In this document: in pieces, positions 1-64,000 of the stretch | Layout: the number at the start of each line of letters is the position of its first letter | Numbering within the stretch: position 1 is the first letter of the stretch | From: Escherichia coli | GTDB lineage: Bacteria; Pseudomonadota; Gammaproteobacteria; Enterobacterales; Enterobacteriaceae | Reading direction: 5' to 3' (one strand) | Assembly: GCF_003334315.1 (NCBI RefSeq) | Contig: NZ_QOWR01000008.1 | DNA: 64,000 nucleotides | Program-made: the position numbers and the translations under genes | The notes under the pieces: generated by a model | What the model saw: only the letters and a program-made list of their open reading frames with translations | What the model was told of the DNA's origin: nothing | Database searches by the model: none

Positions 1-149
1 GGTTGAGAAGCGGTGTAAGTGAACTGCAGTTGCCATGTTTTACGGCAGTGAGAGCAGAGATAGCGCTGATGTCCGGCGGTGCTTTTGCCGTTACGCACCA
101 CCCCGTCAGTAGCTGAACAGGAGGGACAGCTGATAGAAACAGAAGCCAC
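1..149 (-). CDS. insA: IS1 InsA, N-terminal fragment (5-prime part only, cut by window edge)
   Basis: Minus-strand GTG at 147-149 followed by codons translating [49 protein letters not shown], matching recalled InsA. Confidence 0.8.
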
Positions 150-204
150 TGGAGCACCTCAAAAACACCATCATACACTAAATCAGTAAGTTGGCATCAT
201 CACC
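1..204 (-). mobile_element. IS1 insertion sequence, left end only (truncated by window edge), terminal inverted repeat at 182-204
   Basis: Positions 1-204 read as the reverse complement of the recalled IS1 left end; terminal repeat reads GGTGATGATGCCAACTTACTGAT on the minus strand, one mismatch to the recalled canonical IRL. Confidence 0.85.
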
Positions 205-409
205 GATAAAGAATATGATTTATTACAATGTAATCATTAATTGCTAAGGAATAACCCAGTTGCTATTTAGAATATATATTTATCAGTTTTAGTAATTTAA
301 ATCCCATAATTAATGTGAATATATACAATATTTTTAGCACAACGCTATGCGCACTGTCACCCGCTCAACAGATCACGGTTATCGTTCGTTTTTTATACTG
401 TTCAGGGAT

Positions 410-441
410 AAAAAAAGGCCCCTGTTGAAATTGCAGGGGCC
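410..441 (-). terminator. Rho-independent terminator downstream of cutC
   Basis: GC-rich hairpin ggcccctg/caggggcc at 417-441, followed on the minus strand by a U-run (plus-strand A-run 410-416). Confidence 0.7.
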
Positions 442-488
442 TGGTACGAGCAAGCATCATATTGGGCGACATGATGCAACGGTAAAAA

Positions 489-1244
<756 letters not shown>

Positions 1245-1248
1245 TTAA

Positions 1249-1815
1249 TTACGCCGACTGCTCGCTGGCAACGATCTCTTCAATGGACCACGGATGAAAC
1301 TTAATAGTTGTTTTGCCATCGGTGACCGCCAGCGTCGGATTCGGTAATCGCTCATGCTCACCTTTTGGCGAACTGGTTTTCACTGAGATCCCCGGTAGGC
1401 TGAGTCCTTCATCAGAAAGCAATGCCAGCGCACGGGCATTCAGCGTTTCTGGATCACCCGGCAGAACGATTTCAATATGTTCCCAACCTTCGTGTGGGTA
1501 ACGTTTTTCCCCGGGCCACGGTAGCTCCACAATAGAAAACTGCCAGTGCGCAACCTGTACCGGTTCATGCAATTTAAACAGACAAATCGGTCTGCCATTG
1601 ATCATATTTTCTGACAAAAGCTCGCCACACTGTTCAAACCCGCGACGCCAGCGTTCAGCAGTGGCGTTTTGATGGCAACGCAAAGAAATGTGATCGGCAG
1701 TCAGCGGAGTGATATTCAACCCCAGACGGCGGGAAAGTTCATCTAATGCGTGGATAAATCGCGGTAAATCCGATGCAATATCCTGCAGCTCGTCGATAGA
1801 TTGCCAGTTCGCCAT
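1249..1815 (-). CDS. yecM: YecM, conserved protein of unknown function
   Basis: ORF 1249-1821; start moved to Met giving MANWQSIDELQ, matching recalled YecM. Confidence 0.9.
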   Translation of the reverse strand: MANWQSIDELQDIASDLPRFIHALDELSRRLGLNITPLTADHISLRCHQNATAERWRRGFEQCGELLSENMINGRPICLFKLHEPVQVAHWQFSIVELPWPGEKRYPHEGWEHIEIVLPGDPETLNARALALLSDEGLSLPGISVKTSSPKGEHERLPNPTLAVTDGKTTIKFHPWSIEEIVASEQSA

Positions 1816-2030
1816 AATCACTCTTCGTCTTTCAGTAAAAGCGTTAATTTACCCTGTTGCCCTGTGCCAACCAACCGCTGATTTCACGCCGCTTCTGATG
1901 CAATAGTGAAAACGGCAATACGCCACGCGCACGTTGCTGACGAAAACAGCCATTTGCAGTATACTCCCGCCCTAATTTCTTTAACTGGTGCGGGCAATTT
2001 TTGCTCGCTTCATCAATGTAAGGTATTCCG

Positions 2031-3764
2031 GTGAATATTCAGGCTCTTCTCTCAGAAAAAGTCCGTCAGGCCATGATTGCGGCAGGCGCGCCTGCGGATT
2101 GCGAACCGCAGGTTCGTCAGTCAGCAAAAGTTCAGTTCGGCGACTATCAGGCTAACGGCATGATGGCAGTTGCTAAAAAACTGGGTATGGCACCGCGACA
2201 ATTAGCAGAGCAGGTGCTGACTCATCTGGATCTTAACGGTATCGCCAGCAAAGTTGAGATCGCCGGTCCAGGCTTTATCAACATTTTCCTTGATCCGGCA
2301 TTCCTGGCTGAACATGTTCAGCAGGCGCTGGCGTCCGATCGTCTCGGTGTTGCTACGCCAGAAAAACAGACCATTGTGGTTGACTACTCTGCGCCAAACG
2401 TGGCGAAAGAGATGCATGTCGGTCACCTGCGCTCTACCATTATTGGTGACGCAGCAGTGCGTACTCTGGAGTTCCTCGGTCACAAAGTGATTCGCGCAAA
2501 CCACGTCGGCGACTGGGGCACTCAGTTCGGTATGCTGATTGCATGGCTGGAAAAGCAGCAGCAGGAAAACGCCGGTGAAATGGAGCTGGCTGACCTTGAA
2601 GGTTTCTACCGCGATGCGAAAAAGCATTACGATGAAGATGAAGAGTTCGCCGAGCGCGCACGTAACTACGTGGTAAAACTGCAAAGCGGTGACGAATATT
2701 TCCGCGAGATGTGGCGCAAACTGGTCGACATCACCATGACGCAGAACCAGATCACCTACGATCGTCTCAACGTGACGCTGACCCGTGATGACGTGATGGG
2801 CGAAAGCCTCTACAACCCGATGCTGCCAGGAATTGTGGCGGATCTCAAAGCCAAAGGTCTGGCAGTAGAAAGCGAAGGGGCGACCGTCGTATTCCTTGAT
2901 GAGTTTAAAAACAAGGAAGGCGAACCGATGGGCGTGATCATTCAGAAGAAAGATGGCGGCTATCTCTACACCACCACTGATATCGCCTGTGCGAAATATC
3001 GTTATGAAACACTGCATGCCGATCGCGTGCTGTATTACATCGACTCCCGTCAGCATCAACACCTGATGCAGGCATGGGCGATCGTCCGTAAAGCAGGCTA
3101 TGTACCGGAATCCGTACCGCTGGAACACCACATGTTCGGCATGATGCTGGGTAAAGACGGCAAACCGTTCAAAACCCGCGCGGGTGGTACAGTGAAACTG
3201 GCCGATCTGCTGGATGAAGCCCTGGAACGTGCACGCCGTCTGGTGGCAGAAAAGAACCCGGATATGCCAGCCGACGAGCTGGAAAAACTGGCTAACGCGG
3301 TTGGTATTGGTGCGGTGAAATATGCGGATCTCTCCAAAAACCGCACCACGGACTACATCTTCGACTGGGACAACATGCTGGCGTTTGAGGGTAATACCGC
3401 GCCATACATGCAGTATGCATACACGCGTGTATTGTCCGTGTTCCGTAAAGCAGAAATTGACGAAGAGCAACTGGCTGCAGCTCCGGTTATCATCCGTGAA
3501 GATCGTGAAGCGCAACTGGCAGCTCGCTTGCTGCAGTTTGAAGAAACCCTCACCGTGGTTGCCCGTGAAGGTACGCCGCATGTGATGTGTGCTTACCTGT
3601 ACGATCTGGCCGGTCTGTTCTCTGGCTTCTACGAGCACTGCCCGATCCTCAGCGCAGAAAACGAAGAAGTGCGTAACAGCCGTCTGAAACTGGCACAACT
3701 GACGGCGAAGACGCTGAAGCTGGGTCTGGATACGCTGGGTATTGAGACTGTAGAGCGTATGTAA
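2031..3764 (+). CDS. argS: Arginyl-tRNA synthetase
   Basis: 577-aa ORF with GTG start; [14 protein letters not shown]-terminus and class I synthetase HVGH motif. Confidence 0.97.
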
Positions 3765-3783
3765 TCGATTTTTCGTGAGAGTG

Positions 3784-3820
3784 AAGCCTGATCAGGGTTA
3801 CCTGATCAGGCTTTTTTATT
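3784..3820 (+). terminator. Rho-independent terminator of argS
   Basis: Hairpin gaagcctgatcagg/cctgatcaggctt followed by a T-run. Confidence 0.75.
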
Positions 3821-3940
3821 GCCATCTAAATGTATTCTGAAAATGGACATGCCATCGTTTTCTCACTGTTGGGTAAGAAGTCAGAAGCGTAATATTCGGC
3901 CCCAGGGAAACGATAACGGTTGAATTTAAGGAATACCGCA

Positions 3941-4429
3941 GTGTTTAAATTTCTTGTATTAACATTAGGCATTATCTCTTGCCAGGTTTACGCAGAAGAT
4001 ACGCTTATAGTAAACGACCATGACATTTCAGCCATCAAAGATTGTTGGCAAAAAAATTCAGATGATGATAGTGACATTAACGTGATCAAATCATGCCTGC
4101 GACAAGAATACAATCTCGTCGATGCGCAATTAAATAAAGCCTATGGTGAAGCTTATCGTTATATAGAACAAGTGCCACGCACAGGTGTAAAAAAACCTGA
4201 TACCGAACAACTTAACTTGCTTAAAAAATCACAGCGAGCCTGGCTGGATTTTAGGGACAAAGAATGTGAATTAATCCTTTCAAATGAGGATGTTCAGGAT
4301 TTAAGTGACCCTTATTCTGAATCAGAATGGCTCTCATGTATGATCATACAGACCAATACGCGAACTCGCCAGTTGCAGCTATACCGTAACTCTGAAGATT
4401 TTTATCCAAGCCCTTTGACAAGAGGATAA
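3941..4429 (+). CDS. yecT: YecT, predicted secreted protein of unknown function
   Basis: ORF 3920-4429; GTG at 3941 preferred because AAGGA lies 8 nt upstream; signal-peptide-like N-terminus. Confidence 0.75.
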   Translation: MFKFLVLTLGIISCQVYAEDTLIVNDHDISAIKDCWQKNSDDDSDINVIKSCLRQEYNLVDAQLNKAYGEAYRYIEQVPRTGVKKPDTEQLNLLKKSQRAWLDFRDKECELILSNEDVQDLSDPYSESEWLSCMIIQTNTRTRQLQLYRNSEDFYPSPLTRG

Positions 4430-4447
4430 TTCACATATTTTTGGCAT

Positions 4448-4489
4448 GTTTTGTTGCAAGCTATTCCTGATAAATAATTGCAACAAAAC
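4448..4489. other. Perfect 12-bp inverted repeat (gttttgttgcaa / ttgcaacaaaac) with 18-nt loop, between convergent yecT and flhE
   Basis: Read directly from sequence; T-run a few nt downstream on plus strand; possible terminator or protein-binding dyad. Confidence 0.4.
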
Positions 4490-4548
4490 ATCGAGCCTTT
4501 TTCACTGAGTTATTAAACATACTCGCGAGCGCGTAATTTTTTTGTCCT

Positions 4549-4941
4549 TCAGCGATAATTCACAATCACTTCATTACGTTGTACTTTCAGCGGCGGAATT
4601 AACCGCCCACCGCCAGGCACTTCCCAGATAAAGCGCAACGGTTCTGCTGCCGCTATACCGGAAAAGGCCACGGTGGTTCCGCTCTGCCCCTCTAATTCGA
4701 CACAACGAGATTGCGAACACAAGCGAACCCGCAGTCCTGAAGGTGTCGGGCCGATAAGCTGATAACGCCACGCTACCAGCGTCATCAATCCTGAAGCAGG
4801 TTGTCGCGTAGAAAGAGGCGCAGACGACATCGACTCACCGCGATGATTTAGCGTAATTCCTACACTACTTGCCTGCCACATCCCCTCCCCGGCGGCTTGC
4901 ACCAGCAGCGGAAACAATAATATTGCTAATAAGGTTCTCAT
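4549..4941 (-). CDS. flhE: Flagellar protein FlhE
   Basis: 130-aa ORF matching recalled FlhE; last gene of the flhBAE operon. Confidence 0.95.
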   Translation of the reverse strand: MRTLLAILLFPLLVQAAGEGMWQASSVGITLNHRGESMSSAPLSTRQPASGLMTLVAWRYQLIGPTPSGLRVRLCSQSRCVELEGQSGTTVAFSGIAAAEPLRFIWEVPGGGRLIPPLKVQRNEVIVNYR

Positions 4942-7019
4942 TATTTGCCGCCAATTGTCGCCGTCATGCGGATATGTCGGTTATCAGACAGTTCCAGATT
5001 CGACAGGACCACTAACTGCGGCAAGCTGCGGCGCAGGAAGCGAGACAATAATGGTCGCAGCGCGTGGTTCACCAACAATACTGGCGGCGCACCCAGCATC
5101 TCCTGACGGGATAGCGCTTCCTGAGTTTGCGCCAGTAAACGATCCGCCAGCCCTGGCTCCAGTCCTCCCCCGCCCTGCAGCGCCTGTAGTAACAAACGTT
5201 CCAGCGGTGTATCGAGGCCAATAACATGGACTTCATCTTTGCCAGGAAACCACTGCTGGGTAATCGCCCGTCCCAACGCCACGCGCACGACGGCGGTTAA
5301 TTCATGTGGATCGCTTTGGATGGGCGCATGTTCCGCCAGCGTTTCGAGAATGGTGCGCATATCGCGAATCGGTACTTTTTCATCGAGGAGATTTTGCAGC
5401 ACTTTATGCAGTGTGGTGAGCGTGACGACGCCAGGAACGAGATCTTCCGTCAGCTTTGGCATCTCCTGGGCGACGCGATCCAACAGCTGTTGCGCCTCCT
5501 GACGACCAAACAGCTCTGCGGCATGCTGGCTAATGAGGTGGTTAAGATGCGTTGCTACCACCGTGCTGGCCTCAACCACTGTGTACCCCTGAATCTGCGC
5601 CTGTTCTTTTAGCGCACTTTCAATCCAGATAGCATTCAGGCCAAATGCCGGATCGACGGTCGCCTCACCAGGTAACGTCCCGGCAGCGATTCCAGGGTTA
5701 ATCGCCAGCCAGCGCCCCGGATAAGCATCACCACTGCCAATCTCCACGCCTTTCATCAAAATGCGATAGCGGGCAGGTTGCAGATCCATATTGTCGCGAA
5801 TGTGCACCACTGGCGGCAGAAATCCCATCTCCTGGGCAAATTTCTTGCGGATACTGCGTATACGGCCCAACAACTCACCATCCTGCTGGAAATCGACCAT
5901 CGGGATCAGTCGATAACCCACTTCCATTCCCAGAGAATCTTCCAGTTGTACATCGTTCCACGTCGCTTCGACAACGGTATTATTCTCTGCCATTTTTACC
6001 GGTTTGGGTTCGGCAGGCGCTTTTTGTTCGCGTCCGCGTATCCACCAGGCCAGCCCGAGCAATCCGGCAGTGAACAGCAAAAATACCAGGTTCGGCATTC
6101 CAGGCACCAGGCCGAGTAAACCGAGCACGGCGGCGCTTAACAACATAACGCTTGGGTTACTGAAAAGCTGATTCACCATCTGCTCGCCAACATCCTGATC
6201 GGTGCTGACACGCGTAACGATGACCCCCGCGGCGGTAGAAATCACCAGCGCCGGAATTTGTGCCACCAGACCGTCGCCAATGGTCAATAGCGTATAACTT
6301 TCCGCCGCGTGTCCCATGCTCATGCCATGTTGCAGCACGCCGACCAGCAACCCGCCGACAACGTTAATGACCATGATGAGGATCCCGGCGATGGCATCGC
6401 CGCGAACAAACTTACTTGCCCCGTCCATTGAGCCGTAAAAATCGGCTTCCTGAGTCACTTCGGAGCGGCGTTTTTTCGCCTCATCTTCACCAATCAATCC
6501 GGCGTTAAGGTCGGCGTCAATCGCCATCTGCTTACCCGGCATACCATCGAGAACAAAGCGCGCACCCACTTCTGCGATACGCCCGGCACCTTTGGTAATG
6601 ACCATAAAGTTGATGATCACGAGAATGACAAACACCACGATACCGATAGCGAAATTGCCACCAACGAGGAAGTGACCGAACGCTTCGACCACCTTCCCTG
6701 CCGCCGCCGCGCCGGTATGCCCTTCCATTAAAATGATACGGGTTGAAGCCACGTTAAGTGCCAGACGCAACAGCGTGGTAAACAACAGAATGGTCGGAAA
6801 CGCAGCAAACTCAAGCGTGCGCTGGGTAAACATCGCCACCAGCAACACCATGATCGACAAGGCAATATTGAAGGTAAACAACAGGTCGAGTATGAATGCG
6901 GGCAGTGGCAGCACCATCATCGACAAGATCAACAGGATCAAAATCGGTCCGGCAAGGATCTGCCATTGTGTCGATTTCAGGTTTGCGGGCAGGCGCAGCA
7001 TCGCGGCCAGATTACTCAT
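4941..7019 (-). CDS. flhA: Flagellar type III export apparatus protein FlhA
   Basis: ORF 4941-7094; start moved to MSNLAAMLRLPANLK (692 aa) matching recalled FlhA. Confidence 0.95.
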   Translation of the reverse strand: MSNLAAMLRLPANLKSTQWQILAGPILILLILSMMVLPLPAFILDLLFTFNIALSIMVLLVAMFTQRTLEFAAFPTILLFTTLLRLALNVASTRIILMEGHTGAAAAGKVVEAFGHFLVGGNFAIGIVVFVILVIINFMVITKGAGRIAEVGARFVLDGMPGKQMAIDADLNAGLIGEDEAKKRRSEVTQEADFYGSMDGASKFVRGDAIAGILIMVINVVGGLLVGVLQHGMSMGHAAESYTLLTIGDGLVAQIPALVISTAAGVIVTRVSTDQDVGEQMVNQLFSNPSVMLLSAAVLGLLGLVPGMPNLVFLLFTAGLLGLAWWIRGREQKAPAEPKPVKMAENNTVVEATWNDVQLEDSLGMEVGYRLIPMVDFQQDGELLGRIRSIRKKFAQEMGFLPPVVHIRDNMDLQPARYRILMKGVEIGSGDAYPGRWLAINPGIAAGTLPGEATVDPAFGLNAIWIESALKEQAQIQGYTVVEASTVVATHLNHLISQHAAELFGRQEAQQLLDRVAQEMPKLTEDLVPGVVTLTTLHKVLQNLLDEKVPIRDMRTILETLAEHAPIQSDPHELTAVVRVALGRAITQQWFPGKDEVHVIGLDTPLERLLLQALQGGGGLEPGLADRLLAQTQEALSRQEMLGAPPVLLVNHALRPLLSRFLRRSLPQLVVLSNLELSDNRHIRMTATIGGK

Positions 7020-8160
7020 GGGTCGGTTTCTCGTTAATAAAATCCAGGGCTTCCGGCACCGGAAGATGAGTAGGTTGTACAGGGCGCTGTCCACCAGCCA
7101 GACGCCAGCGTTTCAGTTGCCAGACCCAGGCCAGCACTTCCGCCACCGCGGCGTACAGTTGACCCGGGATTTGTTGACCAATCTCCGCATGTCGATACAG
7201 CGCTCGCGCCAGCGGCGGCGCTTCAAGCGTCGGGACGTTATTTTCAGCGCCAATTTCACGAATGCGCAGCGCGACCAGCCCTGCACCTTTAGCGACCACT
7301 TTCGGTGCGCTCATTTTGTTTTCGTCATACTGCAACGCTACCGAATAGTGGGTCGGGTTATTGACAATGACATCCGCTTTCGGCACATCGGCCATCATCC
7401 GACGCCGTGCGGCAGCTCGCTGCATCTGACGGATCCGTCCTTTAACATGGGGGTCGCCTTCGCTTTGTTTGAACTCATCACGAATATCCTGCCGCGACAT
7501 TCGCAGCTTTTTCAGGTGGTTGAAGATTTGGAAAAAGACGTCAAATCCCACCATTGGAATGACACCAAGCACCACCAGCAGTGCGCATAGCCCTACCAAA
7601 TCCATCGCATTACCCATGGCGGTAATCGGAGACTCGGCCATTAAGCGCATCATCTGCGGCCAGTGATGCCAGAGAAAAAACCCCGTCACGCTGCCAACCA
7701 GGATGGTTTTCAAAATTGCTTTAAGCAACTCCGCGCCAGTCTGAGCCGAGAACATCCGTTTAATGCCCGGTAGCGGGTTGAGTTTGGAAAACTTCGGCTG
7801 CAAGGATTTGCCGCTAAATACCAGCCCTCCCAGCATGACCGGAGAAATGAGCGCCACCAGTACCACGCCGCTAATCAGTGGCAGCAGCGCCAGCATGGCT
7901 TCTCTGATCAGCAGAATAATCTGCCCGAGGATCAGATTCGGGTCTTTGATAATACTGTGATCAAAATGCAGCCCAGCGGAGAGCATGCCCGACAATCGAC
8001 GGGCCAGCGACACACCGCCAAACCAGATAACACTAACGCCCACCAGCAAAATCAGCAGTGAGGTCAGTTCACGGGAACGCGGGATTTGCCCCTCTTCCCG
8101 CGCTTTTTCTAGTCGGTGAGGTGTGGGGGCTTCTGTTTTGTCGTCGCTCTCGTCAGACAC
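7012..8160 (-). CDS. flhB: Flagellar export apparatus and substrate-specificity switch protein FlhB
   Basis: 382-aa ORF; conserved N-terminus and NPTH autocleavage motif present. Confidence 0.95.
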   Translation of the reverse strand: MSDESDDKTEAPTPHRLEKAREEGQIPRSRELTSLLILLVGVSVIWFGGVSLARRLSGMLSAGLHFDHSIIKDPNLILGQIILLIREAMLALLPLISGVVLVALISPVMLGGLVFSGKSLQPKFSKLNPLPGIKRMFSAQTGAELLKAILKTILVGSVTGFFLWHHWPQMMRLMAESPITAMGNAMDLVGLCALLVVLGVIPMVGFDVFFQIFNHLKKLRMSRQDIRDEFKQSEGDPHVKGRIRQMQRAAARRRMMADVPKADVIVNNPTHYSVALQYDENKMSAPKVVAKGAGLVALRIREIGAENNVPTLEAPPLARALYRHAEIGQQIPGQLYAAVAEVLAWVWQLKRWRLAGGQRPVQPTHLPVPEALDFINEKPTHE

Positions 8161-8288
8161 GTCGCCAATCCTGGAAAGAGTATTAAGCGTGAATGATGCC
8201 AGAGCGCAAAGCGTTCAATGGTTTGAGTAAGGGGCAAAACAGGCGGGATTTAGGGCTTTTGCTGCCACACATCAAGCATAGTGTGCGT

Positions 8289-8352
8289 TTGTCGGATGCG
8301 GCGTCATCGCCTTATCAGACCGCCTGATATGACGTGGTCACGCCACATCAGG
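8289..8352. repeat. REP/BIME-like palindromic units in the flhB-cheZ intergenic region
   Basis: gtcggatgcggcgtcatcgccttatcagaccgcctgatatgacgtggtcacgccacatcaggc resembles the REP consensus. Confidence 0.5.
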
Positions 8353-8361
8353 CAATACAAA

Positions 8362-9006
8362 TCAAAATCCAAGACTATCCAACAAATCGTCCACCTGATC
8401 CTGACTGGCTACCACACCGGCTTTGCTGGTATCGACCTGAGGTCCATTAAGCAAACTCTGGTTTTCACGTTTTGGACGCGACTCCTGTTCCGGGATGTTT
8501 TCCAACAGCACCATCAGCAACTGGCGTTCGATCTCCTGAATGACATCCATCATCCGCTTAATGACCTGCCCGGTGAGATCCTGAAAATCCTGCTCCATCA
8601 TGATTTCCAGCAGTTGCGCGTTAGTAAAGCTGGTATGCGCGGGTACATCTGCCAGAAATTGTCGTGTATCTGTTACCAGTTCACGGGCGTCGGCAAGGTC
8701 AATCGGATCGGCAAACCAGTCATCCCAACGTTGGGTTAACGCTTTTGCTGATTTCTCCATTTGATCCTGATGCGGTTGTGACGCCTCAACACTGTTCAGC
8801 GCCCGCTCCGCAGCCTGGGCGGTCATCTGCACAACATAGTACAAACGATCGCGCGCATCGGGGATGGCTTCCGCCGCTTCGGCAATGGCCTGATCCAGCC
8901 CCAGTTCCCGCAAACTGTCGCGCAGCATACGCGTCAGGCTGCCGATGCGCGCAATGATATCGCCAGCTGAATGCTCGTCAGCAGGTTTGATTGATGGTTG
9001 CATCAT
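8362..9006 (-). CDS. cheZ: CheY-P phosphatase CheZ
   Basis: ORF 8362-9036; start moved to [12 protein letters not shown] (214 aa) matching recalled CheZ. Confidence 0.93.
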
Positions 9007-9016
9007 AGTCGCATCC

Positions 9017-10470
<1,454 letters not shown>

Positions 10471-10472
10471 CG

Positions 10473-11333
10473 TTAATCCTTACTTAGCGCATACACCGTC
10501 TGACCACGCAGCGTGAAGCGGCGCTCAAGGTGGCTAAAGTTTTCAGAGTGACCCGCAAACAGCAATCCGTCGGGTTTAAGGAGCGGAACAAAGCGGCGCA
10601 AAATCTCCTGCTGGGTAGTTTGATCGAAGTAGATCATGACGTTACGACAGAAGATCGCATCAAACGGCCCCGGCACGGTGTACTGTTTCGCCAGTAGATT
10701 CAGCGGGGCAAAATCAACATAGTTCGCCAGCTCCTGACGCACGCGTACCAGCCCTTCATGCGGCCCCGTCCCTCGCATGAAATACCGTTGCAGTTGCTGC
10801 GGCGTCAGGTTTTTCAACTCTTCATGGCGATAGATACCGCTTCTGGCTTTTTCCAGCACTTCGGTGTCGATATCACTGGCAAACACTTTCCAGCGTCCGG
10901 GCGCGGTGCCCAATGTGTCAGCCAGCGTCATCGCAATGCTGTACGGCTCTTCGCCGGTCGAAGCCGCCGCGCTCCATACGCGATACTCGCCAGAACGGCG
11001 ACGTGCGTGATCCGCGAGCAGAGGGAAATGATGTGCCTCACGGAAAAATGCCGTCAGATTCGTGGTCAGCGAATTGATAAACGCCTGCCACTCACCGCTG
11101 TGCTGATTAGATTCCAGCAAGTTCAGATAATGACCGAAATCCGTCAGTCCCAGCGAACGCAAACGACGAACCAGTCGGTTGTAAACCATGTCGCGTTTAT
11201 GGTCAGCCAGAACGATCCCGGCTCGTTGATAGATCAATTGACTTATCCGCCGAAAATGCGCGTCGGAAAGCGCCAGGCGCTCGGTCATCTGTAACAATAA
11301 AGACGTTTGCCCACAGGGCAGAGATGAAGTCAT
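10473..11333 (-). CDS. cheR: Chemotaxis methyltransferase CheR
   Basis: 286-aa ORF matching recalled CheR. Confidence 0.95.
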
Positions 11334-11351
11334 AGCGCCTTCTCAATCACT

Positions 11352-12953
11352 TCAGGATACCACTGGCGCAATTTGTAACTGCACCGACTCATGTCGTGCT
11401 ACTTCATGTTCTTCAAGGGTAAATACCGCTACACGCGACGAAAGATGGTCGGCCTGATTCGCCAGTTGTTCCGTTGCCACCGCCGCTTCTTCTACCAGCG
11501 AGGCGTTCTGCTGAGTCACCTGATCCATCTGGCTGACAGCCTGTGCAACCTGCTCAATCCCCCGCTGTTGTTCTTCCGACGCAGAGGCAATTTCTCCCAT
11601 AATGTCGTTCACGCGGGTCACCGAACTGACAATATCGATCATGGTCGCGGCGGCGTTATTCACCAGTTTCGAACCCTGCTGGACACGATTGACTGACTCT
11701 TCGATCAGCCCTTTGATCTCTTTTGCTGCCTGCGCGCTACGGCTGGCAAGATTGCGCACTTCACCTGCCACTACCGCAAAACCACGCCCCTGCTCTCCGG
11801 CGCGAGCCGCTTCCACTGCCGCATTCAGGGCCAGAATATTGGTCTGGAAAGCAATTCCGTCGATAACGCTGATAATGTCGCCAATTTTTTGCGAGCTGGT
11901 GGCGATCTCCTGCATGGTGTGAGTCATGGTACTGACCTGAACACCGCCCGCCTGCGCCGTTGTCGCGGCATTTTTTGCCAGTTCCGACGCCTGTCGTGCG
12001 TTATCGGCGTTTTGCCCTACCGTGGCGGTTAATTGCTCCATACTGGCGGCCGTTTGTGCCAGCGATGCCGCCTGCTGTTCGGTACGACTTGAGAGATCGT
12101 TATTGCCTGCGACAATCTCCGCGATACCAATGTGCATCTCCTGGCTTCCCTTACGCACATCACTTACCGTCCCACGCAAAGCCTGCTGCATGGTCTTCAG
12201 ACTGGCAAAAATGGCGGTGATCTCATTACGACCATATACCGCAATCGGACGCGCCAGATTACCCGCAGCAATGCTGTCAAAATGGCTACCGATAATGGCC
12301 AGTGGTTGAACAATCATCTTGCGCGTCCACCACAGCGCACTGCTGATGTAGATCGCCGCAACAATAATCATGCTGATAAACACCAGTGCCGAAATCTGAT
12401 AGTTACGCTGGCTTTGCGAACTGGCGGCTTCCAGCACATGGTTGATCTCCAGCTGCCAGGCCTCAAAGTTAACGTCAAACGCATTCTGTGATCCCTGCAC
12501 CGGCGCAGTGAGGAAATCCGAAAGTTGATTACTTTCAAGCCAGGTCGCCTGATGTTCGAGATCGTTGTGCCAGCGGGCAAAACTTTTCTCCGTCTCTTTT
12601 TGCAATCCCCTGACGTGCTCGTTGCCCGCAGTCATCGCCATAAAACTTTTAAACAGCGTGGTGGATTGCGTCAGACTGGCGCGCGCCGTCGTCATCAACG
12701 TTTTAATGTCATCCGCCGGATAGCTAAGTGCCGTCAGAGTGCCCGCTTTGTTCAGCGCGGTACTGGCCTGTAACATTACCGCCCGAGTTTGCGCTAATGC
12801 CGCACGTTGCTGATTGCTCTGCTCGACCTGATTCAGTCGTTGCAAATCGTCGCGAAATGCCCAAAAAGACATGCCGTTACTGCCAATCTGCAAGATCCCG
12901 CAGAGAATCAAAATTAAAAACAGCGTGGTCGAAATTCGAATACGATTAAACAT
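11352..12953 (-). CDS. tap: Methyl-accepting chemotaxis protein IV (dipeptide/pyrimidine sensor) Tap
   Basis: ORF 11352-12956; 533-aa product from MFNRIRIST; MCP signalling domain. Confidence 0.93.
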   Translation of the reverse strand: MFNRIRISTTLFLILILCGILQIGSNGMSFWAFRDDLQRLNQVEQSNQQRAALAQTRAVMLQASTALNKAGTLTALSYPADDIKTLMTTARASLTQSTTLFKSFMAMTAGNEHVRGLQKETEKSFARWHNDLEHQATWLESNQLSDFLTAPVQGSQNAFDVNFEAWQLEINHVLEAASSQSQRNYQISALVFISMIIVAAIYISSALWWTRKMIVQPLAIIGSHFDSIAAGNLARPIAVYGRNEITAIFASLKTMQQALRGTVSDVRKGSQEMHIGIAEIVAGNNDLSSRTEQQAASLAQTAASMEQLTATVGQNADNARQASELAKNAATTAQAGGVQVSTMTHTMQEIATSSQKIGDIISVIDGIAFQTNILALNAAVEAARAGEQGRGFAVVAGEVRNLASRSAQAAKEIKGLIEESVNRVQQGSKLVNNAAATMIDIVSSVTRVNDIMGEIASASEEQQRGIEQVAQAVSQMDQVTQQNASLVEEAAVATEQLANQADHLSSRVAVFTLEEHEVARHESVQLQIAPVVS

Positions 12954-12998
12954 CAACGCTCCCCATCAGGCGGCAATGACCGCGTTAGTAAATACTCG

Positions 12999-14660
12999 TC
13001 AAAATGTTTCCCAGTTTGGATCTTGTTCAGCAATTCGCAGTCGTGGCTGTGCCGGTGGTTGCTCACTGGCAGGACGGGATGGTGTTTGCGGTTTATTGGT
13101 GAGTGGGCTGGCTGCCAGACGGAACGCGGAAACCGCTTGCGTTAAACGACTCGCCTGTTCTTCCAGCGCAGCGGCGGCGGCAGCTGATTCCTGCACCAGC
13201 GATGCGTTCTGTTGCGTGACGCGATCCATTTCCGAAACCGCCAATGCGACTTGATCGATGCCACGGCTCTGTTCATCCGATGCCGATGCAATCTCGCCCA
13301 TAATGTCAGTCACGCGAGTGACAGCATTGACGATATTGTTCATTGTTTCCCCGGCGCTTTCGACCAGCACCGAACCGGTATCAACGCGTGAGACGGAGTC
13401 TTCAATGAGGGCTTTGATCTCTTTTGCCGCCTGGGCGCTGCGACTGGCAAGATTACGCACTTCACCCGCCACCACGGCAAAACCACGGCCCTGTTCACCC
13501 GCACGCGCGGCTTCAACCGCGGCATTCAGCGCGAGGATATTAGTCTGGAAGGCAATACCGTCGATAACGCTGATAATGTCGGCAATTTTCTTCGAACTAT
13601 CGGCGATCTCATGCATCGTTTTCACTACGCCATCCACCACTTTGCCGCCGTGCTGGGCGGTGTCGGAGGCACTTTGCGCCAGTTGCGAGGCCTGGCGGGC
13701 GTTATCGGCGTTTTGCTTCACTGTCGCGGTGAGCTGCTCCATGCTGGCGGCAGTTTCTTCCAGCGCGGATGCCTGCTGTTCAGTACGGGAGGAAAGATCG
13801 GTGTTGCCCGCCGCAATTTCACGGGTACCGGCATAGATGGCATCTGAACCTTCGCGGACATGAGTGACGGTGTCAGTCAAAGAGCGTTGCATATGTGAAA
13901 CGCTCTGCGCCAGGTCGCCCATTTCACTGCGCCCGTCAATGGTCAGGGTATTCGCCAGGTTACCACCGGCGATTTCGCGAATGTGAGCAATAATTTTTGC
14001 CAGCGGAGTAAGCAACATACGGCGAATGCCGTACCACGCCACCAGCAGAATCAATACCACCACCAGCGCGATAACCGCCAGTTGCCACTGGGCAAATCGG
14101 TAATCATCTGCGTTGTCAGTGACGATATCGCGATACAGTTTTTCACTGCTGAGGGCGTACTGAGCAAACGCTTCGCCCATTGCATTTTGCATTCCCTGGG
14201 TTGGCTGAGCGAAATAAGCTCCAGTATTGCCATAATCTAGATAATCAATCAGTTCAGTTAACGCTGTGTAATAGTTTTTATATTTTTCATCAATATTACG
14301 ACTGGTAGCGACCATTTCAGGTAACGGTGCCATGCTTTTGAATTTTTTATAATGCGTCGCTGCCTGCGCCAATGTTTTCCTGGCGCTATCGAGCAATTCA
14401 ACTTTGGCGTTACTTTGTTGATTGGAGGAATCCATCATCATCCGTACCGCTGAACGACTCAGGTTAATGCGCGTTTGCAGCATTAAATCCCAGGTTGACG
14501 TCAGCTCGCCCTGCTGTTCCCGTAATTGATTGGAAACCACAAAGCTCTTCTGGCTATGGTGAAGGGAAGAAAAAAACAGACTGCCGGAAATAAGCTGTAA
14601 CAGTGCGAATACCCCCAGCACCATTACCAACAGCGTGACTACGCGGATACGGTTAATCAT
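12999..14660 (-). CDS. tar: Methyl-accepting chemotaxis protein II (aspartate/maltose sensor) Tar
   Basis: ORF 12999-14681; start moved to [11 protein letters not shown] (553 aa); C-terminal NWETF pentapeptide present. Confidence 0.95.
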
Positions 14661-14691
14661 AAGGCACCTTCCTGAAAACAAGTTGATCTCG

Positions 14692-14718
14692 TTATCGGCA
14701 AGGAGGGGGGAAACTTTA
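14692..14718 (-). promoter_or_regulatory. Sigma-28 (FliA) class 3 promoter of the tar-tap-cheRBYZ operon
   Basis: Minus strand reads TAAAGTTT, 11-nt spacer, GCCGATAA: exact match to sigma-28 consensus, about 30 nt upstream of tar. Confidence 0.85.
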
Positions 14719-14748
14719 TTGCTGATGCCACCCGCCGCGAAATTGAAA

Positions 14749-14776
14749 TAAAAAACCCGATGCGCAGATCATCGGG
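14749..14776 (-). terminator. Rho-independent terminator downstream of cheW (end of motAB-cheAW operon)
   Basis: Hairpin cccgatg/catcggg (14756-14776) followed on the minus strand by a U-run. Confidence 0.7.
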
Positions 14777-14804
14777 TTCATTTCAATTGAGGAAATCGGG
14801 AGAA

Positions 14805-15308
14805 TTACGCCACTTCTGACGCCGCGCTATCTAACAGCGCCATCTCTTCGCTGTTCAGCAGTTTTTCGATGTTCACCAGAATCAACATCCGGTCGCCCAG
14901 TGCGCCCAGTCCAGTGAGATATTCTGTTGAAAGCGTCACGGCAAATTCCGGTGCCGGACGAATTTGCTCCGCCGTCAATGAAAGCACGTCTGAGACGCCG
15001 TCAACCACGATGCCGACCACCCGCTGTCCGAGATTCAGGACGATAACTACCGTGTTGTCGTTATAGTCCACATCCACCTGGCTGAACTTAATTCGTAAGT
15101 CAACAATCGGCACAATAACGCCGCGCAGATTCGTGACGCCTTTGATAAACGCTGGCGTGTTCGCAATCCGTGTTACCTGATCGTAGCCACGGATCTCCTG
15201 CACTTTCAGGATATCAATACCGTACTCTTCATCACCAAGGGTAAATACCAGAAATTCCTGGCCTGACGGCTCGCTGGCCAGCTTTGTTACATTCGTCATA
15301 CCGGTCAT
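14805..15308 (-). CDS. cheW: Chemotaxis coupling protein CheW
   Basis: 167-aa ORF matching recalled CheW. Confidence 0.97.
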
Positions 15309-15328
15309 ATTGTTACCTTTTTACTCAT

Positions 15329-18220
<2,892 letters not shown>

Positions 18221-18224
<4 letters not shown>

Positions 18225-19108
18225 GCTTCCTCGGTTGTCGTCTGTTGTTGCGGATTTTTCACCGCACGCACATGCTCTTCCAGTTCAATAAACGACGGGC
18301 GTTCGCTGGAATAGAGCGTTTTGCGACCAAACTCAACGGCGATAGGCGGTGCGTAACCGTTCAGATTAGAAAGCAGAGTGACTTTGACGCACTGCATCAT
18401 TTTGCTGGTTTCGGCGCTTTTCTGACGTAAAACAGTCGCTAATGGGGAAATAAATCCGTAAGCCAATAAAATGCCGAGGAAAGTCCCCACCATCGCATGT
18501 GCGATAAGCGCACCCAGCTCGGCGGCAGGACGATCGGCTGAACCTAACGCGTGAACGACCCCCATTACAGCCGCAACAATACCAAACGCCGGAAGTGAGT
18601 CCCCGACCAGCGCCAGACTGTTCGCCGGGACTTCTGCCTCGCTTTCGTGCGTCTCAATCTCTTCATCCATCAGGGCTTCGATTTCGAAGGTGTTCATGTG
18701 ACCGCTGATAATCAGGCGCAGATAATCGACGATAAAATCAAGCATGACGCTATCCGCGAGGATGCGTGGGTAGCTGGCGAAGATCTCGCTCTCACGGGGA
18801 TTTTCAATATCACGTTCCAGCGAAAACATCCCCATCTGCCGCGATTTCGCCATCAACCGATAAAGCAGAGCCAGCAGATCCATATACATTGCTTTGGTGT
18901 ATTTGGAGCGACGAAACAGCAACGGCAGCGCCTTCAGCGTGCCTTTAATCGCTTTGCCATTATTGCCGACGATAAACGACCCAATCCCTGCACCGGCAAT
19001 AATCACCAGTTCAGCGGGTTGATAGAGTGCTCCAAGGCTTCCACCGGTCATCAAATAACCGCCGAAAACTGTACCGAGAACAACCAGGTAACCTAATAAG
19101 ATAAGCAC
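18221..19108 (-). CDS. motA: Flagellar motor stator protein MotA
   Basis: 295-aa ORF matching recalled MotA. Confidence 0.96.
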
Positions 19109-19176
19109 GACATCATCCTTCCACTGTTGACCATGACAGGATGTTCAGTCGTCAGGCGTTAACGCGCGATTGGGGC

Positions 19177-19209
19177 AAAAAAAAGCAGCGGTACGTCGTT
19201 ACCGCTGCT
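19177..19209 (-). terminator. Rho-independent terminator of the flhDC operon
   Basis: Hairpin agcagcggta/taccgctgct (19184-19209) followed on the minus strand by an 8-nt U-run. Confidence 0.75.
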
Positions 19210-19234
19210 GGAATGTTGCGCCTCACCGTATCAG

Positions 19235-19813
19235 TTAAACAGCCTGTACTCTCTGTTCATCCAGCAGTTGTGGGATAATATCGGCAGGATTCTGGGAAAG
19301 TTTACGTCTTTTTACTGCCCGGGATGGCGGTTGACATAAGCTGCAGGCAAAGCTGCCAACAGGCTGGTGAGCGTGGGTAATAAAATTGCCGCCGCAGCAG
19401 TTGCAGCTGGAAAGTTGCAGTAATCCACTTTCAACAAACCGCACCAATGTCCAGGCACGGGTTAATGCCAGCAGTGGTCCTTCTTCTGCTTGTGGGCACT
19501 GTTCAAGGTATAAACGGTAGGCTTTGATCACCGCATCGACGCCATTACACAAACCGGTTTTCAGTAAAAACTGCCATGCATTACAGAACATCGAAGCATG
19601 AACGTTTTGTTCCCAGGTCATAAACCAGTCGGTTGAGAATGGCAGCATGCCTTTCGGCGGTGGGCTTCCGCGCAGTTCTTTATAAAGTTTTATCAGGCGT
19701 CCGCGACTTAACTGTGTTTCGCTTTCCAGCATCTGCAAACGAGCGCCCAGGGTGATCAATTCCATTGCCAGCTGAATATCCCGCGCTTCCTGAACAATGC
19801 TTTTTTCACTCAT
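19235..19813 (-). CDS. flhC: Flagellar master regulator subunit FlhC
   Basis: 192-aa ORF with zinc-binding cysteines; matches recalled FlhC. Confidence 0.96.
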
Positions 19814-19815
19814 GA

Positions 19816-20166
19816 TCAGGCCCTTTTCTTGCGCAGCGCTTCTTCAGGCTGATTAACATCATTCAGCAAGCGTGTTGAGAGCATGATGCCGGTATGAATT
19901 TGCTGGAGATCGTCAACGCGGGAATCTTGCGTCAACTGAGTAATCGTCTGGTGGCTGTCAAAACGGAAGTGACAAACCAGTTGATTGGTTTCTGCCAGCT
20001 TAACCATTTGCGGAAGAGTCAGTGCCGCTAACGTTGTCGCCATTTCTTCATTTATGCCGAGACGAAACATAGCGGACGCTTTGTCCTGAACAATCAAACG
20101 CTGTGCAAGTAGTAAATATGACAAGTTGATGTCATAAATGTGTTTCAGCAACTCGGAGGTATGCAT
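19816..20166 (-). CDS. flhD: Flagellar master regulator subunit FlhD
   Basis: ORF 19816-20175; ATG at 20166 gives the 116-aa [17 protein letters not shown] form. Confidence 0.92.
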
Positions 20167-20427
20167 TATTCCCACCCAGAATAACCAACTTTATTTTTAT
20201 GCGGTTTCACCGCACCCCGTGATGTCGCCGGGAAGCCCCGGTAAAAAATAATTAGCATTAGAATAGTTGCGATAAGCTGCAATAAGCAGAACCACCTTTT
20301 TGGTTTAATATGTCCTTACAAATAGAAATGGGTCTTTACACTTATCTAAGATTTTTCCTAAATCGACGCAACTGTACTCGTCACTACACGCACATACAAC
20401 GGAGGGGGGCTGCGATTTTCAATAATG

Positions 20428-20443
20428 TGTGATGCAGATCACA
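20428..20443. promoter_or_regulatory. CRP binding site in the flhDC class 1 promoter region
   Basis: tgtgatgcagatcaca fits the TGTGA-N6-TCACA CRP consensus at the expected distance upstream of flhD. Confidence 0.7.
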
Positions 20444-20945
20444 CAAAACACTCAATTACTTAACATAAATGTATAAGTCATACTTTTGTTTTGGGTGTAT
20501 TTCAATCTGTTAAAAAGTTTTTCGCTACGCTAGCAAGCAAAAATGAAACAGGAATAATCGAAATGGGATGTTGCGCACAGTCAAAATAACTCACCGTAAA
20601 TAATCATCTGCTATAAATAATCACTTTCATTCAATACCAGATAAGCTATTTTTAAACAGACACTTACCGCACAACAAACTAATTAAATACAAAGAAAGGC
20701 AACAATCAACTTAATGTTGATGAAATGTTTTACATATATTAACCACTTGTTTAATGCGGAGAATCAGTACACTATTTTCTTATAATTACATTTGAAATTA
20801 TATGATCACCGGGAGTGATTGATTAATTGTCTTTACTAATAATCAGACTAATATTTACCTGTTTGACCGAGTTGGGATTGCGTCGTTTCTCCATTAGGAG
20901 TAAAGCTTTAATGTCACCTGAAGTTCACAGAATAAGGAACAGGTT

Positions 20946-21374
20946 ATGAGCTATAGCAATATTCTTGTCGCTGTTGCGGTTACACCGGAAAGTCAGCAAC
21001 TGCTGGCAAAAGCGGTATCTATCGCCAGGCCAGTAAAGGGACACATCAGTTTAATTACTCTCGCTTCCGACCCGGAAATGTACAATCAATTAGCTGCGCC
21101 GATGCTTGAAGATTTACGCAGCGTGATGCAGGAAGAAACGCAAAGCTTTCTTGATAAGTTAATTCAGGATGCGGGGTATCCCGTTGACAAGACGTTTATT
21201 GCCTACGGTGAGTTAAGCGAACATATTCTGGAAGTATGTCACAAGCATCATTTCGATTTGGTGATTTGCGGTAATCACAATCACAGTTTCTTTTCGCGAG
21301 CATCCTGCTCGGCGAAAAGAGTTATTGCCTCAAGTGAGGTCGATGTGCTGTTAGTTCCACTTACGGGAGATTAA
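20946..21374 (+). CDS. uspC: Universal stress protein C
   Basis: 142-aa ORF matching recalled UspC (YecG). Confidence 0.93.
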   Translation: MSYSNILVAVAVTPESQQLLAKAVSIARPVKGHISLITLASDPEMYNQLAAPMLEDLRSVMQEETQSFLDKLIQDAGYPVDKTFIAYGELSEHILEVCHKHHFDLVICGNHNHSFFSRASCSAKRVIASSEVDVLLVPLTGD

Positions 21375-21380
21375 CCGCTC

Positions 21381-24733
<3,353 letters not shown>

Positions 24734-24747
24734 CATACTCTCCTTAC

Positions 24748-26262
24748 TCAGGCAACAGCCTGGCTGATTTTAGGCATCGCAAGGCTCAGTGCCTGACGCT
24801 CATCTGCCTGCTCGTGTAACAATTCACCGGCGATTTCACCTTCCCGCATCACCACAATCCGGTCGGCAACGCCGAGGACTTCAGGTAAGTCGCTGGAGGC
24901 AAACAGCACCGCCACGCCCTGCGCCGCCAGCGCATAAATTACGTTATATATTTCGTGCTTAGCGCCAACATCAATGCCGCGCGTAGGTTCATCCAGCAAA
25001 ATGACCTTCATCTCTTCCGATAACCAGCGGCCCAGAATGGCTTTTTGCTGATTTCCGCCTGAGAGATTCATGATCAGTTGCTCCGCGCCCGGCGTTTTGA
25101 TGTTGAGCGAACGAATGTGGTGATCGGCATTGTTTTCTTCCCAACCGTTGTTGATTACACAACCGCCGAGCACATGTTTACGTCTGGCACTGATGTTGAT
25201 ATTGTCGCGAACGGAGTGCACGGGAATAATGCCTTCCGCTTTGCGATCTTCCGGGCAGAGCATCATGCCTGCGGCAATGGCGTGGCTCGGTTTACGAATA
25301 TCGATCGGCTGTTGGTCGATATAAACCTGACCGGCGGTGATTTGCGTCCCGCCAAACATGCCTTTCATTAATTCGCTACGCCCCGCCCCTACCAGACCAA
25401 ACAGCCCAACAATTTCACCACTGCGAACCGCCAGACTTATTGGCGTACGCACGCCTGGTGCTTTCACAGCATCAAGACGTAGGCGCTCCTCGCCATAACT
25501 ACGCGGTTGCCAGCCGTAGATATCGCCAATGTCGCGCCCGACCATCGCCTGCACCAGCGCGTCGTGGTCAACCTGCTGCATATCGGTAAAGGTTTTGACA
25601 TAACGTCCATCTTTAAAGACAGTAATGGCATCGCTGAGGGCAAATATTTCTTCCATACGGTGAGAAACGTATAAGATTACCCGCCCCTCTTTTCGCAGTT
25701 CACGAATAACGCGGAAAAGATTGTCGATTTCACGGGCAGAGAGGGAGCTGGTTGGCTCATCAAAGGCGATAATTTTGGCGTTACGCGCCAGCGCTTTGGC
25801 GATTTCAACCATCTGCCACTGACCAATGGAGAGATATTTCAGCGGCGTGTCCGGGTCAATATCCATACCAAGATGTTTAAGTTGTAAACCCGCCTCATAA
25901 TTCAGCAATGAGCGATTCACAATGCCGCCTTTATGCGGCAGCTGGCCGAGATAGATGTTTTCCGCGACGGTCATTTCCGGCACGAGATGCAGTTCCTGGT
26001 AAATAATCGCCACGCCCGCGTTAAGTGCTGCGGTCGTGTCGGAAAAGGACATTTCCTGCCCATTAATCACTACAGAACCCGTGGTTGGCGCATAGTTGCC
26101 GCTGAGGATTTTTAAGAGAGTTGATTTTCCTGCGCCATTTTCACCCATCAACGCATGAACCTGACCGGCATAGCAGTCAAAACTAATATCCGTCAGCGCC
26201 TTAACGCCGGGAAACGTTTTACCGATGCCGCGAAATGAGAGATACGGGGTAGACTGTTGCAT
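24748..26262 (-). CDS. araG: L-arabinose ABC transporter ATP-binding protein
   Basis: ORF 24748-26307; start moved to [15 protein letters not shown] (504 aa); duplicated Walker A motifs. Confidence 0.93.
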
Positions 26263-26331
26263 AACGTCTCCGTGAATCACTGGTCGTTCACACCCCCTCT
26301 GCATCATGCAGAGGGGAATTTTTCCGGCAAA

Positions 26332-27321
26332 TTACTTACCGCCTAAACCTTTTTTCTCCAGTTCTTCTTTAAAGTTGTCACGCGTGATCAGTACCACGTC
26401 GGTAACTTCGGTAAATTTTGGCGGTTCAACGTCTTTTGCTACCCAGTTGTAAAGCATTTCGCTGGATTTATAGCCATGTACGTCCGGGCTTGGCAGCAGG
26501 GAACCGTAGAAGCCGGTTGCCTGTGCTTTAGACAGTTCGCTCACCGCATCCACACCGTTAATACCAATACCGATGATATCGGCTGCTTTAAAGCCCTGAC
26601 CTTCGGTTGCACGTACGCCGCCAAGTACGGTGCTGTCGTTCATACCGACGATCAGCCAATGTTTAACTTCCGGATGTTGAACCAGCATTGAGTTGGCAGC
26701 GTCAAATGCCCCCGGGATGTCGTTAGATTTGGTAGGTACCTGATAAATTTGTTTTTCCGGGAATCCGGCCGCTTTCAGTGCGTCCATAGAACCCGTTGTA
26801 CGGCGGCGGGCGGTATCCAGTTCGTTGGCGGTAATCGCCATCACCGCGCTTTCTTTGACATCCCAACCCCGTTTCTGCATCTCTTTATACAGTTCCTGGC
26901 CCTGACGTTCGCCAATTTTAGTCGCCGCCATCATCACCAGCGGAACGGTATCCATTGGCTTACCTTTGGCGTTAACAAACTGGTCATCCACGGCAATGAC
27001 TTTCATATCGTAGCCACGCGCTTTCGCGACGATGGCAGAGCCGAGTTTGGGGTCCGGAGTACAAATAACGAAACCTTTTGCGCCACTGGCTGCCAGGCTG
27101 TCGATCGCGTTCAATGTTTTTTCGCCATCCGGCACGGCAATCTTAATAACCTCAAACCCTAAATCCTTCCCGGCTTTATCGGCAAACTTCCATTCGGTCT
27201 GGAACCACGGCTCTTCCGGTTGCTTCACCAGGAAACCGAGCTTCAGGTTCTCCGCCATAGCGGATTGTGACATAACGGCTGCCAGACCAATGGCTGCCAG
27301 GGCTTTAGTAAATTTGTGCAT
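26332..27321 (-). CDS. araF: L-arabinose-binding periplasmic protein
   Basis: ORF 26332-27372; start moved to MHKFTKALAAIGLAAVMSQSAMA (329 aa) with signal peptide. Confidence 0.93.
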   Translation of the reverse strand: MHKFTKALAAIGLAAVMSQSAMAENLKLGFLVKQPEEPWFQTEWKFADKAGKDLGFEVIKIAVPDGEKTLNAIDSLAASGAKGFVICTPDPKLGSAIVAKARGYDMKVIAVDDQFVNAKGKPMDTVPLVMMAATKIGERQGQELYKEMQKRGWDVKESAVMAITANELDTARRRTTGSMDALKAAGFPEKQIYQVPTKSNDIPGAFDAANSMLVQHPEVKHWLIVGMNDSTVLGGVRATEGQGFKAADIIGIGINGVDAVSELSKAQATGFYGSLLPSPDVHGYKSSEMLYNWVAKDVEPPKFTEVTDVVLITRDNFKEELEKKGLGGK

Positions 27322-28117
27322 GGTTCTCTCCAGCTTTAGTGTCGTTTTGTGTAGGGCAAAAACGAATGACATTCGTTAAATTAATCGGAAAACAAAGCAT
27401 TACCTTTTAACTAAAAGATAAGTGACCGTGTTGACATAGTTTTAGCGAGAAATTAATTCTCCATAGGAGAGCAATATCACATCGCAGAATTACAGTGAGA
27501 ACGTGCATAAATTTAGCGGGAAAAGACATAAGGAAAAGCCAATTTGTCAGACAAATTGTTGAATGCACAGCAGATTAATCCATAAGATTAGCCTGGAAAT
27601 CCTTGTTGTCTTTGGTACCCATGCGGGATGTCTTCTTTTTAACCAGTCAATAGGCCGCATTACCTGGCGTTAAGTTTTTGAAATGGTGTAATAACCGCAA
27701 CTCAAAGATGTGGAAAATGCACGTCATTCATTTCGTCATTAATTATCACTGTGCTCATTAATTAACAGAACACGTATAATGAGAGCCATCTCGCAAAAAT
27801 GAAAAAACGTTTTATAAAATCATCACTTCATCATGAATTCAAATTCATTGATTAATATCAACAAGATACAAAAAGCACTATCATTAAAATTCATTGCAGT
27901 TACATTGATTTCATCAATGAAATGTAAAAATATATAAACTTGATGATTTAAGCATTTTCTTATGCCCGTTCAGACGTTATTCTTATTTCAGATCATCGTC
28001 AGAATTGACTCCACGATCACATTTCGGACCGGCAGAAAGGAATTATTCTGCAAACAGTAATTATGGTGTTTTGATTTATCTTGCACCTCTCCACTTCTGG
28101 ATATAAGGATATTAGGT

Positions 28118-28621
28118 ATGGCAACCGCTGGAATGCTTCTCAAACTCAACTCTCAAATGAACCGCGAGTTTTACGCATCCAATCTCTACCTTCACCTGAG
28201 TAACTGGTGTTCTGAACAGAGTCTGAACGGCACCGCCACTTTCCTTCGCGCCCAGGCACAGAGTAATGTGACCCAAATGATGCGCATGTTTAACTTTATG
28301 AAGAGTGTCGGCGCTACCCCCATCGTTAAAGCCATTGATGTTCCCGGTGAAAAACTGAACTCTCTGGAAGAACTGTTCCAAAAAACGATGGAAGAATACG
28401 AGCAACGTTCTAGTACGTTGGCACAGTTAGCCGATGAAGCGAAAGAACTGAATGATGATTCAACCGTCAATTTCCTGCGCGATCTGGAAAAAGAACAGCA
28501 GCATGATGGTCTGTTGCTGCAAACCATTCTTGATGAAGTGCGCAGTGCGAAACTTGCGGGTATGTGCCCTGTGCAGACCGACCAACATGTTCTGAATGTC
28601 GTGTCACACCAGCTGCATTGA
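28118..28621 (+). CDS. ftnB: Ferritin-like protein FtnB
   Basis: 167-aa ORF matching recalled FtnB (YecI). Confidence 0.93.
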
Positions 28622-28663
28622 TCATCATCGGCGCTAATGCATTGCGCCGATGAAGGTTTTGAG

Positions 28664-28701
28664 AAACCGCTGCCTCATCTGTTTGAAGCAGCGGTTTTTT
28701 T
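28664..28701 (+). terminator. Rho-independent terminator of ftnB
   Basis: Hairpin aaaccgctgc/gcagcggttt followed by a T-run. Confidence 0.7.
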
Positions 28702-28951
28702 AATGGGATTCACCCTGTGGGGTAAACTTGAGTTCAATAAGCGCGATGGCTTTTTGGATTGCCCGCATGGTGACCGGGTCTGCGGCGGCGGGATGGTTAG
28801 TAAAGTCGATATTCTTCAGCTGACTGGACATTTTTTCACGAACTTCAACGGGCGCGATTACATCGAGAACATCCAGAATTTGTTTGATAACCAACTGGCA
28901 AGCAACCACATCAGAAACCAGTTCCTGATCGGCATTCAGCGGCTGGGACAT
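28700..28951 (-). CDS. yecJ: YecJ, DUF2766 family protein
   Basis: 83-aa ORF matching recalled YecJ. Confidence 0.9.
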
Positions 28952-29036
28952 CGTAAACTCCTGATAGCATTTTGAAAGCCGTTATAGTAGCGGCTTCACA
29001 TCTTCAGCGATAGTCACATCCACCGTCATCAGGACA

Positions 29037-29065
29037 CAAAAAAACCTGCCGGAGCAGGTTTTTTG
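29037..29065 (-). terminator. Rho-independent terminator downstream of azuC
   Basis: Hairpin acctgc/gcaggt flanked by an A-run and a T-run (bidirectional architecture). Confidence 0.6.
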
Positions 29066-29152
29066 TTATCGGAACATATTGCCTGGCGGTACGTCTTTGA
29101 ACGTCTTGCAATAGTTATTGAACATACTTTTCAGTATTTTGCGCAGTTTCAT
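29066..29152 (-). CDS. azuC: Small membrane-associated protein AzuC (28 aa), encoded by the dual-function AzuCR (IsrB) RNA
   Basis: Minus strand translates to MKLRKILKSMFNNYCKTFKDVPPGNMFR then stop, identical to recalled AzuC; below the ORF-track size cut-off. Confidence 0.9.
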   Translation of the reverse strand: MKLRKILKSMFNNYCKTFKDVPPGNMFR

Positions 29153-29414
29153 CGCGGCACTCCGACCATTTGTTATACAGGTGTTATTGTCTTTGCACTT
29201 ATAATATGACAACCATCACAAAAATCAATCTTTATGTGATGTGAATCACATAAATACCCCTTTAATGTTATAAAAATGATAATCAAAAAGCAGCTACCCC
29301 ATTTCTGACACCTACAGATGGCAAGAAATAGCGCCTGCCAGGCGTCTTTTCCGGCCATTGTCGCAGCGCTGTAACGCGTAAAATAGTGCTTTCTTTTACT
29401 CTTCTGGCTGGACC

Positions 29415-29738
29415 ATGAGACTTCTGATTCTGACTCTTTCATTAATAACGCTGGCGGGGTGTACGGTTACTCGCCAGGCCCATGTGAGCGAAGTTGACGC
29501 GGCAACAGGTATTGTACGGTTGGTTTATGACCAGGCTTTTTTGCAGCATGCCCGTACCGATCGTTATGTCAGTCGCGGGATCGCCGATCGCGCATGCCAG
29601 CAGGAAGGCTATACCCACGCTATCCCCTTTGGTCAGCCAGTAGGCAACTGTAGCCTTTTTGCGGGTTCCTTATGTTTAAATACGGAATTCACTTTGTCAT
29701 ATCAGTGCCATCATTCCGCCTTCCCTGTCTTTCTCTAA
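29415..29738 (+). CDS. yecR: Lipoprotein YecR
   Basis: 107-aa ORF with lipobox (LAGC); matches recalled YecR. Confidence 0.92.
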   Translation: MRLLILTLSLITLAGCTVTRQAHVSEVDAATGIVRLVYDQAFLQHARTDRYVSRGIADRACQQEGYTHAIPFGQPVGNCSLFAGSLCLNTEFTLSYQCHHSAFPVFL

Positions 29739-29909
29739 ATGTTTTAATCAGCAAGGGGGATCTTCGCTGATTAAATAAATAGCGGTAATGCGTTTTATTC
29801 CCATTCGTATTTTTAATAAATGAAGTTTATATTTTACCTTTTGCAAATAATAAAATAACAAATTATAGTGACGCCACAGCAACAAATATAACCTTTGTGG
29901 AGCACTATC

Positions 29910-30407
29910 ATGCTGAAACCAGAAATGATTGAAAAACTTAATGAGCAGATGAACCTGGAACTGTACTCTTCACTGCTTTATCAGCAAATGAGCGCCTGGT
30001 GCAGCTATCATACCTTCGAAGGTGCTGCCGCGTTCCTGCGCCGCCACGCCCAGGAAGAGATGACACATATGCAGCGTCTGTTTGATTACCTGACTGATAC
30101 CGGAAACTTACCACGTATTAATACCGTTGAATCTCCGTTTGCTGAATATTCTTCACTTGATGAATTATTCCAGGAAACCTATAAACACGAACAATTAATC
30201 ACGCAGAAAATTAACGAACTGGCTCATGCTGCAATGACCAATCAGGACTACCCAACATTTAATTTCCTGCAATGGTATGTTTCTGAGCAGCATGAAGAAG
30301 AGAAACTGTTCAAATCGATTATTGATAAATTAAGCCTGGCAGGCAAAAGCGGCGAAGGTCTGTATTTTATCGACAAAGAACTCTCTACCCTCGACACACA
30401 AAACTAA
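29910..30407 (+). CDS. ftnA: Ferritin FtnA
   Basis: ORF 29895-30407; start moved to [13 protein letters not shown] (165 aa). Confidence 0.95.
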
Positions 30408-30410
30408 TGC

Positions 30411-30440
30411 TCTCCGGCGGCAGGTTTTCTGCCGCCGTTT
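30411..30440. terminator. Bidirectional terminator between convergent ftnA and yecH
   Basis: Hairpin cggcggcag/ctgccgccg with flanking T-run. Confidence 0.65.
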
Positions 30441-30444
30441 CAAA

Positions 30445-30684
30445 TCAGTGACGGCAAATCTTACTCTGATCGGTCGAAAAACCGTCTTCAGAAGGAATAA
30501 ATTTGCCTTTTGCTGCCAGAAACGCCACCAGCTCTCCCGCTGTCATCCCTTCTGCCGAGCAGGTGTGAAAACGTGCCTGTTCACCAAAACGCGCTTTAAT
30601 CGCAGCTTCCAGACTGGCATGCGTATATTGCTCGCCTGATTCAATCATCATATTTAACACTTCATGACCGTGAATAGAGTCCAT
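30445..30684 (-). CDS. yecH: YecH, DUF2492 family protein
   Basis: 79-aa ORF matching recalled YecH. Confidence 0.9.
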   Translation of the reverse strand: MDSIHGHEVLNMMIESGEQYTHASLEAAIKARFGEQARFHTCSAEGMTAGELVAFLAAKGKFIPSEDGFSTDQSKICRH

Positions 30685-30766
30685 CGTTCCTCCTCAAAAA
30701 AAAGCCTAGCGTAGCGATTGCCGCTTATGAAGACTTTGCGCCAGCGCAGGACTGAATGCTTTTTAT

Positions 30767-30784
30767 TGTACATTTATATTTACA
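30767..30784. promoter_or_regulatory. TyrR box in the tyrP promoter
   Basis: tgtacatttatatttaca fits TGTAAA-N6-TTTACA about 90 nt upstream of the tyrP start. Confidence 0.75.
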
Positions 30785-30875
30785 CCATATGTAACGTCGG
30801 TTTGACGAAGCAGCCGTTATGCCTTAACCTGCGCCGCAGATATCACTCATAAAGATCGTCAGGACAGAAGAAAGC

Positions 30876-32087
30876 GTGAAAAACAGAACCCTGGGAAGTG
30901 TTTTTATCGTGGCGGGAACCACAATTGGCGCAGGCATGCTGGCAATGCCGCTGGCTGCGGCAGGTGTTGGTTTTAGCGTCACGTTAATCTTGTTGATTGG
31001 GCTTTGGGCGTTGATGTGCTACACGGCGCTATTACTGCTGGAGGTGTACCAGCATGTTCCGGCAGATACCGGCTTGGGCACGCTGGCAAAACGCTATCTG
31101 GGACGCTACGGCCAATGGCTGACGGGCTTCAGTATGATGTTCTTAATGTATGCTCTGACTGCGGCATACATCAGCGGTGCTGGTGAATTGTTGGCCTCCA
31201 GCATCAGCGACTGGACAGGTATTTCAATGTCGGCAACCGCTGGCGTGCTGTTGTTCACTTTTGTTGCCGGTGGCGTGGTTTGTGTCGGAACTTCGCTGGT
31301 CGATTTGTTTAACCGTTTTCTGTTCAGCGCCAAGATTATTTTTCTGGTGGTAATGCTGGTACTACTGCTACCGCATATTCACAAAGTGAATCTTTTAACC
31401 CTGCCGTTGCAACAGGGGCTGGCACTATCTGCAATCCCGGTGATTTTTACGTCGTTTGGTTTTCACGGTAGCGTGCCGAGTATTGTCAGCTATATGGATG
31501 GCAACATTCGTAAGCTACGCTGGGTGTTTATAACCGGTAGTGCGATCCCCCTGGTGGCATATATTTTCTGGCAGGTGGCGACGCTTGGCAGCATTGATTC
31601 AACAACCTTTATGGGATTGCTGGCTAATCATGCCGGATTAAACGGGCTGTTACAGGCGTTACGCGAAATGGTGGCCTCTCCGCATGTTGAGCTGGCAGTG
31701 CATTTATTTGCTGATTTAGCCCTCGCCACGTCATTTCTCGGCGTTGCGTTAGGCTTATTTGATTATCTGGCTGATTTGTTTCAGCGTTCAAATACCGTTG
31801 GTGGACGATTGCAAACTGGTGCAATTACCTTTCTGCCGCCGTTGGCGTTTGCACTGTTTTATCCACGAGGATTTGTGATGGCGCTGGGTTACGCCGGTGT
31901 GGCGCTGGCGGTACTGGCATTGATTATCCCTTCACTATTGACCTGGCAAAGCAGAAAGCACAATCCTCAGGCGGGTTACCGGGTGAAAGGTGGTCGTCCG
32001 GCGCTGGTGGTGGTGTTTCTCTGTGGTATTGCTGTGATTGGCGTGCAATTTTTGATTGCGGCAGGGTTGTTACCAGAAGTGGGGTGA
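30876..32087 (+). CDS. tyrP: Tyrosine-specific transport protein
   Basis: 403-aa ORF with GTG start; multi-pass membrane protein matching recalled TyrP. Confidence 0.95.
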
Positions 32088-32148
32088 TCAGATAGCCTCA
32101 AATTCCTTATTGGGTGCCAGAATTAACGCTGACACCCAATTTGACTTC

Positions 32149-32814
32149 TTAATGCAGGCAGCACTGCTTAAATTTCTTACCACTGCCGCACGGACAAGGA
32201 TCGTTACGCCCCGGTTTCTCTTCTGCTTTGATCGGTTGCTGAACAGCTTTTTCCTGCGGATGCGCCATCCAGTATGCATGTAAATCAAGCGCCGCCAGTC
32301 GAATGGCATCTACGCTCTCTTCAAACGCTTCTGGCGACATCTTCTCTACCCGCTCGAAGTTGTCCTCAGTACCGTGCAGCGCTATCGCCTCCAGCGCTGG
32401 TTTTAACGAATCGGGCAATGTTGACCAGTCAGAAAGTGCCACGCCCCGCATATAGCCAAAGCACCACTCCTCAACAATCGTCAGCTCGCTGCCATCAACT
32501 TCTCGCAAGCCGAATAGCGGCTCAAACTGCTCCGGGAATTCGTTCAGACGCTCTGCGGTATCGGCCATATGTTGAAAGGCCAGGTTCATAAAGCGTGTCA
32601 TCTCTTTCTCAGACGCCCAGCGCGGCACATAGTCAGCCCCACCCCACACGGCAACCAGCCACTGTGCCGGTTCAATCTCTTGCGGAGAACTCAACACCGC
32701 CGTCAATAAACCGTCCAGCTCCGCCACATCAAGGATGGCGTGGTCAGTGTTGTATTTGGTCAGAATATCGTCCAGCCATTCCAACTCACTTTCGTTTAAC
32801 GGTCCCGTTTTCAT
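32149..32814 (-). CDS. yecA: YecA, UPF0149 family protein with C-terminal SEC-C metal-binding motif
   Basis: 221-aa ORF; C-terminal [13 protein letters not shown] motif. Confidence 0.93.
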
Positions 32815-32942
32815 ACGCTTTTCCTTGTGGATCTCAACTCGCCAGCACCTATCTTACATGCCGGTCCGTATCAGAGATACTTTTTGAGTGGCTTTGCCGG
32901 TGATTAAAAATTAAGGAGGGTGTAACGACAAGTTGCAGGCAC

Positions 32943-32970
32943 AAAAAAACCACCCGAAGGTGGTTTCACG
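32943..32970 (-). terminator. Rho-independent terminator of the leuZ-cysT-glyW tRNA operon
   Basis: Minus strand hairpin ccacc-ttcg-ggtgg followed by a 7-nt U-run. Confidence 0.75.
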
Positions 32971-33009
32971 ACACTGCTTATTGCTTTGATTTTATTCTTA
33001 TCTTTCCCA

Positions 33010-33096
33010 TGGTACCCGGAGCGGGACTTGAACCCGCACAGCGCGAACGCCGAGGGATTTTAAATCCCTTGTGTCTACCGATTCCACCATCCGGGC
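33010..33096 (-). tRNA. leuZ: tRNA-Leu (anticodon UAA)
   Basis: Minus strand reads GCCCGGATGGTGGAATCGGTAGACACAAGGGATTTAAAATCCC...GGGTACCA (87 nt) with encoded CCA. Confidence 0.95.
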
Positions 33097-33108
33097 TCGG
33101 GAAGAAAG

Positions 33109-33182
33109 TGGAGGCGCGTTCCGGAGTCGAACCGGACTAGACGGATTTGCAATCCGCTACATAACCGCTTTGTTAACGCGCC
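33109..33182 (-). tRNA. cysT: tRNA-Cys (anticodon GCA)
   Basis: Minus strand reads GGCGCGTTAACAAAGCGGTTATGTAGCGGATTGCAAATCCGTC...CTCCA (74 nt). Confidence 0.95.
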
Positions 33183-33236
33183 AAATTCTTCAGGCCTTTC
33201 AGCCAGACATCCGCTTGAGGCCGATGTCTTTTAAAC

Positions 33237-33312
<76 letters not shown>

Positions 33313-33463
33313 ATTCATCAAGCAATCAGTTAATCACTTGATTTTATTATCGTCTGGCAATCAGTGCCGCCGTTCGATGCGTTGCATTCTACTTACCTGG
33401 CGCGATGAGTCAACGATATTTTTCACCACTTTTGATCGTTTGCTGAAAATTGCACCAAAGCGA

Positions 33464-34012
33464 TCACTGATCAAGCAAATCTGCACGCGCAGCGCTCAAA
33501 TATTGCAACATTGACCACAGAGTCAGTACCGCAGCCACAAAGAAAAGTGCAATACCGGCGTACTCAACCCAAATGTTCGGACGCCACAGCAGCCAGGCCA
33601 ACGCCACCATCTGGGCCGTAGTTTTCACTTTCCCAATCCAGGAGACAGCCACGCTACTGCGTTTACCCAACTCCGCCATCCATTCGCGTAGCGCAGAAAT
33701 AATAATTTCACGGGCGATCATCGTTGCCGCCGGTAAGGTCACCCACCAGCTGTGATAATGCTCGGTTACCAGCACCATGGCGATAGCCACGAGAACTTTA
33801 TCTGCGACAGGGTCAAGGAAAGCACCAAACCGGGTACTCTGGTTCCAGCGGCGTGCCAGAAAACCATCGAACCAGTCAGTCACCGCCGCGACGCAGAAAA
33901 TGAGCGCGGCGGCAAACGGCGACCAGGTGACAGGCAGATAAAAGACCAATACAAAGAATGGGATAAGGATGACACGGAACAGTGTAAGCAACGTAGGGAT
34001 ATTAAATTGCAT
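33464..34012 (-). CDS. pgsA: CDP-diacylglycerol--glycerol-3-phosphate 3-phosphatidyltransferase (phosphatidylglycerophosphate synthase)
   Basis: 182-aa ORF with CDP-alcohol phosphatidyltransferase motif. Confidence 0.95.
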
Positions 34013-34068
34013 AATGACGGGTAACTATCTGTTGTCAGTAAGATTACCCCTATGTTGCTACAGAGACA

Positions 34069-35901
34069 TCAATGTTTCAACGACCAGAAGATCTTTTCTG
34101 CCAGACCTTGCGAAATACCCGGCACTTTTGCAATTTCCTCGACGCTGGCGTTACGTAAACCTTGCAAACCGCCCATATATTTCAACAACATTTGCCGGCG
34201 TTTTGGCCCGACGCCTTCAATGGTTTCCAGGGAACTGGTATTTTTGACCTTCGCCCGTTTTTTACGGTGCCCGCCAATCGCGTGATCGTGTGATTCATCG
34301 CGAATATGCTGGATAACATGCAGCGCGGGAGAATCTGGCGGCAAACTGAATCCCTCACCTTCCGGCTCAAAGAACAGCGTTTCCAGCCCAGCCTTACGAT
34401 CTACTCCTTTGGCAACGCCAAGTAGCAGCGGATGATTTTTATCCCATGAGACATCCAGTTCGGCGAAGACATTTTTCGCCTGCGCAAGCTGGCCTTTGCC
34501 GCCGTCGATAAGTATCACATCCGGGATCTTACTGTCGTCGATGGCTTTACCATAACGCCGACGCAGCACCTGATTCATCGCCGCATAATCATCGCCCGGC
34601 GTGATGCCAGTAATGTTATAGCGCCGATACTCCGCACGCAGCGGGCCGTTAGCATCAAACACCACACAGGAAGCGACGGTTTGTTCACCCATGGTATGGC
34701 TGATGTCAAAGCACTCCATCCGCTTCACTTCCGGCAATTTCAACACACTGGCAAGTGCTGTAAGCCGCTGGTGAACGGTAGATTGCTGCGAAAGTTTGCT
34801 GGTTAAGGCCGTCGCCGCATTGGTGCGCGCGAGTTTCAGATAACGCGCCCGATCGCCGCGAGGTTTGGTTTGAACATTAATCTTGCGTCCCGCCAGTTCT
34901 GAAAGGGAATCGGCGAGCAGCGTTTTATCGCTAAGATTAAAATCGAGCAGGATCTCACCCGGTAAGGTGCGCATCTGGCTGCCTTGTAAATAGAACTGAC
35001 CTACGAAGGTTTCTACCACCTCGCTCAGTTCCGTACCGCCAGGCACTTTCGGGAAATAGCTGCGGCTGCCGAGCACTTTGCCCTGACGAATGAACAATAC
35101 GTGGACACAAGCCATGCCCGCATCGAACGCCACACCAATAACGTCGAGGTCGTCGCCGGTATTGGAAACGAATTGTTTTTCGGTGACGCGTCGCACCGCC
35201 TGAATTTGGTCGCGAATACGTGCCGCTTCTTCAAACTCCAGATTCTGGCTGGCAGTTTCCATACGACTAATGAGTTGCGTAAGCACCTGATCATCTTTGC
35301 CAGACAAAAACAGGCGCACATACTCGACCTGCTGAGCGTATTCTTCTTCACTCACCAGTCCTTCAACGCACGGTCCCAGACAGCGCCCTATCTGATATTG
35401 CAGACACGGACGCGAGCGATTGCGATAAACACTATTTTCGCACTGGCGAATGGGGAAAATCTTTTGCAGTAGCGCCAGTGTTTCACGTACGGCATAGCCA
35501 TTCGGGAACGGGCCGAAATATTCACCTTTGGCATGCTTCGCACCACGATGCATCGCCAGACGCGGGTGGGTATCGCCACTCAGGAAGATAAAAGGATAAG
35601 ATTTATCATCGCGTAGCAAAACGTTGTAACGCGGCTGATAGAGTTTGATGTAGTTGTGTTCCAGCAACAGCGCTTCGGTTTCTGTATGAGTAACCGTTAC
35701 ATCAATTTGCTGGATCTGGGCGACCAGCGCTTCGGTTTTGCGCGAAGCGAGGTTGCTACGGAAATAGCTGGAAAGCCGTTTTTTCAGGTCTTTCGCTTTG
35801 CCGACATAGATAACCGTACCACCAGCATCGTACATGCGATAAACGCCTGGCTGGCTGGTTACGGTTTTTAAAAACGCTTTTGCGTCAAACTGATCACTCA
35901 C
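34069..35901 (-). CDS. uvrC: Excinuclease ABC subunit C
   Basis: 610-aa ORF with GIY-YIG N-terminal domain; matches recalled UvrC. Confidence 0.95.
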
Positions 35902-36554
35902 TGACTTGATAATGTCTCCGCATTACACAGACCATGGCGAATTGCCAGGTGAGTCAGCTCAACATCGCCATGAATGTTTAGTTTACTGAACATACGATAG
36001 CGGTAGCTGTTCACCGTTTTCGGACTGAGATTGAGCTGTTCTGAGATCTCATTGACCTTCTGGCCCTTGGTGATCATCAGCATAATCTGCAATTCACGTT
36101 CAGACAAACTGGCAAATGGGCTTTCTGTTTTTTCTGGTTCGATCTGGCTTAACGCCATTTGTTGAGCGATGTCAGAAGCAATGTAACGCTGCCCTGAATA
36201 GACAGAACGAATCGCACTCACGACTTCCTGCGGAGCCGCGCCTTTGCTGAGGTAGCCCGCAGCACCGGCCTGCATGACTTTCGCTGGTAAAGGGTTTTCT
36301 GTATGGACGGTAAGCATGATGATTTTGACATCAGCTGTGGAACGCGCGATTTTACGCGTCGCCTCAAGACCGCCAATGCCCGGCATACTCATGTCCATTA
36401 GCACCACGTCAACGGCATTTGCCCGACACCACTTAACGGCGTCTTCACCGCACGATGCCTCACCGACGACTTTTATACCCTTTATATCTTCCAGAATGCG
36501 TCGTATCCCTGCGCGCACCAGTTCGTGGTCATCAACAAGTAGAACGTTGATCAA
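35898..36554 (-). CDS. uvrY: Response regulator UvrY (partner of BarA)
   Basis: 218-aa ORF with receiver domain and LuxR-type HTH; overlaps uvrC by 4 nt. Confidence 0.96.
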
Positions 36555-37012
36555 AGGAATATCTCCAGAAATAGGGATAACGCTACTGATAGTTAGTCAT
36601 TCGTATATTAGCGGTTTTTATTGCAACTTTGAAACGTTAAAAATGGTGGGTATTCGATTTTTCTCTCGTTTTTGTCAATTCGATTGTCCACAGTTATGGT
36701 CACGCCCGTCACCAACGGCTTACCGGATCGTTTCACAGTAAGCCCGGCGATGAAATGTGACAAAAATTGACTTTATTCAGCAAAAATGAAAATCAGCCCG
36801 CTGAATATGTAACATTAATTAACCCAAACAATACGGGCAAAAAACATTCATGATAAAAATATTTATTGGTCATTATATTAACGTATTTTATAGCACTGTT
36901 GATATCACGCTCAAAAAACAACCACTGCTATTTTTAGCAAAGCTTATGGTATACTCCGCCGCCTTAACATTTTTCACCGCAAATTTTCATTGCAACATGA
37001 CGAGGAAAATAA

Positions 37013-37237
37013 ATGAGTACGCCTGATTTTTCTACTGCCGAGAATAATCAAGAACTGGCAAATGAAGTCTCCTGCCTGAAAGCGATGCTGACGCTGATGC
37101 TGCAGGCGATGGGACAAGCTGACGCGGGCCGCGTGATGTTAAAGATGGAAAAACAGCTTGCGCTGATCGAAGACGAAACCCAGGCTGCAGTATTTTCCAA
37201 AACGGTTAAGCAAATTAAACAAGCCTACCGTCAGTAA
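37013..37237 (+). CDS. yecF: YecF, DUF2594 family protein
   Basis: 74-aa ORF matching recalled YecF. Confidence 0.9.
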
Positions 37238-37240
37238 TAT

Positions 37241-37277
37241 AAAACCGGCTGAGAACGTGCCTTTCAGCCGGTTTTTG
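37241..37277 (+). terminator. Rho-independent terminator of yecF
   Basis: Hairpin aaaaccggctga/tcagccggtttt followed by a T-run. Confidence 0.7.
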
Positions 37278-37303
37278 CATCTGACACGCAGAAAGAAAAG
37301 AGA

Positions 37304-38026
37304 TCAAATTAAGCCAGTAGCGGCCGCGTAACAGGCAACCTGGGTCTTATTCGGTGCATTGATTTTTTTCTGCATGTTTTTCTGATGGAAATTGACCGTA
37401 TTCTCAGAGATTGACAAAATCATCGCTATCTCTGCTGATGTCTTCCCTTCCGCCGTCCACCTCAGAATTTCTTTTTCGCGCTTGCTGAAATTCATCTCTG
37501 GCGTCATCACTATTTCATCATTTAAACGCATCAGAGCCATCAGACTTTCGCGCACCAGTAACTGCATTTTTAATTGCAGTTCATCACTAAGAATGGGTAT
37601 TTCGCGCGCGCTGCAACGGGAAAAGGACAAAAAGCCCAGCGCCCGGTTTGGCAGCATTAAATACTGAGTGACACCGCGGCGTAAACCATGTGCGCGCGCG
37701 GCTTCCCATAACGGCTGTGCTTCGTTGAATAAGTCATCATTCCACATTAGATGGCCCTGACTAAAGTTTTCAGGGTTCAGCACCGGATCAATTGCGAGAA
37801 AGTTTTTTGCCTGATAATAACTAACCCACGCCTCAGGGTAATTGGTGTAGAAAGCCACTTTAGGTCGCGTGAATGGTACCGGGTGGCGAACACATAACGA
37901 ATAGTAATCGTACTCCAGCTGCTGAGCCTGAAGCTCTATTTCATGGTAGACCTCTTCTGCGGCCTCCATCCTCTGAAAACGCAACAGCATCGTGCGACGC
38001 CAGCTGAAAAAATCCGTATCCTGCAT
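37304..38026 (-). CDS. sdiA: LuxR-family quorum-sensing regulator SdiA
   Basis: ORF 37304-38038; start moved to MQDTDFFSWRRTMLL (240 aa). Confidence 0.94.
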   Translation of the reverse strand: MQDTDFFSWRRTMLLRFQRMEAAEEVYHEIELQAQQLEYDYYSLCVRHPVPFTRPKVAFYTNYPEAWVSYYQAKNFLAIDPVLNPENFSQGHLMWNDDLFNEAQPLWEAARAHGLRRGVTQYLMLPNRALGFLSFSRCSAREIPILSDELQLKMQLLVRESLMALMRLNDEIVMTPEMNFSKREKEILRWTAEGKTSAEIAMILSISENTVNFHQKNMQKKINAPNKTQVACYAAATGLI

Positions 38027-38217
38027 AGTAAACCGCAACGCCCCTGAGAGTGAGTATCATTTATAATGATAATTCAAACTATCACATAAATAAGATTTAT
38101 ATATAATTTATATTATTCAGGCAATGAATTACTTTTGCAAGCCATCACATTCTCTTATGTTATTAATGAGTTATGCTGATTTGTTAAGCAGTTTTATCAC
38201 GCTTGAAATAGCGTCCC

Positions 38218-38252
38218 GCCCCGACAGGTGAATCGTCGGGGCTGATTTTTTC
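38218..38252. terminator. Terminator-like hairpin just downstream of tcyN; the T-run is on the plus strand
   Basis: Stem gccccgac/gtcggggc with 9-nt loop; plus-strand T-run at 38246-38252 and an A-run on the other flank. Confidence 0.5.
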
Positions 38253-38255
38253 TTA

Positions 38256-39008
38256 TTATTGCAGCAGAAACTTCTCGAGGAACTGGCGGGTGCGAGGCTG
38301 CTGGGGATCGGCAAATAACGCTTTTGCTGCCCCCTGCTCGACTATCCGCCCCTGGTCCATAAAAATCGCCCGGTCCGCAACATCCCGGGCAAAGCTCATT
38401 TCGTGCGTCACAATCACCATCGTGCGCTTTTCCTGCGCCAGCTGACGGATGGTATTCAGGACTTCGCCCACCAGCTCTGGATCCAGCGCTGACGTTGGCT
38501 CGTCAAACAAAATCACCTCAGGACGCATTGCCAGCGCACGCGCAATCGCAACACGCTGCTGTTGACCGCCAGACAAACGACGTGGATAGCTGGTTTCTTT
38601 ACCGGCCAGCCCAACTTTCGCCAGTAGCTCGCGAGCGCGCGCCGTGGCCTCTTCTTTCGGTTCGCCTTTGACGATCACCGGCCCTTCAATAATGTTCTCC
38701 AGCACCGTACGATGCGGAAACAAATTAAAGTTCTGGAAGACAAACCCGACGTGCTGACGCAACTGGCGAATCAGCGATTTTTGCTGACTTAATGAACGTG
38801 CAGTATCAATAGTGATATCGCCAACGGTGATCGTTCCCGCTTCGGGTTGTTCCAGCAGATTTATGCTGCGTAGCAACGTGGTTTTGCCGGAACCACTCGG
38901 ACCGATAATTGCCACCACTTCGCCAGGCTTTACCTCGAGGTCGATACCGTGCAGCACCGTCTGACCGTGGAATTTTTTCACCAGGTTCTTAACTTCAATG
39001 GCACTCAT
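38256..39008 (-). CDS. tcyN: L-cystine ABC transporter ATP-binding protein
   Basis: 250-aa ORF with Walker A GPSGSGKTT and ABC signature; matches recalled YecC/TcyN. Confidence 0.93.
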   Translation of the reverse strand: MSAIEVKNLVKKFHGQTVLHGIDLEVKPGEVVAIIGPSGSGKTTLLRSINLLEQPEAGTITVGDITIDTARSLSQQKSLIRQLRQHVGFVFQNFNLFPHRTVLENIIEGPVIVKGEPKEEATARARELLAKVGLAGKETSYPRRLSGGQQQRVAIARALAMRPEVILFDEPTSALDPELVGEVLNTIRQLAQEKRTMVIVTHEMSFARDVADRAIFMDQGRIVEQGAAKALFADPQQPRTRQFLEKFLLQ

Positions 39009-39673
39009 TTTGGTTCTCTCTCCTGGCGATTAAGTTGATTCTCAAAATGGTTCTGCAACGTCGATAACACAGTCGCCATGATCCAGTAGATGAGCGAAGC
39101 CGCCAGATACATGGTGAACACCTCCAGCGTACGCGAGGTAATCAACTGCGCCTGACGGAACAGCTCCGGCACCTGGATTGTCGCGGCCAGCGACGTATCT
39201 TTTACCAGGCTGATAAAGCTGTTCGACAGCGGCGGCAACGCCACACGCGCCGCCTGTGGCAAAATCGCGCGACGCATGGTCTGCCACGGCGTCATACCAA
39301 TACTGGCTGCCGCTTCCCACTGACCTTTATCAATAGAAGAAATGGCGGCGCGCAGCGTTTCGGCAGCATAGGCGGCAGTGTTCAACGACAGACCAATCAT
39401 TGCTGACGGAATGGGATCTAATTCGATACCAAACTGCGGCAGGCCGTAATAGATCATAAACAGTTGTGCGATGAGCGGCGTACCACGAAAAATAGAGATA
39501 TAAAAACGCGCCAGCCAGCGCACGGGCCAGATTGGCGACAGGCGCATCAGCGCGAGAATAAACCCGAGCAGTAAGCCAAAAAACATGCCGCCGATACTGA
39601 GTTGCAGCGTATACCCAGCACCTTTCAGCAGGAACGGCAAGGAATCAATAACCAGTTGTATACTTTCTTGCAT
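39005..39673 (-). CDS. tcyL: L-cystine ABC transporter permease
   Basis: 222-aa ORF, polar amino acid permease family; matches recalled YecS/TcyL. Confidence 0.93.
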   Translation of the reverse strand: MQESIQLVIDSLPFLLKGAGYTLQLSIGGMFFGLLLGFILALMRLSPIWPVRWLARFYISIFRGTPLIAQLFMIYYGLPQFGIELDPIPSAMIGLSLNTAAYAAETLRAAISSIDKGQWEAAASIGMTPWQTMRRAILPQAARVALPPLSNSFISLVKDTSLAATIQVPELFRQAQLITSRTLEVFTMYLAASLIYWIMATVLSTLQNHFENQLNRQEREPK

Positions 39674-39687
39674 GAGCGTTTCCGGAG

Positions 39688-41579
<1,892 letters not shown>

Positions 41580-41666
41580 ATTCACCCCGAATGTTGTTAT
41601 GTCTGTTTGCAGTGTAGAGCCATTGTTTGTAAACACAAAAACAACTCCGCTACATCTTATTCTTAT

Positions 41667-42218
41667 TTAATATATATCAGAAGCAGGCAGGCTGGAGGAT
41701 TTCTGCACAAGTCCGGTACAGGTTTGGCGCTGATAGTGTTGATACTTCCGTAACGCGATGCGGTAATTGTTGGTGCTGGTGGTGGGCAGCCACGGGGCGA
41801 GGATTTCATCAAGGAAACCGTCCTGCAGCTGATCGAGGGAAATATTTTGCTCGTGTAGATGATTCCCCAAACGGCGCAGACGAACGACATATTCACGCAC
41901 CGTACCTGGGCTCATTTCAGTTTGCTCAAAAAGAAATTGCTTAAAGCCGATAATATCGAAAAAATCACTCTGCGTTTTGCAATGTAAATCACCGCAAAAT
42001 CGGCACAATGCCGCCCATGATTTTTGTTCCGTTTGCCAGCCCTTTTCATCAAGCAGCGTGTCCAGGCGGGAAATCTCGATTTTATTCACTATTTTGCCGT
42101 CGCGAACGAGGGTAATGCGATCGAGTAATTTACGGCAATGCGCGCAATGGGTCTGGCTGTGTTTAAAGTCTTTAAGATAGCGGCTTAATGGCCGTCTTTT
42201 CAGGTGCTGCACCATCAT
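41667..42218 (-). CDS. fliZ: Regulator FliZ (RpoS antagonist, flagellar class 2 regulator)
   Basis: ORF 41667-42254; start moved to MMVQHLKRRPLSRYL (183 aa). Confidence 0.9.
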   Translation of the reverse strand: MMVQHLKRRPLSRYLKDFKHSQTHCAHCRKLLDRITLVRDGKIVNKIEISRLDTLLDEKGWQTEQKSWAALCRFCGDLHCKTQSDFFDIIGFKQFLFEQTEMSPGTVREYVVRLRRLGNHLHEQNISLDQLQDGFLDEILAPWLPTTSTNNYRIALRKYQHYQRQTCTGLVQKSSSLPASDIY

Positions 42219-42263
42219 TAAGAACTCCTGGTAGTCAAAGTTAAAGTGCGGCATTTACTGACG

Positions 42264-42983
42264 TTATAACTTACCCAGTTTAGTGCGTAACCGTTTAATA
42301 GCCTGGCTGTGTAACTGACTGACCCGCGATTCCCCGACCTCCAGCACTGCACCAATCTCTTTGAGATTCAGCTCTTCCTGGTAATAGAGGGTTAATACCA
42401 GTTTTTCGCGCTCCGGCAACGTTTCGATGGCTTCCATCACCCGCTGGCGCAGATTATTGTCCAGCAGTTGTTGTAGCGGGTTTTCTCGCTGATGATCATC
42501 AGTAACCAGTTCGATGCTATCGCCGTGCTCTTCGCGCCACTCATCGTAGGAGAAGAGCTGGCTGTTATTGGTGTCGAGCAACATTTGGCGATAATCGGCA
42601 ATATCGATCCCTAAACGTTCCGCTACCTCAGTTTCCGTGGCGTTGCGGCCAAGTTCCTGCTCCAGTTGCCCTATTGCCTGTGCCACTTCACGCGCGTTGC
42701 GTCGCACGCTGCGCGGCACCCAGTCACGGCTGCGAAGTTCATCCAGCATAGCGCCACGGATACGCTGCACTGCGTAAGTTGTAAATGCCGTTCCTTGTAG
42801 GGCGTCATAGCGTTCGACGGCATTAAGTAACCCAATGCCGCCCGCCTGTAGCAGATCGTCAAGTTCCACGCTCGCGGGCAGTCGAACCTGCAGGCGCAAT
42901 GCTTCGTGACGCACCAGCGGGACATAACGCTGCCACAGCGAGTGTTTATCCATTACACCTTCAGCGGTATAGAGTGAATTCAC
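42264..42983 (-). CDS. fliA: Flagellar sigma factor sigma-28 (FliA)
   Basis: 239-aa ORF with sigma-70 region 2 and 4 motifs; matches recalled FliA. Confidence 0.96.
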   Translation of the reverse strand: MNSLYTAEGVMDKHSLWQRYVPLVRHEALRLQVRLPASVELDDLLQAGGIGLLNAVERYDALQGTAFTTYAVQRIRGAMLDELRSRDWVPRSVRRNAREVAQAIGQLEQELGRNATETEVAERLGIDIADYRQMLLDTNNSQLFSYDEWREEHGDSIELVTDDHQRENPLQQLLDNNLRQRVMEAIETLPEREKLVLTLYYQEELNLKEIGAVLEVGESRVSQLHSQAIKRLRTKLGKL

Positions 42984-43008
42984 GATAAACAGCCCTGCGT
43001 TATATGAG

Positions 43009-43016
43009 TTATCGGC
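43009..43016 (-). promoter_or_regulatory. Candidate sigma-28 -10 element (GCCGATAA) of the autoregulated fliA promoter
   Basis: Minus strand GCCGATAA about 25 nt upstream of the fliA start; the -35 is a poor match. Confidence 0.5.
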
Positions 43017-43102
43017 ATGATTATCCGTTTCTGCAGGGTTTTTAATCGGACGATTAGTGGGTGAAATGAGGGGTTATTTGGGGGTTACCGGTAAATTGCG
43101 GG

Positions 43103-43128
43103 CAGAAAAAACCCCGCCGTTGGCGGGG
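43103..43128 (-). terminator. Rho-independent terminator at the end of the fliC 3-prime UTR
   Basis: Minus strand hairpin ccccgcc-aacg-gcgggg followed by a U-run. Confidence 0.75.
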
Positions 43129-43149
43129 AAGCACGTTGCTGACAAATTA

Positions 43150-43260
43150 CCATTCATGTTGCCGGATGCGGCGTAACGCCTTATCCGGCCTACAAAAATC
43201 TGCAAATTCAATAAATTGCAATTCACCTTGTAGGCCTGATAAGCACAGCGCACCAGGCAA
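43150..43260. repeat. REP/BIME palindromic units within the fliC 3-prime UTR
   Basis: gccggatgcggcgtaacgccttatccggcctac and ggcctgataagcacagcgcaccaggc match REP consensus in inverted orientation. Confidence 0.75.
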
Positions 43261-43301
43261 TTTGGCGTTGCCGTCAGTCTCAGTTAATCAGGTTACGACG
43301 A

Positions 43302-44612
43302 TTAACCCTGCAGCAGAGACAGAACCTGCTGCGGTACCTGGTTGGCTTTTGCCAGTACGGAGTTACCGGCCTGCTGGATAATCTGCGCTTTCGACATGTT
43401 GGACACTTCGGTCGCATAGTCGGCGTCCTGAATACGGGACTGCGCTTCAGACAGGTTGGTAGTGGTGTTGTTCAGGTTGGTGACTGCGGAATCCAGACGG
43501 TTTTGCACCGCACCGAGGGAGGAGCGGAAAGTATCAACCTGTGCAATCGCTTTGTCTAAAAGTGCCAGTGGATCAGCAGAAGAAGCCCCTGAGAACTGTG
43601 CAGTCGGTTTTGCTGTTGATAATTCAACAACAACTTTATTATCTGTTGCTTTTGCCGCAGTATTATCATCAAGTGCCTTTGAAACCGTTGTAGCGTAGTT
43701 TTTACCTTGGAATGTTACATATCCCGCAGCCGAGCCGTCAGAGTCAGCGGCAACTTTAATCAGTTGATCTTTCTGAGTAGCCGCAGTCGTTAGTCCATTA
43801 TCGGTGTCTGTGTATTCGACATCGGCTTTATTCAACGTGACTTTGCCGTCTGTATGATTAATCGACGCGGAGTAGAAATCATTGCCGGATTGAACGACGA
43901 ACTGTGATGTAGCAGCCCCTTTCGCATCCAGAGTGTTGTGTAACGTCAGGCTAGAAACATCGACTGTTTTACCTGTCGCAGTAGTCAGATCTTTCGCAAC
44001 AGCAGTGAAATCAACACCAACAGGTTTTGCCCCGGCGGCACCGGTAATTTGAGTAATGGAATCACTAACGTTAAGTGACTGACCCGAAACGGAGAAACCG
44101 TTCAGTCCTAATGTAGAAGAGTCAATCTTCTGCAAATCAATGCTAATAGTCTGCCCATCATTCGCGCCAACCTGAATCTTCATCGAACCATCTTTCGCCA
44201 GCACATTCACGCCGTTGAACTGGGTCTGACCGGAAACGCGATCAATTTCATCCAGACGGGATTTGATTTCGTCCTGGATTGAAGACAGGTCAGAATCAGA
44301 GTTAGTCCCGGTCGTCGCCTGAACGGTCAACTCACGCACACGCTGCAAGTTGTTGTTGATTTCAGACAGCGCGCCTTCAGTGGTCTGCGCCAGAGAGATA
44401 CCGTCGTTGGCGTTACGTGCGGCCTGAGTCAGACCTTTGATGTTAGAGGTGAAGCGGTTAGCAATCGCCTGGCCCGCAGCGTCATCTTTAGCGCTGTTAA
44501 TGCGCAGACCAGAAGAGAGGCGCTCGATAGAAGTCGACAGCGCAGACTGGTTTTTGTTGATGTTGTTCTGAGTGATCAGCGAGAGGCTGTTGGTATTAAT
44601 GACTTGTGCCAT
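43302..44612 (-). CDS. fliC: Flagellin FliC (H antigen), 436 aa, non-K-12 central domain
   Basis: ORF 43302-44633; start moved to MAQVINTNSLSLITQNN; N and C termini conserved, central region divergent and shorter than the 498-aa K-12 protein. Confidence 0.95.
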   Translation of the reverse strand: MAQVINTNSLSLITQNNINKNQSALSTSIERLSSGLRINSAKDDAAGQAIANRFTSNIKGLTQAARNANDGISLAQTTEGALSEINNNLQRVRELTVQATTGTNSDSDLSSIQDEIKSRLDEIDRVSGQTQFNGVNVLAKDGSMKIQVGANDGQTISIDLQKIDSSTLGLNGFSVSGQSLNVSDSITQITGAAGAKPVGVDFTAVAKDLTTATGKTVDVSSLTLHNTLDAKGAATSQFVVQSGNDFYSASINHTDGKVTLNKADVEYTDTDNGLTTAATQKDQLIKVAADSDGSAAGYVTFQGKNYATTVSKALDDNTAAKATDNKVVVELSTAKPTAQFSGASSADPLALLDKAIAQVDTFRSSLGAVQNRLDSAVTNLNNTTTNLSEAQSRIQDADYATEVSNMSKAQIIQQAGNSVLAKANQVPQQVLSLLQG

Positions 44613-44688
44613 GATTTCTTTTCCTGTTTTCAAGTCTACGGTTTAAGTATTGGGCTTCCACCCTTCGGCTTCGTCGCCGTCAACCCTG

Positions 44689-44715
44689 TTATCGTCTGGT
44701 CACTCACAACCTTTA
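44689..44715 (-). promoter_or_regulatory. Sigma-28 promoter of fliC
   Basis: Minus strand reads TAAAGGTT, 11-nt spacer, GACGATAA, about 75 nt upstream of fliC. Confidence 0.8.
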
Positions 44716-44788
44716 GAATTTTTTTCTAGCGGTCGAAATACTCCCCTTCCTCGTTGCTGTTCGTGCCATTAAGGCAAAAAATAAATCG

Positions 44789-44815
44789 TAAACTTTACCC
44801 CGCTTACGCCGATAA
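44789..44815 (+). promoter_or_regulatory. Sigma-28 promoter of the fliDST operon
   Basis: Plus strand reads TAAACTTT, 11-nt spacer, GCCGATAA, 45 nt upstream of fliD. Confidence 0.85.
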
Positions 44816-44859
44816 CCCCGGTATTCGTTCTATACACGTCGCATGATTAAGGAAACTAT

Positions 44860-46275
44860 ATGGCTAGTATTTCAACGCTTGGGGTTGGGTCGGGGCTGAA
44901 CTTAAGCAGCATCCTTGACAGTCTGGAGGCGGCAGAAAAATCTACCCTGACGCCGATATCAAAACAGCAAAGCTCTTACACCGCGAAACTGAGCGCCTAC
45001 GGGACGCTGAAAAGTGCACTAGAGAGTTTCCAGACAGCCAACACAGCACTGAATAAAGCCGATTTATTTACCGCCACCTCAACCACCAGCAGTTCATCGG
45101 CTTTCAGCGCCACCACCACGGGCAGCGCGATTGCTGGGAAATACACCATTAGCGTTAGCCAACTGGCGCAGGCACAGACGCTGACAACAAAAAATAGTCA
45201 AAAAGACAGTAAAGCCGCCATCGCCACCAGCGATAGCGTACTAACCATCCAGCAAGGTGGCGGTAAAGATCCGGTCACGATTGATATCAGCGCGGCTAAC
45301 TCGTCACTTTCCGGCATTCGCGATGCCATTAACAACGCCAAAGCTGGTGTCAGCGCCAGTATCATCCATGTGGGTAACGGCGAGTATCGTCTGTCCATCA
45401 CTGCTAACGATACGGGCAGCGATAACGCTATGAAACTTAGCGTCAGCGGCGACAGCGCCCTGGAAAGTTTTATGGGTTACAACGGAACGTCGGGTGATAG
45501 CAGCAATGGCATGATTGAAAGCGTCACTGCGCAAAACGCCAAACTGACAGTCAATAACGTTGAGATTGAAAACAGCAGTAACACTATCAGCGACGCGCTG
45601 GAAGATATCACCCTCAACCTGAATGACGTCACCACCGGTAATCAGACACTGACCATCAGTAAAGACACATCCAAAGCTGAAAATGCGGTTAAAACGTGGG
45701 TGGATGCCTATAACTCATTGCAGGATACGTTCAGCAGCTTAACCAAATACACCGCTGTCGATGCCGGAGCAGAGAGTCAGGACTCCAGCAATGGCGCATT
45801 ACTCGGTGACTCCACACTGCGTACCATCCAGACTCAGCTTAAAACCTTGCTCGCCAATACTCACAGCAGTTCAAACTATAAAACGCTGGCACAGATTGGC
45901 ATTACCAGCGATGCCAGTACCGGCAAGCTGGAAATCGCGACCGACAAACTGCAAACGGCGCTAAAAAAAGATGCCGCTGGCATCAGTGAAATGTTTATAG
46001 GTGACGGTAAAAGTACAGGGGTAACCACCGGCATTAGTAGCAACCTAACCAGTTGGCTCTCTTCCACCGGGATAATCCAGGCCGCAAAAGATGGCGTCAG
46101 CAAAACGCTGAATAATTTGACCGACCAGTACAACGCAGCCAGTGAGCGTATCGATACCTTAATGACGCGCTATAAAGCCCAGTTCACCCAATTAGATGTG
46201 TTAATGAACTCGCTTAACTCCACCAGTAGCTATCTGACACAGCAATTCGACACCTCAAATAGCAACTCGAAATAA
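44860..46275 (+). CDS. fliD: Flagellar filament cap protein FliD
   Basis: 471-aa ORF MASISTLGVGSGL...; clearly FliD but with many substitutions relative to the recalled K-12 protein. Confidence 0.94.
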   Translation: MASISTLGVGSGLNLSSILDSLEAAEKSTLTPISKQQSSYTAKLSAYGTLKSALESFQTANTALNKADLFTATSTTSSSSAFSATTTGSAIAGKYTISVSQLAQAQTLTTKNSQKDSKAAIATSDSVLTIQQGGGKDPVTIDISAANSSLSGIRDAINNAKAGVSASIIHVGNGEYRLSITANDTGSDNAMKLSVSGDSALESFMGYNGTSGDSSNGMIESVTAQNAKLTVNNVEIENSSNTISDALEDITLNLNDVTTGNQTLTISKDTSKAENAVKTWVDAYNSLQDTFSSLTKYTAVDAGAESQDSSNGALLGDSTLRTIQTQLKTLLANTHSSSNYKTLAQIGITSDASTGKLEIATDKLQTALKKDAAGISEMFIGDGKSTGVTTGISSNLTSWLSSTGIIQAAKDGVSKTLNNLTDQYNAASERIDTLMTRYKAQFTQLDVLMNSLNSTSSYLTQQFDTSNSNSK

Positions 46276-46290
46276 TCTTCAGGAGAAACT

Positions 46291-46701
46291 ATGTACGCGG
46301 CAAAAGGCACCCAGGCCTATGCACAAATTGGCGTCGAAAGCGCCGTAATGAGCGCCAGCCAACAGCAGCTGGTCACCATGCTATTTGATGGAGTGCTGAG
46401 CGCACTGGTTAGAGCGCGCCTGTTTATGCAGGACAACAATCAGCAAGGCAAAGGCGTCTCTTTATCAAAAGCGATCAACATCATTGAGAACGGGCTGCGG
46501 GTGAGTCTTGATGAAGAGAGCAAAGACGAATTAACCCAAAACTTGATTGCTCTTTATAGCTATATGGTCAGGCGTTTGCTGCAAGCCAATTTACGCAACG
46601 ATGTCTCCGCAGTCGAAGAAGTGGAAGCATTAATGCGCAATATTGCCGATGCCTGGAAAGAGTCTTTACTCTCCCCTTCTTTGATTCAGGACCCAGTCTG
46701 A
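46291..46701 (+). CDS. fliS: Flagellin-specific export chaperone FliS
   Basis: 136-aa ORF matching recalled FliS. Confidence 0.95.
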
Positions 46702-47066
46702 TGAACGACGCACCGCATTTGTATTTCGCCTGGCAACAACTCGTCGAAAAAAGCCAGCTCATGTTACGCCTGGCAACGGAAGAACAATGGGACGAACTCA
46801 TCGCCAGCGAAATGGCGTATGTGAATGCGGTGCAGGAGATTGCACATCTGACTGAAGAGATTGACCCGTCCATCACGATGCAGGAGCAGCTCCGCCCGAT
46901 GCTGCGCCTGATTCTCGACAACGAAAGCAAGGTAAAGCAGTTATTACAGATTCGGATGGATGAACTGGCGAAACTGGTCGGTCAGTCATCGGTGCAAAAA
47001 TCGGTGTTAAGTGCCTATGGCGATCAGGGCGGCTTTGTGCTGGCTCCGCAGGATAACCTCTTTTGA
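46701..47066 (+). CDS. fliT: FliD chaperone and anti-FlhDC factor FliT
   Basis: 121-aa ORF matching recalled FliT; start overlaps fliS stop. Confidence 0.94.
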
Positions 47067-47143
47067 ATCTGAATGAGTCGATGGCTCGCGAATAATCCGA
47101 TTACGGCTACGCTTCTAATGTTCCCCTTGAATGGAGTCGAAGA

Positions 47144-48631
47144 ATGCGTAATCCCACGCTGTTACAATGTTTTCACTGGTATTACCCGGAAGGCGGTAAG
47201 CTCTGGCCTGAACTGGCCGAGCGCGCCGACGGTTTTAATGATATTGGTATCAATATGGTCTGGTTGCCGCCCGCCTATAAAGGCGCATCGGGCGGGTATT
47301 CGGTCGGCTACGACTCCTATGATTTATTTGATTTAGGCGAGTTTGATCAGAAAGGCAGCATCCCTACTAAATATGGCGTTAAAGCACAACTGCTGGCCGC
47401 CATTGACGCCCTGAAACGTAATGACATTGCGGTGCTGTTGGACGTGGTAGTCAACCACAAAATGGGCGCGGATGAAAAAGAAGCTATTCGCGTGCAGCGT
47501 GTAAATGCTGATGACCGTACGCAAATTGACGAAGAAATCATTGAGTGTGAAGGCTGGACGCGTTACACCTTCCCCGCCCGTGCCGGGCAATACTCGCAGT
47601 TTATCTGGGATTTCAAATGTTTTAGCGGTATCGACCATATCGAAAACCCTGATGAAGATGGCATATTTAAAATTGTTAACGACTACACCGGCGAAGGCTG
47701 GAACGATCAGGTTGATGATGAATTAGGTAATTTCGATTATCTGATGGGTGAGAATATCGATTTTCGCAATCATGCCGTGACGGAAGAGATTAAATACTGG
47801 GCGCGCTGGGTGATGGAACAAACGCAATGCGACGGTTTTCGTCTTGATGCGGTCAAACATATTCCGGCGTGGTTTTATAAAGAGTGGATCGAACACGTAC
47901 AGGAAGTTGCGCCAAAGCCGCTGTTTATTGTGGCAGAGTACTGGTCACATGAAGTCGATAAACTGCAAACGTATATTGATCAGGTGGAAGGCAAAACCAT
48001 GCTGTTCGATGCGCCGCTGCAGATGAAATTCCATGAAGCATCGCGCATGGGGCGCGACTACGACATGACGCAGATTTTCACGGGTACATTAGTGGAAGCC
48101 GATCCTTTCCACGCCGTAACCCTCGTTGCCAACCACGACACCCAACCGTTGCAAGCCCTCGAAGCCCCCGTCGAACCGTGGTTTAAACCGCTGGCGTATG
48201 CCTTAATTTTGTTGCGGGAAAATGGCGTTCCTTCGGTGTTCTATCCGGACCTCTACGGTGCGCATTACGAAGATGTCGGCGGTGACGGGCAAACCTATCC
48301 GATAGATATGCCAATAATCGAACAGCTTGATGAGTTAATTCTCGCCCGTCAGCGTTTCGCCCACGGTGTACAGACGTTATTTTTCGACCATCCGAACTGC
48401 ATTGCCTTTAGCCGCAGTGGCACTGACGAATATCCTGGCTGCGTGGTGGTCATGTCGAACGGGGATGATGGCGAAAAAACCATTCATCTGGGAGAGAATT
48501 ACGGCAATAAAACCTGGCGTGATTTTCTGGGGAACCGGCAAGAGAGCGTAGTGACCGACGAAAACGGCGAAGCAACCTTCTTTTGCAACGGCGGCAGCGT
48601 CAGCGTGTGGGTTATCGAAGAGGTGATTTAA
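47144..48631 (+). CDS. amyA: Cytoplasmic alpha-amylase
   Basis: 495-aa ORF, GH13 family; matches recalled AmyA. Confidence 0.94.
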
Positions 48632-48638
48632 ATTCATC

Positions 48639-48660
48639 CCCGGCGGCAAGCCGGGGAGAT
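48639..48660. terminator. Hairpin terminator between convergent amyA and yedD
   Basis: ccccggc-ggcaa-gccgggg stem-loop immediately after the amyA stop. Confidence 0.6.
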
Positions 48661-48664
48661 TTCA

Positions 48665-49078
48665 TTACGGCAGTGGCGTCGGTAACGGCGCTTTATCCAG
48701 CGCGGCGGCACACTCTGCCGTCGGGCGATCCACACGCTCCATCGTCATACCATCGTACTCAATGGTGTTACCGTCACGCTCAACCTCGTACAGCTCACGT
48801 TTTACGGTAACGTTAGTGAGATCATCAGACATCAATGTCAACTTACCCGGCACAGCAATCACCCGCTGCCACTGACGGCAATCCAGAGTATCGCCCTCTT
48901 TAGTGACAATCAGGCTGCCTATCGCTTCCGGACTGACCAGCGCACGTTGCGGCCCTTTGGTCTGCCAGTAGCCCGCCAGCCAGTCCGGCGCGGGGGTTTT
49001 CACGACATTGTTATAGTTTTCGACTTCGGCACAGCCCGCCAGCAACATGAGCGCGCCTGCAATTGCGAGTTTTTTCAT
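48665..49078 (-). CDS. yedD: Lipoprotein YedD
   Basis: ORF 48665-49081; lipobox LAGC; matches recalled YedD. Confidence 0.9.
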   Translation of the reverse strand: MKKLAIAGALMLLAGCAEVENYNNVVKTPAPDWLAGYWQTKGPQRALVSPEAIGSLIVTKEGDTLDCRQWQRVIAVPGKLTLMSDDLTNVTVKRELYEVERDGNTIEYDGMTMERVDRPTAECAAALDKAPLPTPLP

Positions 49079-49264
49079 CATTCGTCCTGCATGAGAAGAA
49101 AAGAGGATTGTGGCATTAAAGCCCTGATGTCGCCAGCCTTTCCAGGTTCAGAGAGAAATTTGATCTAACTATTATTTTTGTGAATTATTACCCCGAAAAT
49201 AAATGTGCATGATGTATGATTCGCGACTCTTGTTTCAAACCTTCTGAGTTCAGAGGCTACATTC

Positions 49265-50470
49265 ATGTCATGGCAGCAATTCAAACACGCCTGGTTGATT
49301 AAATTCTGGGCACCCATCCCTGCGGTCATCGCGGCGGGTATTCTCTCCACTTACTATTTTGGCATTACTGGCACCTTTTGGGCTGTCACGGGTGAATTTA
49401 CCCGTTGGGGCGGTCAGCTCCTGCAGCTGTTTGGCGTCCATGCTGAAGAGTGGGGTTACTTTAAAATTATCCATCTGGAAGGATCGCCATTAACCCGCAT
49501 CGACGGGATGATGATCCTCGGTATGTTTGGCGGCTGCTTTGCCGCAGCGCTGTGGGCCAACAATGTCAAACTGCGCATGCCACGCAGCCGTATCCGCATT
49601 ATGCAGGCCATCATTGGCGGCATTATCGCTGGTTTTGGCGCGCGTCTGGCAATGGGCTGTAACCTGGCAGCGTTCTTTACCGGTATTCCTCAGTTCTCGC
49701 TGCATGCCTGGTTCTTTGCCATCGCCACTGCCATTGGTTCATGGTTTGGCGCGCGCTTTACCCTGCTGCCCATCTTCCGTATTCCCGTGAAAATGCAGAA
49801 AGTTTCTGCCGCCTCACCGCTGACGCAAAAACCGGATCAGGCGCGGCGTCGTTTTCGTCTCGGGATGCTGGTCTTTTTCGGTATGCTGGGCTGGGCGCTG
49901 CTCACGGCGATGAACCAACCAAAACTGGGGCTGGCAATGCTGTTTGGCGTCGGCTTTGGTTTACTGATTGAACGTGCGCAAATCTGCTTTACTTCGGCGT
50001 TCCGCGATATGTGGATCACCGGACGTACCCATATGGCGAAAGCAATCATTATCGGTATGGCGGTGAGTGCCATCGGGATCTTCAGTTACGTACAGTTAGG
50101 CGTTGAACCCAAAATCATGTGGGCGGGACCAAACGCGGTAATTGGTGGTTTACTGTTTGGTTTTGGCATCGTGCTGGCAGGCGGCTGCGAAACCGGCTGG
50201 ATGTACCGCGCGGTAGAAGGCCAGGTGCACTACTGGTGGGTCGGTCTGGGCAATGTGATCGGCTCGACGATTCTGGCGTATTACTGGGATGATTTCGCTC
50301 CGGCGCTGGCCACCGACTGGGACAAAATCAACCTGCTGAAAACCTTTGGCCCGATGGGTGGCCTGCTGGTGACATATTTGCTGTTGTTTACTGCGCTGAT
50401 GTTGATTATCGGCTGGGAAAAACGCTTCTTCCGCCGTGCGGCACCGCAGACTGCTAAGGAGATCGCATGA
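49265..50470 (+). CDS. yedE: YedE, YeeE/YedE family inner membrane protein (putative sulfur or selenium compound transporter)
   Basis: 401-aa polytopic ORF matching recalled YedE. Confidence 0.92.
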   Translation: MSWQQFKHAWLIKFWAPIPAVIAAGILSTYYFGITGTFWAVTGEFTRWGGQLLQLFGVHAEEWGYFKIIHLEGSPLTRIDGMMILGMFGGCFAAALWANNVKLRMPRSRIRIMQAIIGGIIAGFGARLAMGCNLAAFFTGIPQFSLHAWFFAIATAIGSWFGARFTLLPIFRIPVKMQKVSAASPLTQKPDQARRRFRLGMLVFFGMLGWALLTAMNQPKLGLAMLFGVGFGLLIERAQICFTSAFRDMWITGRTHMAKAIIIGMAVSAIGIFSYVQLGVEPKIMWAGPNAVIGGLLFGFGIVLAGGCETGWMYRAVEGQVHYWWVGLGNVIGSTILAYYWDDFAPALATDWDKINLLKTFGPMGGLLVTYLLLFTALMLIIGWEKRFFRRAAPQTAKEIA

Positions 50471-50700
50471 AAAATATCGTTCCTGATTACCGCCTTGATA
50501 TGGTGGGTGAACCCTGCCCTTATCCGGCAGTCGCAACTCTTGAGGCGATGCCGCAGTTAAAAAAAGGGGAAATCCTGGAAGTGGTGAGCGACTGTCCACA
50601 GTCGATCAATAATATCCCACTGGATGCGCGTAATCACGGCTATACGGTGCTGGATATTCAGCAAGACGGGCCGACCATTCGTTATTTAATTCAGAAGTAA
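50467..50700 (+). CDS. yedF: YedF, TusA-like sulfurtransferase family protein
   Basis: 77-aa ORF with conserved CPYP (CPxP) motif; overlaps yedE stop by 4 nt. Confidence 0.93.
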   Translation: MKNIVPDYRLDMVGEPCPYPAVATLEAMPQLKKGEILEVVSDCPQSINNIPLDARNHGYTVLDIQQDGPTIRYLIQK

Positions 50701-50806
50701 TCCCTCATTCCCGCTGTGGCCCACTGCGGGAACATCGTTGCCTCTGACACATAGATTTTACCCACCCCCTCTCCTATTCTTTTCAGTATGATCTCAGGAG
50801 GTTTCT

Positions 50807-51475
50807 ATGTGTGGACGCTTTGCCCAATCCCAAACGCGTGAAGATTACCTTGCGCTTCTCGCGGAAGATATTGAACGCGATATTCCCTACGATCCCGAAC
50901 CCATTGGCAGATACAACGTCGCGCCGGGAACCAAAGTTCTTCTGCTCAGTGAACGTGATGAACACCTTCATCTGGATCCGGTTTTCTGGGGATATGCTCC
51001 CGGATGGTGGGATAAACCGCCGCTGATTAACGCCCGCGTAGAAACTGCGGCCACCAGTCGTATGTTTAAACCGCTCTGGCAACATGGTCGGGCAATCTGT
51101 TTTGCCGATGGCTGGTTTGAGTGGAAAAAAGAAGGCGACAAAAAACAGCCTTATTTTATCTATCGCGCTGATGGACAACCTGTTTTTATGGCCGCGATAG
51201 GTAGCACACCGTTTGAGCGCGGTGACGAAGCCGAAGGATTTTTAATTGTCACTGCAGCAGCAGACCAGGGTCTGGTATATATTCATGACCGCCGCCCGCT
51301 GGTTCTGTCGCCAGAAGCTGCACAGGAATGGATGCGGCAAGAGATTGGCGGTAAAGAAGCATCAGAAATTGCTACCAACGGCTGTGTGCCAGCAAACCAG
51401 TTCACCTGGCACCCGGTATCGCGCGCGGTAGGTAATGTCAAAAACCAGGGCGCGGAGTTAATTCAACCTATCTGA
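50807..51475 (+). CDS. yedK: SOS-response-associated peptidase (abasic site processing protein) YedK
   Basis: 222-aa ORF beginning MCGRFAQ (catalytic Cys2); matches recalled YedK. Confidence 0.93.
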   Translation: MCGRFAQSQTREDYLALLAEDIERDIPYDPEPIGRYNVAPGTKVLLLSERDEHLHLDPVFWGYAPGWWDKPPLINARVETAATSRMFKPLWQHGRAICFADGWFEWKKEGDKKQPYFIYRADGQPVFMAAIGSTPFERGDEAEGFLIVTAAADQGLVYIHDRRPLVLSPEAAQEWMRQEIGGKEASEIATNGCVPANQFTWHPVSRAVGNVKNQGAELIQPI

Positions 51476-51868
51476 TAAGCCTGGAGATTATTGATCAACA
51501 ATACTGCGTCATAAGAAATCTCTATTAGACAAAGTAGACGCTCCTTCCACATGCGCCACAAGAAACCTCTATTCCAGTGACACAATTACGCCTGATTATT
51601 TCCCTAGCCCGGAATATGAATAAAAACATCAACAAAGATTAAATTATTCAAACGTTACTGTTGCGTCTGCGGTCGTAGCAACATCCGACGTGGTGATGAG
51701 TGTTAAAAGAGACACTCTGATGTTCAGAGGGGTTATCGCGTTTACGGATCGTGGATGGCAGAAAACTTTCAGGATCAGGTATCCATTTTAAACCAGAAAT
51801 AGGGTGAGTTTGCCCCATCCATGCCCCACGCGGGCAGATGGGATGTAATTACCAACAGGTTACAAAAC

Positions 51869-52183
51869 CTACACCTGCATGGACATCACTTCCTGATACG
51901 CCGCCACCAGCTTATTACGCACCTGAATCCCCATTTGCATAGAAACTGAGGCTTTTTGCATATCGGTCATCACATCGTTTAACGCCACGCCGGGTTCACC
52001 GAGGGTGAATTTTTCTGCCTGCGTGCGGGCGGCTGTTTGTGTATCGCTTATGCGATCGAGCGCGGCGTGCAGCTGCCCGGTAAAACTAATGGTCGGTTGT
52101 GGCAGTGATTCCTGTGCACGCGCACTCATCGCCGTAGCCTGTAACTGGCTGATAACCCCTTCAATCCCCTGTATCGCTGACAT
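51869..52183 (-). CDS. fliE: Flagellar hook-basal body protein FliE
   Basis: ORF 51869-52213; start moved to [15 protein letters not shown] (104 aa). Confidence 0.93.
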
Positions 52184-52397
52184 TTTCGTCTCCCGGATAA
52201 TTTCTGGTAGCAAAGCCTACCAGTAAGTCAATAAGACAAAGGCGCTAAATAGCAACAAAAAAACGGGTTTATTGGCGGATAGAAAAAAACGAAAGCACAA
52301 ATAATGGGAGCGTCAATTTTTCGAGTTTGCTGACCCGGGAGTGAGTCTTGTTCCACTTTGCCAATAACGCCGTCCATAATCAGCCACGAGGTGCGCG
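52184..52397. promoter_or_regulatory. Divergent fliE / fliF class 2 (FlhDC-dependent) promoter region
   Basis: Intergenic region between divergently oriented fliE and fliF; individual FlhDC boxes not resolved by eye. Confidence 0.6.
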
Positions 52398-55722
<3,325 letters not shown>

Positions 55723-55723
<1 letters not shown>

Positions 55724-57096
55724 TGACCACGTGCCTGACTCGCTGGCTAACCACGCTGGATAACTTTGAAGCCAAAATGGCGCAGTTGCCTGCGGTACGT
55801 CGCTACGGGCGATTAACCCGCGCTACCGGGCTGGTGCTGGAAGCCACCGGATTACAATTGCCGCTCGGCGCAACCTGTGTGATTGAGCGCCAGAACGGCA
55901 CTGAAACGCACGAAGTAGAAAGCGAAGTCGTTGGCTTTAACGGTCAACGGCTGTTTTTAATGCCGCTGGAGGAAGTCGAAGGTGTCCTGCCCGGCGCGCG
56001 TGTTTATGCCAAAAACATTTCGGCAGAAGGGCTGCAAAGCGGCAAACAGTTGCCGCTCGGTCCGGCGTTATTAGGTCGCGTTCTGGACGGCAGCGGTAAA
56101 CCGCTCGATGGCCTCCCCTCCCCCGATACGACGGAAACCGGTGCGCTGATTACCCCACCATTTAACCCATTGCAACGTACACCGATTGAACATGTGCTGG
56201 ACACTGGCGTGCGCCCAATCAATGCCCTGCTTACCGTTGGGCGTGGGCAGCGTATGGGGCTGTTTGCCGGGTCCGGCGTTGGTAAAAGTGTGCTGCTGGG
56301 GATGATGGCCCGTTACACCCGCGCCGATGTCATTGTCGTGGGTTTGATTGGTGAACGAGGGCGCGAAGTAAAAGATTTTATTGAGAATATCCTCGGTGCC
56401 GAAGGGCGTGCACGCTCAGTAGTGATTGCCGCTCCGGCGGATGTTTCTCCGCTCCTGCGAATGCAGGGTGCCGCCTATGCCACGCGCATTGCCGAAGATT
56501 TTCGCGATCGTGGTCAGCATGTATTGCTGATTATGGACTCCCTCACCCGCTACGCGATGGCCCAGCGTGAAATTGCGCTGGCGATTGGCGAACCACCCGC
56601 CACTAAAGGTTATCCCCCGTCGGTGTTTGCCAAATTACCGGCACTGGTCGAGCGTGCCGGAAATGGCATTAGCGGCGGCGGATCGATTACTGCATTTTAT
56701 ACCGTGCTCACTGAAGGCGATGACCAGCAGGACCCCATTGCCGACTCTGCGCGGGCAATCCTCGACGGTCACATTGTGCTGTCTCGCCGACTGGCGGAAG
56801 CCGGGCACTATCCGGCTATCGATATTGAAGCGTCGATCAGCCGCGCAATGACGGCGTTGATCAGTGAGCAACATTACGCGCGAGTGCGCACCTTCAAACA
56901 GCTGTTGTCGAGTTTTCAGCGTAACCGCGATCTGGTTAGCGTCGGCGCGTATGCCAAAGGCAGCGATCCGATGCTCGACAAAGCCATCGCCCTGTGGCCG
57001 CAGCTGGAGGGCTATTTGCAACAAGGCATTTTTGAACGCGCGGACTGGGAAGCGTCTCTCCAGGGGCTGGAGCGTATTTTCCCGACAGTGTCATAA
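55723..57096 (+). CDS. fliI: Flagellum-specific ATPase FliI
   Basis: 457-aa ORF with Walker A GSGVGKS; start overlaps fliH stop. Confidence 0.96.
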
Positions 57097-57114
57097 CCCA
57101 GGAGATAACGGCAG

Positions 57115-57558
57115 ATGGCAGAACATGGCGCGCTGGCGACCCTGAAAGATCTGGCAGAAAAAGAGGTAGAGGATGCCGCGCGCCTGCTGGGTGAAATGCG
57201 TCGCGGGTGTCAGCAGGCGGAAGAACAGCTCAAAATGCTGATCGATTATCAGAATGAATATCGCAATAACCTCAATAGCGATATGAGTGCCGGGATGACC
57301 AGCAACCGCTGGATCAACTATCAGCAGTTTATCCAGACGCTGGAAAAAGCCATTACTCAGCATCGCCAGCAACTTAATCAGTGGACGCAGAAAGTTGACA
57401 TTGCCCTGAACAGCTGGCGAGAAAAGAAACAACGTTTGCAGGCCTGGCAGACACTGCAGGAACGGCAATCCACGGCGGCACTGCTTGCAGAAAACCGCCT
57501 CGATCAGAAAAAGATGGATGAGTTCGCCCAGCGCGCCGCCATGAGGAAACCTGAATGA
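57115..57558 (+). CDS. fliJ: Flagellar export protein FliJ
   Basis: 147-aa coiled-coil ORF matching recalled FliJ. Confidence 0.95.
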
Positions 57559-58682
57559 TTCGCTTAGCGCCCTTGATTACCGCCGACGTTGACACCACCA
57601 CATTGCCTGGCGGCAAAGCCAGCGATGCTGCACAAGATTTTCTCGCGTTGTTGAGCGAAGCATTAGCAGGCGAGACAACAACCGACAAAGCGGCCCCCCA
57701 GTTGCTGGTGGCAACAGATAAGCCCACGACAAAAGGCGAGCCGCTGGTCAGCGAGATTGTTTCCGATGCGCAACAAGCGGATTTACTGATCCCTGTGGAT
57801 GAAACACTTCCTGTCATCAACGACGAACAATCCACATCAACACCGTTAACCACCGCTCAGACGATGACGTTGGCTGCGGTGGCTGACAAAAATACGACAC
57901 AAGACGAAAAAGCGGATGACCTTAATGAAGACGTCACCGCAAGTCTGAGCGCCCTTTTTGCGATGTTGCCGGGTTTTGACAATACGCCCAAAGTGACTGA
58001 TGCACCGTCAACCGTGTTACCGGCAGAGAAACCAACGCTCTTCACAAAACTGACTTCTGCGCAACTCACTACAGCACAGCCTGATGACGCCCCCGGCACA
58101 CCAGCTCAGCCATTAACACCGCTGGTAGCAGAAGCCCAGAGTAAAGCGGAAGTCATCAGCACGCCTTCGCCGGTGACCGCTGACGCCAGCCCGCTAATCA
58201 CTCCACACCAGACACAGCCACTGCCCACCGTCGCCGCGCCTGTTTTGAGTGCACCGCTGGGTTCTCACGAATGGCAACAATCATTAAGCCAGCATATTTC
58301 GCTGTTCACCCGCCAGGGGCAACAAAGTGCAGAGTTGCGTCTGCACCCACAGGATTTAGGTGAAGTGCAAATTTCCCTCAAAGTGGATGATAACCAGGCG
58401 CAGATCCAGATGATTTCACCGCATCAGCACGTACGCGCCGCCCTCGAAGCAGCGCTGCCGGTACTGCGTACGCAGCTGGCCGAAAGTGGCATTCAGTTAG
58501 GGCAAAGCAACATCAGTGGCGAAAGCTTTAGTGGTCAGCAGCAGGCCGCGTCCCAACAACAGCAAAGCCAACGCACAGCAAACCATGAACCTCTGGCGGG
58601 GGAAGACGACGATACGCTTCCGGTTCCCGTCTCTTTACAAGGGCGTGTAACAGGTAACAGCGGCGTTGATATTTTCGCCTAA
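57555..58682 (+). CDS. fliK: Flagellar hook-length control protein FliK
   Basis: 375-aa ORF, Pro/Gln-rich central region, conserved C-terminal domain. Confidence 0.94.
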
Positions 58683-58786
58683 CGTCAGAGGTAGCACCGT
58701 AATCCTCGTCTTTTCCCCGCTTTGTTGCGCTCAAGACGCAGGATAATTAGCCGATAAGCAGTAGCGACACAGGAAGACCGCAACAC

Positions 58787-59251
58787 ATGACTGATTACGC
58801 GATAAGCAAGAAAAGCAAGCGATCGCTTTGGATCCCGATTCTGGTATTCATTACCCTCGCGGCCTGTGCCAGCGCAGGTTACAGCTACTGGCATTCGCAT
58901 CAGGTTGCCGCTGACGACAAAGCGCAGCAACGCGTCGTGCCCTCCCCGGTCTTCTATGCGCTGGATACCTTTACGGTCAATCTGGGCGATGCAGATCGCG
59001 TACTTTATATCGGCATAACCCTGCGCCTGAAAGATGAAGCTACCCGCTCGCGGCTGAGTGAGTATTTGCCGGAAGTCCGTAGCCGTTTGCTGTTACTGTT
59101 TTCGCGTCAGGATGCTGCCGTACTGGCGACAGAAGAAGGCAAGAAAAACCTGATTGCCGAGATTAAAACCACGCTTTCCACCCCGCTTGTTGCCGGGCAA
59201 CCGAAACAGGATGTCACCGACGTGCTGTATACCGCTTTTATTCTGCGATAA
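58787..59251 (+). CDS. fliL: Flagellar basal body-associated protein FliL
   Basis: 154-aa ORF with single N-terminal TM helix; matches recalled FliL. Confidence 0.95.
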
Positions 59252-59255
59252 CGAC

Positions 59256-60260
59256 ATGGGCGATAGTATTCTTTCTCAAGCTGAAATTGATGCGCTGTTG
59301 AATGGTGACAGCGAAGTCAAAGACGAACCGACAGCCAGTGTTAGCGGCGAAAGTGACATTCGTCCGTACGATCCGAATACCCAACGACGGGTTGTGCGCG
59401 AACGTTTGCAGGCGCTGGAAATCATTAATGAGCGCTTTGCCCGCCATTTTCGTATGGGGCTGTTCAACCTGCTGCGTCGTAGCCCGGATATAACCGTCGG
59501 GGCCATCCGCATTCAGCCGTACCATGAATTTGCCCGCAACCTGCCGGTGCCGACCAACCTGAACCTTATACACCTTAAACCGCTGCGCGGCACAGGGCTG
59601 GTGGTGTTCTCGCCGAGCCTGGTGTTTATCGCCGTGGATAACCTGTTTGGCGGCGATGGACGCTTCCCGACCAAAGTGGAAGGTCGCGAGTTTACCCATA
59701 CCGAACAGCGCGTCATCAACCGCATGTTAAAGCTGGCGCTTGAAGGCTATAGCGACGCCTGGAAAGCGATTAATCCGCTGGAAGTTGAGTACGTGCGTTC
59801 GGAAATGCAGGTGAAATTCACTAATATCACCACCTCGCCGAACGACATTGTGGTTAACACGCCGTTCCATGTGGAGATTGGCAACCTGACCGGCGAATTT
59901 AATATCTGCCTGCCATTCAGCATGATCGAGCCGCTACGGGAATTGTTGGTTAACCCGCCGCTGGAAAACTCGCGTAATGAAGATCAGAACTGGCGCGATA
60001 ACCTGGTGCGCCAGGTGCAGCATTCACAGCTGGAACTGGTGGCCAACTTTGCCGATATCTCGCTACGCCTGTCGCAGATTTTAAAACTGAAACCCGGCGA
60101 CGTCCTGCCGATAGAAAAACCCGATCGCATCATCGCCCATGTTGACGGCGTTCCGGTACTGACCAGTCAGTACGGCACCCTCAACGGTCAGTATGCGTTA
60201 CGGATAGAACATTTGATTAACCCGATTTTAAATTCTCTGAACGAGGAACAGCCCAAATGA
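59256..60260 (+). CDS. fliM: Flagellar motor switch protein FliM
   Basis: ORF 59154-60260; start moved to MGDSILSQAEIDALLNG (334 aa). Confidence 0.94.
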   Translation: MGDSILSQAEIDALLNGDSEVKDEPTASVSGESDIRPYDPNTQRRVVRERLQALEIINERFARHFRMGLFNLLRRSPDITVGAIRIQPYHEFARNLPVPTNLNLIHLKPLRGTGLVVFSPSLVFIAVDNLFGGDGRFPTKVEGREFTHTEQRVINRMLKLALEGYSDAWKAINPLEVEYVRSEMQVKFTNITTSPNDIVVNTPFHVEIGNLTGEFNICLPFSMIEPLRELLVNPPLENSRNEDQNWRDNLVRQVQHSQLELVANFADISLRLSQILKLKPGDVLPIEKPDRIIAHVDGVPVLTSQYGTLNGQYALRIEHLINPILNSLNEEQPK

Positions 60261-60670
60261 GTGACATGAATAATCCGGCCGATGACAACAACGGCGCAAT
60301 GGACGATCTGTGGGCTGAAGCGTTGAGCGAGCAAAAATCAACCAGTGGAAAAAGCGCTGCCGACGCGGTGTTCCAGCAATTTGGCGGCGGAGATGTCAGC
60401 GGAACGTTGCAGGATATCGACCTGATTATGGATATTCCGGTCAAGCTGACCGTCGAGCTGGGCCGTACGCGGATGACCATCAAAGAGCTGTTGCGTCTGA
60501 CGCAAGGATCAGTCGTGGCGCTGGACGGTCTGGCGGGCGAACCGCTGGATATTCTGATCAACGGTTATTTAATTGCCCAGGGCGAAGTGGTGGTCGTTGC
60601 CGATAAATATGGCGTGCGGATCACCGATATCATTACCCCGTCCGAGCGGATGCGCCGCCTGAGCCGTTAG
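60257..60670 (+). CDS. fliN: Flagellar motor switch protein FliN
   Basis: 137-aa ORF matching recalled FliN. Confidence 0.96.
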   Translation: MSDMNNPADDNNGAMDDLWAEALSEQKSTSGKSAADAVFQQFGGGDVSGTLQDIDLIMDIPVKLTVELGRTRMTIKELLRLTQGSVVALDGLAGEPLDILINGYLIAQGEVVVVADKYGVRITDIITPSERMRRLSR

Positions 60671-60672
60671 TG

Positions 60673-61038
60673 ATGAATAACCATGCTACTGTGCAATCTT
60701 CCGCGCCGGTTTCTGCTGCGTCACTGCTGCAGGTGAGCGGCGCACTCATCGCCATTATTGCCCTGATCCTCGCTGCCGCCTGGCTGGTAAAACGGCTGGG
60801 ATTTGCCCCTAAACGCACTGGCGTTAACGGTCTGAAAATTAGCGCCAGTGCTTCGCTGGGCGCGCGTGAACGGGTTGTGGTGGTCGATGTGGAAGATGCA
60901 CGGCTGGTGCTCGGCGTTACCGCAGGGCAAATCAATCTGCTGCATAAACTTCCCCCTTCAGCACCAACGGAAGAGATACCGCAGCCCGATTTTCAGTCGG
61001 TCATGAAAAGCTTGCTTAAGCGTAGCGGGAGATCCTGA
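60673..61038 (+). CDS. fliO: Flagellar biosynthesis protein FliO
   Basis: ORF 60670-61038; ATG at 60673 gives 121 aa [12 protein letters not shown]; single TM helix. Confidence 0.9.
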
Positions 61039-61775
61039 TGCGTCGTTTGTTGTCTGTCGCCCCTGTCCTTCTCTGGCTGATTACGCCCCTCGCCTTCGCG
61101 CAACTGCCGGGTATCACCAGCCAGCCGCTGCCTGGCGGTGGACAAAGCTGGTCGCTCCCGGTGCAGACGCTGGTGTTCATCACCTCGTTGACGTTTATTC
61201 CGGCAATTTTACTGATGATGACCAGTTTCACCCGCATCATTATTGTTTTTGGTTTATTGCGTAACGCGCTGGGAACGCCCTCCGCGCCACCTAACCAGGT
61301 ATTGCTGGGGCTGGCACTGTTTTTGACCTTTTTTATTATGTCGCCAGTGATCGACAAAATTTATGTCGATGCGTACCAGCCATTCAGCGAAGAGAAAATA
61401 TCAATGCAGGAGGCGCTGGAAAAAGGGGCGCAGCCGCTGCGTGAGTTTATGCTGCGTCAGACCCGTGAGGCGGATTTAGGGTTGTTTGCCAGACTGGCGA
61501 ATACTGGCCCGTTGCAGGGACCTGAAGCCGTGCCGATGCGCATTTTGCTCCCGGCCTACGTGACCAGCGAGTTGAAAACCGCATTTCAGATAGGCTTCAC
61601 GATTTTCATCCCTTTTTTGATTATCGACCTGGTGATAGCCAGCGTGTTGATGGCATTAGGGATGATGATGGTTCCCCCCGCCACCATTGCTCTGCCCTTT
61701 AAACTGATGCTGTTTGTACTGGTGGATGGCTGGCAATTGCTGGTCGGTTCGCTGGCGCAGAGCTTTTACAGCTAG
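61038..61775 (+). CDS. fliP: Flagellar export apparatus protein FliP
   Basis: 245-aa ORF with signal peptide; matches recalled FliP. Confidence 0.96.
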
Positions 61776-61784
61776 AGAGGCAAA

Positions 61785-62054
61785 ATGACACCTGAATCGG
61801 TCATGATGATGGGGACTGAAGCGATGAAAGTCGCGCTGGCACTGGCTGCCCCGCTATTGTTGGTAGCGTTGGTCACGGGCCTTATCATCAGTATTTTGCA
61901 GGCCGCCACCCAGATTAACGAAATGACGCTGTCGTTTATTCCGAAAATCATCGCCGTATTTATTGCCATTATTATTGCCGGACCGTGGATGCTCAATCTG
62001 TTGCTGGATTACGTCCGCACCTTGTTCACTAACCTGCCGTATATCATCGGGTAG
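61785..62054 (+). CDS. fliQ: Flagellar export apparatus protein FliQ
   Basis: 89-aa ORF matching recalled FliQ. Confidence 0.96.
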
Positions 62055-62061
62055 CCGTACT

Positions 62062-62847
62062 ATGTTGCAGGTGACAAGCGATCAATGGCTTTCCTGGCTA
62101 AGTCTGTACTTCTGGCCGTTACTGCGCGTGCTGGCGCTCATTTCTACCGCGCCAATTCTGAGCGAACGCAGCGTGCCGAAGCGGGTAAAACTGGGTCTGG
62201 CAATGATGATCACGTTCGCTATTGCCCCATCATTACCTGCCAACGATGTTCCTGTTTTTTCGTTCTTTACTCTGTGGCTGGCCGTGCAGCAGATCCTGAT
62301 CGGCATTGCGCTTGGTTTCACCATGCAATTTGCCTTTGCCGCTGTGCGAACCGCTGGCGAAATTATCGGTCTGCAAATGGGGCTGTCATTTGCGACGTTT
62401 GTCGATCCGGCCAGCCATCTCAACATGCCCGTTCTAGCGCGTATCATGGATATGCTGGCGTTACTGCTGTTCCTGACATTTAACGGTCATTTATGGTTGA
62501 TTTCACTGCTGGTCGATACCTTTCACACCCTGCCGATTGGTGGCGAACCGCTGAACAGCAATGCGTTTCTGGCACTCACCAAAGCAGGGAGTTTGATTTT
62601 CCTTAACGGGCTGATGCTGGCGTTACCGCTCATTACTCTGCTGCTGACCCTGAATCTGGCATTAGGTTTACTGAATCGTATGGCCCCGCAATTATCCATT
62701 TTTGTTATTGGATTTCCATTAACTCTGACTGTCGGCATCTCTTTAATGGCGGCATTAATGCCGTTAATTGCGCCTTTTTGCGAACATTTATTCAGTGAAA
62801 TTTTTAATTTGCTGGCTGATATTATTAGTGAATTGCCATTAATATAA
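62062..62847 (+). CDS. fliR: Flagellar export apparatus protein FliR
   Basis: ORF 61963-62847; start moved to ATG at 62062 giving [15 protein letters not shown] (261 aa). Confidence 0.93.
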
Positions 62848-63136
62848 TTCCGTAACGTTTATCATGCTACCCTAAGGATTATCCGAAAAATAATATCTGC
62901 GAACATCTTCCAGGATACTCCTGTAGCGAAATATTTGTTTTAAGCTCACTCACATATCGCAACATTTACTTTACTTTAAGACAATTCCAGGCAAATTATA
63001 CAACACTTTACGGGATAGTAAGTCCGCCTGAAAAATTGCGAGAGTGGCGCATTAGGTGACCCATGTTGTTCCGTTTAGTCATGATGAAATATTCAGGTAA
63101 GGGGAATTATCGTTACGCATTGAGTGAGGGTATGCC

Positions 63137-63760
63137 ATGTCAACGATTATTATGGATTTATGTAGTTACACCCGACTAGGTTTAACCGGGTATCTGTTGA
63201 GTAGAGGGGTTAAAAAAAGAGAAATCAACGACATTGAAACCGTTGATGACCTTGCCATAGCTTGTGATTCACAGCGCCCTTCAGTGGTGTTTATTAATGA
63301 GGACTGTTTCATCCATGATGCTTCTAACAGTCAGCGCATCAAGCACATCATTAATCAACATCCCAATACGTTATTTATCGTTTTTATGGCAATTGCCAAT
63401 GTTCATTTTGATGAATATCTATTGGTCAGAAAAAATTTATTGATAAGTTCTAAATCGATTAAACCGGAATCTCTCGACGATATCCTTGGCGATATTCTGA
63501 AAAAAGAGACAACGATAACCTCTTTTTTAAATATGCCGACGTTATCATTGAGCCGAACCGAATCGAGTATGTTGCGAATGTGGATGGCAGGTCAGGGAAC
63601 CATCCAAATCTCTGACCAAATGAATATCAAAGCCAAGACCGTTTCATCGCATAAAGGTAATATTAAACGTAAGATCAAAACGCATAATAAACAGGTTATC
63701 TACCATGTCGTCCGACTGACGGATAATGTGACTAATGGTATTTTTGTCAACATGCGCTAA
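63137..63760 (+). CDS. rcsA: Capsule synthesis co-activator RcsA (LuxR-family auxiliary regulator of RcsB)
   Basis: 207-aa ORF matching recalled RcsA. Confidence 0.95.
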
Positions 63761-63766
63761 CACATT

Positions 63767-63792
63767 CTGACTGGTGGTTTCCCACCAGTCAG
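63767..63792. terminator. Perfect palindrome between convergent rcsA and dsrB, probable bidirectional terminator
   Basis: ctgactggtgg-tttc-ccaccagtcag read directly; flanking U-tracts weak. Confidence 0.45.
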
Positions 63793-63803
63793 GCTGAATA
63801 AGA

Positions 63804-63998
<195 letters not shown>

Positions 63999-64000
63999 CC

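Follow-up and report, generated by a model that had tools for sequence, protein, structure and literature searches.

The 64,000-nt stretch of Escherichia coli DNA analyzed here (the window) begins inside a copy of IS1. Its first 204 positions are the reverse complement of an ordinary IS1 left end, comprising the 23-bp left inverted repeat (IRL) and the first 49 codons of insA, and they abut the AT-rich spacer between cutC and torY. The exact junction is new to the collections searched but lies among known junctions, and IS1 at this locus is recurrent, not unusual. The element, the mechanism, and the locus are already known, and the copy represents routine strain-to-strain IS1 variation. On the far side, hidden by the window edge, the element is probably followed by an intact torYZ operon.

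Identity of the IS1 end and position of the junction

Window positions 1 to 204 (minus strand) hold the IRL end of an IS1 element that is cut by the window edge. They are identical at 203 of 204 positions to the final 204 bases of a complete IS1A (768 bp) in strain DAM, an identity that rules out a chance match. The sole difference from the DAM copy is at window position 197, which is IRL position 8, where C is replaced by A; the same single mismatch separates the window from what we take to be the canonical IS1 left end. If the IS1 is complete, the remaining ~564 bp would lie beyond window base 1. No second IS1 sequence was found within the 64-kb window.

The IRL itself (GGTGATGATGCCAACTTACTGAT; 182 to 204, minus strand) has A, not C, at position 8. 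In 13 of 17 compared loci, the IRL of the IS1A copy is identical to it at 22 of 23 positions. To look for the A allele, we used a 34-nt query that stops at the terminus of the repeat and for which megablast seeding is possible only on A-allele copies. Among the 5,426 complete E. coli genomes, 339 gave matches, which amount to 2,076 places in total and to as many as 37 in a single genome; the carriers include ATCC 8739, ETEC H10407, and HS30-1. The A at IRL position 8 is a natural, circulating IS1 allele, minor in frequency and spread to many sites. An origin of the mismatch in a sequencing error or in decay of this copy was rejected on these counts.

The 5′ part of insA occupies positions 1 to 149 (minus strand), with a GTG start at 149 to 147 followed through 49 complete codons and 2 further bases. 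The GTG at window position 149 corresponds to IS1 position 56, about 55 bp inside the IRL end, and the 49 codons from 149 to 3 on the minus strand are free of stops. The 49-aa peptide matches the NCBIfam model for the IS1/IS1595 N-terminal zinc-binding domain (NF050000) with 42.8 bits, against a curated cutoff of 28. It also matches model positions 1 to 40 of the IS1 family transposase model (NF033558), a partial match that scores under the whole-protein cutoff because only 49 aa are available. The gene is directed toward torY and away from cutC. The window copy therefore shares with E. coli IS1A (IS1 family) the insA start, the N-terminal zinc-finger peptide, and the 23-bp IRL bar one base, as well as a junction in AT-rich DNA at exactly the end of the repeat; it differs in the A at IRL position 8, and 204 of its 768 bp are visible. 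The preliminary description had recognized an IS1 left end in reverse complement, with one mismatch in the terminal repeat and the first 49 insA codons, and each of these points is borne out.

The K-12 locus (L001; record NZ_CP032667.1) was used as the coordinate reference. In window orientation, the K-12 gene order is torZ(−), torY(−), a 387-bp spacer, cutC(−), yecM(−), and argS(+), and the 387 bp from the cutC stop codon to the torY ATG are without an IS element. Alignment of the flank to K-12, which had been proposed as a check, found the window identical to K-12 from base 205 on, beginning at L001 position 4002, so that the junction corresponds to K-12 4001|4002. It lies 284 bp downstream from the stop codon of cutC and 103 bp upstream from the ATG of torY. 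The retained part of the spacer, from IS1 to the MicL/cutC terminator, spans positions 205 to 409 and is identical to K-12. These results agree with the preliminary description in that K-12 has no IS1 here and that torY and the torYZ operon occupy this position.

IS1 transposase makes a 9-bp staggered cut in its target and prefers AT-rich DNA of the kind bound by H-NS. The cutC-torY spacer has a GC content of 34%, and window positions 205 to 488 have 34.5%, versus 50.8% for the whole window. The IS1 sequence stops precisely at the outermost IRL base, beside this AT-rich target, which is a strong argument that the junction itself is real. From the junction mapping and the comparable loci described below, the first 9 bp of the flank (GATAAAGAA; 205 to 213) are predicted to recur beyond IS1 if the element arrived by simple transposition.

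Strain specificity and other IS1 copies at the locus

A megablast search against the 5,426 complete E. coli genomes found none that holds window positions 1 to 600 as a single exact piece. An exact 38-nt junction pattern, which carried N at the variable repeat base, had 0 matches in JGI metagenome contigs and 0 in GTDB species representatives. A look-up of public assemblies by exact CutC protein returned only the usual cutC-387 bp-torY arrangement, and a search of the literature on IS1 and torY or cutC returned no report of this insertion. Genomes that are ~100% identical to the window over positions 205 to 25000 and 39001 to 64000, including cM2a, 2018-11-3CC, AHM9C68I, and HS30-1, have no such insertion; HS30-1 is ~100% identical to the window across 24.8 kb. 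Since the junction is missing from near-identical genomes, the insertion is younger than their divergence and thus recent and strain specific. The preliminary description had proposed strain specificity and named two findings that would speak against it; positions 1 to 204 do match IS1, and the same IS1 was not seen at this site in the reference strains. Its uniqueness within the searched collections makes the junction usable as a strain marker. The closest matches suggest that the host is a phylogroup-A-like E. coli. Its close relatives are rich in IS1: the genomes of DAM, ANT, 2017.17.03CC, and HS30-1 each have 39 to 40 matching places.

Other IS1 copies in or near the cutC-torY spacer were found in 77 genomes in either orientation, 20 of them with the orientation of the window and 57 with the opposite one; the set of 20 comprises genomes in which a nearby IS1 brings coverage of the 600-nt query to 80% or more. 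At least 14 other IS1 junction positions fall within the 387-bp spacer. For 22 loci, both IS1 junctions were mapped on K-12 L001, and all 22 contain a full 768-bp IS1 with torY/torZ on the far side. Simple insertions into the spacer in window orientation lie at K-12 3937, 3995, 4006, 4021, 4027, 4054, 4082, and 4135 (the last in two strains), with 8- to 9-bp duplications and intact torY. Simple insertions inside torY, again in window orientation, lie at K-12 3197, 3669, 3715, 3722, and 3812 and have 9-bp duplications except at 3669 (L012), where the flanks overlap by 11 bp. A third type consists of IS1 with an adjacent deletion of 252 to 649 bp that removes the 5′ end of torY, with cutC-side junctions at K-12 3900, 3970, 4007, and 4129; the deletions measure 252 bp in L002, 380 bp in L011, 527 bp in L010, and 649 bp in L017. 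In opposite orientation, IS1 lies in the spacer at K-12 3974 and 4185 and inside torY at 3568 and 3830.

The spacer copies in Res13-Lact-PEB20-37-A (O9:H10), GF60, DAM/ANT, and the DA33133 clade are the same element in the same 387-bp spacer as in the window. The nearest simple insertions in the same orientation are at K-12 3995 and 4006, which are 7 and 4 bp off the window site at 4002, and both have 8- to 9-bp duplications and intact torY. None of these copies, however, has the window junction at GATAAAGAA, and at this locus none has the IRL allele of the window.

The largest group is formed by the opposite-orientation IS1 at K-12 3974, which is common to at least 26 genomes and is flanked by the duplication ATTAGGCAC. 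It lies 28 bp from the window site and is represented by NZ_CP029574.1 (L030; IS1 at locus positions 1937 to 2704) and at least 25 others, including an O89m:H10 strain. Two unrelated-looking genomes, NZ_CP063467.1 (L010) and NZ_CP126343.1 (L017), each have IS1 at locus positions 1437 to 2204 and a common torY-side junction at K-12 3479, and their cutC-side junctions differ (4007 versus 4129). This suggests that L010 and L017 are nested IS1-adjacent deletions derived from one ancestral insertion.

The pattern of recurrent insertion fits known IS1 behavior, with an AT-rich target, an IS1-rich lineage, and a location beside a dispensable operon. The repeated arrival of IS1 in a 34% GC, H-NS-flagged spacer and in torY bears on the choice of targets by IS elements and on the dispensability of torYZ.

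The side beyond the window

Only one IS1 end is visible, and the preliminary description rightly held that the outcome on the far side is not determinable from the window. The other genomes provide a comparison. Thirteen same-orientation copies, each from its own record, have their cutC-side junction within the spacer; nine of these are simple insertions with 8- to 9-bp duplications and intact torY and four are deletions, a 9:4 ratio that reflects few events that are not strictly independent. We consider it probable that the window holds a simple insertion with the duplication GATAAAGAA and intact torYZ. A complete 768-bp IS1 would then have transposed recently into the AT-rich cutC-torY spacer, 103 bp upstream of the torY start, with insA and insB reading toward torY. 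The 9-bp duplication GATAAAGAA would flank the element, and torYZ would, we infer, continue intact beyond it. In window orientation, the far junction is expected to read ...CCTGAAACAATCGATAAAGAA|GGTAATGACTCC..., with the torY upstream region as the far flank.

A somewhat unlikely course is an insertion in or near torY followed by a deletion from the IRL end that took the 5′ end of torY and its promoter. In that case, base 205 would represent one end of the deletion, torY would have been cut short, and a duplication of the target would be absent. This is the type of 4 of the 13 comparable loci, and the cutC-side junction of one of them, L010 (K-12 4007), is only 5 bp off that of the window; the pattern in L010 and L017 is the one that nested deletions starting from a single ancestral copy would produce. 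Simple insertions nevertheless outnumber deletions about two to one in this sample, and the closest genomes have an intact, IS-free torY region, so that two recent steps would be needed.

We judge it very unlikely that the IS1 end marks the boundary of a large IS1-mediated rearrangement (an inversion, large deletion, or translocation) with DNA other than torYZ on the far side. Such an event would be in keeping with the single visible IS1 end, with a lineage that has 39 to 40 matching IS1 places per genome in relatives, and with the IS1-bounded flhA-to-flhD deletion located about 5 kb away in DAM and ANT. Against it, torY/torZ lie beyond IS1 in 22 of 22 loci, a boundary of a large inversion or deletion was found at 0 of the 22 loci compared, and the other 63.8 kb of the window run uninterrupted from cutC to rcsA with the gene order of near-identical complete genomes.

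An assembly artefact, with IS1 misjoined to the cutC flank or the contig starting inside a collapsed repeat, is scarcely credible: draft contigs often start or end in IS copies, as this window does by starting inside IS1, but a join on the last base of the inverted repeat is not expected of a misjoin, the adjoining AT-rich target demonstrably takes IS1 in other genomes, and a contig merely ending in a repeat would leave the IS1-target junction real.

cutC, MicL, and torYZ expression

On the visible side, cutC, its terminator, and MicL are untouched by IS1. The MicL sRNA is complete and embedded in the 3′ end of cutC (410 to 717, minus strand; Rfam RF02654, 381.9 bits, 308/308 model positions). 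Its end is the cutC terminator hairpin (about 416 to 442) with the adjoining U-run, and the MicL/cutC 3′ end has been described (PMC4102768, 2014). The edge of IS1 lies 205 nt past the 3′ end of this terminator. Both CutC and YecM give full-length equivalog matches.

The expression of torYZ is described in a passage of PMC1805755, which cites Gon et al. 2000, as constant and low, and a modest response to oxidative and copper stress has been reported (PMC12096835). Shimada et al. 2014 (PMC3946193) list a predicted, SELEX-based torYZ promoter, GTGACA-18-TAAAAA, and flag the spacer for H-NS. This SELEX-based prediction was the only published torYZ promoter proposal found in our search, which returned no experimental transcription start. 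We located the predicted promoter at K-12 L001 4157 to 4128, which is window 360 to 331 on the minus strand, on the cutC side of IS1. A simple insertion would separate torY by about 777 bp from all sequence upstream of window base 205, including this site. If the predicted promoter at 360 to 331 is real, IS1 is within the leader and a polar effect on torYZ should follow.

The K-12 spacer was also scanned for promoters. A stricter sigma-70-like scan found nothing on the torY strand and a single site on the wrong strand, and a relaxed hexamer scan gave four matches on the torY strand, all weak at 8/12. Two of these four, TTAATT-17-TACAAT and TATGCA-16-TATATT, fall in the stretch from the insertion point to torY and would remain joined to the gene. 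At the modelled junction between the IS1 right inverted repeat (IRR) and the target, the relaxed scan found no new hybrid promoter. With weak 8/12 sites only and no hybrid promoter, a confident claim of either activation or inactivation of torYZ was rejected, and the direction of any IS1 effect on torYZ is a matter of conjecture. The most likely outcome is neutral or a further loss of expression, since basal expression is low and natural IS1 alleles that disrupt torY are numerous. The expression of torYZ in this strain may thus differ from that in K-12.

IS1 and IS5 insertions upstream of bglGFB and flhDC alter the expression of operons that are H-NS silenced or weakly expressed. By analogy, the spacer could be a selected IS1 target, in which insertions relieve H-NS silencing or switch on a cryptic torYZ N-oxide/S-oxide reductase, and the window copy could be another activating allele. 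The insertions, repeated and independent, occur in both orientations and at no fewer than 15 junction positions in 387 bp, and the setting is alike in that IS elements enter AT-rich, H-NS-flagged regulatory DNA upstream of an operon with poor expression. The present case differs from bglGFB and flhDC in having no predicted hybrid promoter and no orientation or position bias of the selection type; none that points to selection was seen among the compared loci. We regard the selected-target reading as very doubtful. A bias in favor of the orientation that reads through into torY was likewise rejected, as both orientations are seen (20 versus 57 genomes).

Farther along the window are a few minor features of the flagellar region. 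In DAM (L003; NZ_CM129523.1, positions 13006 to 14204) and also in ANT, a second IS1 truncates flhA and is directly followed by uspC. These two strains have an IS1-bounded deletion of the flhA-to-flhD flagellar and chemotaxis block, and the window keeps this block (ORFs at 4941 to 20166). The flhD-uspC regulatory spacer (20167 to 20946) has no IS element in the window or in K-12 NZ_CP032667.1; the MG1655 reference presumably carries an IS1 in this spacer. The flagellin ORF (43302 to 44633, minus strand) encodes at most 443 aa, and the same allele is present in near-identical genomes. It is shorter than K-12 FliC, which we take to be 498 aa, and therefore points to a non-K-12 H type.

Follow-up and report, generated by a model that had tools for sequence, protein, structure and literature searches.

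The inverted repeat between yecT and flhE of Escherichia coli as a probable one-directional, non-canonical terminator hairpin of yecT

The inverted repeat located between the convergent genes yecT and flhE in the Escherichia coli sequence analysed here (the whole stretch of 64,000 nucleotides, further referred to as the window) belongs to a known and ordinary kind of element: it probably represents the 3' stem-loop of yecT, working in one direction as a non-canonical intrinsic terminator, likely of weak-to-moderate strength, and as a stabiliser of the transcript 3' end. The hairpin starts at position 4443, 14 nt past the yecT stop codon (4427–4429) and on the same strand, and its termination efficiency may be low. 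The suggestion of a weak terminator, made in an initial sequence-only reading of this locus, fits the evidence obtained, i.e. a long, AT-rich and interrupted stem, a short U-run and no call by a consensus scan.

The perfect 12-nt arms gttttgttgcaa (4448–4459) and ttgcaacaaaac (4478–4489) had been placed correctly in that reading. The true repeat gained 2 nt per side and consisted of two perfect 14-nt arms separated by 18 nt (Table 1). No other perfect inverted repeat with arms of 14 nt or more and a loop of 3–30 nt occurred in the 64-kb window, and the mean number of such repeats expected by chance was 0.01 in 200 dinucleotide-preserving shuffles, only 1% of which contained any.

Table 1. Coordinates (window numbering) of the hairpin, its parts and the surrounding genes.
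Feature	Position	Strand	Remarks
Left arm ATGTTTTGTTGCAA	4446..4459	no strand	identical across all Escherichia alleles examined
Right arm TTGCAACAAAACAT	4478..4491	no strand	the only variant observed: A4487G (K-12 type)
18-nt spacer	4460..4477	no strand	core CTATTCCTGATAA (4461–4473) invariant; 4460, 4474 and 4476 variable
Complete hairpin	4443..4497	+	basal GGC/GCC, 14-bp main helix, inner 4-bp helix (4462–4465 / 4473–4476) and 7-nt apical loop; MFE and centroid
3-nt bulge CGA	4492..4494	+	CCA, GAA or GGA in other alleles
T-run (U5)	4498..4502	+	directly 3' of the basal helix; proposed release site of the yecT transcript
Upstream T-run	4438..4442	+	equals AAAAA past the hairpin on the - strand
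yecT (LprI/DUF1311 family)	3941..4429	+	hairpin 14 nt downstream
flhE, last gene of the convergent flhBAE operon	4549..4941	-	stop 51 nt from the hairpin base
Low-GC yecV-yecT islet carrying the hairpin	3768..4548	no strand	GC 37–40% vs 50–60% in the flanks

Calculation of the folding energy, which the sequence-only reading had proposed as a check, returned a stable hairpin: the + strand RNA between positions 4425 and 4515 (91 nt) folded with -27.2 kcal/mol (z = -5.7), and none of the shuffled controls was equally stable. The z-score of the + strand hairpin varied from -4 to -5.7 across the folds, and the hairpin by itself had a predicted energy of -19.7 kcal/mol on the + strand and -22.5 kcal/mol on the - strand. 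The 55-nt structure on the + strand included a 2x1 internal loop between the 14-bp helix and the inner helix, and its 7-nt apical loop was present only if the inner 4-bp helix was formed. At the base, GGC (4443–4445) paired with GCC (4495–4497) across the CGA bulge with a probability of 0.86–0.89 in this allele. The description of the T-run as displaced from the stem was accurate for the 12- or 14-nt arms only and did not hold for the full stem, whose GGC/GCC helix abuts the TTTTT; this basal helix accounts for the impression of displacement. If the basal helix forms, the U5 follows GCC without a gap, and in the other alleles the basal helices end 1–2 nt from the run.

A typical intrinsic terminator has a GC-rich stem of 5–14 bp, a loop of 3–8 nt and a U-rich tract starting 0–2 nt after the stem. 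The yecT element resembles the Rho-independent terminators of E. coli in the succession of a hairpin and a U-run a few nucleotides past the stop codon on the coding strand of the upstream gene, in folding far beyond that of shuffled controls and in the conservation of the stem. It differs from them in its stem, which is 17–21 bp long and AT-rich (7 of the 17 pairs before the inner helix are G-C), in the presence of an internal loop and of a 3-nt bulge located 3 bp from the U-run, and in having five U only. The AT-rich character of the stem is explained by the hairpin being a part of the AT-rich yecV-yecT islet. The consensus terminator scan did not call the hairpin, although it called the argS terminator (3783–3814), located 650 bp upstream, which has the textbook form with a 14-bp stem, a 4-nt loop and a T7 tract. 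The earlier view that the yecT element is not a textbook intrinsic terminator agrees with the evidence, considering its long AT-rich stem with an internal loop and a bulge, the run of five U only and the silent consensus scan.

On the + strand, the stem is flanked by T5 on either side. The sequence that comes after the hairpin on the - strand is AAAAAUAUG; it is free of a U-run, since the upstream T-run reads AAAAA beyond the hairpin in this direction, and this makes the element one-directional.

A scan of the genome collection with YecT recovered two useful outgroups, E. whittamii and Escherichia sp. E1V33, in which the gene order is the same. The arms together with GGC/GCC (34 nt) had zero changes relative to the window in both of them, while the divergence from the window in the same two genomes amounted to 11–15% in the argS-yecT spacer, 15–53% in the spacer between the hairpin and flhE and 7–9% at the third codon positions of yecT. 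The dyad is therefore kept, contradicting the lack of conservation which had been named beforehand as a ground for refuting its role. The RNAalifold consensus of seven distinct alleles included 21 pairs, with 99.3% of the cells paired. Double-sided compensatory changes were found in 0 of the 21 pairs among these seven alleles, and therefore conservation alone cannot separate a role at the RNA level from a role at the DNA level. In YecT homologues with approximately 60% identity located in other genomic contexts, the dyad was absent from the 3' flanks; a GTTGCAAG hairpin present in one such flank (L015) looks coincidental.

The variable positions were more informative in respect to the strand. 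Paired positions had undergone three transitions, A4487G, A4476G and A4474G, each of which turned a U-A pair into U·G on the + strand and would produce a C·A mismatch on the - strand. The K-12-type variant A4487G, the commonest E. coli allele in the sample, broke the symmetry of the DNA but kept a U·G pair, and it decreased the stability of the - strand hairpin to -18.8 kcal/mol with the + strand unchanged. In some strains, the combination of G4460T and A4476G extended the main stem by two Watson-Crick pairs. The base of the stem was realised in three ways depending on the lineage, i.e. as GGC/GCC with the bulge, as UUGG/CCAG with a bulged C, or as an extra C-G pair plus GCU/AGC; the GGC/GCC helix was swapped for the alternatives in the O157 and outgroup alleles, and each of the three solutions ended 0–2 nt from the T-run. 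The U5 run itself was retained in E1V33 and in every E. coli allele, and in E. whittamii it was degraded to GTTTAA. As far as can be judged from a small sample of allele sequences without strict covariation, this pattern is in favour of selection acting on an RNA hairpin of the + strand set against the U-run.

BglJ-RcsB activates yecT and H-NS/StpA exert partial repression on it (PMC3950696), and the gene is therefore practically not expressed in standard cultures. Adams et al. (2021), in their curated Term-seq lists, give no 3' end for either strand at 1,962,300–1,962,699, and flhE is not among the entries (PMC7815308; the NC_000913.3 coordinate equals the window coordinate plus 1,958,031). 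Since the 3' end of argS is also missing from these lists despite its textbook terminator (PMC7815308), and since yecT is silenced in such cultures, the lack of a listed end at the hairpin, which was the other ground for refutation named beforehand, is uninformative. The bicyclomycin experiments with K-12 in the same work revealed a single Rho termination region here, at 1,962,401 on the - strand and antisense to yecT (reads 30/26 versus 33/119, i.e. a downstream increase from 26 to 119; Rho score 4.16), whose position is coarse due to the 800-nt windows and the low read counts used in its definition (PMC7815308). It corresponds to window position 4370, which is 73 nt past the hairpin for a transcript coming from flhE. 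This indicates that it is Rho, and not the hairpin, that stops the flhBAE transcripts on the - strand after they have run past the hairpin. The gene yecV (-, 3806–3850, coordinates transferred from K-12) lies downstream of this Rho region on the same strand, and its 3' end overlaps the descending arm of the argS terminator hairpin on the + strand.

As a 3' stem-loop of yecT, the element would operate when BglJ-RcsB overcomes the silencing by H-NS/StpA and the gene is transcribed: RNA polymerase would pause on the U-run, the hairpin would close down to its base and the yecT transcript would be released, which would limit the read-through from yecT into antisense flhE. The converging flhBAE transcripts would not be ended by the hairpin and would be stopped by Rho further on.

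The same Rho region allows a different role of the dyad on the - strand, where the hairpin might protect the flhBAE message: the RNA terminated by Rho would be trimmed by 3'-5' exonucleases back to the stem-loop, which would then define the mature 3' end of flhBAE. Such a model of a protective 3' stem-loop was proposed for Rho-dependent transcripts by Dar and Sorek (2018; PMC6061677), and the yecT-flhE dyad resembles their stems in that it forms a stable hairpin on the - strand, lacks a U-run there and precedes a bicyclomycin-sensitive region. In stability, the - strand hairpin equals or exceeds the one on the + strand (-22.5 to -24 kcal/mol, z = -5.1), and the terminator scan of the - strand 3' of flhE in the islet-bearing strains gave no intrinsic terminator which could serve this operon. 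On the other hand, in contrast to the stems of Dar and Sorek (PMC6061677), no 3' end has been mapped at the base of this hairpin, Adams et al. listing none on the - strand, while the allele changes favour pairing on the + strand: both the K-12-type allele and the loop variants place C·A mismatches on the - strand. Besides, the position of the Rho region is coarse, and the islet-free strains use another hairpin. The protective role on the - strand is therefore rather unlikely, although it could hold in addition to the role in yecT.

The other hairpin belongs to the junction seen without the islet. The latter, which includes yecV (14 codons), yecT and the hairpin, extends from just past argS to just before the flhE stop and was present in approximately 3,560 of the 5,426 complete E. 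coli genomes, i.e. it was missing from about one third. The islet-free genomes have 52 bp between the convergent argS and flhE, and this spacer contains a single GC-rich hairpin of 13 bp with AAAA on one side and TTTTTT on the other (L002/L003, 2955–3015). It is conceivable, albeit similarly doubtful, that the arrival of the islet split flhBAE from the hairpin which it had shared with argS, so that flhBAE, the operon of the flagellar export gate, is now ended by Rho within antisense yecT and the dyad serves as an exonuclease stop which sets its 3' end. If true, a single dyad would serve two convergent transcripts by two mechanisms, and both the stability of the flhBAE mRNA and the antisense silencing of yecT would vary among the E. 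coli lineages.

The palindrome may also be thought of as a functionless relic, which came with the islet and persists because the compared Escherichia lineages are close kin. The yecT genes of the outgroups have diverged by about 4–5%, and zero changes in 34 nt are only moderately unlikely (approximately 1% at 12% divergence); moreover, yecT is often frameshifted or interrupted, and in one strain IS1 is inserted in the loop. However, the flanking intergenic DNA is far more diverged (by 11–53%), and all the changes in or beside the stem preserve or extend the pairing, which makes a relic distinctly unlikely.

Searches for relatives of the element did not connect it with any family. The region 3500–5500 produced only chance-level matches to Rfam families (E-values of at least 0.45). 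A REP/BIME-like repeat or a MITE was rejected, because the sequence occupied one place per E. coli genome (two only through a self-match of the palindrome). The matches in the plasmid collection were misfiled chromosomal pieces only and the phage collection had none, while four matches of the 10+10 arm pattern in viral contigs were unrelated palindromes, that is chance.

A site functioning at the DNA level is a further rival, be it the operator of a regulator acting as a dimer or tetramer or a site of recombination connected with the islet; a protein-binding palindrome had been suggested in the sequence-only reading. The centres of the half-sites are 32 bp apart, i.e. about three helical turns, the arms are perfectly conserved without compensatory change and the 13-nt core of the spacer is invariant. 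The spacer sequence TATTCCTG matches the RcsB half-site tatTCctA in seven of eight positions, and yecT is a target of RcsB-BglJ (PMC3950696). This match is, however, post hoc, as the motif likenesses were found among several tried. The majority allele A4487G breaks the symmetry of the DNA and keeps the RNA pairing, and there are no target-site duplications, no further copies in the genome and no relatives among mobile elements. The arm heptamer GTTGCAA resembles the CytR octamer, GTTGCATT. CytR half-sites are spaced by 2–3 bp, and CytR-like half-sites are unsupported, considering the 18-bp spacing here and the frequency of GTTGCAA in the window (14 found versus 17.7 expected). A sigma-54 promoter was also discarded: TGGCATGTTTTGTTGCA (4442–4458; TGGCA-N7-TTGCA) has GG-N11-GC, one base more than the GG-N10-GC of TGGCAC-N5-TTGCA, such a match arises in 30% of the shuffles, and the sigma-54 ChIP tables of Bonocora et al. 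have no site at the hairpin. With the wrong sigma-54 spacing, the lack of GTTGCAA enrichment and the symmetry-breaking A4487G, nothing was found in support of a protein-binding palindrome, and a DNA-level site is very unlikely. Known operators do not, to our knowledge, have such perfect 14-bp arms separated by 18 bp.

A bidirectional terminator needs an A-run upstream of the stem. The dyad shares with bidirectional intrinsic terminators of convergent genes the convergent position and a symmetrical stem folding on both strands, and flhE has no other hairpin plus U-run downstream of it on the - strand; yet a true two-way intrinsic terminator of both yecT and flhBAE, as suggested in the sequence-only reading, is highly improbable, because the arrangement on the + strand is T5-stem-T5 and the - strand RNA continues after the hairpin into AAAAAUAUGUG, so that a U-tract is not available on both strands, because bicyclomycin raises the - strand transcription beyond the hairpin, pointing to Rho-dependent rather than intrinsic termination, and because a two-way arrangement is exemplified by the AAAA-stem-TTTTTT of the islet-free argS/flhE junction.

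Several further observations were made on the islet and its surroundings. The window, which is E. coli but not K-12, was 100% identical to strain 510016 and 98.3% to K-12 over 401 bp. A tiny second hairpin, CGC-GAGC-GCG followed by TAA and T7, is located at 4524–4543 on the + strand, immediately ahead of the flhE stop, in a region folding at about -3.5 kcal/mol; its pair C4526-G4531 is replaced by U-A in Escherichia sp. E1V33, with both sides changed, and E. whittamii carries a deletion of this segment. In strain CAVP819, IS1 abuts the hairpin loop and the homology to the window restarts at approximately 4466 (L009, 1–740). In strain EC06, IS1 follows a truncated yecT and is itself followed directly by uspC (L004, 2642–4690), which implies that the whole flagellar and chemotaxis region from flhE to flhDC has been lost. 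Truncated yecT alleles with products of 108–110 residues were common (L016–L018, 2501–2833), one cluster comprising 131 member sequences, and the downstream hairpin was intact in these strains. The truncations are presumably frameshifts.

The YecT relatives with approximately 60% identity were found in type VI secretion clusters (L014, 2501–2986; L015, 2501–2986; L021, 1853–2338), where they are positioned downstream of proteins with CHAP or Pesticin domains and immediately upstream of the genes for PAAR and IcmF/TssM proteins. The DUF1311/LprI domain has been cited as a type VI secretion immunity domain (PMC12135965, PMC12981562), and by analogy yecT of E. coli may be an orphan immunity gene.

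Overall, the hairpin is of little importance beyond annotation, where it provides a plausible 3' boundary for yecT. The flhBAE operon of the islet-bearing E. coli, among them K-12, is left without an intrinsic terminator of its own. Perhaps more useful than the hairpin itself are the strain-variable islet silenced by H-NS and the YecT protein with its relatives in the type VI secretion clusters.

Follow-up and report, generated by a model that had tools for sequence, protein, structure and literature searches.

A perfect σ28 (FliA) consensus promoter upstream of the tar-tap-cheRBYZ operon in an Escherichia coli chromosomal window

The DNA analysed here, a window of 64,000 nucleotides of an Escherichia coli chromosome, carries on its minus strand a run of flagellar and chemotaxis genes in the order flhDC, motA, motB, cheA, cheW, a 144-nt spacer, tar, tap, cheR, cheB, cheY, cheZ, a 201-nt gap and flhB. 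Gene annotation was taken from the RefSeq record of one E. coli genome that is identical over this stretch: tar, which encodes methyl-accepting chemotaxis protein II and is the first gene of its operon, occupies 12999-14660; it is followed on the same (minus) strand by tap (12953-11352), cheR (11333-10473), cheB (10470-9421), cheY (9406-9017) and cheZ (9006-8362), with gaps of 45, 18, 2, 14 and 10 nt between successive genes from tar to cheZ. Over the 801 bases around the site considered below, many complete E. coli chromosomes agree with the window at 100% identity, and 5386 of 5426 genomes have a match, which is annotated as cheW and tar. Elsewhere in the window, Rfam models identify MicL, an sRNA, at 381.9 bits, together with three tRNA genes (410-717 and 33013-33312, both on the minus strand).

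Direct reading of the window shows gcaaTAAAGTTTcccccctccttGCCGATAAcgagatcaacttgttttcaggaaggtgccttATG on the minus strand at the cheW-tar junction; the site follows the cheW terminator, precedes tar and has the orientation of tar. The order of elements is GCAA, TAAAGTTT, CCCCCCTCCTT, GCCGATAA, CGAGATCAACTTGTTTTCAGGAAGGTGCCTT and the ATG: the −35 element TAAAGTTT lies at 14711-14718; a C-rich spacer of 11 nt, CCCCCCTCCTT, at 14700-14710; and the −10 element GCCGATAA at 14692-14699, which combines a core with a “GC” pair termed the extended −10 element (PMC12784957). The −10 octamer is separated by 31 nt from the annotated tar ATG (14660). The initial annotation had reported these octamers, the 11-nt spacer and the coordinates 14692-14718, all of which prove exact to the nucleotide when the minus strand is read; it had also called the site a perfect match to the FliA class 3 consensus, and this holds as well, as both octamers match at 8/8 positions and the consensus quoted is the published one, TAAAGTTT-N11-GCCGATAA (PMC2859248 Table 1).

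Simple arithmetic puts the expected number of perfect 16-base matches at this fixed spacing at ~3e-5 in 128,000 positions, and the tar site is the only perfect σ28 consensus site in the window. When up to three mismatches are allowed, a pattern search finds five sites in the window where 0.65 would be expected, and shuffling the sequence 100 times with dinucleotides preserved never gave five sites at that threshold. The initial annotation had proposed a weight-matrix scan as a check. For the matrix we took the 52 ChIP-seq sites that Fitzgerald et al. 2014 list for FliA (PMC4183435 Table 2), and we ran it without tar (51 sites) and without all six sites of this region (46 sites): the tar site ranks first in the window, over both strands together, in either run, at 26.1 bits (51-site matrix) and 25.5 bits (46-site matrix) out of a maximum of 29, whereas 100 shuffles peaked at 21.1-21.4 bits. 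With the matrix built without tar, the tar site is also the highest-scoring of all 52 published K-12 FliA sites.

Published data from K-12 bear directly on the function of this sequence, as the 28-mer in the window is identical to the published K-12 tar site, TAAAGTTTCCCCCCTCCTTGCCGATAAC. In E. coli MG1655 this 28-mer is a FliA ChIP-seq peak with a fold above threshold (FAT) of 57, the peak being centred at 1970737 and the motif at 1970761 of NC_000913.2; normalised expression of tar-tap-cheRBYZ falls significantly, from 251 in the motile wild type to 0 in the fliA deletion (PMC4183435). These two results bear out the claim of the initial annotation that the site is a FliA-dependent class 3 promoter of tar. 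The table of FlhDC binding sites in the same study does not include tar, as expected for a class 3 promoter. Cloned tar promoter fragments serve as FliA-controlled reporters (PMC4295839; PMC2859248), and no clear CRP binding was seen on the tar fragment, unlike the aer, trg and tsr fragments (PMC2859248). The tar coordinates 1969054..1970715 given by Kim et al. 2012 (PMC3415461) permit conversion to window positions, which puts the centre of the ChIP peak at 14682, ~24 nt downstream of the motif centre. This offset agrees with the 25-nt offset that the authors of the ChIP-seq study report for holoenzyme-bound FliA (PMC4183435), and the peak centre lies 2-4 nt from the predicted transcription start. 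We put the probability at about 97% that the site is the class 3 promoter from which FliA (σ28) drives the tar-tap-cheRBYZ (“meche”) operon. A σ70 promoter for tar was considered and rejected: a promoter scan of the minus strand from 14300 to 15100 finds no σ70-like site, and expression is 0 without FliA (PMC4183435).

The position of the transcription start can be predicted from σ28 promoter geometry. Primer extension placed the +1 of E. coli aer at the sixth nucleotide past the −10 octamer (PMC2859248), and in the open complex of Pseudomonas aeruginosa fliC the octamer covers positions −15 to −8 (PMC12784957). By this geometry, the tar +1 would lie within 14686-14684 on the minus strand (~1970739-1970741 of NC_000913.2), i.e. 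at the sixth to eighth nucleotide past the −10 octamer; A14684 is the most likely +1 base, a choice that we favour on the basis of purine preference. The leader would then be 24-26 nt long. The start 25-30 nt before the ATG given by the initial annotation overlaps this estimate at the low end of its range and not in its upper part. Kim et al. 2012 list no start at the tar promoter in their set of transcription start sites (PMC3415461 supplement); the one start that they assign to tar, with 3 reads, lies 408 nt upstream, inside cheW, at 1971123 of NC_000913.2 (PMC3415461). That position corresponds to 15068 on the minus strand of the window and has GCCGATTG in its upstream sequence; it probably reflects noise or very weak initiation inside the gene. 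Our guess is that the tar start is missing from that set owing to poor flagellar gene expression in the strain used. The text of the Cappable-seq and SMRT-Cappable-seq supplements has no entry near the tar site.

The short 5' leader (14661-14684, minus strand, counted from A14684) carries a Shine-Dalgarno sequence, AGGAAGG, at 14673-14667, 6 nt before the tar ATG. A mechanical search for open reading frames starts tar at TTG 14681; we rejected this start, as it is the annotated ATG at 14660 that has a Shine-Dalgarno sequence 6 nt upstream, and the TTG would fall at about +4 to +6 of the predicted mRNA. A structured leader or riboswitch-like control was likewise rejected: the leader together with the first 30 coding nucleotides folds no better than shuffled sequences (z = +0.58), and no significant structure is found in the leader.

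Upstream of the promoter, the motAB-cheAW operon ends in an intrinsic terminator at 14753-14779 on the minus strand, a hairpin followed by UUUUUUAUUU (−20.6 kcal/mol; z = −4.96 against shuffles); the −35 element starts 34 nt after this hairpin, and the terminator parts the two operons. Downstream, the sense (minus) strand holds no terminator-like site from 14700 to 8362, and published RNA-seq and RT-PCR showed no co-transcription of cheZ and flhB except at extreme FliA overexpression. The 201-nt cheZ-flhB gap contains putative palindromic REP-type repeats (8290-8355, minus strand) in place of a canonical terminator made of a hairpin and a U-run. The tar-tap-cheRBYZ operon structure is thus supported by the gene gaps, the lack of sense-strand terminators, the repeats after cheZ and the published RNA data. 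The initial annotation had named this operon, and the structure stands on those grounds; it had also taken the promoter to confirm the operon, and this step does not stand, as a promoter alone does not establish an operon.

In the operation of this promoter, RNA polymerase with FliA binds the site, with σ region 4 likely contacting TAAAGTTT and regions 2 and 3 likely contacting GCCGATAA; the DNA then melts, and transcription starts at a predicted ~6-8 nt past the −10 octamer, at window positions 14684-14686. The resulting mRNA would consist of the 24-26 nt leader followed by tar, tap, cheR, cheB, cheY and cheZ. FlgM keeps FliA inactive until the hook-basal body is complete, so that the chemoreceptors and chemotaxis signalling proteins appear only late in flagellar assembly.

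Three other explanations of the site or of its transcript have to be weighed against this one. As the motAB-cheAW and tar operons adjoin on the same strand, most tar-cheZ mRNA could in principle come from transcripts that start at the FliA-dependent motA promoter, 4.6 kb upstream, and read through into tar, which would make the perfect tar site redundant. Both promoters need FliA, so the loss of tar mRNA in the fliA deletion does not tell them apart, and, because the deletion silences the motA promoter too, the RNA-seq data taken alone are compatible with read-through into tar; anti-termination has moreover been proposed to act on both long operons (PMC10578931). Three observations address this point: FliA has its own ChIP-seq peak centred on the tar site (PMC4183435), the strong hairpin with its U-run stands between cheW and the motif, and isolated tar fragments are active as promoters on reporter plasmids (PMC2859248; PMC4295839). 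In addition, both E. coli at large and other genera retain the perfect site. We consider it very improbable that read-through is the main source of the transcript. Less probable still is that the site is a chance match without function; consensus matches can arise at random in general, and nothing further speaks for this explanation. It is opposed by the ~3e-5 perfect matches expected in the window, by the correct orientation and distance to a chemotaxis gene, and by in vivo FliA binding and conservation, and the published ChIP-seq and RNA-seq data have already refuted it (PMC4183435).

The remaining explanation holds that the conserved sequence is part of a small RNA gene on the plus strand, the candidate sRNA C0465 (Rfam RF00116), which runs across the cheW-tar spacer, and that the likeness to a promoter is secondary. 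There is indeed a full-length RF00116 match at 14708-14785 on the plus strand, with 111.6 bits where the gathering score is 40, and it overlaps the −35 octamer. However, the match covers only 11 nt of the 27-nt motif and leaves the −10 octamer outside; the promoter scan finds no σ70-like promoter upstream of C0465 on the plus strand; the modelled C0465 structure is mostly the palindromic cheW terminator; and the hairpin is significant on the minus strand, where it has a proper U-run (z = −4.96), but weak on the plus strand (z = −1.71), where its tail is poor. The high score simply reflects that the family was seeded on this E. coli sequence, and overexpression of C0465 left motility, biofilm and fimbriae unchanged (PMC4606813). 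We therefore rejected C0465 as the primary explanation of the motif, giving it about as little credence as read-through from motA, and regard it as probably a legacy microarray annotation that is co-located with the tar promoter.

The FliA-dependent tar promoter is well conserved within E. coli. The 71 nt that span promoter and leader are present in 5372 of 5426 complete E. coli genomes and identical in 2885; the non-identical genomes that we sampled mostly differ by a single mismatch in those 71 nt. In the sampled variants this is a C-to-T change at spacer position 6 (O157:H7, 14EC033) or 8 (Cn5) with both octamers intact, the spacer being the only part of the promoter that varies among the sampled genomes. 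The spacer alleles are CCCCCCTCCTT (2885 genomes), CCCCCTTCCTT (1058, including O157:H7) and CCCCCCTTCTT (947), and the octamers are unchanged in all three. From these exact-match counts, at least 4890 of the 5426 genomes keep the perfect consensus, a figure that rests on the three commonest alleles and is exclusive of the other ~480 genomes. It is conceivable, though unlikely, that either the C-to-T spacer alleles tune promoter strength by lineage or C0465, transcribed on the plus strand from the −35 region, interferes with the firing of tar; if true, either possibility would be a modest addition to what is known of a textbook promoter. Separately, in E. coli strain E1 an IS1A element interrupts the tar leader immediately before the start codon (~355-655 of the locus taken from NZ_CP195951.1), and the annotation gives cheW as a pseudogene that carries an internal stop; judged from its sequence, E1 looks like a natural chemotaxis-defective strain.

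We also scanned species-representative genomes, as plain DNA, for the perfect motif, which gave at least 120 stretches with a match. Among the matches listed, 15 of 100 first downstream open reading frames match flagellin, FliD or a chemoreceptor encoded in the window. Also among the matches listed are three Enterobacterales loci, in Photorhabdus caribbeanensis, Acerihabitans arboris and “Klebsiella sp. BIGb0407”, where the perfect site falls in the gap that separates cheW from the first receptor gene of a receptor(-receptor)-cheRBYZ cluster. The flanks of these cheW-receptor loci have diverged, with a mean column identity of 41%. Because the perfect motif was the search criterion, the octamers of these loci are invariant across genera by construction, and independent evidence comes from the position of the site alone; a perfect 16-mer in the same few-hundred-base spacer of three genera is very unlikely to have arisen by chance. 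Further afield, the matches listed include several Gastranaerophilales/Melainabacteria genome bins with 2-4 perfect copies of the E. coli σ28 consensus each, and, in Legionella, Nitrospira and others, perfect copies that precede a flagellin or FliD gene. Together they show the exact σ28 consensus to be in wide use.

The tar promoter has been in the literature for decades, and the sequence is real and functional. The value of the site as a discovery is accordingly small: tar is a reference σ28 promoter with published binding and expression data. It serves instead as a calibration point, in which a real regulatory element was named to the base from the sequence alone.

Compared with known FliA promoters, the site in the window shows no difference from the K-12 tar promoter at the promoter itself: the two share the identical 28-mer, the same cheW and tar flanks and the same downstream operon (PMC4183435). 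The window also holds the promoter of motAB-cheAW (“mocha”), TAAACTTT-N11-GCCGATAT, which has two mismatches and lies at 19277-19304 on the minus strand, inside the 3' end of flhC; this flhC-internal site is the published motAB-cheAW promoter and also the source of the MotR sRNA (PMC4183435, PMC10578931). The two promoters are alike in σ factor, 11-nt spacing, class 3 regulon and strand, with the motAB-cheAW promoter 4.6 kb upstream; they differ in that the latter stands within coding sequence and has a leader that yields MotR, whereas the tar site is intergenic, perfect and followed by a short leader.

The divergent σ28 promoters of fliC (minus strand) and fliD (plus strand) lie at 44688-44816; their spacers differ from those of MG1655, and the fliD promoter has one mismatch here as against two in K-12, which indicates that the window comes from a non-K-12 strain. 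The flagellin open reading frame of the window is short (~436 aa). The weight matrix also finds FliA-type sites upstream of fliA (43008-43035, minus strand) and of fliL (58731-58758, plus strand), each identical to the published K-12 site and scoring 15-19 bits. A weak FliA-type site, TGAAATTG-N11-GCCGATAA, runs antisense in otsA (22510-22537, plus strand); Fitzgerald et al. 2014 list the identical sequence as an intragenic ChIP-seq site that scores low and has no effect on expression (PMC4183435). Since the same matrix recovers the motA, fliA, fliC, fliD, fliL and otsA sites, the window represents a standard E. coli flagellar region II/IIIa. The C0465 family of Rfam (RF00116), by comparison, shares with the tar promoter the cheW-tar intergenic region and part of the −35 octamer but lies on the opposite strand. 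Across the regulon, the tsr, flgM, yhjH, aer, trg, fliC and fliD promoters have the same octamer/11-nt/octamer architecture and the same dependence on FliA, aer and trg needing CRP as well (PMC2859248); unlike tar, each of the seven has at least one mismatch to the consensus.

Follow-up and report, generated by a model that had tools for sequence, protein, structure and literature searches.

Organization of the flhC-motA region

The window, by which we mean the whole stretch of 64,000 nucleotides of Escherichia coli DNA analyzed here, carries all genes relevant to the locus (flhD, flhC, motA, motB and cheA) on its minus strand. The gap between flhC and motA measures 126 nt (19234..19109) and coincides with the interval to which the initial annotation referred. 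Read from 5' to 3' on the minus strand, it consists of 25 unpaired nucleotides, a hairpin, a run of eight T residues and 68 nt that lead up to the GTG start codon of motA. The hairpin and T8 run confirm the terminator that had been proposed for positions 19177-19209, about 70 nt upstream of the motA start. The locus is almost certainly the E. coli gene motR, which encodes MotR, a small RNA of 95 nt that binds Hfq. As MotR at this site is already published and annotated, we are dealing with the recognition of a known feature and not with a discovery. The coordinates of the features are collected in Table 1.

Table 1. Features of the flhC-motA region; positions are those of the window.
Feature	Position	Strand	Remarks
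flhC coding sequence	19813..19235	-	stop codon TAA 19237-19235; hosts the promoter and the first 37 nt of MotR
Sigma-28 (FliA) -35 element TAAACTTT	19304..19297	-	core TAAA 19304-19301; inside flhC; invariant in 57/57 loci
Sigma-28 -10 element GCCGATAT	19285..19278	-	overlaps FlhC codons Ala-Asp-Ile
Transcription start (A) of MotR and motAB-cheAW	19271	-	from the 5' end of motR b4828 (1977302) and the first base of the published primer and transcript
MotR sRNA, 95 nt	19271..19177	-	nt 1-37 lie within flhC and take in its stop codon
MotR +1..+19 ACAACUGCUGGAUGAACAG	19271..19253	-	near-invariant across genera despite being coding
Seed, MotR nt 43-54 ACGGUGAGGCGC	19229..19218	-	from published mutagenesis primers and gBlocks
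Published M1 mutation GUG>CAC	19226-19224	-	in the seed
Intrinsic terminator	19209..19177	-	10-bp GC-rich stem 19209..19184, 6-nt loop, U8 tract 19184..19177
Remaining motA leader, 68 nt	19176..19109	-	exists only in read-through motAB-cheAW mRNA; outside the sRNA
motA Shine-Dalgarno sequence GGAAGGA	19122..19116	-	within the 68-nt leader
motA	GTG start 19108-19106, end 18221	-

Two further observations concern the neighborhood of flhD. The antisense RNA AsflhD (b4839), which lies opposite the 5' end of flhD, falls at 20145-20364 (plus strand) when its coordinates are transferred from MG1655. According to BLAST, the 768-bp IS1H element found upstream of flhD in MG1655 is absent at about 20464-20471, where its flanks join with an 8-nt overlap.

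A sigma-28 promoter inside flhC

The initial annotation had placed the motA promoter in the 3' region of flhC, correctly as it turns out, but reported no clean TAAA-N15 match and left the promoter element open. A pattern search for TAAA-N15-GCCGATAA, in line with the sigma-28 promoter search that it had recommended, yields TAAACTTTCCCAGAATCCTGCCGATAT at 19304..19278 on the minus strand, a site with a single mismatch and the observed form TAAA-N15-GCCGATAT. It is situated in the last 70 nt of flhC, 44-70 nt outside the interval considered earlier. When up to two mismatches are allowed, the pattern occurs 17 times in the window against 5.5 expected occurrences, a number reached by none of 100 shuffles, and 7 of the 17 matches are known FliA sites. 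A scan of positions 18900-19500 for sigma-70 promoters returned none, and thus no evidence of a housekeeping promoter for motA.

Over its 28 nt, the site equals the FliA ChIP-seq entry "TAAACTTTCCCAGAATCCTGCCGATATT (flhC)motAB-cheAW" (Fitzgerald et al., 2014, PMC4183435). According to later work of the same group, the intragenic promoter of motA is conserved best among all FliA promoters, and it imposes a constraint on Ala177-Asp178 of FlhC; species without Asp178 have a FliA promoter between the genes instead (Fitzgerald et al., 2017, bioRxiv 10.1101/188474).

Six other matches to the pattern, at 14692-14718 (-), 22510-22536 (+), 43009-43035 (-), 44689-44715 (-), 44789-44815 (+) and 58731-58757 (+), coincide with FliA sites of the 2014 study (PMC4183435), namely those of tar, otsA (intragenic), fliA, fliC, fliD and fliL. 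Within the part that matches, four of the six agree letter for letter with the listed entries. The other two, the fliC and fliD promoters, deviate from K-12, chiefly in their spacers.

The position of the hairpin, 25 nt past the flhC stop codon, is what would be expected for an operon terminator, and one might suppose that it serves the flhDC operon only, with motA transcribed by read-through from the flhDC promoter and without a promoter or small RNA of its own. Published data have already refuted this explanation, and we see practically no chance that it is right. FliA gives a ChIP-seq peak over a consensus-like motif inside flhC, motA RNA is FliA-dependent, and cells lacking flhC stay non-motile when flhC is supplied from a plasmid, because the motA promoter is lost with the chromosomal gene (Fitzgerald et al., 2014, PMC4183435). 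Transcription start mapping puts the 5' end of MotR within flhC, and a band of about 95 nt disappears in a fliA deletion strain (Melamed et al., 2023, PMC10578931). Moreover, the synonymous sites of the promoter are invariant in 54 species. The ChIP-seq site, the FliA-dependent RNA and the flhC deletion result all speak for an independent promoter, as the initial annotation had assumed, and against transcription by flhDC read-through alone. The hairpin ends both the flhDC transcripts and MotR, and is therefore a shared terminator.

Identity and extent of MotR

The sequence at 19271..19177 is an exact string match, 95 of 95 nt, to the published MotR in-vitro transcript (Supplementary file 3 of Melamed et al. 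2023, eLife, PMC10578931). In the MG1655 RefSeq annotation, the ncRNA motR (b4828, "small RNA MotR") occupies 1977208-1977302 on the minus strand and overlaps the last 37 nt of flhC. As the stretch 19320..19100 is identical to the MG1655 motR region in all 221 positions, motR maps to the same 95 nt in the window. The transcription start, 7 nt 3' of the -10 element, is the first base both of the 5'-phosphorylated cloning primer SM001 and of the in-vitro transcript. Of the other published reagents, the Northern probe SM003 maps to 19194-19220 and the M1 gBlock to 19344-19109. Of 5426 complete E. coli genomes, 5369 contain the motR region, as judged by matches that cover at least 80% of it.

The suggestion that MotR might originate here was right with regard to the identity of the molecule, but not with regard to its placement between the terminator and motA. 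MotR starts inside flhC and ends at the terminator, so that only its last 58 nt fall into the interval 19109-19234. All the same, a real and functionally characterized regulatory RNA had been recognized from raw sequence, even if the terminator geometry and the reverse-strand promoter inside the gene were missed.

For MG1655, a Northern band of about 95 nt has been described that is FliA-dependent and co-immunoprecipitates with Hfq; the promoter within flhC is common to MotR and motAB-cheAW, and the higher bands on the Northern blots were ascribed to "readthrough of the MotR terminator" (Melamed et al., 2023, PMC10578931). An Rfam 15 scan of both strands of 18500-20900 at E <= 1 gave no match, and hence detected no ligand-sensing aptamer. 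For MotR, the lack of an Rfam family means only that none was curated.

Comparative conservation in Enterobacteriaceae

Loci for comparison were fetched from species-representative genomes through the zinc motif of FlhC, which was searched as a degenerate DNA pattern; the motif has no relation to the promoter, some 95 nt further downstream. This gave 59 loci, all from Enterobacteriaceae, of which 56 extended far enough; together with the window, this made 57 sequences from 54-57 species. The genera covered include Escherichia, Salmonella, Citrobacter, Enterobacter, Kosakonia, Phytobacter, Buttiauxella, Atlantibacter, Trabulsiella, Franconibacter and Cedecea. The same-strand order flhC-motR-motA is found in all 57 loci.

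TAAA-N15-GCCGATA(T/A) occurs in 57 of the 57 sequences, and at essentially one offset, which is 95 in 55 of them and 94 or 96 in three sequences that have a 1-nt indel in the A-run upstream. The promoter hexamers are invariant, and GCCGATA is so in every locus, even at the third positions of GCC and GAT, where synonymous changes would be possible. Conserved blocks in the alignment are formed by the hexamers of the promoter, by MotR +1..+19 and by the stem of the terminator. The motA leader is variable after the terminator, while its last ~40 nt (AUCCUGUCAU.GUCAACAG.GGAAGGAUGAUGUC) are conserved.

Could this conservation, and the promoter match itself, reflect selection on the carboxy-terminal tail of FlhC instead of selection on a promoter or an RNA? 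Several of the encoded residues are indeed invariant at the amino acid level. Synonymous sites tell a different story. Counting only codons whose amino acid is fixed, we find 11 invariant ones among the 12 that span the -35 element to MotR +19, compared to 0 of 25 in upstream flhC (Fisher p = 1.4e-8); in other words, the third position varies in all 25 upstream codons and in only one of the 12 that cover the promoter and the 5' end of MotR. Within MotR +1..+19, third-position entropy is 0 in four of six codons (CAA, CTG, CTG and CAG) and 0.31-0.51 bit in the other two (GAT and GAA). Furthermore, there is free amino acid variation in the part of FlhC that corresponds to the spacer between the -35 and -10 elements. 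Experimentally, the FlhC variant D178A supports motility, which, like the intergenic FliA promoters of species without Asp178, is at odds with selection on the protein (Fitzgerald et al., 2017, bioRxiv 10.1101/188474). We therefore consider protein-level selection a highly improbable explanation, and attribute the constraint to the promoter or the RNA. Our comparative results reproduce, and slightly extend, those of Fitzgerald et al. (10.1101/188474).

Immediately before the -35 element (aligned window positions 19306-19316), the A5 run of GTAAAAAGACG varies in length in three loci (L045 ~1169-1180, L055 ~3235-3246 on the minus strand, and L060 ~278-290), which belong to Citrobacter koseri NCTC10786, one C. 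amalonaticus assembly and Enterobacter sp. EA-1. One additional A, as in C. koseri NCTC10786 and the C. amalonaticus assembly, brings the TAA of the -35 element into frame and shortens FlhC by 22 residues; in Enterobacter sp. EA-1, which lacks one A, FlhC is extended. Promoter, MotR and terminator are intact in all three. The variants could be homopolymer sequencing errors or true variation in a dispensable FlhC tail.

Terminator and RNA folding

In a terminator scan, the hairpin reads AGCAGCGGTA-ACGACG-TACCGCTGCT (19209..19184) and is followed by T8 down to 19177. By a simple scan, a hairpin and T-run precede motA in 55 of the 57 loci. The stem is well supported by comparative evidence: 97.7% of its cells in the 57-locus alignment are paired, and four pairs show compensatory changes (G-C to A-U, U-A to C-G and others). 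The covariation score was reached by none of 500 shuffles, and slid controls were only 20-73% paired. For MotR as a whole, the predicted fold is barely more stable than shuffled sequences (z = -1.8). Internal hairpins at nt 4-24 and 29-54, suggested by single-sequence folding, had to be discarded, as the RNAalifold consensus of the 57 sequences contains, besides the terminator, no more than an invariant stem of 3 bp. Within MotR, it is thus the terminator alone that has structural support.

Two other candidate structures, both specific to the read-through RNA, were considered and rejected. A long-range pairing between the flank of the MotR seed and the flank downstream of the terminator is unsupported: the 187-nt fold has a z-score of -2.7, and 62% of the cells are paired compared to 58% after sliding by one column, in a region where the alignment is unreliable. 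The second candidate concerns the start of motA. The UCCU at 19141-19138 (minus strand), about 20 nt 5' of the motA Shine-Dalgarno sequence, is near-invariant in 57 species, and its pairing with GGAAGGA is possible. A sequestering hairpin built on this pairing (UCCU 19141-19138 with AGGA 19119-19116, and an outer stem that reaches the GUG) nevertheless finds no support, with a z-score of -0.25 for the fold, 71% pairing that is not above shuffles, and core pairs that are invariant and show no covariation.

Seed region and targets

The seed ACGGUGAGGCGC forms 12 bp, two of them G-U, with the published rpsJ segment GCGCUUCACUGU; rpsJ itself lies outside the window. The published change CAC>GUG in rpsJ-M1 matches the GUG>CAC change in MotR M1 (Melamed et al., 2023, PMC10578931). 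Among the 57 loci, 37 have GGUGUGG in the seed, including those of E. albertii, Salmonella and Citrobacter, and 19 are without GGUG[U/A]GG. The K-12-type seed GGUGAGG (19227-19221, minus strand; alignment columns 87-93) is found in the window sequence only. In E. coli rpsJ, the partner of its A is a U.

According to Melamed et al. (2023, PMC10578931), MotR pairs inside the rpsJ and fliC coding sequences and raises the levels of S10 and flagellin. It also raises flagella number, motility and the expression of flagellar genes and operon mRNAs in a nusB-dependent manner. As a compensatory rpsJ mutation failed to restore MotR binding in that study, the rpsJ pairing model is incomplete. For fliC, RNAduplex predictions with MotR returned implausibly long, loop-rich duplexes that do not lend themselves to interpretation. 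A seed-complementary stretch, GCCUCUCGCUGAUC, is located near fliC +24 in both K-12 and the window; we regard it only as a candidate.

The first 19 nt of MotR are conserved as well as the promoter, and better than the published seed, across 54 species. This stretch, which encodes the FlhC residues PQLLDEQ, might tentatively be viewed as a second functional module or as an initially transcribed signal for sigma-28 polymerase, although we would not bet on it. As a module, it could be an additional pairing site, or a determinant of stability or of Hfq or RNase action. Two published observations would fit a second module: MotR*, which is mutated at nt 6-8 and hence inside this stretch, is more abundant, and a second, M1-independent contact of MotR with fliC has been seen (Melamed et al., 2023, PMC10578931).

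It is also conceivable that the locus acts mainly in cis, as an attenuator of motAB-cheAW, and that the 95-nt RNA is chiefly a by-product with minor activity in trans. The combination of a promoter in flhC and a terminator before motA in 55 of 57 loci would suit this idea, as would the absence of the seed from 19 of the 57. So would the situation in Pluralibacter. A metagenome-assembled genome of this genus (L051:6346-6557) has a promoter with the perfect consensus GCCGATAA inside flhC, and a gap of 95 nt with a different, shorter terminator (GCGGAC-TCCG-GTCCGC-T6); neither the hairpin nor the sequence that precedes it after the stop codon is related, and the MotR body shows no similarity. Here the architecture has been kept and the sRNA sequence replaced. 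In addition, the authors of the MotR study have themselves speculated that S10-NusB anti-termination at the motR terminator increases read-through, as a feedback switch from MotR to motAB-cheAW (PMC10578931). Yet the seed and the 5' 19 nt are conserved more than a terminator requires, as far as GGUGUGG and MotR +1..+19 are concerned. A chromosomal 3-nt exchange in the seed (motR-M1) reduces the number of flagella, motility and the activity of class 2 promoters, with MotR-M1 at a level comparable to wild-type MotR, and MotR expressed from a plasmid acts in trans (Melamed et al., 2023, PMC10578931). A predominantly cis-acting attenuator is thus unlikely in our view. The attenuator and sRNA roles are compatible and not mutually exclusive, and the published trans effects, together with the phenotype of the seed mutant, argue that the RNA itself acts.

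A model for the motR locus

Together, the data suggest the following model for motR as the source of a trans-acting RNA. Sigma-28 (FliA) polymerase would start at A19271, from the TAAA-N15-GCCGATAT promoter embedded in flhC. Most of the early transcripts would stop at the shared terminator and release MotR, whereas polymerases that read through would go on to produce motAB-cheAW mRNA, which makes MotR a detached 5' part of the motA leader. The single-stranded seed (nt ~43-54) would then pair within rpsJ and fliC, as the literature indicates (PMC10578931). The identity of MotR, its promoter, its terminator and the conservation of both are observed directly in the DNA analyzed here. FliA-dependent expression, Hfq binding and the effect on flagella come from publications on MG1655, and are presumed to carry over to the present strain.

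The wider importance of the locus is already known. MotR links the levels of ribosomal protein S10 to flagellar gene expression, and the motA promoter shows, in textbook fashion, how a promoter embedded in a gene constrains the coding sequence. Our sole, small addition is the quantification of synonymous-site constraint through MotR +1..+19, together with the covariation of the terminator, in about 57 species.

Comparison with known systems

Trans-acting RNAs that derive from leaders by premature termination include the Listeria SreA/SreB riboswitch RNAs and E. coli 5'-UTR sRNAs identified by 3'-end mapping. MotR resembles RNAs of the SreA/SreB type in that a terminated leader doubles as a base-pairing RNA that acts in trans, with read-through leading to the mRNA. 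It differs from them in that control of read-through has only been hypothesized (S10-NusB), and we know of no ligand-sensing aptamer for MotR.

With K-12 MotR (motR b4828, PMC10578931), the present RNA shares all 95 nt, promoter, transcription start, seed, terminator and the flhC-motA context, and there is no sequence difference between them. The host strain does differ from MG1655 elsewhere, as it has no IS1 upstream of flhD and its fliC 5' region is only 87.5% identical. By these sequence criteria, the strain is not MG1655, although its motR is identical.

The promoter is the same 28-nt site as the intragenic FliA promoter of motAB-cheAW (PMC4183435; 10.1101/188474), and the constraint on the Ala-Asp codons of FlhC is reproduced at synonymous sites. 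Those two studies treated the site as an mRNA promoter, and the sRNA product was described later.

Other sigma-28-dependent, UTR-derived sRNAs are FliX, FlgO and UhpU (PMC10578931), which share with MotR the sigma factor, the binding to Hfq and a strong 3' terminator hairpin. FliX is also located in the window, in the fliC 3' UTR at about 43106-43296 (minus strand): the stretch 43212..43106 shares 93.5% identity with the FliX-S transcript, and 43296..43275 corresponds to the 5' cloning primer for FliX. Two of the four sRNAs described by Melamed et al. (2023) are thus located in the window. FliX, FlgO and UhpU are derived from 3' UTRs, by processing or from an internal promoter, whereas MotR is derived from a 5' UTR by premature termination. 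The direction of the effect differs as well, since MotR acts positively on flagella and FliX negatively (PMC10578931).

Follow-up and report, generated by a model that had tools for sequence, protein, structure and literature searches.

The region between flhD and uspC in this strain is almost certainly the ancestral, uninterrupted form of wild, non-K-12 E. coli, carrying the native class-1 flagellar promoter. The window analysed in this study, by which we mean the whole stretch of 64,000 nucleotides, contains this intergenic region at positions 20167-20945. According to the open reading frame (ORF) coordinates, it is exactly 779 bp long. On the minus strand lie flhC (19235-19813, 192 aa) and flhD (19816-20166, 116 aa), and on the plus strand lies uspC (20946-21374, 142 aa), followed by otsA. 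These ORFs carry the corresponding annotations in near-identical genomes. flhD and uspC are divergent, which is the arrangement of a native flhDC class-1 promoter region. The FlhD and FlhC proteins were identical to those of K-12, and UspC differed from K-12 by a single substitution, Q62H. All ORFs in the flhE-flhD and fliA-fliR intervals had the expected length, and the flagellar gene set is intact in the window. The GC content of the spacer was 35%, compared with 50.8% for the whole window, with a minimum of 26% around 20600-20800.

The initial annotation had described the region as free of insertion sequences (IS) and had pointed to IS1 or IS5 upstream of flhD in laboratory K-12 lineages. 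Alignment with the MG1655 and W3110 spacers agreed on both points. In MG1655 (NC_000913.3), the flhD-uspC spacer is 1555 bp long and holds an annotated IS1H with insA5 and insB5. This element of 768 bp lies at NC_000913.3 1978503-1979270, with a direct duplication of 8 bp, CATAAATG, at its two ends. The lengths balance, as 779 bp plus the 768 bp of IS1H and the 8 bp of target duplication gives the 1555 bp of MG1655. The W3110 spacer of 1978 bp is likewise the sum of 779 bp, the 1195 bp of IS5 and the 4 bp of TTAA. When MG1655 was stripped of IS1H and a single copy of the duplication, the window aligned with it without gaps over 779 of 779 positions. Four single nucleotide polymorphisms (SNPs) were found in this alignment (window/MG1655): T/C at 20428, T/G at 20631, G/A at 20719 and G/A at 20829. 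The two IS target sites, which occupy 20460-20471 by comparison with W3110 and MG1655, lie side by side in the window and are both single-copy and unoccupied. TTAA, the IS5 site of W3110-type strains, is present at 20460-20463 without duplication. CATAAATG, the IS1H site of MG1655, occurs only once in the region, undoubled, at 20464-20471.

K-12 IS1 and IS5 were also compared directly with the whole window by blastn (word size 7, E<=10), and no similarity was found within 20167-20945. This direct test covered IS1 and IS5, and the remaining IS families are excluded indirectly via colinearity. With no IS1 or IS5 sequence, no duplicated target and a length of 779 bp, not 1555 or 1978 bp, the region falls outside the IS-activated class and belongs to the native flhDC promoter class. 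We considered whether the region could hide a miniature element, an isolated terminal repeat or the decayed remains of an IS. The spacer is long (779 bp) and AT-rich, and an IS1 end is present elsewhere in the window, at 1-204. However, besides the absence of IS1 and IS5 similarity, no ORF longer than 40 aa was present in 20167-20945 (the longest was 40 aa), and no meaningful or close inverted repeats were found there. An Rfam scan of 18000-22000 (E<=1) gave no match; MotR and AsflhD, which are annotated in MG1655, were likewise unmatched. Moreover, more than 5200 E. coli genomes have the full 779 bp at this place with 90-100% identity, which would not be expected of a sporadic mobile remnant. 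A hidden element of this kind is exceedingly improbable.

The frequency of the uninterrupted state was determined in 5426 complete E. coli genomes. In a search with the 779-bp query, pieces separated by up to 889 bp are merged, and copies split by IS1 are then counted as a single place. Uninterrupted genomes were therefore counted with two shorter, overlapping queries that had to be contiguous over at least 80% of their length. The flhD-proximal 474 bp (20167-20640) was contiguous in 5243 of the 5426 genomes, and the distal 496 bp (20450-20945) in 5360 of 5426. Of the 5426 genomes, 65 had the IS1H junction of the MG1655 type and 58 the IS5 junction of the W3110 type. Nearly all of the junction carriers listed were laboratory strains derived from K-12, among them MG1655 lines, W3110, MC4100, DH10B, HMS174 and MC1061. 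About 183 genomes were without a contiguous 20167-20640, and because the carriers of the IS1 and IS5 junctions are almost all K-12, about two-thirds of these genomes are laboratory K-12. These results demonstrate that the insertion-free form is the species norm (about 97% of E. coli) and that the IS in reference K-12 is a laboratory peculiarity. The description of the promoter region as native is well supported by its colinearity with IS-stripped MG1655, the absence of IS sequence and the uninterrupted state in about 97% of genomes. As a separate observation, sequence variation across E. coli was much greater in the uspC-proximal half of the spacer than in the flhD-proximal half. Identities of 90-95% were seen in 1056 genomes for 20450-20945 vs 34 genomes for 20167-20640.

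The chromosome itself was compared with K-12 and with wild isolates. Window positions 204-64000 were 99.95-99.99% identical to the wild isolate AHM9C68I, and positions 8001-33000 showed about 100% identity to several chicken and human isolates. The 779-bp region was 100% identical to that of strain 2018-11-3CC. Around flhDC, the window differed from K-12 at 8 positions in 5.2 kb. The flagellin encoded by fliC (43302-44612, minus strand) has 436 aa vs 498 aa in the H48 FliC of K-12; the N-terminal 175 aa are 94% identical and the remainder about 50%. By sequence, fliC here is a different H-antigen allele, which independently indicates that the chromosome is not of the K-12 type. Since the flagellin differs, the spacer carries four SNPs, UspC carries Q62H and the closest relatives are near-identical wild isolates, the chromosome is not K-12. 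The conclusion in the initial annotation that this is not an MG1655-type chromosome was therefore right, but the missing IS, which it had taken as a sign of this, is not diagnostic. The insertion-free form is the default in about 97% of genomes, and two K-12 stocks lack the IS as well. The original MG1655 stock CGSC#6300 is without IS1H, and MG1655(Seq) is a spontaneous hyper-motile variant (EcoGene 3.0, PMC3531124). BW25113 is also IS-less and is genetically unstable at the flhDC locus (EcoGene 3.0, PMC3531124).

Two further differences from AHM9C68I, the nearest complete genome, were observed in flagellar genes. In the window, flhB (7012-8160, 382 aa) and fliL (58787-59251, 154 aa) are both intact. 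The AHM9C68I annotation marks flhB as frameshifted and fliL as interrupted by an internal stop. The alignment of the window with AHM9C68I has one gap, of 1 bp, which appears to fall in flhB. These lesions of AHM9C68I could be assembly errors or real pseudogenes.

An uninterrupted spacer might also be a revertant, in which an IS formerly present upstream of flhD, as in a K-12 laboratory lineage, was later precisely excised. Precise excision would likewise leave one TTAA and one CATAAATG, and the sequence of the region by itself cannot separate a site that never received an insertion from one that lost it. The non-K-12 identity of the chromosome speaks against this history, and the wild isolates to which it is 99.95-99.99% identical are themselves uninterrupted. 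In a previous study, a screen of 5000 colonies derived from a motile variant with IS5 also yielded no less-motile revertants (PMC1174868). We therefore judge reversion to be very unlikely. The ancestral state is the simplest reading because about 97% of genomes are uninterrupted.

Natural disruptions of the flhD-uspC region do exist, with the same flanking genes, and they are rare; the window is without any of them. In O157:H7 strain F7349, an IS3-family element has inserted at the equivalent of about 20497-20501, which is about -133 to -137 relative to the start site of flhD. A deletion bounded by IS1 has removed flhD through flhE from the gut isolate EC06, and the IS1 joins the spacer at the equivalent of window position 20528. 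In AUSMDU00014361 and B1_2, exactly 235 bp are deleted, and the promoter, the start site and the CRP site are lost. The window contains 12-bp direct repeats, AATAGAAATGGG (20321-20332) and AATCGAAATGGG (20556-20567), which lie 235 bp apart and bracket the promoter, start site and CRP site. A deletion of 235 bp between these direct repeats leaves flhDC without its promoter in AUSMDU00014361 and B1_2. The query for this deletion junction is inflated by joined pieces, and single-piece matches were seen in two genomes among the best 25 matches listed. The raw count for the junction was rejected, as pieces were joined in it as for the 779-bp query, with the same kind of inflation as for IS1-split copies.

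We next describe the flhD promoter in the uninterrupted region. The flhD start site was transferred from K-12, where the annotated end of MG1655 asflhD (1978395) lies 198 nt upstream of the flhD ATG. In the window this corresponds to 20364 and gives a 5' untranslated leader of 198 nt (20167-20364, minus strand). The antisense RNA AsflhD, from the plus strand, overlaps this leader. With the start site at 20364, the TTAA target of IS5 falls at -96 to -99. As this is the published position of the IS hotspot (PMC5100188, PMC1174868), it provides an independent check on the start site. A putative core promoter was assigned at 20371-20399 on the minus strand by reading the hexamers by position relative to 20364. 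It comprises a -35 element TTGTAT (20399-20394), a 17-bp spacer and a -10 element TACAGT (20376-20371). A consensus promoter and terminator scan of 20100-21000 reported nothing. The core promoter was missed by the scan because it is too weak for its thresholds, and this fits an activator-dependent promoter.

The initial annotation had also placed a CRP site in the region, and this was confirmed as an exact motif match. The core TGTGATGCAGATCACA lies at exactly 20428-20443 and has the form TGTGA-N6-TCACA, and two such motifs occur in the 64-kb window, compared with 0.07 expected by chance. Computed relative to 20364, the centre of the site is at -71.5, which is a class I position. Soutourina et al. 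reportedly placed the CRP site at -71.5 in 1999, in agreement with this geometry. Relative to the transferred start site, the region thus has both the CRP site at about -71.5 and the 198-nt leader of the native promoter. The other perfect motif in the window, TGTGATGTGAATCACA, is at 29235-29250, between azuC and yecR. In the AHM9C68I annotation, the azuC start codon is about 83 bp downstream of this motif, which probably serves the azuC promoter as its CRP site.

Previous reports showed for K-12 that cAMP-CRP activates flhDC (PMC3634460, PMC5493358). The flhD leader is a target region, or hub, for small RNAs (sRNAs) and CsrA (PMC3634460), and the flhD-uspC spacer is bound by many negative regulators and nucleoid proteins (PMC5493358). 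Beyond the IS target sites, 20472-20945 forms, by its base composition (GC 26-32%), an AT-rich distal regulatory region that includes the uspC promoter side. On the model of K-12, the weak core promoter would fire from 20364 in dependence on cAMP-CRP bound at the perfect site centred at -71.5. The resulting transcript would carry the 198-nt leader, on which sRNAs and CsrA would act. The AT-rich upstream stretch of about 580 bp would provide the sites from which negative regulators and nucleoid proteins hold expression low.

The same coordinates allow the region to be compared with the known K-12 forms. IS-less K-12 (CGSC#6300 and BW25113) has the same length, gene order, start-site and CRP positions, and empty IS targets (PMC3531124). 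It differs from the window at 4 of 779 positions, namely a C at 20428 and the three distal SNPs, whereas the surroundings in the window are of the wild-isolate type with a different flagellin. MG1655(Seq) has the same flanks, FlhD and FlhC, but carries the 768-bp IS1 with the 8-bp CATAAATG duplication at -100 to -107. This IS1H makes MG1655(Seq) hyper-motile (PMC3531124). The W3110/MC4100/DH10B type has identical flanks and carries the 1195-bp IS5 with a TTAA duplication at -96 to -99, whereas the TTAA of the window is single. NZ_CP083410.1 (strain RP437) showed the MG1655-type IS1 junction upstream of flhD. RP437 is said to have IS5 at this place (PMC5289928). The discrepancy could reflect a stock difference or reference-guided assembly.

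The SNP at 20428 is the sole difference between the window and K-12 inside a known regulatory site. It lies at the first position of the CRP core, which is the perfect palindrome TGTGA-N6-TCACA in the window and CGTGA-N6-TCACA in K-12. The two alleles were counted in the 5426 genomes with 31-mers centred on the SNP, for which megablast seeds essentially exact matches only, allele included. The T allele was present in at least 4470 of 5426 genomes, O157:H7 included, and is the majority form. The C allele was present in 413 genomes, mostly K-12 derivatives and a few wild phylogroup-A-like isolates. These results demonstrate that the K-12 CRP site is a minority, less consensus-like form. Literature searches on this CRP-site SNP and on polymorphism of the promoter among natural isolates gave no relevant paper.

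A CRP half-site nearer the consensus usually binds better. The first T of TGTGA, however, matters less for the binding of CRP than do the G positions. The perfect palindrome may therefore refine the main explanation, in that the promoter would be stronger than that of IS-less K-12 and allow good motility without an IS. The TGTGA half-site here, compared with CGTGA in K-12, the majority status of the T allele and the activation of flhDC by CRP (PMC3634460) are in favour of this. In addition to the smaller contribution of the first T, variation in motility among natural isolates was reported to follow the expression of class III more closely than the activity of PflhD (PMC5289928), which weighs against it. 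We hold this refinement to be possible though rather unlikely. It is more doubtful still that T is the species-typical state and the CGTGA of K-12 a derived, weaker one, and that a K-12-specific weakening of the CRP site underlies part of the poor motility of IS-less K-12.

As the initial annotation had stated, the region upstream of flhD is a known hotspot for IS insertions that activate motility (PMC5100188, PMC5493358, PMC1174868, PMC3531124). In K-12, insertion of IS1 or IS5 from about -96 to -476 raises flhDC expression and motility (PMC5100188, PMC1174868, PMC5493358). By inference from K-12, flhDC expression without an IS would be lower, and it would require cAMP-CRP as well as release from several repressors. 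The initial annotation had called the promoter more tightly repressed, which would be reasonable solely relative to IS-bearing laboratory strains. If the T at 20428 has an effect, its sequence points to stronger activation, not to tighter repression. It may make the promoter somewhat stronger than that of IS-less K-12, and 'tightly repressed' may then overstate the case. In one study of natural isolates, the correlation between PflhD activity and spreading was weak or not significant (PMC5289928).

The IS1 end at 1-204 was also examined. It matches positions 565-768 of MG1655 IS1H, the terminal 204 bp of the element, at 99.5% identity. At the corresponding place, between torY and cutC, the otherwise 99.99% identical AHM9C68I is free of IS1. 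The strain thus carries IS1 in one or more copies, one of which lies about 20 kb from the unoccupied hotspot at flhDC. By analogy with K-12, the strain would have the potential to gain motility through IS insertion, and with this IS1 copy it could yield hyper-motile IS mutants under soft-agar selection, like K-12.

The biology behind the uninterrupted region is already established, and the observation itself is correct and unremarkable. The unusual party at the flhDC locus is the reference K-12 sequences, not the window. The strain would be expected to have an intact flagellar regulon under native control. The count of CRP alleles bears on how far flhDC regulation in K-12 generalises to wild E. 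coli. If the CRP site of K-12 is indeed a weakened form, the repeated laboratory rescue of IS-less K-12 stocks by IS1 and IS5 would have the same cause, and, even with no IS, strains of the present kind would show greater motility and a stronger response to cAMP.

What the first reader, a model, noticed from the sequence alone, without database searches (positions are those of the whole stretch)
27322..28117. Long AT-rich araF-ftnB intergenic region with a recurrent TCATTGA-like motif and a small dyad
This 796-bp non-coding interval is unusually long and AT-rich. It carries a 7-bp inverted repeat (cattgat-ttc-atcaatg at 27903-27919) and additional copies of tcattga-like sequence nearby (about 27845 and 27891). 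The motif is not an obvious match to the AraC, CRP or Fur consensus as I recall them. It could be a binding site for a nucleoid-associated or uncharacterised regulator, or nothing more than AT-rich chance similarity.
Basis: seen in the sequence. Interest (0 to 1): 0.2.

Follow-up and report, generated by a model that had tools for sequence, protein, structure and literature searches.

The report
Known FNR box upstream of ftnB
The repeated "TCATTGA" motif is the half-site of the oxygen-sensing regulator FNR, sitting in the already well-mapped, H-NS-coated control region between the E. coli araF and ftnB genes, so the finding is real but ordinary.

Summary
The interval 27322-28117 is the 796-bp, 35% GC araF-ftnB intergenic region of E. 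coli, and the dyad CATTGAT-ttc-ATCAATG is at 27903-27919. The motif occurs more often than shuffles of the region give.

TTGAT/ATCAA is the FNR half-site.
- The copy "near 27845" belongs to a perfect FNR consensus, TTGATTAATATCAA (27848-27861).
- Myers et al. 2013 already list this site as a high-scoring "silent" FNR site inside a 1.9-kb H-NS-bound region.
- Other work reports FNR binding at ftnB.
- Its left arm is lost in most other Escherichia, and the whole dyad is absent outside the genus.

The dyad ends 4 bp before the published, widely conserved CpxR box (27924-27938). That box lies upstream of the ftnB start site (~27990) and the CsrA-controlled leader. The left 290 bp is the araFGH control region.

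The interval is long because two control regions flank about 290 bp of fast-evolving AT-rich DNA. Citrobacter and Salmonella have a DJ-1-family gene at that position.

Verdict: already known, low interest. The dyad itself has no demonstrated function.

The parts
27322..27610 (-). araFGH control region (promoter, 5' UTR and upstream activator sites)
   Evidence: 77-80% identical to Citrobacter over window 27201-27607. Blocks conserved across 36 Enterobacteriaceae loci. Mean 86% identity among Escherichia species. The assignment to araFGH control rests on position and on my own knowledge of the AraC/CRP literature; the primary papers were not held.
27514..27605 (+). Cluster of three AraC-like half-sites (TAGCGGGAAAAGACATA 27514-30, CAGCAGATTAATCCATA 27568-84, TAGCCTGGAAATCCTTG 27589-605). 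The last two are 21 bp apart, like araI1-I2.
   Evidence: Pattern TAGC-N7-TCCATA with up to 2 mismatches: 3 of 42 window matches fall in these 92 bp, all on one strand. The blocks are conserved in other genera. Inference from consensus only.
27540..27558 (.). Perfect 9-1-9 palindrome CAATTTGTC-A-GACAAATTG between the AraC-like sites; no regulator assigned
   Evidence: The core TTGTCAGACAA is conserved in Citrobacter, Lelliottia, Silvania, Leclercia and in the Salmonella remnant.
27611..27847 (.). Fast-evolving AT-rich spacer specific to Escherichia. It contains one conserved island: TCATTAATTATCA 27736-48, TCATTAATTAACA 27755-67 and TATAAT 27775-80.
   Evidence: Only 50-55% identity to non-coli Escherichia over 27608-27899, against 90% for the ftnB coding sequence. 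No homology to Citrobacter or Salmonella by blastn or nhmmer. The island is kept in all 7 Escherichia sequences. Lies inside the published H-NS ChIP-chip region.
27848..27861 (.). Perfect FNR consensus box TTGATTAATATCAA, centred about -135.5 from the mapped ftnB start.
   Evidence: The only zero-mismatch match in the 64 kb. Appears in 0.7% of shuffles. Listed in Myers 2013 Table S6 at 1984679, score 15.49, no FNR ChIP-seq peak, H-NS enriched. FNR ChIP-qPCR positive at ftnB. In vitro binding 'further upstream than usual', cited from Partridge 2007.
27885..27890 (+). TAAAAT, a possible -10 element that would place the FNR box at -41.5/-42.5 of a hypothetical upstream start near 27896-27898
   Evidence: Sequence reading only. 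No start-site evidence. The only sigma-70 ChIP-seq peak found in the interval maps to about 27989. Not conserved in other Escherichia.
27903..27919 (.).
   Evidence: Not found by the FNR pattern with up to 1 mismatch. Invariant in the 5 full-length E. coli sequences aligned. The 61-mer containing it is exact in 4175 of 5426 genomes. The left arm is lost in 4 of 6 other Escherichia, and the dyad is absent outside the genus.
27924..27938 (+). CpxR box GTAAA-AATAT-ATAAA, centred about -59
   Evidence: Pattern match with 1 mismatch. Listed as the known ftnB CpxR site, credited to the mSystems paper's supplementary reference 3, with a position that maps exactly here. GTAAA-N5-RTAAA is conserved in Escherichia, Citrobacter, Salmonella, Lelliottia, Silvania and Leclercia. 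ftnB responds to Cpx.
27949..27963 (+). Most conserved promoter block, TAAG(C/G)ATTTTCTTAT, covering the -35 region of the main promoter. Together with AACTT at 27937-41 it fits a sigma-E-type AACTT-N16-TCTTA.
   Evidence: Near-invariant across genera. A sigma-E promoter for ftnB is reported in the literature. The placement here is my inference. It also resembles the RcsB box TN(G/A)GAN4TC(T/C)NA with one mismatch.
27978..27992 (+). -10 element TATTCT (27978-83; TATGCT in most relatives) and the ftnB transcription start at 27990-27992
   Evidence: The SP6 primer for the leader starts at GATCATCGTCAG, and the fusion spans '+1 to +152'. The sigma-70 ChIP-seq peak at 1984820 maps to about 27989. 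The -10 is conserved.
27990..28117 (+). ftnB 5' leader (about 128 nt) with four GGA motifs (28026-28, 28039-41, 28099-101, 28107-09); published footprints cover three of the four. Hairpin 28032-37/28046-51 presents a GGA in its loop.
   Evidence: CsrA footprints and translational repression are published. Hairpin predicted, with a compensatory G-C to A-U change in Silvania and Leclercia. 96.8% mean identity among Escherichia, above the coding sequence at 89.8%.

Best explanation
The interval is the joined control DNA of two divergent units.

Layout:
- The left ~290 bp is the araFGH promoter with its AraC-type sites.
- The right ~200 bp is the ftnB promoter and leader: CpxR box at about -59, -10 TATTCT, start at ~27990, and a 128-nt leader on which CsrA blocks translation.
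- Between them lie ~290 bp of fast-evolving, 27-30% GC DNA. This DNA, and the whole interval, is coated by H-NS.

The motif. The recurring 'TCATTGA' is the FNR half-site TTGAT/ATCAA plus flanking bases.
- One copy forms a perfect FNR box (27848-27861), a site already in the literature.
It is therefore not a canonical FNR target.
- The dyad most likely arose by local duplication in AT-rich DNA. CATTGATT recurs 57 bp apart and AAATTCATTG 46 bp apart.
- The dyad has no established function.

How it most likely works (inferred, not shown). Under oxygen limitation, [4Fe-4S]-FNR binds the box wherever H-NS allows access. From -135.5 it is too far for the usual class I or class II contact with RNA polymerase at the mapped promoter. 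It would therefore act by opposing H-NS silencing or by helping other activators, while CpxR-P activates from -59 and CsrA sets translation.

Shown: the sequence elements, their positions and their conservation. Taken from the literature: H-NS occupancy, FNR binding, the CpxR site, CsrA footprints and the start site. Inferred: the anti-silencing role of FNR and the non-function of the dyad.
For: - Perfect FNR consensus, unique in the 64 kb, appearing in 0.7% of shuffles.
- The same 14-mer at the matching MG1655 coordinate is in Myers 2013 Table S6, with an H-NS flag and no FNR peak.
- The H-NS region 27116-28999 covers it.
- FNR ChIP-qPCR is positive at ftnB.
[quoted passage not shown] This fits -135.5.
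- In Salmonella, ftnB is FNR-activated and H-NS-repressed.
- The dyad fails the FNR pattern and is N3.
- Conservation falls off in the order: leader, then CpxR box and core promoter, then dyad right arm, then dyad left arm and FNR box.
- The CpxR site is published at exactly 27924-38.
- The start site follows from primers and the sigma-70 peak.
- Direct repeats D4 and D9 support local duplication.
Against: - Myers 2013 found no FNR ChIP peak here in wild type, and ftnB/araF are absent from their delta-hns/delta-stpA peak table. In vivo FNR binding is therefore condition-dependent or disputed.
- The box is polymorphic. The 33-mer with TTGAT is exact in 2958 of 5426 E. coli genomes, the TCGAT version in 756, and the rest differ elsewhere in the 33-mer. 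The box is degenerate in other Escherichia. This argues against strong selection.
- The dyad is invariant in the E. coli sequences I aligned and is partly kept in E. albertii, so a function is not excluded.
- I could not read Partridge 2007 or Yamamoto & Ishihama 2006 directly; they are used through citing papers.
Confidence: 0.75

Rival explanations
1. The FNR box drives its own class II promoter. With FNR centred at -41.5/-42.5, the -10 would be TAAAAT (27885-90) and transcription would start near 27896-27898. This would give a ~220-nt ftnB leader under anaerobiosis once H-NS is displaced. The dyad would then lie at +7 to +23, either as a 5' RNA hairpin or as a roadblock operator.
For: - The geometry fits: box centre 27854.5 and TAAAAT 27885-90.
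- Myers 2013 note that many sites unmasked without H-NS lie near -41.5.
- ftnB uses more than one start site depending on medium.
Against: - The only sigma-70 ChIP-seq peak found in the interval maps to ~27989, aerobically and anaerobically.
- The two reported start sites are ~66 bp apart with the second 'downstream', which fits 27990 and ~28056, not 27897.
- TAAAAT is not conserved in other Escherichia.
- The consensus promoter scan found nothing.
Confidence: 0.12
2. The dyad CATTGAT-N3-ATCAATG is a real operator for a dimeric regulator other than FNR, known or uncharacterised. It would act next to the CpxR box at about -79.
For: - Perfect 7-bp arms (extendable to 10 bp at 90%).
- Invariant in the E. 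coli sequences aligned, and the surrounding 61-mer is exact in 77% of genomes.
- An imperfect version is kept in E. albertii.
- The position is typical of an upstream activator or co-regulator.
Against: - The left arm is replaced in four of six other Escherichia, and the dyad is absent in Citrobacter and Salmonella, where the adjacent CpxR box and promoter are kept.
- The conserved right arm can be read as flanking sequence of the CpxR site.
- 40% of shuffles contain some 7-bp dyad.
- No consensus I compared from memory fits (NarL, NsrR, IscR, Fur, Zur, ArgR, TyrR).
Confidence: 0.1
3. Everything, including the perfect FNR box, is chance similarity and slippage in neutrally drifting AT-rich DNA and has no regulatory role.
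For: - The box lies in the fastest-evolving part of the interval (50-55% identity).
- It is polymorphic within E. coli.
- Genome-scale ChIP saw no FNR there.
Against: - A perfect 10-of-10 consensus appears in 0.7% of shuffles.
- Independent reports of FNR binding and of O2-dependent ftnB expression exist.
- FNR-like sites with an intact ATCAA half occur at similar distances in several Citrobacter (TTCATACATATCAA, TCGATCTACATCAA).
Confidence: 0.1

Closest known systems
FNR operator sites, specifically the 'silent' high-scoring FNR sites masked by H-NS (Myers et al. 2013, PLoS Genet, PMC3688515)
   Same: The 27848-27861 box is identical to the consensus TTGAT-N4-ATCAA and is literally one of the sites in their Table S6 (araF/ftnB, score 15.49, H-NS ChIP-chip enriched, no FNR peak).
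   Different: It lies ~135 bp upstream of the mapped start, not at -41.5 or -61.5. Other studies (ChIP-qPCR, and in vitro binding as cited) report FNR binding. The neighbouring dyad has N3 spacing and is not in any catalogue I could search.
ftnA promoter: Fe2+-Fur activates by reversing H-NS silencing (Nandal et al. 2010, cited)
   Same: A ferritin gene in the same neighbourhood, AT-rich upstream DNA bound by H-NS, and an activator site too far upstream for direct polymerase contact. This is the model I infer for FNR at ftnB.
   Different: The regulator is FNR rather than Fur, and anti-silencing has not been demonstrated for ftnB in E. coli. In Salmonella the Fur effect on ftnB was proposed to be indirect, through hns expression.
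CpxR box GTAAA-N5-GTAAA at Cpx-regulon promoters (degP, cpxP, yccA, ftnB)
   Same: 27924-27938 is the published ftnB CpxR site. It is conserved across genera and in tandem-repeat form.
   Different: The second repeat is ATAAA in Escherichia. Some E. coli strains (S65EC, Ecol_542) have a 2-bp AT deletion in the spacer.
CsrA-repressed leaders with GGA in hairpin loops and over the Shine-Dalgarno sequence
   Same: The ftnB leader has three footprinted CsrA sites, and the hairpin and Shine-Dalgarno GGA motifs are conserved.
   Different: None of note. This part is simply the published system.

Membership tests
FNR binding site (CRP/FNR-family operator) | 14-bp inverted repeat TTGAT-N4-ATCAA | tested here: met
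   27848-27861 TTGATTAATATCAA has 0 mismatches and is the only such site in the window.
   27905-27917 is TTGAT-TTC-ATCAA (N3). In either 14-bp register only about 6 of 10 consensus positions match, and the pattern search with up to 1 mismatch does not find it.
FNR binding site (CRP/FNR-family operator) | Occupancy by FNR in vivo or in vitro | not testable with these tools
   The literature conflicts. ChIP-qPCR is positive and in vitro binding is cited. There is no ChIP-seq or ChIP-chip peak in wild type or delta-hns/delta-stpA in glucose minimal medium.
FNR binding site (CRP/FNR-family operator) | Position compatible with activation (about -41.5 for class II, or -61.5 to -92.5 for class I) relative to a mapped start | tested here: not met
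   Centre 27854.5 against the start at 27990-92 gives about -135.5. A hypothetical start near 27897 would fit -41.5 but has no support.
FNR binding site (CRP/FNR-family operator) | Conservation of the site in orthologous promoters | tested here: inconclusive
   The 33-mer with the perfect box is exact in 2958 of 5426 E. coli genomes, and the TCGAT allele 33-mer in 756. One mismatch in Escherichia sp. MOD1. The left half is lost in five other Escherichia. One-mismatch FNR-like sites occur at similar distance in some Citrobacter.
CpxR box | Tandem GTAAA-N5-GTAAA upstream of a Cpx-responsive promoter | tested here: met
   GTAAAAATATATAAA at 27924-38, 1 mismatch. Conserved as GTAAA-N5-RTAAA in six genera. 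Published as the ftnB site. Expression data.
H-NS-silenced AT-rich region | AT-rich tract with H-NS occupancy | tested here: met
   34.7% GC overall and 27.2% in the core. The occupancy comes from published ChIP-chip: an extended 1883-bp region that maps to 27116-28999, flagged in Table S6.
CsrA-regulated mRNA leader | GGA motifs in hairpin loops and over the Shine-Dalgarno sequence, with CsrA footprints | tested here: met
   Four GGA motifs and the hairpin 28032-37/28046-51 with GGA in its loop, conserved with covariation. The footprints are published.
AraC operator (araI-type direct repeat) | Two 17-bp half-sites TAGC-N7-TCCATA in direct repeat, 21 bp apart | tested here: inconclusive
   27568-84 (1 mismatch) and 27589-605 (2 mismatches) are 21 bp apart on one strand, and 27514-30 has 2 mismatches. 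They are conserved. The window-wide count of this loose pattern equals the chance expectation (42 against 40), and the primary footprinting papers were not available.

The most novel reading that the evidence does not exclude
The N3-spaced palindrome CATTGAT-ttc-ATCAATG could be a genuine operator. It might bind a regulator other than FNR, or act as a mis-spaced decoy half-site pair that works with the perfect FNR box 56.5 bp upstream. Alternatively, the FNR box could fire a cryptic, H-NS-masked class II promoter whose transcript begins just before the dyad. Either reading would add an undescribed Escherichia-specific oxygen input to ftnB.
Probability: 0.1. Interest if true: 0.3.

Novelty: already known. 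Interest (0 to 1): 0.12.

Why it matters
It matters little beyond bookkeeping. ftnB encodes a ferritin-like protein linked in Salmonella to Fe-S cluster repair, and its control by O2 (FNR), envelope stress (CpxR, sigma-E), H-NS and CsrA is already documented.

The useful results here are three:
- The first-stage motif is explained as FNR half-sites.
- The unusual length of the interval is explained: two control regions plus a fast-evolving AT-rich filler, where relatives carry a DJ-1-family gene.
- The site illustrates the published puzzle of perfect-consensus FNR boxes that genome-scale ChIP finds unoccupied under H-NS.

If the dyad or a cryptic FNR-dependent promoter proved functional, it would refine one promoter's model, not open a new field.

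Tried and rejected
- Structured RNA: the Rfam scan of 26800-29800 at E<=1 found nothing in the interval.
- Consensus sigma-70 promoters: none in 27250-28200. Two weak terminator-like hairpins were not followed.
- Small protein: the 34-aa ORF 27833-27937 spans the FNR box and the dyad, but it is interrupted early in E. whittamii and its sequence is not kept in other Escherichia.
- Pseudogene remnant of the DJ-1-family gene found in Citrobacter and Salmonella: no tblastn, blastn or nhmmer signal in 27608-27900.
- ArcA site: TGTTAATTAA on the minus strand at 27758-67 resembles the old ArcA consensus, but ftnB and araF are absent from the supplementary tables of Park 2013.
- Dyad as an FNR site: fails on spacing.
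- Dyad compared from memory with the NarL heptamer, NsrR, IscR, Fur, Zur, TyrR, ArgR, IHF and marbox consensuses. None fits convincingly. Two single partial matches were noted in the flanks only: an ARG-box-like 7-2-7 at 27833-48, and IHF-like WATCAA-N4-TTR over the right half of the FNR box.
- Unusual leader structure: MFE z-score 0.15, not special.
- Papers not held: Partridge 2007, Thomason 2015 start-site tables, Johnson & Schleif 2000. The pNAD-seq supplement is also not held.
- One literature search (ftnB/yecI) was swamped by unrelated 'yeci' strings.
- The 61-mer allele count was confounded by linked SNPs and was replaced by 33-mer counts.

Full report
**Where we are.** The window around the finding is the E. 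coli K-12-type locus araH-araG-araF (minus strand), then ftnB, yecJ, azuCR, yecR and ftnA. The window coordinate equals the MG1655 coordinate minus 1,958,807. The interval 27322-28117 is exactly the 796-bp araF-ftnB intergenic region. MG1655 annotates nothing in it, and the RefSeq rows listed show no feature under the match. It is present at 80% or more coverage in 5413 of 5426 complete E. coli genomes.

**Check of the observation.** GC is 34.7%, against 50.8% for the window, and 27.2% over 27700-27960. The dyad CATTGAT-ttc-ATCAATG is at 27903-27919, and the other copies are at 27845 (exact) and 27891 (one mismatch).
- Against dinucleotide-preserving shuffles, CATTGAT occurs 3 times against 0.36 expected (0.2% of shuffles reach this).
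- TCATTGA occurs 2 times against 0.36 (5%).
- One 7-bp dyad is unremarkable on its own, since 40% of shuffles have one. The region nevertheless holds five distinct perfect dyads.

The motif was chosen after the fact, so these figures are optimistic.

**What the motif is.** The core of the motif, TTGAT/ATCAA, is the FNR half-site.
- The copy "near 27845" is the left half of TTGATTAATATCAA (27848-27861). This is a perfect match to TTGAT-N4-ATCAA and the only one in 64 kb. It appears in 0.7% of shuffled versions of the interval.
It has the same half-sites one base pair too close, so in any 14-bp register only one arm fits.
- In the whole window, TTGAT-N(0-8)-ATCAA occurs three times, two of them here, 57 bp apart.
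- Short direct repeats (CATTGATT 57 bp apart, AAATTCATTG 46 bp apart) suggest that the second palindrome arose by local duplication.

**What is already published about FNR and H-NS here.**
- Table S6 of Myers et al. 2013 lists this very 14-mer at 1984679 (U00096.2), "araF/ftnB", score 15.49. It has no FNR ChIP-seq peak and is flagged "H-NS ChIP-chip". It is one of their "silent" FNR sites.
- Their anaerobic H-NS region 1983947-1985830 maps to window 27116-28999 and so covers the whole interval.
- Their IHF region maps to 28080-29135, and their only sigma-70 peak in the interval maps to about 27989.
- ftnB and araF are not in their table of FNR peaks gained in delta-hns/delta-stpA.
- Against that, Lemmens et al. 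2009 validated FNR binding at ftnB by ChIP-qPCR.
- Troxell et al. 2011 summarise Partridge et al. 2007 as showing three things. E. coli ftnB depends strongly on low O2. FNR binds its promoter. [quoted passage not shown]
- In Salmonella, ftnB is FNR-activated and H-NS-bound and repressed.

**The ftnB promoter and leader.**
- The known CpxR site of ftnB, GTAAAAATATATAAA, lies 180 bp before the ATG in the mSystems supplement. That is window 27924-27938, starting 4 bp after the dyad's right arm.
- The CsrA paper's SP6 primer starts the leader at GATCATCGTCAG and describes "+1 to +152". This puts the start at 27990-27992 and agrees with the sigma-70 peak.
- The -10 is then TATTCT (27978-83), which is TATGCT in most relatives.
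- Relative to this start, the CpxR box is centred at about -59, the dyad at about -79 and the FNR box at about -135.5.
- The 128-nt leader carries the four GGA motifs described for CsrA. One sits in the loop of the hairpin 28032-37/28046-51, and one covers the Shine-Dalgarno sequence.
- A sigma-E promoter and a second, medium-dependent start ~66 bp away are also reported.

**Conservation.** I fetched 38 orthologous loci from Enterobacteriaceae.

| Segment | Window coordinates | Mean identity to the window, six other Escherichia |
|---|---|---|
| araF coding sequence, 5' end | 27000-27321 | 91% |
| araFGH control side | 27322-27607 | 86% |
| Middle | 27608-27899 | 57% (50-55% for all but the closest) |
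| Dyad, CpxR box and core promoter | 27900-27989 | 84% |
| ftnB leader | 27990-28117 | 97% |
| ftnB coding sequence | 28118-28621 | 90% |

- Across genera, blastn retains only 27201-27607 and about 27902-28113.
- The CpxR box, the TAAG(G/C)ATTTTCTTAT block, the -10 and the CsrA hairpin persist in Citrobacter, Salmonella, Lelliottia, Silvania and Leclercia.
- The dyad's right arm is kept only in Escherichia. Its left arm is kept only in E. coli, in the closest relative, and imperfectly in E. albertii.
- The FNR box is perfect only in E. coli, and there it is polymorphic. The 33-mer with TTGAT is exact in 2958 of 5426 genomes and the TCGAT version in 756. Three divergent strains I aligned all carry TCGAT.
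- Some Citrobacter have one-mismatch FNR-like sites at a similar distance.

**Why the interval is long.** In Citrobacter and Salmonella, a 185-aa DJ-1-family gene lies on the minus strand between araF (or its remnant) and ftnB. It scores 122 bits against TIGR01383, just under that model's cut-off. Escherichia has instead about 290 bp of unrelated AT-rich DNA, with no detectable remnant of the gene. The interval is thus two full control regions plus a filler.

**Explanation and rivals.**
- Best explanation (0.75). The motif copies are FNR half-site sequences. The box at 27848-61 is the known, H-NS-embedded FNR site of ftnB. From -135.5 it can only act indirectly, most plausibly by opposing H-NS silencing, as Fur does at ftnA. 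The dyad is a mis-spaced, probably duplicated copy without established function, abutting the CpxR box.
- Cryptic class II promoter fired by the box (0.12). The -10 would be TAAAAT 27885-90 and the start about 27897. The single sigma-70 peak and the lack of conservation weaken this.
- The dyad as an operator for another regulator (0.10). Its phylogenetic pattern weakens this.
- Pure chance for everything (0.10). The perfection of the box and the reported binding weaken this.

**Comparison with the known, and verdict.**
- The box is a member of the FNR-site family by sequence. It does not meet the usual positional criterion, and its occupancy is disputed in the literature.
- The dyad fails the family's spacing criterion.
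- The CpxR box, the H-NS region and the CsrA leader are the published elements.
- Nothing here lies outside known kinds of bacterial promoter architecture. Novelty: already known. Interest: about 0.1.

Noticed in passing
window 27990-28117: The ftnB 5' leader is more conserved among Escherichia species (mean 96.8%; 99.2% to E. albertii) than the ftnB coding sequence (89.8%) or the araF coding sequence (91.1%). Published CsrA sites explain part of this. The predicted fold is not unusually stable (z = 0.15).
   Followed up: partly
window 27540-27558: Perfect 9-1-9 palindrome CAATTTGTC-A-GACAAATTG between AraC-like half-site pairs upstream of araFGH. Its core TTGTCAGACAA is conserved in Citrobacter, Lelliottia, Silvania, Leclercia and even in the Salmonella remnant. 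I could assign no regulator.
   Followed up: partly
window 27736-27787: The only conserved island in the fast-evolving middle: tandem TCATTAATTATCA / TCATTAATTAACA (19 bp apart) followed by TATAAT (27775-80), kept in all seven Escherichia sequences. It resembles the old ArcA consensus on the minus strand, but ftnB and araF are absent from the ArcA ChIP supplement searched. Function unknown.
   Followed up: partly
L008 1927-2484, L009 1889-2446, L016 1887-2444: Citrobacter and Salmonella carry a 185-aa DJ-1-family gene (TIGR01383, 122 bits, just below its cut-off) on the minus strand between araF and ftnB. Escherichia lacks it and shows no remnant.
   Followed up: yes
L009 1618-1827 (Salmonella enterica subsp. 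diarizonae); also L012: No araF-homologous DNA was found upstream of ftnB in either Salmonella locus. L009 still keeps recognisable pieces of the araFGH promoter region, including AraC-like blocks and the palindrome core, next to a truncated ABC-permease ORF. L012 was not examined for these remnants.
   Followed up: partly
window 27833-27848: Perfect 7-2-7 palindrome ATGAATT-ca-AATTCAT directly abutting the FNR box. It resembles a single ARG box (from memory). It is not conserved outside E. coli.
   Followed up: no
window 27949-27963: The most conserved promoter block, TAAG(G/C)ATTTTCTTAT, resembles the RcsB box TN(G/A)GAN4TC(T/C)NA with one mismatch. ftnB changed expression in Salmonella RcsB-variant RNA-seq (PMC7913699). 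It also fits a sigma-E-type -10 (TCTTA) 16 bp after AACTT.
   Followed up: partly
L041 and L043 (E. coli S65EC, Ecol_542), equivalent to window 27929-27934: A 2-bp AT deletion in the ATATAT spacer of the CpxR box changes the spacing between its two pentamers in some E. coli strains.
   Followed up: no
L043 2249-3000 (E. coli Ecol_542): An IS1 element with an associated deletion has removed araFGH, otsB and part of otsA, and everything left of about window 27915. ftnB is left with only its CpxR box, core promoter and leader.
   Followed up: partly
window 29006-29119: Weak sub-threshold Rfam matches (STnc370 at 33 bits on the plus strand, rsmX at 23 bits on the minus strand) overlap the azuCR (IsrB) locus. 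No Rfam family reached threshold for AzuR itself.
   Followed up: no

Follow-up and report, generated by a model that had tools for sequence, protein, structure and literature searches.

Three small transcripts linked to carbon metabolism, SgrS/SgrT and AzuCR in Escherichia coli and VcdRP in Vibrio cholerae, act both by base pairing and through an encoded small protein. VcdRP and AzuCR share the further properties of being repressed by CRP and of encoding proteins that activate a metabolic enzyme (PMC12612679; PMC8915982). Neither SgrS nor VcdRP has a sequence relationship to AzuCR, and in both of these RNAs the pairing region is separate from the ORF, whereas the AzuCR pairing region lies inside the ORF, and translation and base pairing compete because the seed and the ORF overlap (PMC8915982). 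The AzuC protein localizes to the inner membrane, is a binding partner of GlpD and increases glycerol-3-phosphate dehydrogenase activity, and its translation has been documented with an SPA-tagged protein and by ribosome profiling (PMC8915982). As a regulatory RNA, AzuR has cadA and galE as base-pairing targets; regulation of cadA-gfp and of galE-gfp was restored by compensatory mutations, and expression of cadA-gfp was higher in an azuCR deletion strain (PMC8915982). Transcription of azuCR is repressed by CRP (PMC8915982) and, according to a 2025 study, also by FNR, NarP and PhoP (PMC12266141), while the small RNA FnrS represses translation of azuC from a target 25–31 nt upstream of its ATG (PMC8915982). 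The functions of AzuCR, its chaperones and the competition between its two activities are covered in the primary report (PMC8915982) and in a review (PMC12612679). All of these components are already known: the gene itself, GlpD as the partner of its protein, cadA and galE as its RNA targets, and CRP, FnrS, FNR, NarP and PhoP as its regulators.

We analyzed a stretch of 64,000 nucleotides from an E. coli contig (NZ_QOWR01000008.1), referred to here as the window, in which the initial annotation had recognized the AzuC peptide on the minus strand at 29066–29152. From the sequence comparison it is almost certain that this locus is E. coli azuC/azuR (AzuCR, formerly IsrB/IS092), intact and near-identical to the K-12 reference; it is the reference gene itself and no mere relative. 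In the RefSeq annotation of K-12 MG1655, the azuC CDS (b4663) occupies 1987873..1987959 on the minus strand, and the ncRNA azuR (b4434) occupies 1987843..1988001 on the same strand (159 nt). The alignment between the window and K-12 is gapless with an offset of 1958807, and the gene order ftnB-yecJ-azuC-yecR-ftnA is common to both, the position between yecJ and yecR being found in ATCC 8739 as well. The published K-12 transcription start site (TSS) is 1988001, with a transcript length of 164 nt (Raina et al. 2022, PMC8915982). The features that could be placed at the locus were the following.

29031–29194, minus strand: AzuCR (IsrB/IS092/AzuR) transcript, with its TSS at the A at 29194, mapped by alignment to K-12.
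29235–29250, no strand assigned: perfect CRP palindrome TGTGA-N6-TCACA, centered at about −48.5 from the TSS, found by pattern search.
29223–29228, minus strand: −35 hexamer TTGATT from the promoter scan, near-invariant across species (mean entropy 0.17).
29205–29220, no strand assigned: second CRP-like site TGTGA-N6-TCATA with one mismatch, found by pattern search and conserved in the alignment.
29201–29206, minus strand: −10 hexamer TATTAT from the promoter scan, with a mean entropy of 0.09 over the 59 species sequences.
29177–29183, minus strand: FnrS pairing site CACCTGT (transcript nt 12–18), 25–31 nt upstream of the ATG.
29160–29163, minus strand: Shine-Dalgarno sequence GGAG, 7 nt before the ATG and essentially invariant in 59 sequences (entropy 0.03).
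29066–29152, minus strand: azuC CDS running from ATG to TAA, 28 codons plus stop, identified by translation, K-12 annotation and family match.
29082–29124, minus strand: ORF-internal segment (transcript nt about 71–113) predicted for AzuR base pairing, complementary to cadA −16 to +25.
29073–29095, minus strand: possible internal stem-loop (transcript nt 100–122), weakly indicated by the RNAalifold consensus.
29038–29064, minus strand: Rho-independent terminator A6-CCTGC-TCCG-GCAGG-T7, identified by folding and conservation.

[quoted passage not shown] Compared over the transcript, the window and K-12 are identical at 163 of 164 nt. The sole difference is nt 60 (window 29135), where the Ile6 codon reads ATA in the window and ATC in K-12, a synonymous change. 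The two strains have an identical AzuC protein and share the promoter, CRP sites, FnrS site, Shine-Dalgarno sequence, terminator and neighboring genes; besides the synonymous change, they differ at promoter position −3 (29197; T in the window, C in K-12) and at three spacer bases of the upstream CRP/FNR palindrome. No recognized functional base is affected by these differences. The spacer difference lies at 29241–29243, where the window reads TTCACA and K-12 reads TTTGTA (CAC vs. TGT). The half-sites of the palindrome are intact relative to K-12, as are the FNR-type half-sites GTGAT/ATCAC.

A database search of the region against the azuC locus, proposed with the initial annotation, gave the same identification: a 331-nt query around azuC matched 5419 of 5426 complete E. 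coli genomes, and the annotated feature beneath the match was always azuC. Many matches were 100% identical, including those to ATCC 8739, strain C and derivatives of B/BL21. The region was absent from the other 7 of the 5426 genomes. Two matches of the same query lay on plasmids, and one chromosome (NZ_CP025856.1) carried two copies.

The promoter elements agree in position with the published start site. The −10 box ends 6 nt before the TSS, which places the promoter match correctly for that start. Upstream of it, the GTGA..TCAC core of the perfect palindrome is invariant in the 59 sequences, and the published FNR site, K-12 1988039–1988058, falls on this same palindrome. Conversion by the K-12 offset places the reported PhoP and NarP sites at about 29239–29269 of the window (PMC12266141). 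The second CRP-like site is centered at about −18.5 and overlaps both the −35/−10 spacer and the −10 box. Its placement would allow repression by occlusion, a mechanism that we infer from this position. Matches to the CRP consensus, counting perfect and one-mismatch sites, numbered three in the 64 kb, and 34 of 100 shuffled sequences also reached three. Since chance alone gives this number fairly often, the weight of the CRP sites rests on their conservation and position. The only other perfect consensus in the window was found at 20428–20443 (TGTGATGCAGATCACA). It lies between flhDC and uspC, about 260 nt ahead of the flhD start, a location that fits the known CRP site for activation of the flhDC promoter.

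The azuC ORF reads ATG AAA CTG ... CGA TAA, with the stop codon TAA at 29068–29066, and translates to the 28 residues MKLRKILKSMFNNYCKTFKDVPPGNMFR. The peptide proposed in the initial annotation proved exact: in a tblastn comparison with the K-12 locus, all 28 residues were identical to K-12 AzuC (YP_002791245.1). AzuC also matched the NCBIfam equivalog NF033642, "stress response protein AzuC", with 75.9 bits against a cut-off of 30 (E = 1.3e-21), and the match spanned profile positions 1–26 of 26. The helical hydrophobic moment of residues 2–19 was 0.60, compared with 0.26 ± 0.13 for shuffled sequences and exceeded by 0.7% of them, and the net charge of the protein was +6. Both values are consistent with the published amphipathic, membrane-associated character of AzuC, as far as such calculated properties can indicate it.

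The gene had been described as lying below the size cut-off of the ORF track, which is plausible. The default cut-off of that track is 60 aa, and in a list made with a minimum of 20 aa, azuC appears only inside a 48-aa TTG-extended ORF (29066–29212). The short length of the protein, which puts it under the ORF filter, is the sole reason why azuC was missed. A real gene is thus invisible to a 60-aa filter, and small-protein and dual-function RNA genes need dedicated detection.

The terminator hairpin follows the azuC stop codon at a distance of two bases and consists of the A6 run (29064–29059), CCTGC (29058–29054), the loop TCCG (29053–29050), GCAGG (29049–29045) and the T7 run (29044–29038). 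This 3′ hairpin was present in both the minimum free energy (MFE) and centroid folds. Its stem and T-run are invariant in the 59 species sequences, the loop varies, and changes in the stem are limited to three U-A to U-G substitutions; because the stem never otherwise varies, it offers no covariation. A generic terminator scan of the region did not list the hairpin, a miss that we attribute to an extension of the stem that takes in the A/T runs and leaves no T tail. Given the fold and the conservation, there is little doubt that the hairpin is a terminator, and the earlier reading of this element is borne out. The terminator is symmetrical (A6-stem-T7), and it could also end plus-strand transcription (29006–29070, plus strand), although no plus-strand gene obviously needs it.

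A search of AzuCR against Rfam 15 found no family at threshold. The best sub-threshold matches were STnc370 on the plus strand (33.4 bits, gathering threshold 54, E = 0.057) and rsmX (23.4 bits, gathering threshold 56); both are due to the terminator, in the case of STnc370 to its symmetry. The null result is the absence of a usable model and not evidence against the identity of AzuCR. Folded as a whole, the transcript was not unusually stable (z = −1.6). A 5-bp hairpin, ACGUU-CAAA-GACGU, appeared in the single-sequence MFE structure and was set aside, as it has no place in the consensus structure of the 59 sequences.

The possible stem-loop at nt 100–122 depends on one variable pair, 105:117, which joins the synonymous third positions of Val21 and residue 25. 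This pair was A-U in 26 sequences, C-G in 11, G-C in 8, U-G in 2 and unpaired in 12, so that it forms in 47 of 59. Shuffled alignments never reached the observed covariation, but this concerns one pair in related sequences. The other pairs of the stem-loop are invariant owing to coding constraint. If formed, the structure might serve as a handle for binding of the chaperones ProQ or Hfq.

Complementarity to the published partners was found at two places on the transcript. The 5′ end of K-12 FnrS (GCAGGUG) pairs with CACCTGT at −11.9 kcal/mol, one G-U pair included, and most other species carry CACCTGC at this site. For cadA, which lies outside the window and was taken from K-12, the interaction was scanned with 28-nt sliding windows, since unrestricted RNAduplex gave unrealistically long, loop-rich duplexes. 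The predicted duplex between AzuCR nt 86–113 and cadA −16 to +15, which covers the Shine-Dalgarno sequence and the AUG, had an energy of −28.0 kcal/mol, and that between nt 71–98 and cadA +1 to +25 had −21.4 kcal/mol. A coarser scan gave a best AzuCR-cadA duplex of −25.2, which was stronger than those of 300/300 shuffled AzuCR sequences and 298/300 shuffled targets. The publication likewise places the pairing region inside the ORF and close to the cadA ribosome-binding site (PMC8915982), and the predicted segment agrees with that placement. Local duplex scans for a pairing site inside the galE coding sequence gave several GC-rich candidates involving the 5′ UTR and early ORF, with no clear winner. 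The initial annotation had stated that the azuC transcript also acts as a base-pairing sRNA (IsrB/AzuR), a claim that accords with the published compensatory mutations (PMC8915982) and with the RefSeq azuR feature at the homologous K-12 position.

The cross-species set was anchored on the neighboring YecJ protein in GTDB contigs, with one genome per species, and comprised 80 loci. An intact AzuC homologue of 27–29 codons was located 65–122 nt upstream of yecJ in 58 of the 80 species. The genera bearing it included Escherichia, Enterobacter, Lelliottia, Leclercia, Kosakonia, Silvania, Pseudescherichia, Pseudocitrobacter and others, and within Citrobacter it was found in the C. amalonaticus/sedlakii group. 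Among the same 80 yecJ-anchored loci, azuC was absent from Salmonella, C. koseri, the C. freundii complex, Buttiauxella and one Escherichia lineage. This distribution is wider than the wording of the literature implies. Across 53 distinct coding sequences, pooled pN/pS was 0.16 in the azuC frame vs. 3.8 and 1.0 in the two shifted frames, and third positions were variable in 26 of 27 codons, compared with 10 of 27 for positions 1 and 2. The gene therefore evolves as protein-coding sequence under purifying selection, with an invariant protein core of ILK...YC.TFKDVPPG.MF. In the alignment of 59 sequences, the mean entropies of the palindromes, the −35 and −10 hexamers, the Shine-Dalgarno sequence and the terminator ranged from 0.03 to 0.63 bits, against 1.55 upstream and 1.23 downstream.

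The 27-aa orthologues of Enterobacter, the C. amalonaticus group, Kosakonia, Leclercia, Lelliottia and related taxa share the position upstream of yecJ, the promoter, the CRP sites, the terminator and the protein core with the Escherichia gene. They end in ...AMF-TGA; Escherichia has CGA or AGA in place of that TGA and terminates at the TAA that follows. Arg28 of Escherichia (codon 28, 29069–29071) is accordingly a one-codon extension produced by a change in the stop codon; outside Escherichia the protein has 27 aa, with one exception (locus L012). The first ten codons are near-invariant in nucleotides, synonymous sites included (codons 2–10, 29123–29149, minus strand). Such invariance could reflect low degeneracy, codon preference or a constraint at the RNA level, as in the initiation region or another pairing site.

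A short ORF by itself says little at this locus. Over the 1.2 kb around azuC, the mechanical list held 20 ORFs with a length of 20 aa or more, and the presence of a 28-codon ORF alone is uninformative for that reason; the RNA, moreover, was first described as an sRNA candidate (PMC8915982). The idea that the ORF is a chance feature of a purely non-coding IsrB, yielding no protein, is nevertheless effectively refuted. What lifts azuC beyond chance is its identity to AzuC together with frame-specific purifying selection across 58 species: the low pN/pS is confined to the azuC frame, and the ORF is intact in all 58 with an invariant TFKDVPPG motif. The conserved GGAG 7 nt upstream, the equivalog match, and the published SPA-tag and ribosome-profiling data (PMC8915982) point the same way. 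Equally close to exclusion is the reading in which the real gene is one of the two longer ORFs that the mechanical list also contains, the 89-aa ORF at 29173–29442 (minus strand) or the 48-aa TTG-extended ORF, and both were rejected as candidates. The 48-aa form would start at the TTG at 29212, upstream of the TSS at 29194 and hence off the transcript. In K-12 the 89-aa ORF, already called spurious in the initial annotation, is interrupted at codon 48 by TAG, and in E. albertii and other Escherichia it is either broken or cannot be aligned. It has no family match and no annotation in K-12 or ATCC 8739, and it runs antisense into the start of yecR. Its apparently "conserved" stretch (..CD..H...DFCDGGHII..) is merely the translation of the CRP-site, −35 and −10 DNA. 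It had also been said to overlap azuC, which applies neither to the CDS nor to the range 29037–29152 given in the initial annotation, both of which are separated from it by a 20-nt gap (29153–29172); the overlap holds only for the 5′ 22 nt of the transcript (29173–29194). The 28-codon ORF accordingly stands as the azuC gene.

A further alternative accepts the protein and questions the RNA, holding that the transcript is physiologically just the AzuC mRNA and that AzuR pairing is a weak, Escherichia-specific or overexpression-dependent side effect. The published repression assays largely used plasmid overexpression, and repression was stronger with a stop-codon mutant (PMC8915982). Synonymous third positions in the predicted cadA-pairing segment also vary freely, with no constraint at the RNA level beyond coding: mean third-position entropy over the 59 sequences was 1.11 bits in codons 11–24 vs. 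0.53 in the other codons, a comparison confounded by codon degeneracy, as the seed codons are mostly four-fold degenerate. Against this alternative, the targets could also co-evolve. It is further opposed by the restoration of cadA-gfp and galE-gfp regulation by compensatory mutations and the increase in cadA-gfp in the deletion strain (PMC8915982), as well as complementarity to the cadA ribosome-binding site that exceeds nearly all shuffled controls. We consider the mRNA-only interpretation improbable and retain the dual function of AzuCR as mRNA and base-pairing RNA.

The locus can be assembled into the following mechanism. A sigma-70 promoter (TTGATT/TATTAT), flanked and overlapped by the two CRP-type palindromes, would drive an RNA of ~160 nt from 29194 on the minus strand, and the transcript would end at the intrinsic terminator (29064–29038). 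Glucose would relieve repression of the promoter by CRP-cAMP, which at the −18.5 site would probably act by occlusion. One fate of the RNA would be translation from the GGAG and ATG (29163/29152) into the cationic, amphipathic AzuC, which would bind GlpD at the membrane and increase its dehydrogenase activity. In the other, the segment inside the ORF would pair with cadA, blocking its ribosome-binding site, and with galE, leading to repression. ProQ would support the stability of AzuCR, and FnrS with Hfq would block azuC translation under anaerobiosis. The identity of the gene, all cis elements, the synteny, the selection on the coding frame and the complementarity to FnrS and cadA were read directly from the sequences compared here. 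For expression, GlpD binding, repression in vivo and dependence on Hfq and ProQ, the scheme draws on the literature.

For E. coli itself these results add nothing biologically new, and the cross-species picture is a by-product of some value. It comprises the wider distribution of AzuC, the lineage-specific changes in the FnrS site and the start codon, the additional C-terminal codon of Escherichia and, as a weak hint, the stem-loop at nt 100–122. It is possible, if on balance unlikely, that AzuC is an old small protein of the Enterobacteriaceae to which riboregulatory layers were added later in particular lineages. This protein-first view is based on AzuC being syntenic and under selection in 58 of 80 species, on the seed showing no extra synonymous constraint and on the FnrS site being replaced in some lineages. 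If it is true, AzuCR would be a tractable case of an mRNA gaining sRNA function.

Individual lineages depart from the common arrangement. In a clade of Enterobacter and Lelliottia (loci L022, L035, L036, L037, L042, L045 and L046), the start codon of azuC is GTG and not ATG. Some 40 nt further upstream, this clade carries AAAGTTGTATAAC vs. AACACCTGCATAAC in other species, and with this replacement, in which AAGTTGT stands for CACCTGC, the FnrS-complementary CACCTG is gone. One further locus (L039) combines the altered UTR with an ATG start, and E. albertii (L008) has CAGATAT at the FnrS site. Judging from these sequences, FnrS control may be lineage-specific. The Escherichia lineage without azuC is represented by Escherichia sp. 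MOD1-EC7003 (L004:1650-2010), in which both yecR and azuC are missing upstream of yecJ. This genome retains the yecJ leader and, ahead of it, a hairpin resembling the terminator (AAAAAAACTGTTCCGGCTGGTTTTTT); this hairpin directly abuts sequence homologous to about 29750–29880 of the window, a stretch located upstream of yecR. The junction suggests a clean deletion of the yecR-azuC module.

Follow-up and report, generated by a model that had tools for sequence, protein, structure and literature searches.

The whole stretch of DNA that we analysed (64 kb of Escherichia coli sequence, referred to below as the window) contains the local gene order uvrY-yecU-yecF-sdiA-tcyN-tcyL. In the curated MG1655 record, an ncRNA gene, sdsN (b4719, "small regulatory RNA SdsN"), is found between sdiA and tcyN on the plus strand, at 1996921-1997057. 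A gap-free alignment converts the coordinates by a constant (window = MG1655 - 1958806) and places the annotated SdsN 3' end, MG1655 1997057, at window position 38251, the last T of a run of six. The copy in the window matches K-12 b4719 in sequence, strand and flanking genes, and is thus orthologous to it. The features of the locus are as follows.

37304-38026, minus strand: sdiA coding sequence, with its own transcription start reported at MG1655 1996893 (window 38087).
38062-38067, plus strand: TATAAT, putative -10 box for SdsN178, read from the sequence; its spacing is reckoned to the presumed start at 38074.
38074-38251, plus strand: SdsN178, the longer isoform, which has its terminator in common with SdsN137; the start is deduced from the isoform name and the TATAAT 7 nt upstream.
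38102-38107, plus strand: TATAAT, putative -10 box for SdsN137 (start at 38115), read from the sequence.
38115-38251, plus strand: SdsN137 sRNA (sdsN, b4719), with 133 of 137 bases as in K-12 (97.08% over 137 nt).
38212 (MG1655 1997018), minus strand: 3' end of the dcyD-tcyL-tcyN and tcyJ-dcyD-tcyLN transcripts, from SMRT-Cappable-seq.
38256-39008, minus strand: tcyN coding sequence, convergent with sdsN; its stop codon (38256-38258) lies 4 nt beyond the SdsN 3' end.

Within sdsN, the window differs from K-12 by single nucleotides at 38147, 38200, 38210 and 38217; none of these falls in the core stem of the terminal hairpin or in the U-run, and the last is located within the internal loop below the stem. 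A test at the level of the sequence showed that each TATAAT box lies 7-8 nt before a position from which an RNA ending at 38251 would be exactly 178 or 137 nt long, respectively. The 2.1-kb stretch of the window around the gene is 100% identical to several RefSeq E. coli genomes, and occurs in 5376 of the 5426 complete genomes.

Among the records inspected, sdsN is named only in the curated MG1655 record. The PGAP-annotated E. coli genomes that we inspected carry uvrY, yecU, yecF, sdiA, tcyN and tcyL in this region and no sdsN. A search of the plus strand of 38074-38251 against Rfam 15 gave no match even at E-values up to 10, chance-level hits only, and there is evidently no Rfam model for SdsN. 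The lack of an Rfam match is probably the reason why the annotation pipeline omits sdsN and why its terminator looks like an orphan. The original prediction, which described a hairpin between genes lying exclusively on the minus strand and treated any plus-strand RNA as an anonymous antisense transcript, was mistaken on both counts, since the plus-strand gene sdsN ends here, convergent with tcyN, and the RNA is the known sRNA SdsN. The practical lesson is that where sdsN has neither a PGAP annotation nor an Rfam match, a reader of the sequence alone meets a terminator without its gene.

The region upstream of SdsN contains two -10-like boxes arranged back to back, the TATAAT of SdsN137 (38102-38107, plus strand) and a TATAAA that reads from 38101 down to 38096 on the minus strand, ~9 nt upstream of the sdiA transcription start. 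This A+T-rich block (38096-38107) is kept across the genera sampled, whereas the SdsN body is not, and it looks like a divergent promoter pair. The deduced start of SdsN178 (38074, plus strand) and the published sdiA start (38087, minus strand) imply an antisense overlap of ~14 nt; SdsN137, starting at 38115, has no overlap with the sdiA 5' UTR.

At its 3' end the gene consists of the following elements, all given on the plus strand.

38199-38214: a small hairpin, ACGCU / UGAAAU / AGCGU, inside SdsN and upstream of the terminator, from folding and picked out by eye.
38213-38215: GUC, which pairs with GAU at 38244-38246 in the folded structure and extends the plus-strand stem to the U-run.
38218-38225: left stem arm GCCCCGAC, identical between the window, MG1655 and four other E. 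coli strains.
38226-38234: 9-nt loop AGGTGAATC, which differs among E. coli strains.
38235-38242: right stem arm GTCGGGGC, with one mismatch in the most divergent strain, MFDS1019527.
38243-38245: spacer TGA, by direct reading of the sequence.
38246-38251: T6 run, which forms the terminator's U-tract; it does not vary among the aligned E. coli strains and is a predicted Hfq-binding 3' tail.

The stem is a perfect 8-bp helix with seven G-C pairs, and on the plus strand the extended stem is followed by U6-C-UU; the bases beyond the T6 run read C at 38252 and then ttatta. RNA folding gave a free energy of -16.8 kcal/mol for the plus-strand hairpin (z = -3.76), and none of 200 shuffled sequences folded equally well. 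The minus-strand hairpin is equally stable, at -17.6 kcal/mol. The two strands differ in what surrounds the hairpin. The G-U wobble in the three-pair extension becomes an A-C mismatch on the minus strand, and the minus-strand (tcyN-sense) tail, GGGACGCUAUUUC, has a single U in its first 8 nt, so that no U-rich tract directly follows the stem on that side. A stable G+C-rich stem-loop and a U-rich tract after the stem, as in an intrinsic terminator, are both present on the plus strand. These results agree in large part with what had been predicted for the element: the stem and the T-run were confirmed, although the run comprises exactly six Ts (38246-38251) and not up to seven; the tail on the minus strand is indeed poor in U; the free energies bear out a strong hairpin on both strands; and the proposed plus-strand terminator is borne out by a hairpin of -16.8 kcal/mol, a U6 tract and an annotated sdsN end in the T-run.

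A custom scan of both strands of the 64-kb window for perfect 8-bp stems with five or more G/C, loops of 3-10 nt and a T6 run no more than 4 nt away detected four distinct sites, where 100 dinucleotide shuffles gave 0.02 on average. The hairpin with its T6 run is thus a member of a strongly non-random class, enriched ~200-fold in the window over the shuffles. A standard terminator scan, limited to loops of at most 8 nt and T-runs that start at most 2 nt from the stem, passed over the site because its 9-nt loop and 3-nt gap just exceed these limits. The same custom scan found three other textbook intrinsic terminators in the window, at 3786-3817 (plus strand), 19179-19208 (minus strand) and 411-441 (minus strand), each with a perfect G+C-rich stem of at least 8 bp and T6 directly behind it.

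A 49-nt terminator query matches 5376 of the 5426 complete E. coli genomes. We aligned the window with MG1655, 08-3914, F1140 and S4, and inspected the most divergent match, MFDS1019527, separately. The stem arms, the TGA spacer and the T6 run are unchanged in these strains, the sole exception being the one stem mismatch in MFDS1019527, and the loop differs at one to most of its positions, with variants of the ACTGTCGAA type, of the ACTGGTAAA type and AAGAGCGCC. A fixed stem, spacer and T6 run together with a variable loop is the pattern that would be expected under selection on terminator structure. In the small hairpin at 38199-38214, strain F1140 shows a compensatory change from C-G to U-A, and K-12 has a mismatch. 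In E. coli S4 (NZ_CP107140.1, 677396-678068), a deletion that takes out yecU, yecF, sdiA and the SdsN promoters has joined a truncated uvrY to the 3' half of sdsN, with the terminator and tcyN kept. Another locus (CP178317.1, 97.5% identical to the window) has a terminator in which one stem base is lost and the T-run is interrupted (GATTCTTTTC), with split tcyL, uvrY, uvrC and dcyD genes nearby. This locus was set aside as evidence on the terminator, since a decaying Shigella-like genome and an assembly error are indistinguishable here.

The E. coli K-12 sdsN gene reportedly gives rise to the sRNAs SdsN137, SdsN178 and SdsN124, in work ascribed to Hao, Updegrove, Livingston and Storz (NAR 2016). 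In PMC5736990, the isoforms SdsN137 and SdsN178 are described as products of two RpoS-dependent promoters that have one terminator in common. In PMC9262595, SdsN137 appears as one isoform among Hfq-dependent, RpoS-dependent sRNAs and represses narP, and PMC8139620 names nfsA and hmpA as confirmed SdsN targets and reports that SdsN protects cells against nitrofurans. The sources for the plus-strand 3' end at 38251 are thus the curated MG1655 annotation and papers that cite the original work. In the curated Term-seq lists of Adams et al. (2021), the interval 1997000-1997099 is empty of 3' ends on both strands; we take this absence as an effect of threshold or growth condition, neither a contradiction nor positive support. 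This locus is likewise absent from the TERMITe supplements.

On the minus strand, the position of the tcy operon 3' end is available from published SMRT-Cappable-seq data (Yan et al. 2018, PMC6131387, Supplementary Data 1, M9_TTS), in which the transcription termination site (TTS) of the operon maps to 1997018, 6 nt past the core stem. The reads of the two transcripts that arrive at this site are distributed as follows (PMC6131387).

dcyD-tcyL-tcyN, transcription start 1999508: 31 reads stop at the TTS, 17 run on for 50 bp or more and 4 stop within 50 bp, with a median read-through of 631 bp.
tcyJ-dcyD-tcyL-tcyN, transcription start 2000468: 10 reads stop at the TTS, 8 run on for 50 bp or more and 3 stop within 50 bp, with a median read-through of 293 bp.

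Hence 31 of 52 and 10 of 21 reads end at the site, and 33-38% pass it by at least 50 bp (PMC6131387). The same study lists a novel read-through operon, dcyD-tcyL-tcyN-sdiA (b1919|b1918|b1917|b1916), and reports the separate sdiA start at 1996893 (window 38087). The hairpin thus marks the 3' end of the tcy operon, leakily, with about one third of the transcripts entering sdiA, and this read-through fits the lack of a proper U-tract on the minus strand. The position of the hairpin between convergent units, sdsN (plus strand, end at 38251) and tcyN (minus strand), and the 3' ends that flank it on both strands (38251 on the plus strand from annotation, 38212 on the minus strand from published SMRT-Cappable-seq) are those of a bidirectional terminator. 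The suggestion that the element acts in both directions is accordingly upheld by the tcy-operon end 6 nt past the hairpin in full-length RNA data (PMC6131387). The related suggestion, that it serves the plus strand better than it serves tcyN, stands in so far as the U-tract is on the plus strand only; tcyN nonetheless uses the hairpin, if leakily. The minus-strand end at 38212 lies inside the small hairpin at 38199-38214.

The element is real, functional and already known. Based on the anatomy of the sequence, the match to annotated sdsN and the published 3' ends, we hold with high confidence that the hairpin and the U-run form the Rho-independent terminator common to the SdsN isoforms, and that the element acts as an asymmetric bidirectional terminator for the convergent units sdsN and tcyN. 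One competing explanation is that the hairpin is merely the terminator or 3' stabiliser of tcyN and the tcy operon, the T-run being only the complement of an upstream A-tract and ending no functional plus-strand RNA. It would account for the hairpin found 0-11 nt from the tcyN stop in 11 of 11 syntenic loci of other genera, and for the tcy-operon transcripts that end at the hairpin in SMRT-Cappable-seq (PMC6131387). We nevertheless regard it as very improbable: the curated sdsN gene ends exactly in the T-run, a common SdsN terminator is reported in PMC5736990, the aligned E. coli strains differ in the loop but have one and the same T-run and spacer, the G-U wobble in the extension favours the plus-strand fold, and T6 is found on that side in 0 of the 11 loci from other genera. 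A further explanation is that the element mainly stops long plus-strand antisense transcripts, namely yecU-yecF read-through antisense to sdiA. Both genes lie upstream on the plus strand and converge on sdiA, and any transcripts that escaped earlier termination would be stopped here before tcyN. Adams et al. (2021) reported, however, a Rho-termination region at 1996249 on the plus strand (window 37443), antisense to sdiA and ~770 nt before the hairpin, so that yecU-yecF read-through should mostly end before it reaches the hairpin and would not be its main substrate. The idea, raised in the original prediction, that the element insulates sdiA has the geometry backwards, since in the plus direction the element lies downstream of sdiA and gives it no protection; what it shields is tcyN, from transcription that starts at the SdsN promoters. 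A main role in stopping yecU-yecF read-through is improbable in our view. We note that yecU (36850-37026, plus strand), a small protein gene, overlaps the start of yecF (37013-37237), and that yecF and sdiA, being convergent, each appear to have their transcripts ended by Rho within the other gene.

For the minus strand alone, it is possible, though we lean against it, that no termination occurs at the hairpin, and that tcy transcripts end downstream, by Rho or otherwise, and are trimmed by 3'-5' exonucleases to the base of the hairpin, giving the end at 38212. The tail GGGACGCUAUUUC without a U-tract and the at least one third of the reads that continue into sdiA are in keeping with such trimming, as are a 3' end inside sdiA at 1996471 (minus strand) and a Rho region at 1995939 (minus strand), antisense to yecF (Adams et al. 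2021). Direct termination is favoured by the SMRT-Cappable-seq reads, which stop at a single defined position, 6 nt from the stem as is typical of termination, and by the observation that hairpins between convergent units can pause or terminate polymerases in the absence of a canonical U-tract (bioRxiv 10.1101/2022.10.23.513370). The end at 38212 may reflect weak termination, hairpin-induced pausing or exonucleolytic trimming.

In the asymmetric bidirectional terminator that we propose, the way in which transcription ends on each strand and the role in Hfq binding are deduced from these data. On the plus strand, RNA polymerase would start near 38074 and 38115, at the two promoters in the sdiA upstream region, and run toward tcyN; the 8+3-bp G+C-rich hairpin would then form and the RNA would be released in the U-run (38247-38251), 4 nt before the tcyN stop is reached. 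The terminal hairpin with its oligo-U tail is presumably also the Hfq-binding 3' module of SdsN, as it is in other sRNAs that depend on Hfq. The terminator would in this way keep transcription from the SdsN promoters from entering tcyN in antisense. On the minus strand, the same hairpin would set the 3' ends of the tcy operon mRNA 6 nt past the stem, with about one third of the transcripts continuing into sdiA.

To compare the element with other genera, we used 11 syntenic tcyN-sdiA loci (L083-L093) obtained via SdiA homologues: two from Salmonella, two from Citrobacter, one each from Klebsiella, Lelliottia, Kosakonia, Yokenella and Kluyvera, and two Enterobacteriaceae-like loci. A contig search based on TcyN was left out, as the matches listed were distant paralogues from Pseudomonas, Firmicutes and others (L003-L082). 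All 11 loci have a hairpin 0-11 nt from the tcyN stop; the hairpin sequences are unrelated and their free energies range from -8 to -31 kcal/mol. The slot for a hairpin at the tcyN stop is therefore kept in position across genera, and its content turns over. T6 on the sdsN-sense side was found in none of these loci, and several have a more U-rich tail on the tcyN-sense side (7 of 10 nt in L086, 6 of 10 in Kosakonia and a T8 run in Kluyvera). No homologue of the SdsN137 body or terminator was detected in the 11 loci by blastn-short or nhmmer, and in these loci the stretch from the sdiA start codon to the SdsN137 start is still recognisably conserved. This distribution suggests that the sRNA body, as well as the terminator's polarity, may be specific to the E. 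coli lineage, in a sample made up of E. coli and the loci listed above.

A more speculative reading is that SdsN body and terminator arose recently in the E. coli lineage, where a rebuilt tcyN hairpin came to capture divergent transcription from the sdiA promoter; taken as a whole, we consider it rather unlikely. According to it, the position-conserved hairpin at the tcyN 3' end would have been rebuilt with its U-tract now facing the opposite way, and divergent transcription from the conserved sdiA promoter block would have gained a defined 3' end and an Hfq-binding tail. If true, the cost or side effect would be leaky termination of the tcy operon, which would couple sdiA expression to the cysteine regulon.

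The significance of the site extends little beyond annotation, as it is the terminator of a characterised sRNA, and published full-length RNAs already show its activity on the minus strand. It does offer a clean natural asymmetric bidirectional terminator, common to an sRNA and an operon, with measurable read-through into the gene of a quorum-sensing regulator.

Compared with K-12 sdsN (b4719), the window copy is alike in locus, strand, core stem, spacer, T6 run and the TATAAT spacing for 178 and 137 nt, with 133 of 137 bases in common, and differs by four single-nucleotide changes, all outside the core stem and U-run. In canonical Hfq-dependent sRNA terminators, a hairpin and an oligo-U tail form the Hfq-binding module; SdsN resembles them in its G+C-rich hairpin and in having at least six Us at the very 3' end, but differs in a 3-nt UGA spacer that is bridged by three pairs including a G-U wobble, and its Hfq binding is predicted. 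Bidirectional terminators between convergent gene pairs were reportedly described by Ju et al. in 2019. Like the bidirectional terminators of convergent pairs analysed by Wang et al. (bioRxiv 10.1101/2022.10.23.513370), the sdsN/tcyN element has one hairpin between two units and 3' ends on both strands, its ends at 38251 (plus) and 38212 (minus) overlap by 40 nt, and its weaker direction is without a canonical U-tract. The partner of tcyN is, unlike those systems, a short sRNA found mostly in stationary phase, which makes collision-driven termination of the tcy operon in growing cells doubtful. It also differs from them in its strong asymmetry, as only one direction has a textbook intrinsic terminator.

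Follow-up and report, generated by a model that had tools for sequence, protein, structure and literature searches.

The window analysed here is a stretch of 64,000 nucleotides of Escherichia coli DNA (contig NZ_QOWR01000008.1), in which the flagellin gene fliC is followed by fliA on the same strand. The fliC coding sequence was taken from the list of open reading frames (ORFs), with its ATG set by alignment to K-12 fliC. The encoded flagellin is 99.8% identical to that of strain 214-4 and 99.5% identical to the 436-aa flagellin of a genome labelled ST131, a match from which the window allele is probably H5, and it shares only 58% identity with the H48 flagellin of K-12. Upstream of the gene lies a promoter of the sigma-28 type, which we take to fit the consensus TAAA-N15-GCCGATAA, and both of its elements and their spacing are the same as in K-12 by alignment. 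Past the stop codon, the 3′ untranslated region (UTR) is composed of two single-copy segments, two REP units with a linker between them, and an intrinsic terminator, and the features are as follows.

44689..44715, minus strand: fliC promoter of the sigma-28 type, with TAAA at 44715-44712, a 15-nt spacer and GACGATAA at 44696-44689
44612..43302, minus strand: fliC coding sequence, 436 aa plus stop
43304-43302, minus strand: fliC stop codon, TAA
43298-43259, minus strand: single-copy 5′ segment of the putative FliX, 40 nt, containing CUGACGG at 43277-43271
43258-43230, minus strand: REP unit A (REP-A), GCCUGGUGCGCUGUGCUUAUCAGGCCUAC, fitting the REP pattern with two mismatches and forming an inverted-repeat arm
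43194-43229, no strand given: A/T-rich linker between the REP units, 36 nt, recognised from its sequence, its fold and a sub-threshold Rfam match
43193-43161, minus strand: REP unit B (REP-B), GUAGGCCGGAUAAGGCGUUACGCCGCAUCCGGC, inverted relative to REP-A, recognised from the inverted repeat and a partial, sub-gathering match to naRNA4
43160-43129, minus strand: single-copy 3′ segment, 32 nt, between REP-B and the terminator
43128-43106, minus strand: intrinsic terminator from a terminator scan, with stem CCCCGCCAACGGCGGGG at 43128-43112 and TTTTTT at 43111-43106
42983..42264, minus strand: fliA, downstream of fliC

A sequence-only reading of this DNA had described a gap of about 200 nt between the fliC stop codon and a terminator hairpin placed at 43103-43128, with an inverted pair of REP units at 43150-43260. 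Measured from the stop codon, the distance is 173 nt to the terminator stem and 196 nt to the end of the T-run; the span given for the hairpin covers the terminator, and the two REP units, at 43230-43258 and 43161-43193, lie within the bounds that had been proposed for them.

Some further observations concern the surroundings of the locus. In the fliD-fliC intergenic region (44716-44760, minus strand) 19 nt of the K-12 sequence (ACAAAAAATGGCTGTTTTT) are missing from the window, directly 5′ of the A-rich stretch in front of the -35 element of the fliC sigma-28 promoter, and the region further upstream of this gap aligns poorly with K-12. Elsewhere in the window, matches at the Rfam gathering level were obtained for the MicL sRNA (410-717, minus strand, 381.9 bits), the C0465 RNA (14708-14785, plus strand, 111.6 bits) and a cluster of three tRNAs (33013-33312, minus strand).

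Comparison with K-12 FliX

The small RNA FliX of K-12 was described by Melamed et al. (2023, eLife 12:RP87151, PMC10578931) as a sigma-28-dependent RNA that is processed from the fliC mRNA, its reads dropping after treatment with a 5′-phosphate-dependent exonuclease; this is the RNA from the fliC 3′ UTR to which the sequence-only reading had referred. FliX runs at about 200 nt and is accompanied by an Hfq-bound form of about 100 nt, FliX-S, with Hfq association seen by co-immunoprecipitation; FliX-S is stated to include ‘one of the REP sequences downstream of fliC’ (PMC10578931). Through its seed, FliX pairs with sites within the coding sequences of fliC, rplC, rpsS and rpsQ, all four of which are repressed, and it lowers flagellin mRNA, flagellin protein and flagella number (PMC10578931). 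Footprints on rpsS depend on the seed, FliX-S is more active than FliX in K-12, and a chromosomal seed mutant, fliX-M1, has mild phenotypes only (PMC10578931). In the K-12 RefSeq annotation the RNA appears as ‘small RNA FliX’, ncRNA fliX (b4827), at NC_000913 2001912-2002106, beginning 3 nt past the fliC stop codon.

The stretch 43298-43106 aligns end to end with this annotated sequence, and the window contains the following predicted counterparts.

43106..43298, minus strand: FliX ortholog, full length, 193 nt
43106..43209, minus strand: FliX-S ortholog, 104 nt
43127..43146, minus strand: seed region UUUGUCAGCAACGUGCUUCC, with the M1 triplet GCA at 43139-43137, the same as in K-12

Alignment to published FliX had been set beforehand as the check on the proposed FliX source, with a lack of similarity as the contrary outcome; 183 of 195 columns proved identical (93.8%), with 10 substitutions and two 1-nt gaps, and the candidate in the fliC 3′ UTR corresponds from end to end to K-12 fliX. 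The 5′ end at 43298 was set by the first base of the FliX cloning primer SM044 (TTGTAACCTGATTAACTGAGACTG; PMC10578931, supplement 3), and falls 3 nt past the fliC stop codon, as in K-12. That of FliX-S was taken from primer SM673 (GAATTTGCACATTTTTGTAGGCCGG), giving a predicted length that agrees with the published band of about 100 nt; each of the two primers has one mismatch to the window. The M1 mutation was read from primer SM644, which changes GCA to CGT relative to the wild type (PMC10578931, supplement 3). Between FliX nt 153 and the end of the terminator stem's 5′ arm (nt 179), the window and K-12 do not differ.

Both FliX sequences lie directly past the fliC stop codon and upstream of fliA on the same strand, and share the seed with its M1 triplet, the REP-linker-REP core, the terminator, the contexts of both 5′ ends and the sigma-28 promoter of fliC. 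The window differs from K-12 in its 436-aa fliC allele, in the substitutions, one of which is at FliX nt 2 and another 10 nt into FliX-S, in a REP-B loop that is 1 nt shorter, in a U-tract of U6 rather than U7, and in a patch just 5′ of the seed that reads GAAUGGUA in the window and AAAGCGCA in K-12. Judged from the sequence, these substitutions and indels, including those near both 5′ ends, could shift the efficiency of processing.

No FliX family or model is present in Rfam 15, and the assignment draws on the match to the RefSeq locus, the 93.8% identity, the primer sites and the conservation of seed, terminator and sigma-28 promoter, on account of which the region is very probably the FliX sRNA locus of a non-K-12 E. 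coli strain, orthologous to K-12 fliX. The predicted FliX-S ortholog keeps REP-B as its single REP unit. The sequence-only reading had also proposed that REP units bear on the processing of this UTR, a point already in print, since published FliX-S contains one REP (PMC10578931). Both FliX and the REP content of its UTR are thus already known, and the finding is a correct re-identification.

Some sRNAs from 3′ UTRs have internal promoters, UhpU being an example (PMC10578931), and FliX in this strain might by analogy be a primary transcript from a promoter of its own, inside or after fliC, instead of a processing product. We consider this very improbable, as a search of the minus strand between 42800 and 43500 found no sigma-70-like promoter, and the fall in K-12 FliX reads after 5′-phosphate-dependent exonuclease indicates processed 5′ ends (PMC10578931). 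Processing from the fliC mRNA is the route retained below.

REP units, predicted fold and proposed release of FliX-S

The REP 14-mer CTTATCMGGCCTAC has two exact copies in the 64-kb window, both within the fliC 3′ UTR, where 0.02 would be expected, and the pair is therefore more than a chance occurrence. The 98-nt block formed by REP-A, the linker and REP-B was found in all 5426 of the 5426 complete E. coli genomes, at at least 40 places per genome; this figure is a median, obtained from a word-11 search in which a place was counted if at least 80% of the block was covered, as megablast, which requires an exact word of 28 nt, strongly undercounts the copies. Repetition on this scale in every genome marks the block as a genuine dispersed mosaic element.

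An IHF-binding mosaic element termed BIME-1, also named RIB or RIP, was reportedly described by Gilson in 1991 and by Boccard and Prentki in 1993, and the block in the window is presumably of this kind, whose linker binds IHF. Shared with such elements are the inverted palindromic units around an A/T-rich linker of about 36 nt, a near-consensus IHF site, a position at the 3′ end of a transcription unit and a composite that is highly repeated in the genome. The candidate IHF site, ATTCAATAAATTG (43206-43218, plus strand), has one mismatch to the IHF consensus WATCAANNNNTTR, of which no exact match was found in the linker. The window element differs in being embedded in a regulatory RNA, within which its apical loop would be the processing site that frees the active short form.

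The only Rfam matches in the region were sub-threshold ones to two families: naRNA4, which is derived from REP325, over the first hairpin of REP-B (43141-43190, minus strand, 35.1 bits against a gathering threshold of 59.5), and ES036/CssrF over the linker (43196-43237, plus strand, 34.7 bits against 37.6). Identity with either was rejected, the matches being sub-threshold and both families themselves REP-derived. The two families look REP- or BIME-derived in general, and their matches elsewhere are likely to be repeat copies rather than specific sRNA genes. Stalling of ribosomes at the stop codon induced by a REP is said, in a study by Liang and colleagues from 2015, to need the REP within about 15 nt; this effect was rejected for fliC, as REP-A begins 43 nt past the stop.

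The 193-nt RNA folds with a predicted energy of -68.5 kcal/mol (z = -2.85), a value reached by 0 of 200 shuffled sequences, and K-12 FliX shows the same architecture (z = -3.91). In the predicted fold, REP-A pairs with REP-B through the linker to give one long imperfect hairpin in which the linker forms the apical stem-loop, and the 5′ end of FliX-S (nt 90, 43209) sits in a 10-nt A/U-rich apical loop. The terminator stem, with seven G-C pairs and a 3-nt loop, is present in every predicted fold, and together with the U-tail is presumed to be the Hfq-binding 3′ module. Between REP-B and the terminator, the predicted folds leave most of the seed stretch unpaired. According to the minimum free energy (MFE) structure and the pair table, the opening bases UUGUCAG of the seed region are base-paired in full-length FliX to CUGACGG of the 5′ segment (43277-43271). 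For FliX-S, REP-B is predicted to fold back on itself into a 5′-proximal hairpin. Averaged over the whole seed motif, the unpaired probability is 0.43 in FliX-S as compared with 0.52 in FliX, so that the motif is no more accessible in the short form, because a small alternative hairpin forms there.

Taken with the K-12 work, these features allow a pathway to be proposed. The fliC mRNA, as the parent transcript of FliX, would be transcribed by sigma-28 and end at the terminator, shortly before the fliA promoter region, as it functions in K-12. A cut just past the stop codon would yield FliX of about 200 nt, and a second cut FliX-S of about 100 nt, for which the apical loop of the REP-REP hairpin is a plausible endonuclease entry site, with RNase E assumed as the enzyme. 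As in K-12, both forms would bind Hfq, and the seed between REP-B and the terminator would pair with the coding regions of its targets. Loss of the 5′ half would break the pairing of UUGUCAG with CUGACGG seen in the MFE prediction, which could help to explain the stronger action of FliX-S, and REP-B would then refold on itself near the new 5′ end. The modelled folds weakly suggest that masking of the seed in full-length FliX contributes to the stronger effect of FliX-S. An exploratory duplex scan of the seed against fliC placed the best predicted site at about +381, with energies of -18.3 kcal/mol in K-12 and -16.2 kcal/mol in the window.

CpxQ and SroC are Hfq-dependent sRNAs derived from 3′ UTRs that are released by processing and have a terminator Hfq module with the seed just upstream. 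FliX differs from other sRNAs of this class in having its pairing sites within coding sequences and not at ribosome-binding sites, in feeding back on its own parent mRNA and in carrying a repeat element. It resembles FlgO, from flgL (PMC10578931), which is likewise cut from an mRNA 3′ end, uses the mRNA terminator as its Hfq module and has its seed just upstream of the terminator.

Long and short forms of the fliC 3′ UTR

The interval between fliC and fliA was matched in 5380 of the 5426 complete E. coli genomes, and in only 3503 was at least 80% of it covered. A 43-nt query for the single-copy 5′ segment of FliX (43256-43298) was found once per genome in 3510 of the 5426. The remaining genomes match from the terminator onward only, and in the four examples inspected the stop codon of fliC is separated from the same terminator by 18-20 unrelated nt, REP units and seed both being absent. 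The terminator is common to a long and a short form of the UTR, the latter occurring in three versions that were counted with junction-specific queries over the 5426 complete genomes.

S1: 780 genomes, including Z135-5 and the ST131 strain 4433 (349-aa flagellin WP_000079759.1)
S2: 225 genomes, including WL297 and the O7:K1 strain CE10
S3: 817 genomes, including ETEC H10407, O111:H8, O111:H2 and O155:H21

The long form and S1-S3 together account for 5332 of the 5380 genomes, the long form making up about 65% and the short forms (about 1820 genomes) about 34% of complete genomes, and this dimorphism of the UTR sequence is itself solid. No genome has the seed segment at more than two places, and at the threshold applied only 3069 genomes gave a match; these counts give no hint of a copy moved elsewhere in short-form strains. 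The long form is more than a short form with REP units inserted, because the 40-nt 5′ and 32-nt 3′ flanks of the REP block are also single-copy and specific to the long form. In sequence, the pattern looks like replacement of the whole UTR, bounded downstream by the conserved terminator.

Variation within the long form was assessed in an alignment of 11 sequences, among them the window, K-12, O157:H7, E2348/69 (O127:H6) and an ST131-labelled genome. The seed varies at two positions only, in 3 of the 11 sequences (GUUAGC in one and GCUC in two). The patch just 5′ of the seed (43148-43154, minus strand) exists as two haplotypes, that of the window also being found in E2348/69 and that of K-12 also in O157:H7, and in the predicted folds the two haplotypes differ in the register of their pairing with the 5′ segment. 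The loop of REP-B carries a 1-nt indel among long-form strains, and the U-tract has six or seven residues.

This indel bears on whether the stretch might instead encode a small protein, from either a 59-aa ORF at 43074-43253 (minus strand) or an 81-aa ORF at 43136-43381 (plus strand), both of which appear in the mechanically produced ORF list. Because the strain-variable indel would frameshift both, we do not regard them as genes; both also cross the REP units as well as the terminator, the one on the plus strand runs antisense to the 3′ end of fliC, and a third of genomes do not have the segment at all. A protein product is, on these grounds, scarcely credible.

More can be said for a passive REP-linker-REP insertion that acts at the DNA level, by binding IHF or gyrase, or stabilises the 3′ end of the mRNA, with no trans-acting RNA made here. 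The dispersal of the 98-nt block in at least 40 copies per genome, the candidate IHF site one mismatch from consensus, the lack of the whole segment in about a third of E. coli genomes and the mild phenotypes of chromosomal seed mutants (PMC10578931) would all be in keeping with it. The functional seed, however, lies outside the repeat, in single-copy sequence, and is almost invariant, and in K-12 the RNA binds Hfq and pairs with its targets through the seed (PMC10578931). We hold a purely passive element to be improbable; DNA-level and RNA roles are in any case not mutually exclusive, and a FliX locus containing a mosaic element remains the preferred reading.

In the examples examined, the form of the UTR tracks the fliC allele and not the background of the strain, which is also the outcome of the comparison of UTR architecture across fliC alleles that the sequence-only reading had proposed, one long and three short forms having been found. 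This is illustrated by two ST131-labelled genomes whose FliA proteins are the same, one having a 436-aa flagellin with the long UTR and the other a 349-aa flagellin with S1, and the 349-aa allele of H4-labelled ST131 genomes goes with the short form. An equation of S2 with H6 was considered and rejected, as E2348/69 (O127:H6) has the long form, with an intergenic region of 320 nt. Published statements on the conservation of FliX are confined to its presence ‘among some of the Enterobacteriaceae’ and its detection in EPEC (PMC10578931), and the latter fits the long form in E2348/69.

Two observations on single sequences may be added. Among species-representative genomes, an exact 20-mer over the seed-terminator junction had its sole match in an E. 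coli fliC-fliA fragment within a metagenome-assembled genome labelled Collinsella; this 3.9-kb contig (JAIJJM010000281.1, ‘MAG: Collinsella sp.’) contains, from E. coli, the 3′ end of fliC, FliX and the region upstream of fliA, and is almost certainly a mis-binned E. coli fragment. In E. coli 2013C_3653, which has S3, only TTT separates the terminator stem from CAATTTACC; relative to the other forms, 10 nt with the remainder of the T-run and the spacer are deleted, a change that, from its sequence, might weaken termination and allow read-through from fliC into fliAZ.

The re-identification of FliX matters little in itself, the RNA being published and annotated in RefSeq and its REP content in print, although FliX and its seed are here kept intact beside a very different flagellin allele. 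A literature search for long and short forms of the fliC 3′ UTR in E. coli found no paper, and the link between the fliC allele and the possession of FliX is the one result of this work that might be new. On balance, and by a modest margin over the contrary, we favour the interpretation that FliX is an accessory trait travelling with certain fliC alleles and not a core sRNA of E. coli, with short-form lineages lacking FliX feedback. If this is true, those lineages would be without the negative-feedback arm that links flagellin and ribosomal-protein mRNAs; alternatively, they would carry a different 3′ UTR RNA of about 45 nt in place of FliX. Natural pairs of long and short UTRs on similar backgrounds, such as the ST131-labelled genomes, would then offer ready-made material with which to test the contribution of FliX. 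Should the presence of FliX depend on the fliC allele, conclusions drawn in K-12 on sRNA control of flagella and ribosomal proteins would not be transferable to major pathogenic lineages.
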